Positions 1 to 59,615 of a stretch of DNA of 59,615 nucleotides are shown here, piece by piece. Every line of letters starts with the position of its first letter. Position 1 is the stretch's first letter. Where the stretch lies: assembly GCA_000320545.1 (NCBI GenBank), contig ADNK01002659.1:1-59615 (forward strand), written 5' to 3'. A program made the position numbers and the translations under genes. The stretch is from Bigelowiella natans CCMP2755 (Eukaryota; Protista; Cercozoa). The notes under the pieces are model-generated. The model was not told the origin of the DNA. It did not search any database and worked only from the letters and a program-made list of their open reading frames with translations.

Positions 1-10445: not shown

Positions 10446-12013
10446 TTTTCGGATCGTTGTCGCTGGTGGAATGTCCACGCGATTTTGGACCTCACCTCCA
10501 CAAAATTGGTGATGGTGACACATTTGCAGAAAAGAGCCTGTTTTTGGGTTGTTCGCTGTTGTTTTGTGTCTCACCACCAACAGGGTGCTGACAAGTCCTT
10601 GCAACGAGTGTTGTTGAGGCTCTGCTGCACGCAAATGCCTGTGTCCCGTGTGGTTCTTGCGCATGTGGATTTGATCAACGCTTTTGCTCATTGTTCATTG
10701 TTCATTGTTGAGGCTCTGCTGCATGCAAACGCCTGTCTCCCACGCGGTTCTGGCGCATGCAGATTTGATCAACGCTTTGTTCATTGTTCGTTGTTCATTG
10801 TTCATTGTGGATGTTTGTGTGACAAGTCATGCTGCATGCAAACGCCTGTCTCCCATGTGGTTCTGGCGCGTGTGGATTTGATCAACGCTTTGTTCATTGT
10901 TCATTGTTCATTGGATGAGACAGACCTTCTCGGGAGTGAACCAAGCCGATCCGAGGCAGGCCAGCTGGGAAGGGCCAAATGAGTTTGCTCCTGAAACGAG
11001 TTCTCTGGGTGCTGACAAGTCCTTGCAACGAGTGTTGTTGAGGCTCTGCTGCGTGCAAACGCCTGTCTCCCATGTGGTTCTGGCGCATGCTGGCATGTGG
11101 ATTTGATCAACGCTTTGTTCATTGTTCATTGTTCATTGTTCTCTCCAATTTTTGAAGCAACTGGGATTGGACGACGAAGCAGAAGAGCTCAAAGAGAAGA
11201 TGACCGAGAAGAACAAAAAAGAGGCCGTCAGGGAGGGTGAAGCGAGGGCATGCGCGAGAGCAGAAACGGATGAGAGGAAATTGCTGGAGGCGAAACAGAA
11301 GGCAGAGGAGGAGGACAGCAACAGCATCAAGGAGCTGGAAGAAGCTGGAGCGAATCTTGCAACTGAGTTCGCCCAAGGAGAAACAACAGGAAACGAAGAA
11401 GGCGATTGAGAACTGTCTCAAAGAAGGGCAGAAGAAGCTGCCTGATGTGATGTCTGAGGGGAGTGGTTTGGGTGTGGCCGTTGGGGATGGCAAGCTGTTT
11501 GCGGTTGGTGGGCATGACGGTGGTGATCATCTCCAATCTGGGGAGCACCTGGATTTGGAAAAATGTTGTTGCGGGTGGAAGAAACTGTGACCATCAGGAG
11601 AGCTTTCTGGCTTTGAGTTTGGGTGCGGCTGTTGGGGATGGCAAGCTGTTTGCGGTTGGTGGGTCCGGCAAGAAATCTGGGGAGCATCTGGATTTGAAGA
11701 ATGTGAATGCGGGGTGGAAGAAACTGCCTGATGTGATGACTGAGAGAAGATGGTTGGGCGACGGCCGTTGGGGATGGCAATCTGTTTGCTGTTCAGTTTG
11801 GTGGGATGGCTGTTCATCATCCTTGACACTGAGGAATGTCTTCGCATCGTTGTCTGGACCGCTTCCGCACACACACCAGGTTCGCTGTCTGGAGATGGTT
11901 GGAAATGTGATCATTCATGGCCATCTGCAACTGCCACACCCAAACCATGTGACAATGTCTGTAGTTGTGCACTTCTCTTAGTCATCATGTCAGGTAGTGC
12001 CTTCCAGCCCGGC
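10446..12013 (+). pseudogene. Decayed coiled-coil plus Kelch-repeat gene relic within a TpA-free tract
   Basis: 11158-11430 is a charged coiled-coil. 11430-11800 holds three Kelch-like units (KKLPDVM..GLGVAVGDGKLFAVGGHDGGDHLQSGEHLDL...GWKKL) with frameshifts and a stop. An inverted Kelch fragment lies on the minus strand at ~11917-12013 (GWKALPDMMTKR..GLGVAVADG). Confidence 0.75.
10583..11140 (+). repeat. Four diverged copies of a ~100-130-bp unit, each ending in (TTCATTG)n
   Basis: Core TGCTGCAYGCAAAYGCCTGT..CCC....GGTTCT.GCGC..G..GATTTGATCAACGCTTT at ~10623, ~10717, ~10830 and ~11047. Copies 1 and 4 also share GGGTGCTGACAAGTCCTTGCAACGAGTGTTGTTGAGGC. Confidence 0.9.
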
Positions 12014-12303
12014 CGCTGCTTTGCATGGTTTGAAAGAATTTGATCATTTTATCACATGAGTCTCGCATGCCACGCGGAGACATGACGCACACTCGCAAAC
12101 GCTAGAACGCACGAAGAACAAACATGCACAATGCTAGAATGCGCTGCCGTGGCCTCACAATTCTTTTATGTGTTCAACATTTTTTGACAACAAATGCGCT
12201 TTGTGCAACACGCACAGATGGCACATTGTTACCGAGAGTTGAAGATCATTTCTGAGACAGTTCTATTACATGTGAATGACAACCCGCCTCCATGCATTTT
12301 TGT

Positions 12304-13070
12304 TCATTTTGATGTGGTCGGGAGAACACCATCATTAGCTACCCATTTACGCAGCGTCGGTACAAGAAGCGACCTGTAAGAGTTTGATAAAAAAATGACA
12401 GTTGAGGACCATGCACCTGCCATGTCACTCGCAGCACAAACAACGCATATACAAACCCGAATTCCTATCTCTCAACGATGCTGATACTAAATAAACAATA
12501 TGATACTATGAAGAAATAATCGCTGCCTAATCTGAACGAGCACACACGCAAGCACACAAGATGGTCCATCCTAATAAATATAGTAATACCCGAGAAGAAT
12601 TTGCATGGGGTGATAGACGAGGAGAGGTATCGTAATAATCGCTAATTTTGGATCTCCCTCGAACACAATTCCTGCGGGGTTGTACATTAACAACGTGGTA
12701 ATAGTACGAACACACAGGAGGGCGAATACATAACAGCAGCAGCAGCAGTAGCAGCAGCATAAGAGACAGAGTAATATCACCACCGATAGACGATAAGAAT
12801 AGGACGATGCGTATTCCAAACAATACAGGAAACATGGTATATAGAAACAAACTAGTGTCTTCCACACCACACACACCACCAACACACTTGCACACACGAA
12901 CTTAAACAAATGAGAAAACCGCAGATCATACAAACAGGGCCCAGGCGGCTGTTTTAGCAGTGATCCTCTGTCATCTACCAGCAATAGGCATCCCAAGGGT
13001 GAGGGACTTATGCACAGCGCAAAACATGGCTGCTACGGTATCGCTACCTGAACATATTACACACACACAC

Positions 13071-13121
<51 letters not shown>

Positions 13122-14185
13122 GAACAAACAATATCTGCGTCTCATACAATTAGATGCATATGTAATCGATAGAAAAAAGCATTTCGCTCGTGATCATATC
13201 GCCCCTGCGAAAACGCCTGGAGGCTCCTCGTTGCGACAAGACAGAGTTGTTGCTTCATTGAGGACAAAGCTTGCGCTCATTTCTCCTCTTCTTTTCGTCT
13301 AACATTACGTGTCATCTTTTGCGATTTGCAGATGGCCTTGACGAAGAACTAAGATTAATGAGCGTGGTATGTATGTATGTTGGATGATGTTACTTTATAG
13401 CACACAAGAAAGAAATTCGAAAATCTAGAATTCTTTGTTGCAATCATTCTTTCGATGCGAGAAATCATTTTTGGTATCTGAAAGTTCCAAAATTTCCCTA
13501 TTCTATCCTCCCCGTGCTCCCCCCCTCCCCCCCCCCTCTCTCTCTCGCTCGCCCTCTCCATCATCGATCATGGTAGATCTATTACCATGTTGCATATTTG
13601 CTGCATAAGCAATACTGCCGCTAAACCCAAGAAGAAGCCCCCCTACACGCGAAGAAATAACGGCAACCGTTCATTTAAAACAGATGCCAATGACTCAAGA
13701 AAGCACACAATTGGAACGTAGAAGGCAAGGCCGTTGCATATGTCGAATAGTGTACAATGCATTCGAGAGTGCTGGTGCGCTGACCGTGATTTGCAGCTCC
13801 TTCATGAACGTGGAGCAGAAGGTCGTGTATATGATCATGAGAAGGATCAGGCTACCAATAATATAAGTCATTGCAATTTAGTAGCAAACCAGCAACGCAT
13901 GAGTTTCAAGCAGCCTCTCATTGCTTGAGTGCCTCGTCCGCCCTCTTGTTCAAGACAGTTCGTTGTTATCAAGTCTTTTTTTTTGAATAATATACCCATC
14001 ATCATCGTGCGTACTACTCCCTCCTCCTTCCTCCAAATGCCATCACCATCACCAACCTTCTGAACGTAGAAAACGGGATCCTCTTGAGAGTCGATGATGA
14101 TATGATGCTAGAATACTTCGCAATCTAATGCAACGGCAACAACGGGGTCAGAATCAGCATATTAGACTACGACTTCTTTCGCTAT

Positions 14186-14228
<43 letters not shown>

Positions 14229-15960
14229 TATATATTTATAATATACTATGCAGCCGCAACCATTTCGAATGCGACATAACACCAGTCCCTGCAAGCATGC
14301 GATGTGTGTGCAGGTGTGCTGTGTATTAATGCGATTATTGTCAATGATGATGATGCTGATGATGCTGACAGCGAGAATATATACGCACTGCTGCTACCTG
14401 TCCAAGGGCAAGTGGGAGAACTACAGTCACGAAGAGCTTTGAGAAGATAGATGCGATTGGCACCTGGCAATAACACCTCCCCCGTGTGAGTTATCATTTT
14501 GATCCCAGTGGAAGAAAGGAGCTCTAATTCATCCGCACACATCAGCCTATTCTGAAAACCCGCTATCACGAGATCATCGAATTACATTAGCTGATCCTCC
14601 TGTGACCTTCATCACCAGCAGGGGCGTCACGATTACTCCCAAGAAAGCTCCAATAGTCCCATTAACTAATCCGCAAGTAAGGCAACGAACAACATCCCTC
14701 TTCAACAAAACGTATCAATACCACGATTCCAGAGCAAGCCTGTTTTACATATGGCGACAGCTTCGTTGCCCTCTGTGGCCTTCGTGAGGATGAGGCCAGT
14801 GCTCACGGGAGGGGGCAGGCATGACAGCACCTGAGTAGGAGGAATTCGAGAGGCGGCGGCGGGTAAATAGAATGCAGGGGGAGAACAGAAACAACTCCAT
14901 CGAAAGCCTCCGGACTTCATTTATCGGATGACCCGCCAAATTATACATGTCAGCATATTGGTAGTATATGGCACCCTTATCCCCATCAGAAGTGACAACA
15001 CGTCTCCACCAGCTTCAACCCCCATCAGAGGAAGGAAGGACGTCTCCAGAAATCTAGAGGGGGTGGGCGCCACGGATGAGGGCGGTTATTTCATATTCGA
15101 GTAATGCGAGGAATCATTTCTTCGCAACATCCCCCCCCTCCACCCCCTTGTAAAATTACAACTTCGACTACCCAGCAAGAACGCAGATCATCAAAGGGGT
15201 GACGAGGAGTGAAAATCCTTGAATGGTTACGTGAACTTTTACCTGTAAGAAATATGTGTATTCGTCATCGAAATAATTCGATATTGTGTGAACCCTTCCC
15301 CTCAACCCCTCCCCTGCCTACGAAGTCTAATGTAAGAGTGGACGTTTAAATACATTCATCGCAGCAGCAGCCAGCTCTTCCGTTTTTAAGGACAGCCCTA
15401 ATTTGGATTGGCATAGTCGGTGAAAATGCACGCAGTCTGAAATGCTTTCTACTCTTTCCAGCGCGTTGACCGATACGACAACTAATCTCCTAGTTCCGAT
15501 TAATTTCTATTTAAATTTATCATCACAGTTTATCTTCCCCACCACTCATGAAGAATATGAGCCCCACACCAATATATTTGACAGTTACTTCTGGCTTCAA
15601 TGGACCCCCCTTTATATTCAAAGGATATTCAGCAACAATGTTATGATTTCGGTGAAATAACATTTTCCCTACAAAATAAATCATGCAAATTCTGATACAG
15701 ATGATTAACATTAACTAACATGTATAGAAATGGCAATGAAAGTAAATACATAGACAATAAAAAATACAACATCTCTGCTAACCATTAAAGCACAGAGTAC
15801 ACAAGTATACAAACACACAAATACACACTAAAATTAACACACGCACACTATCATACATAGCAAATCACACACTAGTTGTAAAATGAGTATGATCACAGAT
15901 TCACGAGATGAGTCCATGCAAATACCTTGATACCGAAGGATGGATTCATTTTTGCAAGAA
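12304..15960 (-). CDS. SLC10A7: Sodium/bile acid cotransporter 7-like (SBF-like/Rch1) membrane protein; the 5' end may extend to ~16900
   Basis: Exons match SLC10A7 hallmarks in order: KGGPLKPEVTVKYIGVGLIFFMSG, GLSLKTEELAAA, VLSCLPPPVSTGLILTKATEGNEAVAI, GTIGAFLGVIVTPLL, MFCAVHKSLTLGMPIA, IVFEGDPKLAIITIPLLVYHPMQILLG|SLLVPTLRKW; stop at 12304. Confidence 0.9.
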
Positions 15961-17125
15961 ATATCGAAGTGAAAACAGCCAAAATGAACCATTGACTCTT
16001 CGCCAACCGAAGGCTCCTAGCTACGAGGCTACCCCCCCCAGGGGTTCGCCTAACGTACCTCCTCACTTTAATACCATTGGCCTATATTGCGCAATGTATT
16101 AGAGAAATATTTGTTACGTCCTCTGATTGAGGTCTGAGCATACGAATAGATGGACAACATGTAACACAACACACCCTGGATTTCGACTTATCGCCAGTTT
16201 TCGCATGGACGCTCGGTCTCGGTTCTGGGATTGAGGCCATGGATGGATGCTTGGTCTAAATATTCCGTATGAGACACAATGATCAAACTACCCAGCGTAG
16301 CAGACACATACGCACAGCCCCACCCAACGCCACAAGGAGGAAAGATGGCTCCCAAATATAGGCCTCATGCACATAACTGGAAATTAAGCTCAACCATTGT
16401 AAATGAGAAGATTCTTCGGCCCTTCAAGGAAAAGTTAAAAAAGGGGAGGGAGGCAATTGGAGTGTTTGGCTTGTGTTTGGGTGTGTGAGAACAGCCAGCT
16501 ACCGTCTGGGAGGCACCTCGTAGCGGTCCAGGCTCTCGAAACTTAAACAGTGTGATGAGGACGTTCTTTTCTTTACGACATCCCCCCAGTGTTACCGCAA
16601 AATAAAAATGGCCTGTGTTCGGGATGATTTTGTACCTTAAACCCCGATACTACCGCTACAGAATCTCCCATAAAGGAAGATATTGGTATTCGTTTTTGAT
16701 GCCACAGCCAATAATAGGTCAGGTTTATTTACCTACGACAGAAGATTTTGGACTGGAAGAGTGCAAATTCAGACCTTTTTCATTTTTTACTGCCTTTGGA
16801 TGCTTCCGAAGGAGCATGGGATTTGTACAACTACGACGGCATTCTGCTCCTGACGCAGAGGAATTTCAACATACAATTTACCTGAAATTAAGGGATTCGC
16901 TTGTGAAGCAAGTACATGGAGCTGTAATGTTTGGAGTGACAACAGCCAAAGTTCACCGACAATTTATCGATGAGTAATCGACGTACAATTTGTGTTTCAT
17001 CATGGGAAATTGGGAAGTCGTAGTTCAAAAAGTTTATCTGTTTTGCTTGACATAGACTTGGTAATCCTAGGTAATCTCCGCAATTATCAAAAATAGCCCA
17101 AAGCTCAAATCCTTGCATCCCAAGA

Positions 17126-20100
17126 ATGCAATCCGAGGACCCTAAATCTGTGGTGAAGTCGGCCGAGGGGGCGGATAGAGATGTGAAAAATGATGGCGAG
17201 GAAAAGGTGAAAATTATGGCTCCGAATGATAGCATAAAGACCGAAGAAAAGGATCAGTTTCAGAATGTGATGGCCAAAAGAGATCCAAATTTGAATATGA
17301 TAAGACGTGACACAAGGCTCTTCTACTAACAGTGCATTCATTATTTTTGCTGCGGAGAGCTATAATCATTAGTAACTTTCTCAGCTGATTTTTCACAGTA
17401 ACAGATACGTATTTATGAAACCTATACAGCCAATCGAATCATCATCAGAAGCTGTAGCTTCTTCGAAGACGGATGGTGTACAAGGAACGACGAGGAGCGA
17501 GAAAAAGGCAACAGGTGAGACTACAGAAGTGCAAACGGATGAACAAGTTTGCAAGAATAACACGGAGGTTGGCAGTAATAATGATACGACACCCAATGCA
17601 AACAAGGAAACCATCGAATCAAAGAAAGATGATGAAGGCGAAAAGATTAAAGCGAAGGAGATCGACGGGAATGTAGAAGTAGAGTCGGGAGCGGACAATA
17701 TGAACAAAGTTAAAAAAGAGAACTACGATGCTGAAACAAGCAAAACCGGAGGTGATACCAAAGACCCAGGTCATGATGTTGAGAAAAAGGAAGACAAACT
17801 CAAGAAAACTGACAATGGAACGAAGAAGATTGGAGACATAACGAAGAAGACAAATGATGACACGAAAAAAAATGGTGATGATACGAAGGAAGCAGACGAT
17901 AATACGACGAAGAAGGAAGAAGTAAAGGCATCCGCGGCTCTTATAATTCAAAACCATGCACACTTGTTCTCAGAGGACGCCGATAAGAACGTCGCTATTC
18001 ACGAGGAACGAGCGCTTGAAAAGCAGGATATGGAGGTATTTCTACTGAACCCGAATCGAGATGGGGTAGCTGGCGTTGATGGAAATAGAGGCACAGATGG
18101 AAAGGATGCTGATACCAAAGATAACAATGGTGGACCTGGCGAGGAAGGACAGTCTGGCTCAGTTGGACAGCCAGGGGTAGGGAAACAGCTTACCATTACA
18201 TTACAATCATCATCATGGGATTACACACAAGATGCTTTCGGCTGAAAAGATTTGTAGCTTGAACATGTCCACAAGTATATACACACACAAACAAACGCAC
18301 ATATGTAGACCTAGACATATGCCCGAATATGCACAAACTCTCAAATGACGCATTTAGATTCCTGCTGCTGACTTTCAAGTCCGAGTGCGCCTTCAAGGAT
18401 CGACTGAGACAATGGTGAAGATAAAGCTGGAACCTACTCTCCTCGCGTCTCCCCCTCTTCCTTCTATAGCTAATGTTACCACAAAAGATTCAATTGGAAA
18501 GCAGGAAAAGAAGGTACGTGAGGATGGAGAGGATGCTGAAGAGAATAAGCAAGTAGAAGGAAAAAACGCAGAAATGAAGAAGGAAACCAGGGATTCCAAC
18601 TTTCCCGCTGCTGCTCCTGCAGCTGCTCCGTCTTATGCCAAGGAACCAAAGGAGATTGAGCTGAAGGCGGGGGATTACGTTGTGATTGACAACAGGGGAG
18701 GCCGGGGTGGAGTAGGCGGTATAGGAGGCAATGGAGGTAGGGGAGGAAAGGGCTTTGATGGAGCGGATGGTGAAAACGGTAATTCTGACGATTCAAAGAA
18801 AACGTCATATTCTCTTCGCTACTCAGAGTGATGTGTCCACATGCGGATAACTTTGTATGTTCGATATAGGGCAAGACGGGGATGCTGGCAAGCCAGGAGA
18901 AGATGGCAAGAAGGGTAATAAACAGAAGGATCCACGCTTACGCGATGTGTGCAGTTTGATGAAGCTAGCTTTGAAAATAGAAGATTCAATGGAAAATAGC
19001 AATAATGAAAGCAACCTAACTATACTAATTACGCTGCTCTTTTATCACTTCTCCTCTCCCTCTCTACCTCTAAAATTTTCACACTAAAAGGGTACGATGG
19101 GGGTGATGGTGGTGATGGCACAAATGGGGGTCCTGGTGGTAAAGCCGGGCAGGGTGGCAGAGGTGGCATCTCTGGGAGGGGAGGAAGGCTTATTATCGAG
19201 GCGAATGAGAAGGACGCACATGTTCTCTGGCTTGTAGAAGCGCAATGCTCTATGGGTTGTATAATTGTATAGAACTGAAAACGACTCGTGCTTACATAAC
19301 CTTGAATATTTGAATGATGATGCGGCAACAATTTGTACCATTGTGTGCGCAATGGTGAAACAAATAGATGGTATTGTCACAGAGATAGAAACACGCGGTC
19401 CCGTTTCTGTCAAAAAACAGCGATTTCATGTGCTGCGAAGCTTCAAAAATCCTACAGATAGCCATGCTATTGATGACGATAATGTTGGCTGGGCCGGAGT
19501 GATGCCAGTAAGGTAAATACAATGTTCCTGATTTTATTTCGTCTGAATAGGAAGACCTGGAGAAGGGGGAGCTTCTGGCAGCCCTGGGGAGGGAGGAACC
19601 AAAGGTGACGAAATGAGTACCTTATCTATGTTACCCGAGCGTACCCTTAGCCACCTCTCTACCCTCCCCTCTATCTCATAGGTAAGGGTGGAAAGGGCGG
19701 CAAAGGTGGCAAAGGCGGAAAGGCTGGGGTTGGAAACGAAAAACGACGATTCACATTCTCAGGTGATGGATCGCTATACATTTGTTCCAAGTTGGATATT
19801 TAGGCTCTGCCATTTTCTACATTTTTTCCTGTAACTCTTCCTGCATGTTTGGTGCTGAATATTTTGGTTGGTGGGCAGGGAAATCGGGAAAAAATGGGAA
19901 AAAGGGGGCTGACGGAAAGGATGGGCTCAAAGGGGAGACAGCGACCGGTAAGAAAAAGTTAGAGTGAACCCATAAATAACATTCCACATTTATCGTAAAT
20001 TAAGAGTATCAGGGGACGATGATAGCAAAGTTTCAATCTTGTTAATCTTCAGATGTTCTCATATATATGTTTAATCTCTCTGTCTGCGAAATATTTTACC

Positions 20101-23100
20101 AAATAACCGTTAGCCGGAGATGTCGGTGACAGATCTGAGAATGGAAAAATCACGTGGAGAATCGTTAATGATAAAGGCGAAGCGATGGAGGAGGGACCAG
20201 GAAAATTCGAGCTTGCTCTCAATTCGTTCAATCACTACGATAAGGACGGCAACGGCCTCTATGGCCCTGGAAGCAAAATAGTCTTCAGCAAGTTCAACTT
20301 TACAAATTTCGGCGCACTCACCTGCCCAAAGGGTACGTTGGTAAACTATGCTGAGGGGGGGAGATCAGTGTCGTCCAATCATATCTATTTTAGAATATTA
20401 CTTCGTTGATTCAAACTCAAACCATGTACAAAAATCATCAAAAGCTTTTATTGCTGTTTGCTGATACTGATACTTTTACTACTCTGTTACAATTACCACA
20501 GGAGCCGTATTGGAGTTGCGACAAGTTGAAAGCGATGTCCAAGTGAGAAATAACCTCGATTCGAGCATGATAGGAGGTAGTGATGGCCAAACGGTAGATA
20601 AGAAAGACCCTGATAATAACAAGACGAAGGACGATGTGAAAGTGGCAAAATCCGGTGATGCCAAGAAGATTAACCCAAGCAAAATGACAACATCTTCTGA
20701 ATCCTCTGCTGATAATAAAATAATGGGGACGTTTGAGCTACCAGCCATCAAAAAAGGAGAGGCGTGTGCGGAGCTGAAAGGCAGCATTGAAGCTACAATC
20801 CCTGATGTTGCCAAGGGCCTTCCTAAGAAGAACACGCACTTTTCGCAGACGATCACCTTTGCTTCGCAGGTGAAGATGCTTGGGCGAGCCTTCCCCTCGT
20901 GCTCCGGAGTACAGAGACAGGTGACTGTGCAGTGGCCTATTCAGGTGGAGATGGTCAAGACAGCAAGCATTCTTGGGCCAAGCGAATTCACCTCATTCGA
21001 CGTTGCTATCAAGAATATGAGCCAGCGAGACTATGGCAGCCATGTGGGGGAGAACTCCGGGGGCTCGGTTTTCCTGCACCTCTATAGCTCAAAGTTCTTT
21101 GCATTCGTTCCATATAACCGGCCATTTTTGCGCCATGAGGTCCCTTTGCTCAAGGCAGGTGTAACTGTGAAGTTTAAGTTCAGTATTAACTTGTTGCCAG
21201 ATGCCAATAGCGTGCTTTTCTCTGACCAAGAGATCGGAGTTGAGCTGGTATTGAACGATCGTGTCATCGAACAGCATGAGCGTAGGGTGCGAGTTACCCC
21301 TGCCTTCATCAAGAATAAGCGCGCAGATGTGTGCATTTTCACATCGAAGAAGTTTCTGCATGAGAATTTTGTCGCGTGGAATCAGCTGATGGCCGATCTC
21401 GAGCTCAGCTACAATATCTGGTCCCTCGACCGCTATCAGGGATTTCATGATGTTAACTCCAAAGTGACCTGGTTAGGAAGCGTTAGCTACGTTGTCTTTC
21501 CGACGTTCAACGACGAGGATATCGCACGACAGCTGGACTTTCAATCCCTCTTTTTGCATCTCCGCGGCATGCACAACAAGCAAGTGCATCACAACCTCGC
21601 TGCTGCCGTCTCCACCGATAAAAAGGAGCCGGAGCAGGTCAAGAAAAACGAGGATGACGATGAGAAGCACCACGACAAGAGCGATGCAGACGACAATCCC
21701 CCCAACACGCTGACGGGAGGGAGAAGGCACGGCGTACTTGTAACGGGTGTGGAAAAACACCAGACCCTCGACCGTATTCTCTTTGACTTTGATAGGCCGG
21801 TCGTCGGAGCAGGAAGGGGCTTTGCAGACGCTGTAATCAAGGAGGCGGACAAAACAACCAGCGAACGCAGCACCCTCTTCTCCCTCCTCGGTCTCTCGGA
21901 TAAGGTGCAGTATAACGAGCTCATGCAACAAAAGGAGCAGTATGATGAGAAAGCGTCTTCCTCCTCGTGGACGGGCTTCTCCCTACTCCCCTGCCTGACG
22001 ACTCCGGCTGCGCGGTGGGGTAAAGCGGCGCGTAGTGTTGAGGCGGAGGTTTCTGCCGCGAATTGGAAGGGCGAGCCGTATGCATTCAAAGCCGTCTCGG
22101 TTTCAGATATGACCACTTCCATGATGTGCTGTGACGACTATGGATCGTACGTCGTACTGAGATCCATCGTGCCTCTTTCCACCCCTGTGGCGACGCTTCC
22201 CGGTGGGAGCAACCTCACTGAAGGTAAGAGGAGTGGTAGTAAGTGCTAGATTTGATTGAACGCAAGGAGCTCATGGTCATCATTTGCCATATCGTTTGCA
22301 ACCACAGCTGTTGCATGGGATCTGAGAAGGGGATATTTAAGATGACGTTACGTTCTTTTACTCCATTTTCACCTTCGCATACTCGTAACAATCGCACAAT
22401 CGCCGTACGTAACTTAATATTATTTTTACATCTTTCCAACATCCCCCCCACCCCCCTGTAGGGCCCGACGTGGGCAGGCCGTATAGCAAGATCGGCGATG
22501 AGTATAAGCTGCGTTCTCCAACTGGGGACAAGCTGATATTGAAGAAGGGCGCCTATACAGATGCTCTCTGTGCCATGTTCACTCTCCTCCCCCTCGAAAA
22601 GCAAGCGAAACTCACCAAGCGAGAGATCGGTGAAACCCCGAAGCCTGTCCACTGGTATGCAATGACAGGGTATGCGCCCTCTCGAGGGACGCAGGCAATT
22701 CAGATCGATGACGTTGCCCTCGCTGCACTGAAGCAAAGGGTGCTTCAGGAGTTCCGAATGGGACAAAAGGCGGTCAAATCAACCATGATCGCCATTGAAG
22801 TCAAAGGCGCAGCTGATTCTGAGCAGCTCGTCACCGAATCGGAGCTTCTCCGCTCCTTTCCCTTTTACCAAGAGCTGAAGGCACTCAAGCCGAAGGGGCT
22901 GCAGATCCTCAACTGCACCACCGCAGTTAAGTCGGCCTATTCAAAGCTGGCCAGCGAGCAGTACACTTCATTCGAGTGCTTTAATCCCGCACTCAAGCAA
23001 AGACTCGAGGAGCTGAAGACCGTGGTTAAATACATGGAGGAGATGTTCCCGGAGAACCCAGACACCGTGGCGGCGGCAAGGCGAGGCCTTGTAGCCGCCT

Positions 23101-23672
23101 CTAAAATCGGAATAGTTAACCCCCTCTACGCGACAAAGGAGCCCACGACCACTCAACCGACGGGTGAGGAGGACTCGAAGTTCTTTCGAAAGGAGCTTGA
23201 GGCTCAGCGAGAGGGGTGGAACTTGACTGCGAAGGCATACAAAAGCATGGCCGAGCATATTCACCATGTGCAAGACAACGCTGGCGATTATCTCCGACAC
23301 TACGATCTTGATGGAAATGGCGTACTGGACAAGAAGGAGCTGAAGATGGCTGTTGACCAAGACCCAGTGCTCGCAGAGTTCCTCGGTATTGATCCCTCAA
23401 AGCCAGGCGAATTCGATACTATGTTTGCAGAGATCGACAAGGACGGGTCGGGCACTATAAACGTGGAGGAGTTCGATGAAGCCGTACGCCAGCATAAGAG
23501 CGAGAAGAAGGCAAAGGACACTGTCAATCTCACGGTGGGCTGGCTGGATGTTGCGCGGCCTGTTAACAAGCAAAGGGTATTTCAGGGTAAGAATAGCGAC
23601 GAGATGAAGATGCCCGAGATTAACAACATTGAAGAGTGGAAGGCTTTTAGCTCAAAAAGCTACGACGCGTGA
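17126..23672 (+). CDS. Large Gly-rich (GxxG-repeat) protein with a central beta-rich region and two C-terminal EF-hands
   Basis: Lys/Asp/Glu low-complexity N-terminus, then many GxxG exons (GGRGGVGGIGGNGGRGGKG, GDGGDGTNGGPGGKAGQGG), then YDKDGNGLYGPGSKIV..NFGALTCP. Long exons at 20510-22249 and 22470-23672. EF-hand loops DLDGNGVLDKKE and DKDGSGTINVEE. Confidence 0.75.
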
Positions 23673-24464
23673 TGTTGCTGGTGCACGCGAATGATGAGGA
23701 ATTTCCTCTTTGACCTCTTGATTAAGTTGATTCGATTACTTTAAACTGATGCTCTGGATGTGCAATGCACATTGTCCCATCTTGCCATGTCCATTTATAC
23801 AAGATATCAAATTTCACATTGCTTTTGTGGCTTTTGGTCGCTCAAGAAAAGCAGTTGCGGGCACATTATTGTAGCATGTTGACGAAAAATTCGTACGTCT
23901 AGCCAGCTAGACATGTCGTCCATTGTTACACATCTAGTCAGCAAGATCATGCATTAGTCTTCATGCATGCAGATCTAGCTGGATATATGCTAGCCTCACT
24001 AGCTCATCTACTTCATGCTAGCATGACGGCAGGATCTCTAGATCTCTAATGTGGAACTAACATGTTATCAATCGTTTTCACCATTGCATCATGCAACCAC
24101 CGTAACGCATGGTAGCATGTCCAGATCTAGAGATGTACATGTCCATTGTGCATGACGGACAGGCTACATCATTTCATGTTGATGTCTAATAAGTGCAGCA
24201 CCGGCGCCAACGACTGCATGAATCAGTGCGTGCATGCACGTACGCACCATGTTTATGCATCATGAATAAATTTATGAAGTGCAAAATTCACAGCGTAATA
24301 AATCATAAACTTTAAACAAACGAATTCGCCGATACTATGAGCCGTCTGCATATTTAATACGATGAACTAGATGAAATGGCTGGCTGCGCATGTAAAACCT
24401 GCACAACTGGATAAAGGCACGTATGTTTCTACACACACACATACACACACACACACACACACAC

Positions 24465-24495
<31 letters not shown>

Positions 24496-24605
24496 AGTCT
24501 ATCTTCATTGTTGTAGCGGTGGCAACAAAGGTCGCACATTTTCCACTACGAGATGTCATCGTTCTGATCAACAACACCGTTGTTTTGCTATGACGACATA
24601 TACAC

Positions 24606-25738
24606 TTACAGCACGAGCTTCACAACGTTATCCTTTGAGGTGAAAGCTGGTTTCCCGAGATACGGGCACGTGCTGCATCGGAAGGCGTCACCAAGACCGC
24701 AGTTCCCACATGCCGATTTAGGCTCGGCGTTCGGGTCAATCTCTTGTTCCTGAGCATCGATGAGGGGTTTAAAATGAGGTGGTGGCTCCATTCATACAAT
24801 ACTACTCTCTTGCGGGTTCAAAACTACTGCTCTCAGTATGAAAATTACCTCTTTCAGGCCGCAGGTGCAGTCCTTGCATGCCTTGCGTTTTCCGCCAGGC
24901 CCGGTGCCACAGTCTTTGCTGTTCTTGTCTTTCACATTTGTGGGGGCGGCAATGTCCACCTTATCGACTTCTCGGTCCAATAAACTGGACAATACGTATA
25001 CATAAATCTCATCGTGATAAAGTAACAAGAGAATAATGCCCCGGATCTTAGATCAGAAGAATTTCGAAAATACTACAGAACAGCGTAGTGATGCAATATT
25101 TCTAGTCCCACACTATTTCCTATTTCCTCCACTCGTTGCACCATCCCCACTCTAATTAGGCCTTCTACTCCCACGCCCCTTTAATTTTCGTTGTCGAAAC
25201 CTATCTTCATCCTCGAGCTCCACGTCCTCTTCAGCAAGGTCATCATCTCCAAGAGCCCACACGCTTGCTTTTTTTTTCTCCTCCTGCCGTATTCTAGCGG
25301 TATCTTCCTTCGGTGCCACCGTCTTCTTGAATTTTTTAGCAGCGCCCAGTTTGAATGCAGGCTTCTTTGCGCTCACGGACTTCTTGGCCTCATCTGTCTT
25401 GATGTCTGTGAATCCTCCAAATAAAAGACTTCTCTCGACTGCTGGTAGATCGCCGGAGGTGCACATCGTTACGGTCGCACTGGGGCTCATCGTTCTCAAG
25501 AGATTGGCCATGTATGGTGTACCAAAAGGCTTTGGAGTTGAGATCCAAACCTATAGTTAATTCAACATCAATGTCACTCTAGACATGTGGCGTTTAAATC
25601 TTAGACCTGTTCGAATGTGTTGTCCGTTGCAGAGGTGAGCTTCGATTGATCTTCACTGCCCCATTTCACGGCAGATCCTGGAAGCTTCTCCGGAAATGAT
25701 ATAGAACTATCGAGGTGAAGAAATAGCTGCTGTGCCAT
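24606..25738 (-). CDS. DRE2: Anamorsin/Dre2, cytosolic Fe-S cluster assembly protein
   Basis: N-terminal MTase-like part (..[10 protein letters not shown]..), acidic linker ([20 protein letters not shown]), and both Cys motifs: [20 protein letters not shown] and [26 protein letters not shown]. Confidence 0.95.
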
Positions 25739-26383
25739 TTTCCTTTTTTCGTTACTCTTCCTAACATTGACATATGTTCATATGGTGAAGATTGGAAAAC
25801 TTTGTATCAAAATAATAGGAAGAAAATGTTAATCATATTCGTATTCTCTTACATTGCCCTCATCTAAAAAAAACAGAGATCTATTTTATGTTCTTTCGAA
25901 AGAACGCCTCTGGTAAATTTTCTTCGTAGAATAGACTTTTGGAAAAACTCGAATTCTGTCCCTTCGTCATCAGTTTCGAATGTTTTAATCTGTTCCCCGC
26001 TCTCAATTAGAGGCCCTACTCTTCAAAGCTAACTCCCTAATCCTTAATGAAGGTGATGGTGATGAAGGGCTACCGAGCGGGTTCTAGAAAGCTTCCCACG
26101 GAACCCAAACTAAGGACCGAAAAATAATTTAATTCCTTTTCTTTTTAAGATCAACCGAGCCTTCCATATTTACCTAGAAAACGAGAAACACTGACCATTT
26201 TATCTGATAATAATTCAATTCAGAAGTCGTAAGAGAGTAAGTTTCAGGTAGATTTCGACGATGCCAGTAGATTGAGTTTTAAAAAAATAATTATTCGGGT
26301 TTTTCGGCGCAGCTTCCTCAAATACCCGGAAGATAAAATCCCTGGCCGTGCACTTGCCCTATGCCAACAATCAGCACAAGAAG

Positions 26384-29300
26384 ATGATGAGGCCAAGATC
26401 CAGGCCAGGGGATCCTGGGCGTGTCAGTTATCGTCAATGGATCCTTTGTGTTTTTACTTTGAACGTGGCGTTGGTCCTTCTCAATGAATGGCCGAATGTT
26501 AGTCTATCGGCCGTTAGTCCATGCAAGGAGAGGCAGACATCCAACCGTGCCAGATTTGAATCCTATTGTAAGGACCAGGGTGTCGTTCATGATCATGGTA
26601 TGAAAAACGTTTGTAAGAGTTTGCAGGGCAGTGAAAAATTCATTCGAATGCATCTTGTTTATCAGAGTTGCAGGAGTTCATGTCTGCTATCACAAGGTCA
26701 GCCACCATCTTCTTATCATATTAAATGGTCGAGCGAGATAGAAAAACTCAATCTTCACAGGCAACTCCCTCGATCGTTCCGGTTGACAGCCGTTGAACCA
26801 ATTCGAAGCATATTGCTTCGGCAGGTTTGGCTTAATCATCGATTATATCGCCCTCTTTCATGAAGGCACTCATCATTCACATCACCCCGCTCTATCGTGA
26901 ATATATAGCTCCAAAGAAGAACGACGGCCAGCAATAGTACAATTAGAAGTGCACCTGCGCACAGGGCCAATGATTCTGGTTGTTGGGCGTCATTTCTCAA
27001 GGGAGTTTCATGGTATCCGGAAGGCCTCGCATGGAAAGTACCTCTAGCAGGTTTGACATCGAGACTCTACGAAGCTATCATACGCTTTTAAACGGCAGAT
27101 GTCATTTTGATTTATCGTCCCATGATACTACAGGTAGCTGTAACGCTAGCCAGGAAGCCACGCAGCTTGGCCACAATCGAACACGAAAGCACATAATTCG
27201 CTCACAGAAGCGCGGAACTGAGGACTACCAAAGGTGCAGTCTTCTCCCACTCCCAAGCATAAGCTCGTGTCCTTTACTAGAGCTGCAGACACCCCCTCCT
27301 CCCCTTCGACAGTTGCTTGAACGTTTTGAGAAGGATTCCGTGTGGCGTTATTACACCGTAGATGGCTGGAGAGGCATTCGGATTGCGGGCGACTCACGCA
27401 GGTAACACCAGGCTCTTTTGATTGTGATTGAGGCCATCTCGGAGAGGCAAAACAACATTTGTCTTCGTATTATTAGCAAGAACTGGCCTCTATGATTCCC
27501 CCGTTGGTTGTTGACCCTGCCCCGTCTGATTGGGTAGTATACAGATATACAGATGCAAAGTGGGAGTCGGGGGGGGGGGGGGAGAGATTGATCCGCTAAA
27601 GGGATTTTTATTTTTCGGCCACGTTTTCACATGTTTCTTCATCTATTTTTTTCTCTCGCCACTCTCGTAAAAGTTGAAACGCCTCCGTGCTACCCACCTA
27701 TTTTATAACCCCATGCCGTAGTTATTCCGTGCATGCTGAGTAGCCGTGAACACATTCACATCATCATCATCATCATCATCATCATCATTGTGATCGTTAC
27801 ACGAAGAGCATATTATTAAGGTACTAGATCTCTGTGCATCCCCCGGTTCAAAGACATCCCAGCTCTTGGACATGATGCGGGCAGCGAAAGGTAAGCGAGA
27901 TAAAATGTAAAACACGCACGCACGCACGCACACAACGATGACGTACGCTCATTTTGGATGTGACTTGTTGACCATCATAATACATTTTAATGCCTTTTCA
28001 TAGGTGGAATTGAAGAGGCCTCGGGGGTGCTTGTCGCTAACGAGCCGTACTACTGCTGCTGCTGCTGCTTCTGCGTTTCTGAAAACGACTTAGAAATGCA
28101 TTGATAGCCTCGTAAAGAAATAATAACAGCGGGTGGTTTGCATTGGGATTGCCATTCGTTTTAATTTCAACTTTCACTGGGAAAAAAAAAAAAAAACATC
28201 ACTATTTGATTAAAGGGTAGAAGGCGAGACAGCTCTCCCGCCGCCCCTCTTGACCTTACACTGTTTTTTGAAAAGGTCCTCTTCCTTTTAAAAATTCTCT
28301 CTTTTTCCTACTCCCCTACACAGCTCCTTCAGCAGGGCGAAGATCCTCGTTCACCAGCTGCATCGATTGAAAGGTTGGTTATCGCCAACCCCCTCCCCAC
28401 CCGCGTGCTCCAATTTCTATATCTACATCGTATCCGCGCACTGCTACTAATTTGGAAGAAATTGTTTAATCACCTTATTGGCGATGCTGCTCTGTCGTGT
28501 TTTAGGAATTGAAAAAGTCATCGTAACTTCCTCAGACGCCAGGTATAAAAGCGCCATATCGTACGCGCCCAGCTCCTCCTGTAGTCATTACTTTCTGTCA
28601 CGACTTAGCATTAGTCGTCACGAGAAGTGCTGCCTTGCACACCGTGTATTTATGATTGTATCGATATTCAGACTCTTTTTCCAATGGAGAAGTGAGAAGC
28701 TTCTCTCCTCTCTGCAGATATGTGACGTTGCCTGCTGATTTCCTTAAACAACTCTTGGTAATCTAACCGTAGATCATTTCCCCTGCGAGTGCAATTTGAT
28801 AAGATTCTCTGCGACGTCCCTTGCACGGTACACTTGAAGAGGGGGGGATAGGATGCAGAACTAACTCTTGTTGTCAAAGCAAGGAACATCTCGTGCTTTT
28901 GGTTGGTATTAGTCCTAATTTATTTCCCTTGAAATACGGTTTTGTTGCGACGAATGCCTCGGCTACATGGACGCCCACACGCCAGTGCGATGGAACGATA
29001 GGTATATCCCGCGCGGAGCTGTCGGACTAAACATGCACGTGCAGATTTTGTCCAATATCAGTTTGAGATGTATATCACTTCTCAGGGAAAAATGCGAACC
29101 TCCTCGACGAGTGGAGATCATTCGATGGTTTGCACATTAACTTCATACTTACATTGCAACAACAGCGGCGGCGTGCAGAAATAGGCTATATCCCGCGACT
29201 GCTGTTCAAACCTTGCACTCTCCTCAACTGTCCTTGATCACTTGTTAAAATGCATTAAAAGGGGAGGCCATCCACAAACTCCAGCTCGACATCTTGCGAC

Positions 29301-29466
29301 AGGCAGCAAAGCTTTTGCTCCCGGTAACATAGCCGTTCATCGTTGAGCAGGGAGGGGGCAATTAAGACAGGGTGGGGGTGGGAAGTAGACATTTCATCCA
29401 CAATATCGCCAATGTCATTTCTCGCTCATGAAATGAGATTCATATTTCTTCTAAACCAAGCTGAGA

Positions 29467-29517
<51 letters not shown>

Positions 29518-29573
29518 AATTCTAAACCCAATATCAATAATGCTAAGTCCATTATCGCCACCACCATCGTCAT

Positions 29574-29619
<46 letters not shown>

Positions 29620-31702
29620 GCGATTGTCTATACATTCCTGTGGAACAACATCAAAGGGCGGCAGGATCATCTACTCGACATGCTCACTGAATCCTCTTGA
29701 GAACGAAGCAGTTGTAGCTGCCTTTTTGCGCGAGTCGCAGGGCGCCTTTCGCCTCCAAAACCTCTCCTCCGTGCTGCCCCCCGAGTTGCGATGGAGCCCG
29801 GTATAGGGGGACGGGGAGGGGATAGGAGAACTAGAATCAAATTCAGAAGGAAAGAGTACAATGCTCACGTAGTATTCGAGTTTCAGCCTTTTGGTGTTTG
29901 AGTCGTCTGTGAAGTCTTCAATTTCGATTCGTTGTGAGGATGCATCTATCTTGTACGATCAATACGATCAATCTTCCTCTGCCCTCCCGCTTTTGGGCCT
30001 GTCGTTCGTTCTTTCCTTGACACTAGAATCATTAGTTGTCCGTTGGTTTAATTCTTCGATACTTTCCTCTCCTCCTCTTCAAAAAGGGCCTCCCAACTTG
30101 GAAATATCCGTCTGTATCGCCAGAGGAGATTTCTCGAAATTTGAGTAGCAATAGCAGTACTTTTATCGCAGCAAAGCACGCCACAATGATTCCTCCTCAA
30201 GTGAGAGAATTCCAAGGGGATCAGAGCTTGGAGTTGTGCGCTCGTCTACTTCCTCATCGCACGGAAACCAGCGGTAAATAATTGTGGGTCGTTTTTCTGA
30301 GCGAGACGTATGTGTCAAAGCAAGAGGGGTCATCAACTTGTGCTCACATTCGAATTTTGCAACGATCCATCACTAATCCTTCTTCTACTACACCGCATAT
30401 AGGTTTCTTTATCGCTTCGTTGGAACGACGCGAAACGCATGATGATAACATGCGCAACAAAGCCGAAGGCGCTATTGACCTGCTGCCAAAAGATAACGTG
30501 GTCTCCCCTTCTATCGAAGCAGAAGAACCTGTTAAATCGCATTCCTCCTTCACAGTGAACAACAGTTCTGATGATCATCGTCCTGGATTTGGCGGCTGTA
30601 GTAATGAAACCGATGCCGAAACCAGGCCATTTGGTGTTTCAGAGAGTCTTTGGAAGCATCTTTCCCCCACCAGCCGGCGACGTGTCATCTCTTATTCTCT
30701 GCGAAAGGGGCTCGGCACTCGAAACTCCTCTCAAGAGATACAACGACAACAAAGGAAGGAACATAACAGCTCTAATGTAAAGGGCAGGGACAGCGTTATC
30801 AGCAACGAGTTTGTTCGCGTCAATAGACAGAGATTCATAATGCTGCACAACGATTCGTCAGTGGCCGCACGAAGTTTGTGGGAGGAGTTTCGAGTCCAAA
30901 GGTGGGGTTTTCAAAGCGGTGATTGTGCTAGTCTTGCGATGCTGGGTAGTAAAAAGGACAGGCATGGGTCGCGACAAGTCCAAAATATTATGATAACTTT
31001 ACACGTCGTTGTTTCCTCGGCTATTTTTAGCACTTCGGACCGGCTTTGGGGTTCAGATGTGAAAACAGGTATTCTCGCCTCTACGTCCATTCTTCCCTCA
31101 TACCCTCCTTTTCAATTGCTGATGGGAGGAGTGAAGCTTTGTCCAGATGTTCTCCGCTTTTGTGAGCTCCTGCTCTTTGTCAAAGGCGCATCATTGAGGC
31201 ATCCGCTCAATTATCTTCGCCTTACTTTTTTTAACATCAGGCTTTCCACGAAAGATATACTGCGTAAGCGAGGACGTTGGTAATGCATATGGTCGTCAAT
31301 ATGAACTTACAAATGTCTTCTCTTGAGGCAAGGACGCTGATGAGTGTTCTTGACAACCGATCCAGGCTCGATTTTAAAGCATATCGGTGCGGTTCGTTTC
31401 AATATCTTTTCAGCCGGTGGGTTAAGTCCTTAGCACAGGCATCGCCAACATCACGCCATCTTCGTTCTTCATAGAATATCTTCTTGTTGTGTTTTGCGTA
31501 TTCTTAATTCATATGCCCTTTGAAATGCGGGTTTTCTACGGCATTGGGCGGATAGGAGTGGAGGCCTTCATCGTAACCTCTTACAAGGTCGCAACGTTTG
31601 CACAGTAATTAGAGCAAATTTAACGAATTTATGAAGACTCGCTCTTCCTCGGTTCATTCACACAAATATAGCATCTTTTTGTGCCACTAAACATACTTGC
31701 GA

Positions 31703-31744
<42 letters not shown>

Positions 31745-32800
31745 AAAGGTTCCAAACGTGGACCCTGAAGACACGTCACCCTGGAGGAAAAAGACTGTAT
31801 ATAGATGTACGGAGAGAGGTGCAGAGATTTGTGGTCGGGATTTTACTACCTCTACTACTGAAAGCAGTAAGGAGGAAAGAGGCTTGCAGACGACGCAAGG
31901 ATCATTCATCGCTCCTAGCGATGTTAAAGATACACGGAGAATCATAGGAATGAAACCACTTGAGCTTTGCTGTTTGCTGATGGCGCAAAACGGGTTTTCA
32001 AAAGAGGCGCTGCGACGTCTCCGGTTTGATGATGGGTTCATAGAAGACCTAGGTACCGCCTCCTCCCCCTTTGCCTACCATGCCAATACGATAGTTTCTT
32101 CAATGCAGGGTTGTAACACACGAGTGTTAAAATGAGGGGAAGCGCTATGAGTTCTACGTTTTCGCGCGACATCGAATCATATCGAATTAGAGAACTTATC
32201 GCCGCCATTGCATTCTCCTTTAAACTACAGAGACCATGAGTGCTGGCCCAGGACTTGGGTACGTGAAGGCAAAAAAGACAATGTCCAACGATCGATCGGC
32301 CGATATTTGCAGCGCGATGAGAGCAGTAAGTGTCGAGGGCTCGGAGGTGTCTTCATTCCCTTGCGTCCCAATATGGATTAGCCCCTCCAGATCAGTATCC
32401 GTGTTTCTCAGCAGGGTGAGGCATCGACTCAGTTCGCTCATTCTATCTCTGTCTTTATGTTGTTTGTGTGTGTGTGTGTGTTGAATATATGTGCGTGTAT
32501 CTGGCGAGCTTAATAGTTACGTCGCTCGTGTTTTTGACACCACTTTAGAACGCAAGGATGGGGCTGCTAGATTTTATCCTCGAGGCATACCCAATGCTAT
32601 TATCTGAGTTGAGGAGGGTTATCGATTTGGCTTCTAAGAGATCTCCAGACAGATCGCCACCAGAATCGCAAGAGGAGCAGCAAAAGGAGAAGAGGGACGT
32701 CGCAGCTACTCCCAGCGATGATGATCTGGGATCGGAATTGTTCCAGGCGTTTTCAGAGGTTTCATGTCAGCGCGAACTTTCGCTACTTGGGGCTACGTGA
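26384..32800 (+). CDS. NSUN2: NSUN2/Trm4-like RNA (cytosine-5) methyltransferase with an N-terminal signal-peptide-like extension
   Basis: Spliced motifs in order: [55 protein letters not shown]|[47 protein letters not shown]|FFIASL. Confidence 0.88.
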
Positions 32801-33204
32801 TGCGTGTGTGCAAAGGAGAGGGGTATTTGTAGTTAGATACAGCCCCGTCATGTTGTACCGCCAGCATCGCCCAATGCACTTGTCTAGAAGTGTCTGAACT
32901 TTATTTGTATAAAATGAGACAGAAAAACAGCTCTCTACGTCGTTACACGGCATGTGGCGCTATTAGCAGGGTTATGATTTGCTATGAAGTACATCTATTT
33001 TCTTATAAGAATGTGTGTATAACATATGATGACAACTGCACACATGTGAGCAAACATGTGTAGTCATGGTGGTGAATCTACTCAATCGCTGCTTGTAAGC
33101 TATACTCGCTCTGCACTTGCTTTCGCAGAAGCAAAAAGTGCTATTCAAGTTATACAAGTGGCCATGCACAAGTATATGACTTAAAACGTCTTTGATAAGA
33201 GACT

Positions 33205-33647
33205 TTACATGGCAGCAGAGGCTGGTTTTGTAAGAGTGTCGTCATACAATCCGCTGTCGCGCAGATCACTTAACAACTGCAGATGCTCGTCTATGCTTGC
33301 AATTGAGTTGGCAGCATTAATTCCTGATGCCGCCACAGCTGGTACTGTCAGGATATCATTGCAAAAAGAACATAGTGAAGTAAGTTTGCTTACACCCTCT
33401 GTCAAACAAAGATGGGGACTCGTTAATGTGCACATACACACACGCGCGCGCACACGTGCGCGCACATATTGAATTGATATACCTCCAACCCCAGGAAAAC
33501 ACGAATCACCGCAGCGCAAGAAGCCTTCGATCTTAGATAAGTAGGAAACATAACAAGCGCGTATATATCAAAGCAGCAGTTTCTCGAAGCTATAAGGGGT
33601 GGTATTAAATATGTGATAACTATTGATGATAAAATGGGAAAACAAAA

Positions 33648-33687
<40 letters not shown>

Positions 33688-34675
33688 CAGTCGACGCGGC
33701 TGAACCACCAGAACTACTCCTCGCTAACGGCGAGAGAGTCTCTAAATTCACCTGCGTCTTTGCACCGGGAAAGGAGGCCTTTCCCGCTGGAATATTCGGC
33801 CCATACGCTCCCTTATGCCTTCGTAGGAACCGCTCGTGCGTCAACGGGCTTGCTGTCATATTAGCGCCCTTTATTACCTGCGACAACGACGATAAAAGAG
33901 CTATGATCATAGCAGCCCACGATGCGTTAATGTTTAATTCCTCGCTACTCCATGATTGAATACCCTTTGTTTTATGTCGGGAATCGACTTCTCCAAGGCC
34001 TCCCAGAGGACTGCGCTTCTGCGCGACAACAAGTAAGTAGTAGCAGCAAGCTGAGCGACTCGATGGCGACGGTACCGCGGATACCACAAGAAACAATAAA
34101 CGCAAAAACACCGCAGCAGTAGCAGCAGCAGCAGCAGCCAGGTGCACCCTCTCGCACCGCCGATTTTTCTCGCACCATCGACTCTCTCCCCAACCCCACC
34201 TCTCTTCCTTGAGGCGTTCGTAAGATGCCTTGTCCTTCACGTTGGGCGATGTGTAGATGTCATATGGCTCATTTCCAGCAAGGTAGGCATGGACTACGTG
34301 ATGGCCTTCAGGAGCGAGTGACGGGTCCAGGAGCGACGGTATTGACACCACGATCTGCATGGATGAATGAAACGAGCCATGGGTATAGTCAAAGCGACCA
34401 GTTTTGAGTCCGGAGATAGCACCAATAGCAATATGCAGCACTGCTATTCTCGGATTGCAGCTCTCGTTTGTTTGGGATTATTCTCTATCTAACGTGCTCG
34501 TGTGTTGGGTTGGCGAGTGGTGTGCGCACATACGAGGTTACGCTCGGCGTCGATCGGCCTGTCCCAGTCCTGTACGACAACCTGGTGCGGCTCCAAACCG
34601 CTTGTATCGAGGCCCTCGGCAGATATCCCTGATAGGAAGAGGATGGGGGGGGCAATCAAGTCCTTCACGGAAGAT

Positions 34676-34716
<41 letters not shown>

Positions 34717-34864
34717 ATTAGATCCTGCGGTGGTACGAACCAAGATGTAGGTGTGATATGCTGTTTGTGGGGGCAATGCTGTCGGCGTAGGACGTGAACT
34801 CCCGTGCTCTGAGAGTATGGGAAAAGAAACGCATCATGCCAATCATCTAGTGTTGGTGCGTATT

Positions 34865-34900
<36 letters not shown>

Positions 34901-35111
34901 GTATTTGTTTGATTATGCGACGGTATGAGCTCCGCCATGGGCTATCGAAAAGCCGTGTTGAAGGAGAAAGAACTCTTCACGTTTTCTTTCAGGGGCAATT
35001 CTACTAGTATACATGCCAGCGCCTCTCACCCACCCCTTAGAGTGCGTAGTTTGACTTCGTAGCAGGTCAGCTGTATTCCACAATGGCGCGTTGGAAACCT
35101 ATCATATATAT

Positions 35112-35151
<40 letters not shown>

Positions 35152-36716
35152 GAAAATAAACATATCTGTTTTCTAACCTCCCCCCCCCCCCCGTTTATTT
35201 CATCCTCTTTATGAAAACCTACCACCGCCTCGGAGGCAAAGATCTTCTCCCCGTTTGATAACACCACGCCACGTGCTCTTCATTATGATAATCAGAAAAT
35301 TAAACAGAAGCACATTTGAATCTTCAAGTCCCTATGATATACCCCCCCCCCCCCCCCCCTTCAAATATCCCCGTGCTATATTACCGATTGCCATCATCAA
35401 CAATGATATGATCAACGTGTGATTTTAGCCGTATCTGCCCGCCATTCTTCTCCAGCCCTTTACGAGAACAAACGGTGTGAAATAACAAATATATTCGAAA
35501 GTTCTGGGCTAGGGTATTACACAGAAAATATTGTAGCATATCGGCGTTCTGTCGCTTTCTTGTATGTAGCACACGCGGCTTTAGCGGTGAGGTTAGATAT
35601 TTGCGATGCAAAATGCGAATTAAATTGTTGATTATTGCATGCAGCTATGAAGAAACGGCACGCTCGCTGCTCTATAGCGACAAAATTCAATGAACGTTTC
35701 GTATGCATGCTTTTGCCATATGCGATGGCAACCAAAGCGCTCTCTGCAATACCTCTGACCAGAGTATCCACAATAGCCCTCCCCCCGCCTTTCGGAGCAT
35801 CTAAAACAGCACCTAAGGACAGCAACCGTGAATGTCCTGTGAATATACCGAGCTTCGCAGAATTCCTCTCTCGCTCGCTTTGTATTGTGATAATACTAAT
35901 AACTATTAACCAGAGCGTAAGGGATAAAACATTTATGAAATCCCCGTCCGCTCCCCCCCCCCCCCGCCCCCGGCCCTTTGTCGTCTCACCCCCTTTGTGC
36001 ATCTCGCCGAGCATGTAGATCACAGCCGCGGCTGTGGTGCCGTCAGCAGGAAGTCCGCAAAGCGCGAAGGCAAGGAAGTTGAGCCAATTGTAGAGGAACT
36101 ATTATATTTGATGGCGGGTAAGGCGATCGATGATGATAAGAAGCAAGAGGAGGAGGGCGGACAAAAATACTATCAGAGGAGAAGTAAGGAGAATGAGGAG
36201 AAGTCTCTTACTTTGTTGGTTACTGTTCCTTCTAGGATAGAGTCCAAAGGCCCAGCCACTGATGCCGTCGCAGGCCCTAATAATTGCAGATTGTCAGCTT
36301 AGTACTCCCTTCAATTTGTATGGCTACTTCAGGATTTTCCACCTGGTTTTAGGAGGGCTGGAAGGTACCTGATGAGGAATGGCAATGATGATGGAAATGA
36401 TGATGATGAGACACAAGAATATATCGATCAGTATGAGGATAATTATAACGATGCGACGGCCATTAATTGATAGTAAAAGCCCCATTTAATCATATGCGAA
36501 GGACTGATTATAACGATGCTCATATCTACCTAAAAATCGTTCGAACAACGTTCAAATCTGAGCGCATAACTAATGGCGGCAGGGAGGATGAGCTCTCATG
36601 CAAAGGCCCGATCTTAAAGATGTTGTAACAGATTTCAGCATTATCAAAAGACTATTCACAGCAAGAAACTATAAATTTTGAAAGAAAGAGAAAGCGTGTA
36701 TTTGTGTATGCGTGTG

Positions 36717-36760
<44 letters not shown>

Positions 36761-38044
36761 AGACCTTCTTCATCAAAGCGTTCCATTGCTCAACAGCCTC
36801 CTCGCCACCAAACTTGCGAAGCACCTCTACAAAGTCATCAGGGCCGACTTGAAAGCTGAAAAACCCTTCTGGCGTGTGCATCCCCCACGAGGTGTACGTG
36901 TCCCATTCCACCGTTTCACCTACCAGAGAATCGGACAATGAAGGGCGCATCATGTTTGCCACAAGTTAGGAAAATATCCGTCCAATCGTGAGCTGTTTGT
37001 GTGGGTTAGCGCTGCTGCGGAAACAACGACTGCGCAAATGTTCCCTTCGCCCTGCCTTAAAGTGAAAGTATCGCCTTCGTCTTCCTTCTAGATTATTTAG
37101 CATCATAATTGCACCGGACAAGAACTCCCATTTCTTCCATAAACTTTTGAAAATCCAACACGAAGTATGAGATGGTGATGCGGATCTACCGATTGCGTCT
37201 AGTACTTGTCGCAGAGGGTTTACCGAGGGAATCGACATTCCTAGTTGAGAAAGATTGTGTGTGTGTGTGTGTGTGTGTGATAGATAGTGAGAAAAGGAAG
37301 GGGGGGGGGGGGGGGGGGAGGAAGTAGATGATAACAACGATTGTTTGATTGTTGTATCTTCCTATCTCAACTAACGGCGCTTTGGGCAAACTAGGGGACA
37401 TACAAGCAAACGACGAGCAAAATAGATCACAAATTAACCTGCGTAGAGGGATGGTCCCGTATCAAAAAGAAAACCGTTTCGCTCAAATCCATGAGCTGCC
37501 CCTCCCGGTAAATAGTGACTTTCGAGAACCAACACGCTATACCCGTAGCGCGCCAACAACGCCGCGCAACACAGGCCTGTAGGGTATAAGCTACAATTAT
37601 GTTTCGTATTGATGCACATAAGAATATGAATGGCACCTCCAATTCCTGAACCAATAACAATGATGTCCGGCTGCTCTTGCTGGCCAGACTGAATGCTTGA
37701 TTTGCTCGAACCTGTCGGCGAAGCACGACCTGTCTGCGCCATTCTCCTACTGCCATGATTTCCATTCTTTCTAGCAATGTGTCTGAAGCGGTATCGGTCG
37801 TATAGAGCGATCAGGAAGGTTTCAACTTTGTTCAAAGGATTGGTTTTCCTTACTCGTTTGGCAATTGAGCCTTCTGCACTCCTCCCCTGGATCGACCTCG
37901 GAAGAATGGCTGGCCATGCGAATAAGTCTATGTTAGCAAGTAATAAATCTCAAATTTACGGGCTAAGAACTCATGCGCCTCACGTTCAGGATCGCATTTG
38001 TGCAGCTTCCGGTACGTTTGACCATAGGGCGCTGCAAGGGCCAT
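33205..38044 (-). CDS. CRTISO/CrtH-like FAD-dependent oxidoreductase (carotenoid isomerase/phytoene desaturase superfamily), probably plastid-targeted
   Basis: DIIVIGSGIGG|LCCAALLARYGYSVLVLESHYLPGGAAHGFERNGFLFDTGPSL, SVNPLRQVLDAIG, PKGGGRAIVDTLVRG, IVVSIPSLLDPSLAPEGHHVVHAY, SPLTHERFLRRHKGAYGP, CGDSCFPGVG|VPAVAASGINAANSI. The start position is approximate. Confidence 0.88.
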
Positions 38045-38239
38045 GGCGACCTGTGTTTCACCGAGAGCAAAGATTCAACATTCGCCTCAAAAACTAGGAG
38101 TACTGCAGACGGGACTTCATTACCTGAACCCAAGCAATGCAACTTGTAGCGCTAACACGAAGGCCGCACACACTGCCACAGCTCTGGAGCACCGACGACG
38201 TGCATGTCCACGTCGACCACCCGGGACCATTCTTCTTGA

Positions 38240-38620
38240 GGTGGAAATTGTGGCTGGATTTCAATCAAGATTGCATCCCCAATACTACCATTTTGTTTCT
38301 GTTCGCATGGCATCGACCAAAGCACTTTTACATCCAAACTGAAAAGATTGTTGAGTGCTCAATGCGACAGATCTCTGATGTTCCTTCAATGCTGCTTTTC
38401 CTAGATGAGATGTTGGAATGCGATTCAATTGTTGCATGTACGCAAACGAAACGTCTCGATGTTCGAATCCCCGAATTTTTCAACATGCGACAATGCGAAG
38501 TTCAATGTTCAACTAGTCAACTAGATCAAATGAAAGGTCACCTACCTGAGAGCCGTGGCCGGCGGGGTGTGAAGCAGACCCTCAAATTTTCTCAGTGTTC
38601 CAGTTGATCGAGGAGGACAC
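38240..38620 (+). mobile_element. Possible heavily decayed non-LTR (LINE) reverse-transcriptase fragment
   Basis: Frame-shifted fragments resembling LINE RT motifs: AGFQ..., ..ATDL*CSF.., GRRGVKQ followed by DPQIFSVF. The region is partially TpA-depleted (about 17 TA in 38101-38880 by hand count). Confidence 0.25.
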
Positions 38621-38651
38621 GGATGAGTTGACTTGTCCAGTGATCCGGCCT

Positions 38652-38674
38652 CATGGGGACTTCAAGTCCCCATG
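38652..38674. repeat. 23-bp near-perfect palindrome
   Basis: CATGGGGACTT-C-AAGTCCCCATG (11-bp arms, 1-nt centre). Confidence 0.9.
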
Positions 38675-38892
38675 CGTGTGCGCGTAGGAGAACACACGTG
38701 CCCATGCACACCACATGCACTTGAAAAGCACACATGGATGCACACATGCATGCATGAGCGTTAACAATGACAACAATTCATAGCGATCAAGGGGTTTGTG
38801 CCAATTTTCAATTGCGACGAACCAGTTGTAAGGTTGCGACACACATGTGTAAAGGCCATTTTTCAAGTTTTTGTTCTGCTTTGGTAAATTTA

Positions 38893-39107
38893 TCTAAATA
38901 AAATACGATAATGATTTCGAAATCAAAATCATTTTTATTTTTGATTTGGAAATCCAAATCATTTTTATTTTTGATTTGCAAATGTGATTTAGGCATATTT
39001 ATCAAATCAGAGGACGATTGTGAATTCCAAATCATTTTTATTTTTGATTTGGAAAAAACAAAGATGGCCATTTCATGGTCACGTGATCGACCGATCTGCG
39101 GGCCTAG
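38893..39107 (+). mobile_element. Candidate short non-autonomous Helitron-like element with three internal hairpin repeats
   Basis: A|TCTAAATAAAAT 5' end and CTAG|T 3' end. An imperfect 16-nt hairpin GGTCACGTGATCGACC ends 11 nt before CTAG. Three ~30-bp repeats AAATCATTTTTATTTTTGATTTG lie inside. It retains TA dinucleotides, unlike its right flank. Confidence 0.4.
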
Positions 39108-39271
39108 TGGACCTTTCGGGTCTTCTCCCATGCCAGCACGCTGCTGTGGAGACAACGGCGTGCAATTTGTGCAAGAATCAACAGGTGCAGTCACTGAACA
39201 CGATTTCAGATGCACCTTGTTTGGTCATCAACTGACGCTGCACGAGCTGCAGCTGCCATGATCAAACAACT

Positions 39272-39597
39272 TGTTGCGCGTAAGGTGTTCACAGGCCGAG
39301 GCGCTACGTGCACAAGTAGGCAGGGGGGGGGAAAGGCACGTTTGCTTCCTTTTGAAGAGTTGTGTTTATTTTTATTAAAGATTATATTTTTATTAAATCG
39401 TGCACTGCGTAATCATTCGCGAAGCTTTCGCGAATGCCGCCGCACGTGGGGCAGCACACTTCCGGTGTGCTGCCATGAGTCCCGCCGGAACCCACGTGCC
39501 CATGCTGTATTAATATCTACGTTATCTATATTCTATATCCGCGACAACCCCTTTGTTGTCGCACGTGACTTGTGCCCGCGTAGTGGTACGCGCTACA
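39272..39597 (-). repeat. 3' LTR (326 bp)
   Basis: Identical to 44662-44987. Terminal imperfect inverted repeat TGTTGCGCGTA / TACGCGCTACA. Confidence 0.97.
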
Positions 39598-39605
39598 CCT
39601 CCCCC
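39598..39605 (-). promoter_or_regulatory. Polypurine tract (GGGGGAGG) abutting the 3' LTR
   Basis: The minus strand reads ...CTTGGGGGAGG|TGTAGCG. Confidence 0.75.
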
Positions 39606-39648
39606 AAGTCACGTTGCTCCTTCCTTCCTTCCTTATTCCCTTAGACCT

Positions 39649-42600
39649 TCATCGCTTTCGGAACTTCACCAACCACCAGGTAATAGATTCCTCTCTAACC
39701 TTATCTCCTTTGTCGCTTACCCAGAACTCACCTTCGTCCTTAGGTTCGTGTCCATACCAGCCCTCTGCATCAAGGTCCCCCAGGACCTTATACCAGTGCT
39801 CAAAGGGTAAGTCGGGAACAGCTAGGTAGAGTAGCTGATATTTTCCGTCCTTTATTTTCATAGCTACCCTCTCCATATTTCGTAATCCAGGGTAGCCTAG
39901 ATAGACAATCTTCATGCGCCAATCGTCGTTCACCCTGACCTTATTGTTTCCATATTCCACATCGAACTTAGGTCGGGGTCCTAAACAAGGCATTGCTCGC
40001 TCCCACACAGTAGGGTTTACTTTAACATCCTCTAGGAGCTTCTCACCGATATCATAATTCTTTAGGTGACTGATGTGGCGCAAGGTGACCCTGTTCCCAT
40101 CATAGATGTAGTACTGCTTCCTCCCCTTCCTCTCGGTAACCTTTGCAACGCCACCCCAGAAGGGGTCTTGTTTATTTCTCGATCTCAGATTTACCTTGGC
40201 CCTAACATACTGTCCTTCCTTTAGAACTCGGCCATCGTACGGGACCTTCTCGTCTTCGCTCTCGGTATCGTCGTCGTTGTCGTCGCCTTCTTCCCTCTCC
40301 TTATCCTTGATACCTCCCCCAGACGTGAAGGTGTCGTTTACTAACCCTTGTATCTTGTCTGGTGTGGTGCTATTTATCCTGCTTAGGTTGGCCAAGGTGC
40401 GGTGGAGTCGCTCTACCTTGGAGTTGGACTGGGCATAGTATACAGGTGAGGCATCAATATTAGGGTGTGGTAGCTGTAGAAGAGAGGTCTCATTATCCAC
40501 ATGTAACTTCTTTGGTATCTTGTTTATGCTAACTTCATCAGGGATAGCCTGGAGCTCAGACTCCCAGGTACGGTAGCAGTTAGTAAGCCTCTGCTTATAT
40601 AAGCCTTTGTTCTTCTTAGCAACGTTGACCTTGATAATCTTTTTAACCCAGCACTTTCCAGTGGCCACATCAACGAAGGTAAGGTAGTGATAGCCATCGT
40701 ACTTATAAACATCAATTTGCACGATATCTAAGAAGTTCCTTGCTTTGATTTTCTTAGATGCACGGCTCTTGCTGGACTCCTTGGTGGCGACGCCTGCCGC
40801 CTTCAAGCTGGAGCACCTGCAGCCACGCAGGTATGTCCTTATCTCTTTTAGCTTGTAGGGCCAGTAGTAATGGTAGAGTAGAGCAGTGATATGGTTTTCT
40901 CCTACGTGTGCAGGTCCATGGGCGGTAAAGAGAAGGGCTCCCCTGGTCCGCCGTGGCACGTAGGTACGCCTAACATTATTAGTGTATACATATATCCTAT
41001 CACTAAGTACCTCATGCTTGTGTTTGTATTTATCCAGGTGTTCTTGAAGGTGCTGGAGCTCCTCTGGCTCAGGCAGGAAGTCGCCGTCCTCGAAGGTAAT
41101 CGCGTTAACCATAGGGGTGACCTGGGTAGGGACTTTCTTTTCGAACAGCCTGCTGAAATAGTCAGCAAGCTGCTTGTCTCCTGGTGCGTAGACCACTGTC
41201 CTCTTGTCCCTAAACTCTTCCGTGTCCGCCCTCATAGCTGCATACTCATCGTTAGGCGCTTCGAGCTTGCGGTCGATGCCTAGGAGGGGCTTGTGGTCAG
41301 TCATTAAGGTGAAGCTGGGCACCGACAGCAGGTAGTATCTTAGTTTCCTCTGCGCCTCAGTCATGGCTTTATACTCTCCTTTTGTAGGGCTGTACTTGGC
41401 CTCAGCTGCTGTGCAGGCCCTGCCCCACACCCGTATGATCTGCTGGTCTTGGGTAAGTACAGCAGCCATACCTAGCTTAGACCAGTCTGTCCATAGGGTA
41501 GCTGGTCTAGTAGTGTCTAGCTTAGCATTCAATAGGGTGTTGCTGCATAACTTTATTAGGTTATCGAAGTGGGCATCAAGGCCAGCCTTGGCCCACACCT
41601 TAGCGAAGCTGAGGCCTACAGAGTTCTCCTTCCGGTAAGCAGTAGTAAAAGCAGCTGCAGTCCTAGCGTAGGTAGGGGAGAACCTACGTAGTATCCAAGC
41701 TGCAGTCTGCAAGAATGACTTTAACTCCTTTGCATTCTTAGGTTTAGGGGCTTGCTGTAGTGCTGCTACTTTCTCGGGGTTTGGGGTGATGCGGCCTTGC
41801 TCCAGGTAATATCCACACCACTTGATTCTTGTAGCTAGGAATGTACACTTCTGCAGTCTAATAGTAAAACCGAAGTGTGCAAACCTAATAAATATATTTT
41901 CCAGGAGGAAGATCTGAGCGACGACTGTGTTGGTACATATTATGTCATCATCCACATACACAAACACAAACACCCACAACACAGACGCCATCCCATCATG
42001 TGTGTATGCCCTGTAGTTCTGACTACTGAACGCATCCCCTGATATGCTTAGGCCGTAAGGGAATACGACGAAGTGCCACTTCCTGTGCCTGCTGGAGAAC
42101 GCGGTAATGGGGCGGGAGGTTTTGTGGATGGGTGTCTGCATGTATGATTCATTTTTATCTAGGGAAGAGTAGTATTTGTATCCTATGACGTGTTCAATAA
42201 CGTCATCTATCCTTGGTGTAGGTGTCTGGATCCTCTTTATTACTCGGTTGTGGCGGATGAAGTTGTGCGCCAGGCGGAAGAAAGGGTAAGTAGGTTTCTT
42301 AGCTAGCACATGTCTCACGTTCCATGGTGAGTTGCTTGGCTCTATCTTCCCTTCCTTTGCCCATTCATTGATCTGCCACTCTATCTTTTCCCAGTCCGCT
42401 TCCGGTCGCCTATGTTCTGGGTCATTGATGATGCACTCTTCGTATCCCTTCTTTAGCTCGATCTTTACTGGGGTAAGCTTGCTGGAGGGCTTCGTCGTCG
42501 GCTTGGTGATGTCAGAGTACTTCTCGTTTAATATTTTATTAATGTACTTTTTGCCTTTGTCGATATCCCAATCATCAGCTGGGGGGGTCTTGTCCAGTAG

Positions 42601-44622
42601 CTCCGTTATCTGTCGGATGGTCTTGCCGGGGTTCTTCTTCCGTAGCTCGGTAGGTGTAGGTAGCTTGTTGTCCGCTAGGTCCATAAACTCTAACGCATTA
42701 ACGCTTGACTCAGAGGTCCACTCGTCAAGCCGTATCATGTTCTGGCTGATGGTCCTGCCTGACTTCTTTGGCAACTTAGCAAAGTATATCTTGTGATTGT
42801 AGAATGATATGATCCCCCCTAATTTTTCTAGGGCATCCTGTCCGAGGAGTAGTTCCATGGATAAAGTCATGGCTACTCGGGTCTTGATTTGGGTCTCCGC
42901 GTCGCTGCCAGGTATCTGTAGCTTTAGCATTAGCTCACCGACGGTCTTCATGGAAGAGCTTCCGTCTGCTTGAGCATATTTACGTTCTTTCTTAGTCACT
43001 TGATCCAATAGTCCTAACCTTCTTACTGTGCTTAGGCTTATGAAGGACTTCGGCATGCTGCCACTATCCCAAAGGGCAGGTAGTTTCTTGTAGTCTCCGT
43101 AGCTGTCTTTAACTTTAACCTTGGTCATAGCAACTTTGATAGTCCTGTTAGCGTCTTCGTCATTAATGTTGCATACTCCTAAGTTCTTTATGTCGTCTAG
43201 GGTCATGGGCTTGTCTTGGTCCTGCGTTGCTGGTACTGCTGTCTTCGTCGGCGCCTGCTTAAGGTGATCTAATATTCCGTTTATCTGCTGCTGTATAGCA
43301 TTGATACTGTTCTGCTTTTTGTTCTTATATTTATTGTTCTTCCCGTTGTTGCTGCCTTGCCATTTGCTGTTGTTATATCCTTGTCCTCTGCCTTTCTTTC
43401 TCTTTAACTTCTCGTAGTGTTCGTTGAGCTGCCTGATCGTCATCCTGGGTCGTCCTTCTTTCCTGTCTCTGCAGTCTTTAGCGGTGTGTTTCCCTTTACG
43501 TGAGCAGTATCCGCAACGTCGGTTACCTTCCCTGTCCTTGTACCAGTCTCGCTGCGGCTTAATAGCGTTAATGTTTCCTATGCCAGGTACCTTAGGGCTG
43601 GTAAACTTGCGGTCCTGCTCCTGCTCGCGTAGGGATATAGCCTGCACTGCTGCCTCCATCGTGGTGTAGCCTTTCTCCGTAACGTAAGTGGATTCCTTTA
43701 TCTTTAACTTGAACTCTTCAAACCTTGCCTGATCATCACCTGTGTTGTAATTAAAATCATGTAGTTCGTCGATCATATCCTGGAAGCGCGTGGCAAAGTC
43801 TCTAACAGGTTCTCTCTCATGCTGCATCATTGCTCTGTATTTTCTAATAGCCTGGGGTAGGGAGTTAGCATCCTGTTCATTTACAAAAGCCTTCATTATC
43901 GCCTCAACGTCTCGTAGCCCACTAACTGTAGTGTGTATTTTCTCTAGCTGCCTGATCCGGGTCCTGCCTGTCTCGTAAAGGTCCATGGCTTGCTTTATTA
44001 TAGCTAGCCATTTGAGCTTGTCGTTTTCGGTGGGGTTAGGGGTAAAGTCGCAGAGTATACTCCTAGCGTTCTTCCACCACCTCCTTGCCTCACCTCTTTT
44101 CCCGTTGTATTTCGTTATCATAACCGGTGCTGTTTTAACAGACATGAACTGGGTGTTCCGCTGTACCGGCTGCTGCTGCTTGACGGTGCTCTGGGTCGTC
44201 CCCCGCGAGGCGCCCAGACCCCCGTCGTTCCTAAACAAAGCTGCCCACTCTGGAGGTAAGTCTGCTTCGTAATCCATGATGTCCTGCATGATAGCTGCCC
44301 AAACATCATGTGTCTGATACTTGTATTCTATCGATACTTTCAGTTTGGCGTAGTTGCTCGCCCTGGGTCGCAAGGCTCGTAATGCCATTACGACCTTCTT
44401 GCTTTCGGCGGCCACGTCCTCGTCGTCCGCCTCGTAGAAGTTCTCCAGTGCCTCTGCTGCTGCATCTGCTTTCTTAATCCCGGGTGCTGGTCCCGGCGGT
44501 GCCTGTGGAGGTGTTCCTCCTCCTTCCTTAGCGTCCGTATCGCCCTTCCTTTCCTGTTTCTGCTCGTGCCCTTGCACGGCCTGCGAGCCAAAGTCCTGCT
44601 GTTCTTCTAGCTGCTGTGACAT
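39649..44622 (-). CDS. Gag-Pol polyprotein (1657 aa): Gag, zinc knuckle, aspartic protease, RT, RNase H, integrase, SH3-like tail and a C-terminal Dam/N6A-MTase-like domain
   Basis: CGYCSRKGKHTAKDC knuckle; ALWDSGS protease; LDKNESYMQ, FPYGL and YVDD RT; WTDWS, TDHKPL and ADYFSR RNase H; HGPAH..YYWP..CRC, VQIDV..TFVDV..HVDN..SNSKVERL integrase; DPFWGG..RHISHLK tail; DW..IVYLGYPG..RVAMKI..LAVPDLPFEHWYKVL. Confidence 0.95.
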   Translation of the reverse strand: MSQQLEEQQDFGSQAVQGHEQKQERKGDTDAKEGGGTPPQAPPGPAPGIKKADAAAEALENFYEADDEDVAAESKKVVMALRALRPRASNYAKLKVSIEYKYQTHDVWAAIMQDIMDYEADLPPEWAALFRNDGGLGASRGTTQSTVKQQQPVQRNTQFMSVKTAPVMITKYNGKRGEARRWWKNARSILCDFTPNPTENDKLKWLAIIKQAMDLYETGRTRIRQLEKIHTTVSGLRDVEAIMKAFVNEQDANSLPQAIRKYRAMMQHEREPVRDFATRFQDMIDELHDFNYNTGDDQARFEEFKLKIKESTYVTEKGYTTMEAAVQAISLREQEQDRKFTSPKVPGIGNINAIKPQRDWYKDREGNRRCGYCSRKGKHTAKDCRDRKEGRPRMTIRQLNEHYEKLKRKKGRGQGYNNSKWQGSNNGKNNKYKNKKQNSINAIQQQINGILDHLKQAPTKTAVPATQDQDKPMTLDDIKNLGVCNINDEDANRTIKVAMTKVKVKDSYGDYKKLPALWDSGSMPKSFISLSTVRRLGLLDQVTKKERKYAQADGSSSMKTVGELMLKLQIPGSDAETQIKTRVAMTLSMELLLGQDALEKLGGIISFYNHKIYFAKLPKKSGRTISQNMIRLDEWTSESSVNALEFMDLADNKLPTPTELRKKNPGKTIRQITELLDKTPPADDWDIDKGKKYINKILNEKYSDITKPTTKPSSKLTPVKIELKKGYEECIINDPEHRRPEADWEKIEWQINEWAKEGKIEPSNSPWNVRHVLAKKPTYPFFRLAHNFIRHNRVIKRIQTPTPRIDDVIEHVIGYKYYSSLDKNESYMQTPIHKTSRPITAFSSRHRKWHFVVFPYGLSISGDAFSSQNYRAYTHDGMASVLWVFVFVYVDDDIICTNTVVAQIFLLENIFIRFAHFGFTIRLQKCTFLATRIKWCGYYLEQGRITPNPEKVAALQQAPKPKNAKELKSFLQTAAWILRRFSPTYARTAAAFTTAYRKENSVGLSFAKVWAKAGLDAHFDNLIKLCSNTLLNAKLDTTRPATLWTDWSKLGMAAVLTQDQQIIRVWGRACTAAEAKYSPTKGEYKAMTEAQRKLRYYLLSVPSFTLMTDHKPLLGIDRKLEAPNDEYAAMRADTEEFRDKRTVVYAPGDKQLADYFSRLFEKKVPTQVTPMVNAITFEDGDFLPEPEELQHLQEHLDKYKHKHEVLSDRIYVYTNNVRRTYVPRRTRGALLFTAHGPAHVGENHITALLYHYYWPYKLKEIRTYLRGCRCSSLKAAGVATKESSKSRASKKIKARNFLDIVQIDVYKYDGYHYLTFVDVATGKCWVKKIIKVNVAKKNKGLYKQRLTNCYRTWESELQAIPDEVSINKIPKKLHVDNETSLLQLPHPNIDASPVYYAQSNSKVERLHRTLANLSRINSTTPDKIQGLVNDTFTSGGGIKDKEREEGDDNDDDTESEDEKVPYDGRVLKEGQYVRAKVNLRSRNKQDPFWGGVAKVTERKGRKQYYIYDGNRVTLRHISHLKNYDIGEKLLEDVKVNPTVWERAMPCLGPRPKFDVEYGNNKVRVNDDWRMKIVYLGYPGLRNMERVAMKIKDGKYQLLYLAVPDLPFEHWYKVLGDLDAEGWYGHEPKDEGEFWVSDKGDKVREESITWWLVKFRKR

Positions 44623-44638
44623 TGTTAGTCAAATCGTT

Positions 44639-44656
44639 TCCCGTGTGTGGAAGCCA
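44639..44656 (-). promoter_or_regulatory. Candidate tRNA primer-binding site TGGCTTCCACACACGGGA
   Basis: Begins with TGG (complement of the tRNA CCA) 5 nt after the 5' LTR. The cognate tRNA was not identified. Confidence 0.55.
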
Positions 44657-44661
44657 AAGGT

Positions 44662-44987
44662 TGTTGCGCGTAAGGTGTTCACAGGCCGAGGCGCTACGTG
44701 CACAAGTAGGCAGGGGGGGGGAAAGGCACGTTTGCTTCCTTTTGAAGAGTTGTGTTTATTTTTATTAAAGATTATATTTTTATTAAATCGTGCACTGCGT
44801 AATCATTCGCGAAGCTTTCGCGAATGCCGCCGCACGTGGGGCAGCACACTTCCGGTGTGCTGCCATGAGTCCCGCCGGAACCCACGTGCCCATGCTGTAT
44901 TAATATCTACGTTATCTATATTCTATATCCGCGACAACCCCTTTGTTGTCGCACGTGACTTGTGCCCGCGTAGTGGTACGCGCTACA
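44662..44987 (-). repeat. 5' LTR (326 bp)
   Basis: Identical to 39272-39597. On the minus strand it has an AT-rich TATA-like block, GC hairpins and repeated AATAAA. Confidence 0.97.
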
Positions 44988-45980
44988 AACTGAGCAACGC
45001 TGCTCGTTCGCATTGCGACGTTGCGTGCTGCATTGTGTGTCTCCATTGCTGGATTGTGGCAATCTGGCAATGCCCAAGTCCAGGAATGGCCTGGAAGTGT
45101 TTTGACATCCCAGTGACAATTTGAGCGCACACACGCGGACTTGCTTGCAATTGGCGCAGCAACTGGCGTGAGCTGCAGTTTGTGCGTGACGCACTGCTGG
45201 ACTGGCCGCCGCTCGTGGACCACACCCACTGCACCCACGTTTCACTTCTTCAGCATCGGCAGTGGCAAAAATTGCAAAAATGCGAAAGTGAAAATTTGCC
45301 TGTTGACGACCCAGTGCTGAACCTGGTTGCAAAAATGACGTGGTGAAAACCGTGGGCACGTCACACGTCTTGTTGGTGCTTGAAAACCGCACAGCAAGGA
45401 AGGACTCAATTGAACAGGTTTTGTCTCCAAATCAACTGGTGCGCAGTTGAGTCGGCGTTTGGCATCAGGGGAAAAATCGCTTTTGCTGCAAACAGAGAGT
45501 GAGGTGCTGACTTCATTGTGTTTCCTTGTGAGGCGTTGCAGGATGAAATGCACGTTGAAATTCAAAACCCAGCTTGCAATTCGATCTTGATGAGCTTGAC
45601 GGAAAAACACTGCGATCTCTTAATGAACGAACGATGAAAGTGTGATGTGGAATTCATTTTTTTTCAAAATGATCCACAGAGAGTTGCGAAAATTGTCTTC
45701 ATTCATGATCATCCTGCATTCAGATTGAAAATGGTCATTTAGACTGGTTTTGAAGAATGTCATCGTTGCTTTCCAAAAGACTTTTCTGCATTGGTGCTGC
45801 CAGTGAGAACGGCATCCATTTTTGACTGAATGAAGTCGAGGCAACGCAAAAATGAAATTTACAAAGTGCACAATTGTGGGTAATAATGTTGCACAAATTC
45901 CTTGACACAGACAGCAAATGGATTGCATTCATGTCCCATTTGAATTGCCGTTTTCCAGAGAAAATGAGAATAACGACATT
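44988..45980. other. TpA-free/TpA-poor relic DNA (continuation of 39108-39271, split by the LTR element)
   Basis: No TA from 44988 to 45620, then only scattered TA to ~45980. ORFs lying wholly inside contain no Tyr. Confidence 0.85.
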
Positions 45981-46391
45981 TCATACATGCTGTCGTAGAG
46001 GACAAATGCAGACCGTTGTACTGAAGCAATCATCATCGAACATCGGACTATTTAATTGATCGTTTGCAAAGGCAACATGGGATGCGCCGGATCTGTACAG
46101 AGCACGTTTCAAATAGCAGAAGCCATTAGCAGTAAGAGTTGAATATTGTTTTCCGATAAATATGTGCGCACTAATTGGAATAAAAATGTAATGAAGCACA
46201 ATCTCACGAGCAGTTGCAAATTGCAGTGAAAACTGACATGGTCGATCACGCCCTCACCCAATTTTATTTCTTACGCTAGGAACCCCATTAGTGCTGACGT
46301 ACGATAGTGAACAAATAGAAGAACTATCAAGTTTGCTCACTCTCAAGGCGTAATCCTTTTCAATAGAAAATTAAGCCACCATTTCACCCTA

Positions 46392-49300
46392 ATGAAACTA
46401 ATGACAGAAGATGCCCTGACCAGACAATCATACTAGCACTTTTACAGATATCGAAAAGGACAAAAGATTATTTCAAGCAAAGCATTTCCGAAGGACGCAT
46501 TTGTGCTTATCAATGTAGATAGAGTCTCCTACTCTGAGTATAGCTCTTACCTTTTCGATTACCAACCATCCTTAGGGCAAAGTTACGTTAAAGGTTGGCG
46601 AGAGAGCTGCTAATCTTTACTCAATGGATGTCAAAAAACTGTTTAAAGAAGGTTCTTTCGATAATATTTTACAGAAGGTTCTCTCGATGATAATTTATGA
46701 AATTAATTTCATTAAAATAAATCAGACAGTATATCCATTGAGGCTGGGAAGAGAGTTTCGTATGTAGCTGGCGAACATAGTTTAAGAAACATAAATAAGA
46801 GACGAAAATTAAGGCCTTTAAGGCGAGCCGAATTTGGCACTCAAGATTCAAAGTCTAAAAGGCAGATAGGGGAGATCATCCAGTCCCGAGTAAATATGAA
46901 GAGTCTTGCGGTGAATGCATTAGCAAATCAGAAACCTGAGATTAAGGCCTCACTTACAAGGCAAAATACATCTGAAGAAATATTATTCGATTATCCCAAA
47001 ATATGCAATCTAATATGTTTAAGGTTCAATAAGCCTTCAATTGTCTCTGAGTTTGAAATTGAAAAAGAAGGCCCTTGCCTATTGGCTGAAAAGGCATATT
47101 TCATGCTTCAGGGTAACAGTCAGTTTGTTCTAATTTTTTTAATTCAAATATCTTAGTCGCTGTGGAAACCATTGGAAGAACTAAAAGCCGGGGATTGTCC
47201 TGAAATTATTGTGTCACAGGATTCTCTAATAGCAACTATCACCCCAAAGTCGTAAGCATATCAACTACATGTTGGTTATGAAGCATGTAGTAACGTAAAC
47301 TGTAACATGTATGTTTCATAGGATCATGAAAAAATTCAACAAAAATGCCAGGAATCTTGAGTGTAGTTTGAGGTTGAAGGTAGCCTCCACAAGTCCACAA
47401 GTAAAAATCGGAGACTATGATCATCTTCGTATAATGATTGTATAGGGCGTATTTTCGGGTGGAATCCTCACTATGCTTCAGCAAATTGACTTTCTTTCAG
47501 CTTTGAATAAGGTAATACAAGTTTTTATAGCTAATATAGATGTAAAAATTCATATATATATATATATATTCATAAAACCTTTCCTTTAAATTGAAACATA
47601 ATACATAAAACTTAGAATGGACTTGAAGTCCTATCAAATGCTTTAAAATACCAAGTTTTGGCTCCAGGAGAAGTACATTCAAGAAGCCGAAGGCCGATGT
47701 ATAGATCTTTCCGTAGACATATGTTCCTTTAATCTACAGGTATTGTTCAAAGAAGGGTCGACTGGATCCGAGTTTTATATGGTGTATCAGGGCGAGGTTT
47801 TCTGCTTTACATTCAAGAAGTAAGGGGGAAATTAAGACATCTGTTTTAGGTGGATATCACGAAGGAAGTTACAAAAATAAAGAGGACCGTCGCATCAGTA
47901 TCCTATACTGCTCTATAGTAAGTTAGATTCAATCATACATTCTTGAATTTCAGAATCGTGATGCTCGAGAGAGCTTCACCAACATCACAAATGATGCAAA
48001 AGTAACTTCTCTCGGGGCTGGAGATTTCTTTGGGTTTAGAAAAATGATAACATTAAATATATGTTTTAATTGCTGCTGTACTTTTTCGAATAAGTATCAC
48101 CTTGGCTAACACTTCTCTGCATCTAGGGAGATAACTCTTCTGACTGACATGCCCAGAACTGCTACGGTAGTTTATTCAAGTTCATATGCAAAAGGAGTGT
48201 TACAACACGTTATAAATAAGGTTACTGGGAGTACCGACTGCAGCTACTGTGTCATCCTATCGATAGAAAAACGCAGCTTCAATAAATTCATCGACGTCCG
48301 AATACATGTTATAAATGGACTAACAGGGTCTAATAACTTTAATGGTACTTACCATTCTTCAGGCTGTCGAGCTTGATTTTGTTGAAATAATGAAAGAAAG
48401 AATTTGTGAGCAGGTTCAACAATTATATCTCCCTTGACCAGAAAGAAGATCTGAAGATAGTTTTTGTTTCAGTTTCGGTCAACAGATTGCGCGTTCTTTC
48501 AGAACTTCCCAGAGTAGTTGTAACAAGTTGATATTGTACTACGCAATAATATTTTGGCATCGTTTATCAAAGGTCTAGAATGCCTGCGCTGGCAAAGGAG
48601 TGCGAGCTCACCAAAGTAGGGTGTGCTATGAAAACTATTTGTTCATATTGTAAGTACGTGGATTGATCAATGAACTAGGTGACAGAAAATGAATGGATAT
48701 TCAAAGAAGGGGACGAGGGGGACCAATTTTATATCATTGTTGGAGGGAAGGTCACAGTGTCTCGGGAAGGAAGAGAAATTGCCACTCTCTCAAGAAATCA
48801 ATATTTTGGTCTGTAATAGTTTACTTGTAGATGATGTTCACAGATGACCCATACAATTTTAACAGGCGAAATCGCGTTAATTTCTGACTCTCCAAGAACA
48901 GCGAGCGTGCAAAGCAAATCGACATGTCTACTTCTATCTATGACAAAACACAGCTTTCGCACAATGTTTTATGACTGTCCAGAGAGCCTTGCCGAAGTAT
49001 TTACTAATTTCCTAGCCTATGATCTTTGTGCTTGAATATGAAAATGAACATAATATTTGAATTAGGTTGAACTTAAAATCCTTGGAAAGAAAACCTCCTT
49101 GCGCTCGGTTATCTATCACCCAGAAGGTGCATATTTGAAATTATTCAACAACTATATTGATTACCCTATCCAATTAGGATATAAAATCTTTGAAGCTTAT
49201 CTAGTAGAACGATATGCTGCCGAAAGTCTCAGGTACTCCAGACAAAACTAAATTAATTTTGAAATATAAATAGCTATTTAGGTTTTGGAAAGCGGCTCGC

Positions 49301-51400
49301 ACTTATCGACACAGCATGGACTATGTTTACGAAAGGTTATGTTGGTAATCTACGGTGAAAATTTTCCATATAAGTATGATACTCATTTTAGTATTCAGAA
49401 GGAACGAATGTCTGCTCCTCAAAGAAGCATGCAGTTGAGTAGTCGAGGTTTAATATTAATTTCACACGACGTGTATCAGTATTACGTATCCAACAGAGAC
49501 ACAGAAGGGAATGAAGATTCAAAACAGGCTCATAGAATCAATAAAGCAGATTCGATGCCGACGGAAATTTGTAGCCCAACGATAAAAATAGGTTGGGTGC
49601 TTTGAAAATATTCCTTGATTGTATACAGTCTACATATGTTCTTTTTCTGTTTTTACTAAAGCTAAGGATGCAAATTTTGATGGAGGCAGCAAAATAAAAT
49701 ATGAACCTGAAAATTTGACGGAAGGACAACATGCAGCCATAGATGAAACAGCAGATAGGAAAACTAAGAATAACGAGAAAGAAGAGGAAGAAGCAAAAGA
49801 TAGGGAAGGAATTTCACAAATGGAAGAATCCACAATTCTCACCGGAGATTTGGAAGAAACAAACGAATCGTTGCTGTTACAGAGCCCTCAGGCACAAGTG
49901 AACTTTCATGAAGACGATCACAACCTAAATCCTGAGACTCCTACAAAATACCTAAAGAAGACGCTAAAGTATAATCTTTGTAGTTTTTTTTCATTTATGG
50001 TATCCTTTTTCGAAAAATAAGGACTCACTCACAATTCATATTATGATGAAATTCCCTCGTTATAGGTCAAGTAGCACAGAGTTTTCTCCTCCCGAAGAGG
50101 TTTGCAGAGCAACTTCAGAAAGACAATACCTCCGACTTCATTATCTAAGCATCCTAGTTGTATCCGTGCATCAACTTCAGCGCTATAGCGCGCCACTAGC
50201 CAACTCTTGCATATTCATGACAATTAGGTCAAACAGAAGAAAAGCCGGCGAACTCATACAATTCTCTTCGAAAGGGTTTGATCCAATAAATTGACGTAAA
50301 ATTTAACAACTTTGCAACCATCTCTGAAAAGTAAACTTTTTACAGAGTGTTACCCTTGCACAAGCAGAAGAGCCAATTTTAACAGAGGTATCAACGAAGA
50401 AATATGTGCATATATTATTTATGCAGATTCGAAACGTTTTTTGTTACCCTTTAGGATCAGCAACGGGATCTTATCAGAACTGCACAGTTTGTGTTCAACG
50501 AATTTATACGAGTCGGTGCTCCCCAGCAGGTGAAATTTGTAGTTTGATCATACATTGCATGCAGTATTTTAATCTTCCAAAAAAGGTAAACATCCAAGGC
50601 CGAACTCGAGAGAAAATTGTACAAGTAGAAACAATTAAAATATATTTACGCCTATATATATGTACATTATCTCATAGGAAATGAAAAATGCTAGGATCGA
50701 TACTCAGCTTTTTGTTGGTACATTGAAAGCGGAGTAGTTCAGTTGCATATATCTAATTTTTCCCAGTCACATGAAAAAAAAGATGCACTCTGAAAATGTA
50801 ATTTCTGAATCAAAAGAGAACACCAATCACCGTGTCTGCTATGTATATCTTGTGAAAACTGTTTCTGCATTTTTGGGAGTATATCTCTGAGTTTAATGTT
50901 TTACCTGCATATTTTCTATGCTGCTTCCTATTCCAGACGCCGAAACCGAGGCGATTAAACTGCTACAACGGGATAAGTTTCCGGGTTAAAAAAAATTAAA
51001 GAGTTTTTAGATTCATTGAAAGAAAGTTGAATGTCCTTCAGATTTCAGAGCTAGTTCCAGCTTTGAGAACCTCATCAATCTTGTATGCAATGGAACTTAC
51101 GTTGTTGATGAGCGAACTATGAAAGGAGCTAAGAAAATAAGACGAAAATCACTGGATAGGTTGGCATATAGCACTAGTGCTACGATTATCAGAAACATGG
51201 AGATTATCATCAATATATTCACATATTATAAATATAATAATGTTTTACTATCTTCAAAGAGTCCATTCCATTAGTTCATGTGTTTATATTTTCTCGTTCT
51301 TTCGGCTCTGTTGCTTACGTGTAATAAAGCTCACATATCTTGGTGGTTTTTTACTAGGACGAAAAGTAATCATAGCATCGGTGCGTAAAGTTGATTTTTC
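46392..51400 (+). CDS. Cyclic-nucleotide-binding (2-3 cNMP domains) plus RGS domain protein, many short introns (ends approximate)
   Basis: VLFKEGSTGSEFYMVYQGE..LGAGDFFG|EITLLTDMPRTAT and WIFKEGDEGDQFYIIVGGKVTV..QYFG|EIALISDSPRTASV. RGS motifs: FEAYLVERYAAESLR|FWKAA, AQFVFNEFIRVGAPQQ|VNI, AETEAIKLLQRDKFP|FRASSSF. Confidence 0.85.
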
Positions 51401-52283
51401 TATATAAATTGCAATGGATACGTTACAACTCGCCCTTTTTAGCAAAATGATAGACATGCTATTATCATATACAAACTCATGAAAAGGCGTACATCAATAA
51501 AGAGTAATTGCAAAGCTAGCCTAAAAGACCCCGGGATGATGAATAAAATTTGTGCCAGACATGCTAGCATGGATAGGCTAAGAAACCATCTAGACCATGC
51601 GTAGAGATGTGTTAATTAAGCTAATCGTATACACGTCTGCAACAAGACTGTGACTCCTCATTGATCGATGTAGTGGCCATGAGCAATAACGCCATGCGTG
51701 CGCATAGTATGCACAGTATTTACCTTTTTATCTTAATTTTATTAAGCTATGCCATTTAGTTATGCCTGCTGTTAGATGCATACTAGCATACGAGGACAAT
51801 CTAGCATTGGATGCCATTGTAAGCGCTTCTACGAGCCCTGAGTTTCATTGGTGTAGCTATTCTTACACATATCATAGATGTGTGATGTACGCTAGCACTG
51901 CTTGCATGCGATTGCATCAGGTGTGAAGAGCGTTTCTACTTTAGTACTCCATGCATGATTTCATGACATCTCCTAGATCTATCTCTAGACCTACCTATCT
52001 AGCTATGCGCTCAAACATGCTAGCATAGACTCATGGCGTGCATCACAACTAGCAGCCGCACTTCATTGTATAGCAACATTTCATACATAATTTGGTTTTT
52101 CATTCTATCTGATCAATTTTACATATCTTAGCTAGTAAGCAGAGTCTAGCAGTATCCTGGCTGACATCTAGAGCATAGCGCACTGCTGACTGGCTAGCTG
52201 GGGGCACAACAAAAAGCTCAGTGTGCACAACAACCCTGCAAAGCCGCTAGCTTCCTCTGAATGACAAATACGATAGCAGCACA

Positions 52284-52322
<39 letters not shown>

Positions 52323-52478
52323 CTTTACAGACGCACATGTCATGACAATGAATCAAAAGTGTACTCTCTGAAAACCCACACACGTTCGCGCTCTGATAAA
52401 ACTATTTAGAAGCACGCACACACGCACCAACATATATGCACAAATATACACTCACAAACCTCACTATCCACAAGCCCT

Positions 52479-53750
52479 TTAACATTCTAAAATAAAATGC
52501 AAAGAGACAGTGTAAGTCCCCTGAGTAGCGACTTCGATAAAGAGAAGGGAGAGCTGGTTATAACTACTCTGCGATGGGCTGGTGCTTCCTACCTCAAATG
52601 TAACCGGAGGGAACAGAAAGTGGCCTATCGCTAGCCCGATCATCGTTGTGACGAAAAGACCGGCGTTAAATGTCATGCAAACAAGCATCAACCCATACCT
52701 GTGAATCATCCGAATATATGTACTGTTCCGACTCGAGAAACTCATTATAGATACTGTGGTTACCCTATCGATGTGTGCGTTATGTAAAGAAGCGTTTCCA
52801 GGACAATTTTACCCCTGGAACCTACGAGCAGAACTTGTTGCAAGACCTGTAAGAGAAAAATAATCGACAATCAACAGTGAGCCAGCCTCCATCGCTGACT
52901 TCCCACACTTCGGTATATACTAAACCCTTCCCAACCTATTTTATATTTTCCCCCATCCCGAAATACTGACCAGATACTGCTTGAGTATGCATATGGCAAT
53001 AAGTACGAGACATCTAGATAGAAGAGCACGTCGGAAAGTCGTTAATATATGGTTTCAAATACATATTTTTGTCGGCTTACAATACGAAATATGCAGCCGG
53101 ATTCTGCACATGAAGCTGCTCGAATAAAACTATGGTATCGAAGCTCCACTCGAAGAACATTGGCATTTGCATCGAATGCTTTGAGCCGGAGGAGTGATGG
53201 TCAAGATCTGAATGACAACATTAATGTTTGAAAATATGGGATACAGCGGATAATTTTGGGTAGCTTTGCCAGATTATGGGCATGCTACGGCGAAGTATCG
53301 AGATCTTTGATACGCTACGGCCTTTCGAATAGATCCCTACCCCTCTCCAGCATTGAGGCTGCAAGACAATCCTGGAAGCGATGTACACGAGTGTCGGTTC
53401 CGCTGGTCGGGTTCTGTCCCGGATCCAAACACCGTGTATTTTCAACATGCGACAACAATTTTAGCTTTAATCCGGTAGAAAAATCCCATTCTTCTTGTGT
53501 GACTGGTAGCCCGGTTGTCGCTGTAGGCTCTTGCATCCCTTTTCAGTTGTGTTTTCGGTATCCAAATGCGAGATAAAAAAAGGAGGAGATATCCACGAAA
53601 TTTATCCGAAAGACATCAATATTTTGTTGTCGCACAAACAGAACAGTGTCACCGACGAAGAGCAGTTCCCCCAAGTCTCAACCCAAACGAAACACGAACA
53701 AGCTCCCGCCGGGAGGTAGGTCAAGGAGAGTAGACGTGAGAGCTTTTAAC
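52479..53750 (-). CDS. Ctr-family copper transporter (ends approximate)
   Basis: HHSSGSKHSMQMPMFFEWSFDTIVLF (Met-rich motif), LETLLYITHTSIG|YGLMLVCMTFNAGLFVTTMIGLAIGHFLF (MxxxM and GxxxG). Confidence 0.88.
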
Positions 53751-54199
53751 ATGTTCGTTGAATAGAAACCCGACCTGTAAAGAGAGGGTTAACTAGGTGA
53801 AGTGATTTGCAAGGAGCATATATACGAAAAGTAGAAAATTAAGTTTTCTCTCTCCCGAGACTCGCATCTCAAAGACTTTTCAGAGTCTCATACACATGTA
53901 TTTAGGTGGGAAATCAAGATTCTGTAGAAAATTATTCGAGTCTATCGGCTCCATATTATAGTGAGGTTTTCCTACATACTGCAAGGAATCATTTACCACA
54001 TAACACAGAGTCTATACATATTTCGAGTAGAAACTTGATATCGGAGGTGCAGCCTCGATCCATCTCCATCCTCGCTTCCAATCCATTTGATGGCAGATAA
54101 GGTCAGGGAAAGTTAATTCTCTCCGTCATGATTCCAGTGCGATGTCTCACAAGCAAGGAAATTTCTTGCCTTTATATCCATTTTCCCCCTGACCACATC

Positions 54200-57100
54200 G
54201 TAGGATGCAGGCGGACCGAGCTCTCTCAATGAGGAGAGAATGCACGTCAAATCTTCGGAAAGTGAGCAATTAGGAAGTCTTACAGGCAGCAGCTCCGGTT
54301 CAGCGACAAGCTCGACGAAAGGTAATCCGTAGAAAGGGGAGGGTGGGGGGTTCAACAAAGTATGCGAGCACAGACAGAGGCTGTGAGGGAAATTAGGAGT
54401 ACAGAAATTAGGTGGCGACATCATTATCTGTATCAGCGCAAGAGTTATTCCTGGGATTTTGATGATAATTGATGGAATGCTTCAGAGACTTATGCTCCCC
54501 AACCCCCCCCTATGCGCAGAGAGAATAAAGGACTACGAAAACCGGATCAGTAATGGTGAGAAGTCGTATCCTTCAGAAGAGCATCCGTGTGCACGTCTGC
54601 ATTATCGCATACGCAGTCACTATTCGGCAAACGTTTTGCATTCCCTCGAAGAGTTGCACTTAGCTATATATCAATTTTTCCATGTCTCATCACCACCCTG
54701 CTTCATGCATATAATCCAGCCCAAAAGGTCCCGTTCTTGCCCGTCAGTAATGGGAAAAAGAAGAGGATGACACGCTCCAAATCTCCACAGGTACGCATTT
54801 CCCTAAATTAGTTATGAGCCACCACTTTGAATTATCGGCGACTCACAGGAATGTGTCTTTTCAACGAATATTCGGAATGAAGACTAACGTGCTGCATGCT
54901 GTTTTAGCGTCGTTTCCAGCCTAAGGTCACTCGGATCCCGCGATCGAAGACAGCTGATGATTTAGCAAAAGGCCAGGGTCCGGCGACCAACGAAGCCAAG
55001 GATAATGTTAAACACAATGACGACAAGGAGAATAATGACTTTATAGGAAGTAAGGAAAGTGCGTAGATGCTTACTATGTGCCTGTCCTTTGTCGCCCCAC
55101 CCCGTCTTAAGGTACCAACCATCCCGTTTTAGGTGCAATTTCAGGCGTGTGGGGGCGCCCTCTAGATTCAGCGGCCGATGATTACATCCAGTCAGTCTTT
55201 CATTTGCGTTCTGGAAACGTGACCATCGATACTCACCCTCTCAAGTATCTTCCCCCACACTTCCCTCCCGCCCCTCCGATGGCGGGCCCTCGCGAGGGGG
55301 AGGGGGATGGCAAGACGAGGAAAAGTAGCCCTAAGGGGAAGGCAGGCATGCTACGTGACGCCATCAACAAGCCCAAGGAAGTTAGAGAGGCTTTTGGGCA
55401 TGTAATGGATCCCTATGGTGACCCTTTCGCACCGCGCCATGTTTACGAGGTAGGAGAGAGCAATCTATGGATTTCTTCAGCTTAGACTTTGAGATCAGTT
55501 TGTGAGAGGGAATATTGTTCCGATGGCGAGTGAAATTTCATTGTGTGAAGTATTTACGATGAGGTCGGCATCTGCTAGTGTTTGTTTGCTCTGTTTGTTC
55601 GATACTCTCTCATAATACTACCTCCTCGCTGTAGCTCACCGGTCTCATTATCCACCGTCGTCGTTGCCTACTCATCATCATCACCACCATCATCGTTCGT
55701 CATCGCACTTACAATCAGGCTCTCGACCAATATCAAACGGCATGTACCGAAGTCGTATTTCCCCAAGGACAGACAGTGCCGGAACCTGGCAAGGAATCAA
55801 GGGAGGTAGAAAGTCGTCATCGTCATCGTCGTCGTTGTTGTTGTTGATGCTGTTATTGTAGCATAGAAGAGGGTATTATTATTCGATACGTCCACTTGAG
55901 AGAGTTATGTTGTAGGTGCCGAATGATAGTGATATTTCTCTCCATAAACACAGTAGTGCTGGAATTCTTTCTAAAACCTTCCTTTCTCCCCCCCCCCCCC
56001 CCATCCCCCCCCCGCCTAACTCCTAAGGTCGAATTCGCCCAAGATGAGATATATTATTATCCTGAGACTGGGGAGGAGGAAGGTTTTCCTCATTCATCTC
56101 GTCCTTTTTCCTACGCATTTACTTTTAAAATGATGTATGAAACGATGCAAGACGCTTGTTATTTTTTTAATGCGGATGGTTCCATTCTCATTCGCAACAC
56201 TAACAACAACAATCTCCACCCACGCCGGCCTCGGAATCGTCCATCTTTATCATCGCCACCTTAATGCCCCCCTTTCCCCCCTTCCCCCTCATCCCCTCTT
56301 CCATGTCCGGCAGGGTCGAAAGGGAACTGCGGTATAGATGACGATAGAGAAACGAAGGACTGGTGGAAATATGTCCGTGGGAAGAAACCTCCAGATTTCA
56401 TCGCTTCAAGGCCAAATCCCGTACTCGCCTACCTGGCCTTCAGACATCCCCGAACGAATCCCGGCATTAAGCTCGGCAGCTCGCCCAACCCCACCCCCCC
56501 CCCCACCCCCGACTCGGAAGCCTACCGGTTCGTTTTCACGTTTCGCGGCCTTAAAATCATGGGAAACCCGTACCTAGAGCCCCTCCACTGCGAGCTCTTC
56601 ATCGTCGATGTGGCCACGCGCCAACGCGTTTCGGAGACTTTCCGTGTCGCGGTTGATGGCAAAGGGGTTGCCTCCGCCGCCCATAGCTGTCTGTTTAGTG
56701 TGGAGAGGCCTCGCGCATCGCTCTGCCTTGTTGCGAGGGTTACGCGGCGGCTCACGGGGGACTCGAACACGTTCGAGTTCTTATACACCAAGGGACAGGG
56801 CTCCGCTAAGGAAATGAAACGGCACTTGGACGCCGTGGACAACGCGGGGAAACATCTGGAGCGATTCTCCCAGGGATTCGGATTTGGATGGACGCCACTC
56901 TTCGCCCGGAAAGAGAGGAGGGACAAGGGGAGCAACGTCCTCACATTCATTGGCTCCAAGCCGATCTCAATACAGCTCGGGCTGCCCACCCGCCCGGACG
57001 AGGTGTCGCTCGAATGGCTCTGCGACACCATCATGCAGTACAAGGTGAAGCGGAAGCTCAGCGCGTTGAAGAGCACGAAGGCAGTCATCACCGTCGCCGG

Positions 57101-58516
57101 CCAGCCGATGCAGAAGAAGTGGACGCTCACTGATGCTATTCACTATCTCCATCATAAGATCGGCCACGACCTCATCGACGCCAACGGAGCACCCGTACCT
57201 GCCGTCGGCTCCCAACCCCTCCCCTGCATACCCTTCGGGGCCTCGGAAAGGGCGAAGAGGGCAAGGGGTGGGGCCAGCGTTGGTGGTTTAGACCAAAAAC
57301 CATCAGTGGAAGTGCCGCCTAATACTGAGCGGTCAGAGACTGGAGACTCCTCGTCTTATGGCCCCTCGAGCCCTATGCCTCTTAGCAAGTTCATTGACCT
57401 TAGCCCGACCCCCGTGACGCGATTGAAGGCCTTGTCGGAGGAGGGGGGGACTGTTGAGGGGAGGGGCAACGAAAATCCTATCGCGCCATCACCCCGCATT
57501 CCGAAGGCGTTGTCTGCTGGGAGACAGGGGGAGGGGGGGGCAGAGGCAGCGTCAGCAGTGGCAAAGACCGATATTATCAAGTCATCTCCGGAACTCCCGA
57601 ATGCCTCTTCCCTCCACTCGACGGGGGAAAACCAAAGTCAGCAGAGAGAAAGGGGGGTGGGGGTTGCCACTAGTATGGACGAATCTGGGAAAACAACAAC
57701 CGAGGCTACTAGCAGCACGGCAGGTGAGAATGATGATGCCCTAGGCGATGGAGCTGCAGCAGGCACAGCGGTTGATCCAGCGGAGGCAAAGAAGGAGGAG
57801 GCTAAGGATGATGGAGTCGGCGCTACGAAACCAGATGCTAAGCTTCACACTCCCGGTATTATACAGAACATTCACACTCTACCTCTTTGCACATATTCGC
57901 AACCGTCGGTGACTGCAGTAAGTAGCACCAAAACCAAAACTCGGGTGCTTCTTGTTTTTAAGTGGAGAGTAAAATCTCTCCTCCTCCTCTTCCTCCTCCT
58001 CTCTACACCCTCTCTCCCTCAAGAAAGTAATGGTAGGAGATGCGATGACTGGGAGAGAGGGTCATTCAGCGTTCTTGACGGAAAAATCCATATTTAGTAG
58101 TATATTTTAAAATCTTACTGATTGAATCGTCGTTGCTGCTCCTCCTGGTCCCTTTCCCCCACTTGCCCCCCTTCCCCAGACGAAAGCGAGGACGCCAAAA
58201 AGAAAACAAGAGCGACGGCTACAGGCATGGACGATTCGGCAGCTACAGTGACGTTTAACGAATCTGCTTCTTCCAACAAAATTCTGGTTTCAGCGGGGGG
58301 GACTACGGAGCATTTCGAGCGAGAGGAGGAGGAGGAGGAGGAGGAGGAGGAGGAGGAGGAGGGGGGGGGGGAGGATCCATCTTCGAAAACGCGTGGAAGT
58401 GGGAGTGTGTATAATGGCGAATCAGATCATGGGTCCTTCTCCCTTTTATATCATGTTTTGTTTTCTTGCTTTCTTCCACCCTCAAAGCCAACATTTTCCC
58501 ATCGCATCGCATCCCC

Positions 58517-58551
<35 letters not shown>

Positions 58552-59615
58552 TTATTTATTTTTTATATAAACATTATATAACACCCTATACATACCGTCG
58601 GGTGAATGTTCCCAAGCTCAGGAATTTTATTAATGTGTTGGTCTTAGCAATAAGGAGAAGAGCAAGGAGGGTACTAGAGGAGGTGCGAATAGCACCACTG
58701 TAGAAAGCACACCTTCCAAATCCGTTAATGGTGGCGTGGAAAGCGCCGCTTCCTTGATTCAACGGGAAGATGGAGAAAACGCTGGGTTTCGATCGAGTGG
58801 AGATATGCCCCATGCAGAGACGCTCGAGTCTTTCGATAATTTGGTATCCTTTTCACACTCTTGCTATTACTACTACTACCACTACTACTACTGCAACTGC
58901 AACTAGGTTTTGGTGCCTGCTGCCTTGCACGTATTTGCATACCTCTCTCTGTCTCTCTTTTTGACGTTTTTCTCCGCTCCTCTCGCACCTGCCTCCCCCC
59001 CCCCCCCGAAGGTCCCCTTTGGAGATGCAAAGGCAGACTCCAAGTCAGATCCAAATGTGGAGTCTAAGGCCGATTCCCAGGAGGCGGAGAAGAGCTTTGT
59101 CGTCGTACCAAAGATGAGAACCTCCACCCCAACACCAACGGAGCAATCCAACCTTGCAAAGAGCAATATTAGCGTTGATGTGGAGGGAGGGGGGGAAGCG
59201 ACTGTAGTTCCTAGGTCCCATTCAGGAGGCCACTCACTAGATCAGAAGCCATCAAGGGCGACGAAGGCCAACGGTGAGAAGGTGGAGATGGTTACGCGGG
59301 ACAAGGGAAACGACTCGGCTTCTTCGGGAAGGCAAAGGTGCTGTCGTTATATACATATAACAATGTAGGGCAGGGCAGGAGGAGAGAGAGGAATTGGGGA
59401 GAGAAAAGGTGGGGGGGAGGGGGGGCAGATTTGGAGTAATTTCATACTGTTTGCTTTTGGATGATGCCGTCCTTCTCATTCGATTGGCGTTCTCACTGTC
59501 ATCACACTCGCTTGTCCTTTCCATCATCATCACCCTCATCATCATAGATTCAAAATCGTCACAGGAACAACGCATTTGACAATAAGACCCCCCTCCCTCC
59601 CACCTTTTCTCTCCC
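54200..59615 (+). CDS. DOCK-C/D (zizimin-like) guanine-nucleotide exchange factor, N-terminal part; continues beyond the window
   Basis: LEPLHCELFIVDVATRQRVSETF..CLFSVERPRASLCLVARVTRRLTGD..HLERFSQGFGFGWTPLF matches the conserved N-terminal region of DOCK6-11 (EPf..l.LyD..kkiSEnF..IFSv..dIyLv.r.eKvLqGd..PFaW). The DHR1/DHR2 domains are not in the window. Confidence 0.65.

What the first reader, a model, noticed from the sequence alone, without database searches (positions are those of the whole stretch)
39108..45620. Second TpA-free tract, split by a pristine LTR element, which dates the mutational process
Seen: 39108-39271 and 44988-45620 contain no TA (~800 nt once the element and one TSD are removed), with TA-poor shoulders at 38100-38880 and 45620-45980. 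The element between them has identical LTRs, an intact ORF and abundant TA. Inference: TA erasure preceded the insertion, and this copy has either not yet been hit or is protected. The element also landed inside already-mutated DNA between two divergent genes.
Basis: partly seen in the sequence, partly recalled or inferred. Interest (0 to 1): 0.8.

Follow-up and report, generated by a model that had tools for sequence, protein, structure and literature searches.

The report
Young retrotransposon inside TpA-erased repeat DNA
A very young jumping gene of the alga Bigelowiella natans sits in old repeat DNA that had already lost every TA to the host's published TpA-to-TpG/CpA hypermutation, and other copies of this undamaged family lie in such erased islands far more often than chance allows.

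Summary
The flanks 39106-39271 and 44988-45621 hold no TA. With the element and one 4-nt target duplication removed they form one 796-nt TA-free run (CA+TG o/e 1.71). Simulated sequence never exceeded 296 nt.

The genome is Bigelowiella natans. TpA->TpG/CpA hypermutation of foreign DNA in this species was published in a 2026 preprint (10.64898/2026.01.13.699255), so the tract is another footprint of a known process. It is built of dispersed repeats. Copies elsewhere keep TA where this one reads TG or CA, and three paralogues run across the insertion point.

The insert (39272-44987) is a Ty3/gypsy-order LTR retrotransposon with identical 326-nt LTRs and an intact 1657-aa ORF. Its family has at least 285 near-identical junctions. 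Only one TpA-type change was seen in 59.5 kb of other copies. Erasure therefore came first, and the family is effectively untouched.

What goes beyond the preprint:
- 17 of 28 flanks of other copies are TpA-depleted, against 3 of 94 control windows (p about 7e-11). Depletion decays within 1 kb.
- CTAG is the slowest context to be erased.

Homing and selective retention are not separated. The insertion orders events at this locus only and does not date the process. An earlier scan follow-up (s1-710577) reached the same reading on other DNA of this genome.

The parts
37434..37835 (-). Exon of the left neighbour gene (N-terminal NAD(P)-binding / amine-oxidase-like fold). It runs away from the tract.
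   Evidence: Pfam NAD_binding_8 E=7.9e-12 and Amino_oxidase E=1.4e-6.
38100..38880 (.). Left TA-poor shoulder (partly hypermutated). It contains an approximately 85-nt dispersed repeat at about 38651-38737.
   Evidence: TA o/e 0.32, CA 1.53, TG 1.55. About 30 genomic matches at 80-95% identity to query positions 551-637.
38881..39105 (.). AT-rich block of about 55-nt repeat units that still holds 13 TA and interrupts the depleted region.
   Evidence: Repeat family D2. TA contexts listed. Matches on contig C1140 at 84-94% identity.
39106..39271 (.). Left part of the TA-free tract. It belongs to dispersed repeat A (about 39077-39271, continuing at 44992-45025).
   Evidence: 0 TA, CA 1.80, TG 1.87. 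Paralogues L001, L002 and L020 align across the junction.
39268..39271 (.). Target-site duplication AACT, left copy.
   Evidence: Read directly from the sequence. Other full-length copies also carry 4-nt duplications.
39272..39597 (-). LTR (the 3' LTR in the element's sense orientation), TG...CA ends, 23 TA.
   Evidence: 326/326 identical to 44662-44987. 40 scored genomic matches at about 100% identity.
39598..39610 (-). Polypurine tract next to the 3' LTR (sense strand).
   Evidence: The purine run abuts the LTR on the sense strand. Assigned by position and composition only.
39649..44622 (-). Intact gag-pol ORF, 1657 aa: weak gag, protease, RT, RNase H, integrase zinc finger and a divergent integrase core.
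   Evidence: Pfam RVT_1, RT_RNaseH, RT_RNaseH_2. Weak gag-asp_proteas, Retrotrans_gag and Integrase_H2C2 hits. Weak match to PFV integrase. Ty3/gypsy-type polyproteins as relatives.
44640..44656 (-). Candidate primer-binding site (begins TGG, 5 nt inside the 5' LTR).
   Evidence: Position only. Not matched to a tRNA.
44662..44987 (-). LTR (the 5' LTR in sense orientation).
   Evidence: Identical to 39272-39597.
44988..44991 (.). Target-site duplication AACT, right copy.
44988..45621 (.). Right part of the TA-free tract.
   Evidence: 0 TA in 634 nt, CA 1.48, TG 1.82.
45206..45383 (.). Hypermutated copy of dispersed repeat B (about 190-nt core, at least 40 genomic copies at 74-80% identity).
   Evidence: matches; alignment and core. 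At the 8 consensus TA sites this copy reads 3 TG, 2 CA, 3 other and 0 TA, while TA-retaining copies keep 6-7 of 8.
45622..45980 (.). Right TA-poor shoulder.
   Evidence: TA o/e 0.14, CA 1.65, TG 1.69.
10445..11962 (.). First TA-free tract of the window (context). It is repeat DNA with no LTR element nearby.
   Evidence: 1518-nt void. 433 first-look candidates in the genome. CA+TG o/e 1.54.

Best explanation
The window is nuclear DNA of Bigelowiella natans. The TA-free DNA is a patch of old, non-coding dispersed repeats lying next to a host gene. The host's TpA-specific hypermutation rewrote it to saturation, turning each TA into TG or CA. The preprint proposes adenine deamination on either strand as the chemistry; that step is inferred and was not shown here. 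Later, and very recently, a Ty3/gypsy-order LTR retrotransposon integrated into the patch, made a 4-nt AACT duplication and split the tract. The element belongs to a burst of at least 285 near-identical copies that carry no hypermutation damage. High copy number alone therefore does not trigger the process, and this family is at present not a target. Copies of the family lie non-randomly inside small TpA-erased islands of about 1 kb. This could arise from integration preference for this (presumably silent) compartment, from survival of only such insertions, or from both. Shown: the void, its TA->TG/CA origin, the order of events, the family's intactness, and the flank association. Inferred: the deaminase chemistry, the reason the family escapes, and the cause of the association.
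For: Species: JGI Bigna1 gene models match the pol C-terminus at 100% identity. The assembly is 91.4 Mb, consistent with the approximately 94.5-Mb genome implied by the preprint (85.0 Mb callable = 90%). Known process: mutation-accumulation lines show A->G/T->C only at TpA, and there are 124 TpA-depleted, CpA+TpG-enriched clusters genome-wide. Signature here: TA o/e 0 and CA+TG o/e 1.71, beyond the preprint's cut-offs of 0.43 and 1.52. Direction: at repeat-B consensus TA sites the tract copy reads TG or CA, and different hypermutated copies show TG or CA at the same site. Order of events: paralogues cross the insertion point, and the boundaries are sharp to the base. Family state: 40/40 scored LTRs at about 100% identity, 285 exact right-junction matches, and 28 differences in 59.5 kb of which only one is TpA-type. 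At the per-TpA rate derived from the preprint (1.09e-5 per generation), that allows at most about 105 generations of exposure. Association: in the first 500 nt of flank, 19/30 windows have TA o/e <= 0.43 (17/28 without this locus) against 3/94 in the rest of the window (Fisher p 5e-12 and 7e-11). The fraction falls from 63% to 34% to 12-16% with distance. Of 1-kb flanks, 10/27 are below the published 5% quantile (p 4e-7). Seven full-length copies on large contigs give 8/14. A further copy in L002 abuts a tract about 1.27 kb long whose residual TAs are nearly all CTAG. Depleted flanks of other copies are themselves dispersed repeats.
Against: The control for the flank test is small: 94 windows from one contig plus a published quantile. 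Several sampled copies sit on short contigs that may be repeat-rich. No old copy of this family was found, so the claim that the family is exempt rests on rates taken from two viral regions and may not transfer. The process is episodic in the preprint (only some lines), so a young family could simply not have met an active episode. No chromodomain or other reader domain was found in the integrase, which leaves the homing idea without a molecular handle.
Confidence: 0.8

Rival explanations
1. Homing. The element's integration machinery is directed to TpA-erased islands, for example by a chromatin mark or bound silencing factor on hypermutated DNA, or by the DNA's altered composition. The co-location is then a property of integration itself.
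For: 63% of adjacent flanks are depleted against 3% of control windows, with the deepest depletion right at the junction and decay within 1 kb. The burst is very recent at 0.05% divergence, which leaves little time for slow purging. At this locus a 3-kb AT-rich stretch with no long ORF lies next door (46000-49200) yet the element sits in the 796-nt void. Three of 22 insertions lie in or beside copies of the same repeats A/B.
Against: No chromodomain or other reader domain was detected. The fold of the C-terminus failed, with pLDDT 34.6. The 4-nt duplications show no target consensus. The fraction of neutral intergenic DNA that is TpA-depleted is unknown, so retention could account for much of the excess.
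Confidence: 0.45
2. Retention only. Integration is near random, and only copies that landed in dead repeat DNA, which in this genome is largely TpA-erased, escaped purifying selection in a gene-dense genome.
For: The genome has about one gene per 4.4 kb (21,708 CDS in about 94 Mb), so most sites are probably costly for a 5.7-kb insert. The islands are old repeats. Four of the sampled loci have ordinary flanks (L021, L022, L030, L033).
Against: Depletion peaks within the first 200-500 nt instead of being a broad regional property. The islands are a small share of the DNA surveyed: 3% of control windows, and the 5% quantile by definition in the preprint.
Confidence: 0.35
3. The erasure followed the insertion. 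The element triggers hypermutation that spreads into its flanks while its own sequence is protected.
For: Depletion is strongest next to the element and decays with distance.
Against: The element and the whole family are undamaged to the last base. TA-free islands exist without any element (tract 1). No match to the element was found in the fetched parts of L001, L003 or L020. Saturating erasure needs about 2.7e5 generations at the measured rate, while the family shows at most about 105 generations of exposure.
Confidence: 0.04
4. The TA void is kept by selection or function (for example a regulatory region that avoids TA, TAA/TAG stops or TA-targeting transposons) and is not made by mutation.
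For: It lies next to the 5' end of a gene.
Against: The DNA is made of dispersed repeats whose other copies keep TA. TG and CA alternate as outcomes at the same ancestral site. No Pfam domain was found in its ORFs. The same signature arises de novo in MA lines.
Confidence: 0.03

Closest known systems
TpA->TpG/CpA hypermutation of integrated viral and other foreign DNA in Bigelowiella natans (Mettrop et al., bioRxiv 10.64898/2026.01.13.699255, 2026)
   Same: Same species. Same signature: TpA loss with CpA+TpG gain, beyond the paper's cut-offs. The targets are repeat or foreign-like DNA, and the islands are clustered.
   Different: The main text of the preprint does not mention LTR elements, retrotransposons, CTAG or heterochromatin. 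It does not report that a young high-copy retrotransposon family is untouched, that this family sits preferentially in erased islands, or that CTAG is the most resistant context.
Repeat-induced point mutation (RIP) of fungi
   Same: A dinucleotide-specific transition hypermutation that wrecks repeats and leaves islands of skewed composition.
   Different: RIP is C->T at CpA and enriches TpA, so the chemistry and outcome are opposite. RIP is triggered by duplication. Here at least 285 near-identical copies are untouched, and a single-copy viral region is hit, so copy number is neither sufficient nor necessary.
Targeted integration of LTR retrotransposons into silent DNA (Ty5 at yeast heterochromatin; chromodomain-bearing Ty3/gypsy 'chromoviruses'). 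From general knowledge, not tested here.
   Same: A Ty3/gypsy-order element is found mostly in a small, presumably silent, repeat-derived compartment.
   Different: No chromodomain or tethering motif was found. Targeting itself is unproven and retention bias remains open.
ADAR hyper-editing and APOBEC3 editing of retroelements in animals (as discussed in the preprint)
   Same: Deaminase-type transitions with a 5' neighbour preference, directed at selfish elements.
   Different: Those enzymes act on RNA or on reverse-transcription intermediates. Here resident chromosomal DNA, including non-retroelement repeats and partly depleted shoulders, is changed on both strands.

Membership tests
TpA hypermutation footprint of B. 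natans (Mettrop et al. 2026) | [quoted passage not shown] | tested here: met
   Joined tract: 0.00 and 1.71. With shoulders: 0.22 and 1.57.
TpA hypermutation footprint of B. natans (Mettrop et al. 2026) | Changes are TA->TG or TA->CA relative to an unmutated relative | tested here: met
   Repeat B: 5 of 8 consensus TA sites read TG or CA and none is retained in the window copy. L001 and L004 have 7/8 and 6/8 converted. TA-retaining copies keep 6-7/8.
TpA hypermutation footprint of B. natans (Mettrop et al. 2026) | The genome is B. natans | tested here: met
   100% identical JGI Bigna1 models.
TpA hypermutation footprint of B. natans (Mettrop et al. 2026) | The target is foreign or selfish DNA | tested here: inconclusive
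   The tract is built of dispersed repeats. No transposase, RT or viral domain was found in it. One paralogue, L001, has a sub-threshold UvrD_C_2 hit.
TpA hypermutation footprint of B. natans (Mettrop et al. 2026) | Elevated de novo A->G/T->C rate at this locus in MA lines | not testable with these tools
   This needs the MA read data.
Ty3/gypsy (Metaviridae-type) LTR retrotransposon | Direct LTRs with TG...CA ends and a short target duplication | tested here: met
   326-nt identical LTRs and AACT duplication. 4-nt duplications at six other full-length copies.
Ty3/gypsy (Metaviridae-type) LTR retrotransposon | Domain order protease - RT - RNase H - integrase | tested here: met
   Residue positions: protease-like about 513-599, RT 798-939, RNase H 1018-1118, integrase zinc finger about 1222-1269. 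Protease and integrase hits are below Pfam cut-offs. The integrase has a weak match to PFV integrase and weak rve-cluster look-alikes.
Ty3/gypsy (Metaviridae-type) LTR retrotransposon | Pol is homologous to known gypsy-type polyproteins | tested here: met
   99 relatives at E <= 1e-10. Nearly all carry RT and RNase H and most also an integrase core (rve); they include 'Gypsy retrotransposon integrase-like' and K02A2.6-like proteins. The nearest are unnamed, at 38-47% identity.
Chromovirus (chromodomain-bearing Ty3/gypsy) | Chromodomain at the integrase C-terminus | tested here: not met
   No PF00385 hit at E <= 1 in the last 583 aa. The last 258 aa have no relatives outside B. natans. The fold attempt was unusable. 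A divergent reader domain is not excluded.
Fungal RIP | C->T at CpA, triggered by sequence duplication | tested here: not met
   CpA and TpG are enriched, not depleted. A family with at least 285 copies is untouched.

The most novel reading that the evidence does not exclude
An active retrotransposon family homes to the scars of the host's own genome defence. It integrates preferentially into islands already rewritten by TpA hypermutation, because it recognises a mark or DNA property of that compartment, and it is itself invisible to the mutator. This gives it a safe haven and shows that the mutator is guided by something other than repetitiveness.
Probability: 0.35. Interest if true: 0.7.

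Novelty: new member of a known kind. Interest (0 to 1): 0.45.

Why it matters
The hypermutation itself is already published, so the tract adds one more clean example. It does have a proven direction (TA to TG/CA against sister repeat copies) and a proven order of events.

Three things go beyond the preprint and are directly testable with the authors' existing mutation-accumulation reads.

1. A family of at least 285 near-identical, apparently expressed retrotransposon copies is untouched, while a single-copy viral region is hit. Targeting is therefore not by copy number, as it is in RIP.
2. This family is concentrated in erased islands. That is either a homing behaviour or a measure of how little neutral space the genome has.
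3. The tetranucleotide context matters. ATAT is erased first, and CTAG survives at full density in partly erased DNA. This constrains the enzyme or points to a protection of CTAG.

Tried and rejected
1. Plot of TpA o/e against LTR divergence: not possible. All 40 scored LTRs and all fetched copies are 99.7-100% identical, and no diverged copy of the family was found in about 240 kb of held DNA by tblastn or blastn.

I did not try to obtain the letters another way. The control is therefore the rest of the window plus the preprint's 5% quantile.

3. Reader domain in the integrase C-terminus: nothing found. Pfam gave no chromodomain. PDB sequence search gave only a weak match to the PFV integrase N-terminal/core region. 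Atlas look-alikes scored below 0.9. There are no relatives outside B. natans to build an alignment. The single-sequence AlphaFold model had pLDDT 34.6 and was not searched.

4. A simple single-position rule for CTAG sparing (-2 C blocks, or +1 G blocks): rejected. GTAG sites in repeat B give both GTGG and GCAG.

5. A second target context, CAT->CGT: the three hypermutated repeat-B copies show 13/33 such changes against 7/132 in TA-retaining copies. However, the three copies share the changes, which may be a subfamily trait, and CATG is enriched, not depleted, in erased DNA. I treat it as unresolved, not as a finding.

6. TE protein relics in the tract or in other depleted flanks: none above threshold.

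7. Right-hand neighbour gene: ORFs at 49285-51407 on the plus strand have no Pfam match, so 'divergent genes' stays half verified.
Full report
**1. Observation**

A direct count of dinucleotide-free runs gives three outliers for TA: 10445-11962 (1518 nt), 44985-45621 (637 nt) and 39106-39281 (176 nt). No other dinucleotide has a void above 365 nt. In 200 Markov simulations of the window the longest TA-free run averaged 138 nt and never passed 296 nt.

Inside the voids CA and TG stand at 1.5-1.9 times expectation, while the LTR element between them has TA o/e 1.13. Joining 39106-39271 to 44992-45621 gives a 796-nt run without TA, with CA+TG o/e 1.71.

An AT-rich repeat block at 38881-39105 still carries 13 TA and separates the left shoulder from the void.

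**2. The element**

The LTRs are 39272-39597 and 44662-44987. They are identical at 326/326 positions, end in TG...CA and are flanked by an AACT duplication.

The sense strand is the window's minus strand. A polypurine run abuts the 3' LTR, and a TGG-initiated candidate primer site lies 5 nt inside the 5' LTR (assigned by position only).

The 1657-aa ORF (39649-44622, minus strand) carries RT and RNase H above Pfam cut-offs. Weak gag, aspartic protease and integrase zinc-finger matches lie in the gypsy order, and there is a weak match to the integrase of PFV. Its RT-RNase H-integrase part has 99 relatives at E <= 1e-10. Nearly all are RT/RNase H polyproteins, most with an integrase core, and some are named gypsy-type. 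The nearest are unnamed environmental sequences at 38-47% identity.

**3. Species and prior knowledge**

The C-terminal part of the ORF matches JGI 'Bigna1' gene models at 100% identity, so the genome is Bigelowiella natans. Scan notes pointed to a preprint, which I read. Its main points are these:
- In mutation-accumulation lines, two integrated viral regions mutate about 1000-fold faster than the rest of the genome.
- These mutations are almost only A->G/T->C and always fall at TpA.
- An ADAT2-like deaminase is proposed as the enzyme.

The main text does not mention LTR, retrotransposon, CTAG or heterochromatin.

**4. What the TA-free DNA is**

It is not unique DNA. Window positions about 45206-45383 are a copy of a dispersed repeat with a core of about 190 nt and at least 40 copies at 74-80% identity (repeat B). 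Positions 39077-39271 plus 44992-45025 belong to a second repeat (repeat A). Its paralogues L001, L002 and L020 align straight across the insertion point. These act as empty-site paralogues and show that the two halves were once contiguous.

At the eight consensus TA sites of repeat B, the window copy reads TG three times, CA twice, another dinucleotide three times and TA never. Two other copies lying in depleted DNA (L001, L004) have 7/8 and 6/8 converted. Copies in ordinary DNA keep 6-7 of 8. The same ancestral site reads TG in one copy and CA in another. This is the direct proof of direction.

No protein domain was found in the tract's ORFs. Tract 1 is also repeat DNA, with 433 first-look candidates.

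**5. Order of events and 'dating'**

The void reaches the first base outside each LTR, while the element holds 395 TA, 23 of them in each LTR. Erasure therefore stopped before integration.

The family is very young:
- 40 of 40 scored LTR matches are about 100% identical.
- There are 285 exact matches to the right junction whose first flank base is not C.
- 20 fetched copies differ from the window copy at only 28 positions in 59.5 kb, and just one of those is a TpA->TpG change.

From the preprint's numbers (211 mutations, 6169 TpA, 3132 generations) I derive 1.09e-5 changes per TpA per generation. At that rate:
- Losing 95% of TpA takes about 2.7e5 generations.
- About 4100 TpA sites were surveyed in other copies, and these allow at most about 105 generations of exposure.

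At the ordinary rate of 3.46e-10, the family's 4.7e-4 divergence allows up to about 1.4e6 generations. The family is therefore better described as not targeted than as merely not yet hit, with the caveat that the process is episodic.

The insertion orders two events at this locus. It does not date the process, which is still active elsewhere.

**6.

I fetched 20 other loci that hold the family and masked the element. The share of 500-nt windows with TA o/e <= 0.43, by distance from the LTR end, is:

| Distance from LTR end | Windows with TA o/e <= 0.43 |
|---|---|
| 0-500 nt | 19 of 30 (17 of 28 without this locus) |
| 500-1000 nt | 34% |
| Beyond 1 kb (bins with n >= 19) | 12-16% |
| Rest of this window (control) | 3 of 94 |

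Fisher's test gives p = 5e-12, or 7e-11 without this locus. Ten of 27 1-kb flanks fall below the published genome-wide 5% quantile (binomial p = 4e-7). Seven full-length copies on large contigs give 8 of 14.

The flanks are not homologous to each other at the junction, and the 4-nt duplications share no motif. No relic of the same pol was found in any of the held DNA, flanks included. Three depleted flanks that I queried are dispersed repeats in their own right.

One locus fetched for a different reason (L002, a repeat-A paralogue) turned out to hold yet another copy of the family. It abuts a tract of about 1.27 kb whose residual TAs are nearly all CTAG.

The co-location is therefore real. Its cause is open. 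A reader domain that could tether the integrase was not found.

An earlier follow-up in this scan (s1-710577) reached the same reading on other DNA of this genome. My test is independent of it but rests on the same genome.

**7. Context dependence**

I compared 27.9 kb of depleted 300-nt windows with 99.6 kb of ordinary DNA from the held loci.
- CTAG is as frequent per nucleotide in the depleted DNA as in the ordinary DNA (ratio 1.07) and makes up 37% of the surviving TAs.
- The other fifteen NTAN contexts fall to 0.006-0.22 of their ordinary density. ATAT is lowest. Contexts with C or G on one side are highest.
- In the most depleted windows CTAG drops to 0.68.
- The two complete voids of this window hold no CTAG, where about 5 would be expected.

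CTAG is therefore the slowest context, not an absolutely protected one. A single-neighbour rule does not explain it, because GTAG gives both GTGG and GCAG.

**8. Neighbours**

To the left, a minus-strand exon with an N-terminal NAD/FAD-binding fold ends at 37835, so that gene points away from the tract. To the right, no gene could be named.

**9. Verdict**

The underlying process is already published for this species. The parts that go beyond the preprint are the untouched high-copy family, its concentration in erased islands, and the CTAG context effect. All three are testable with existing data.

Noticed in passing
Held loci L001-L040 and the window; clearest at L002:300-1566: In partly erased DNA, CTAG survives at full density (ratio 1.07) while the other NTAN contexts drop 5- to 170-fold. 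ATAT is erased first. The two complete voids of this window have lost CTAG too.
   Followed up: yes
window 11237-11590 (+), inside the first TA-free tract 10445-11962: An ORF in the TA-free repeat DNA has a Kelch-motif match (E=4.7e-7). The tract has 433 first-look matches in the genome, with internally repeated units of about 360 nt.
   Followed up: partly
window 38881-39105: An AT-rich block of about 55-nt hairpin-like repeat units keeps 13 TA in the middle of otherwise depleted DNA. It has relatives on contig C1140 at 84-94% identity. It may be a later insertion or a sequence the mutator does not touch.
   Followed up: no
Repeat B copies: window 45206-45383, L001, L004: The three hypermutated copies share A->G changes in CAT context (ACAT -> ACGT; 13/33 against 7/132 in other copies). 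ACGT and CACG/CGTG are 2.2- to 2.7-fold enriched in erased DNA. This could be a subfamily trait or a slow secondary target.
   Followed up: partly
L024:8717-9716 (contig C274) and its paralogues on C1576, C3106, C2208: A TA-free 1-kb flank (TA o/e 0.08) has three other genomic copies at 97% identity over its full length. Either already-mutated DNA was copied, or the 3% difference is discordant TG/CA outcomes of independent erasure.
   Followed up: no
Proteins P0005, P0007, P0008 (JGI Bigna1 models): Three gene models join host-like domains (PF10520, WW, and others) to the C-terminus of this element's pol at 96-100% identity. They are probably chimeric predictions across insertions. Several pol models are 'estExt', which hints that the family is transcribed.
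   Followed up: no
L021 (C2758), L023 (C285), L028 (C1846): These are internally deleted or rearranged copies of the family. L021 lacks element positions 4347-4579. L023 lacks 4253-4769. L028 carries a duplicated 600-nt segment at 98.7% identity.
   Followed up: no
L001:229-867 (+), next to repeat A/B paralogues: A TA-depleted ORF has a sub-threshold UvrD_C_2 helicase match (E=5.6e-5, below the Pfam cut-off). It could be a relic of a helicase-bearing transposon.
   Followed up: no
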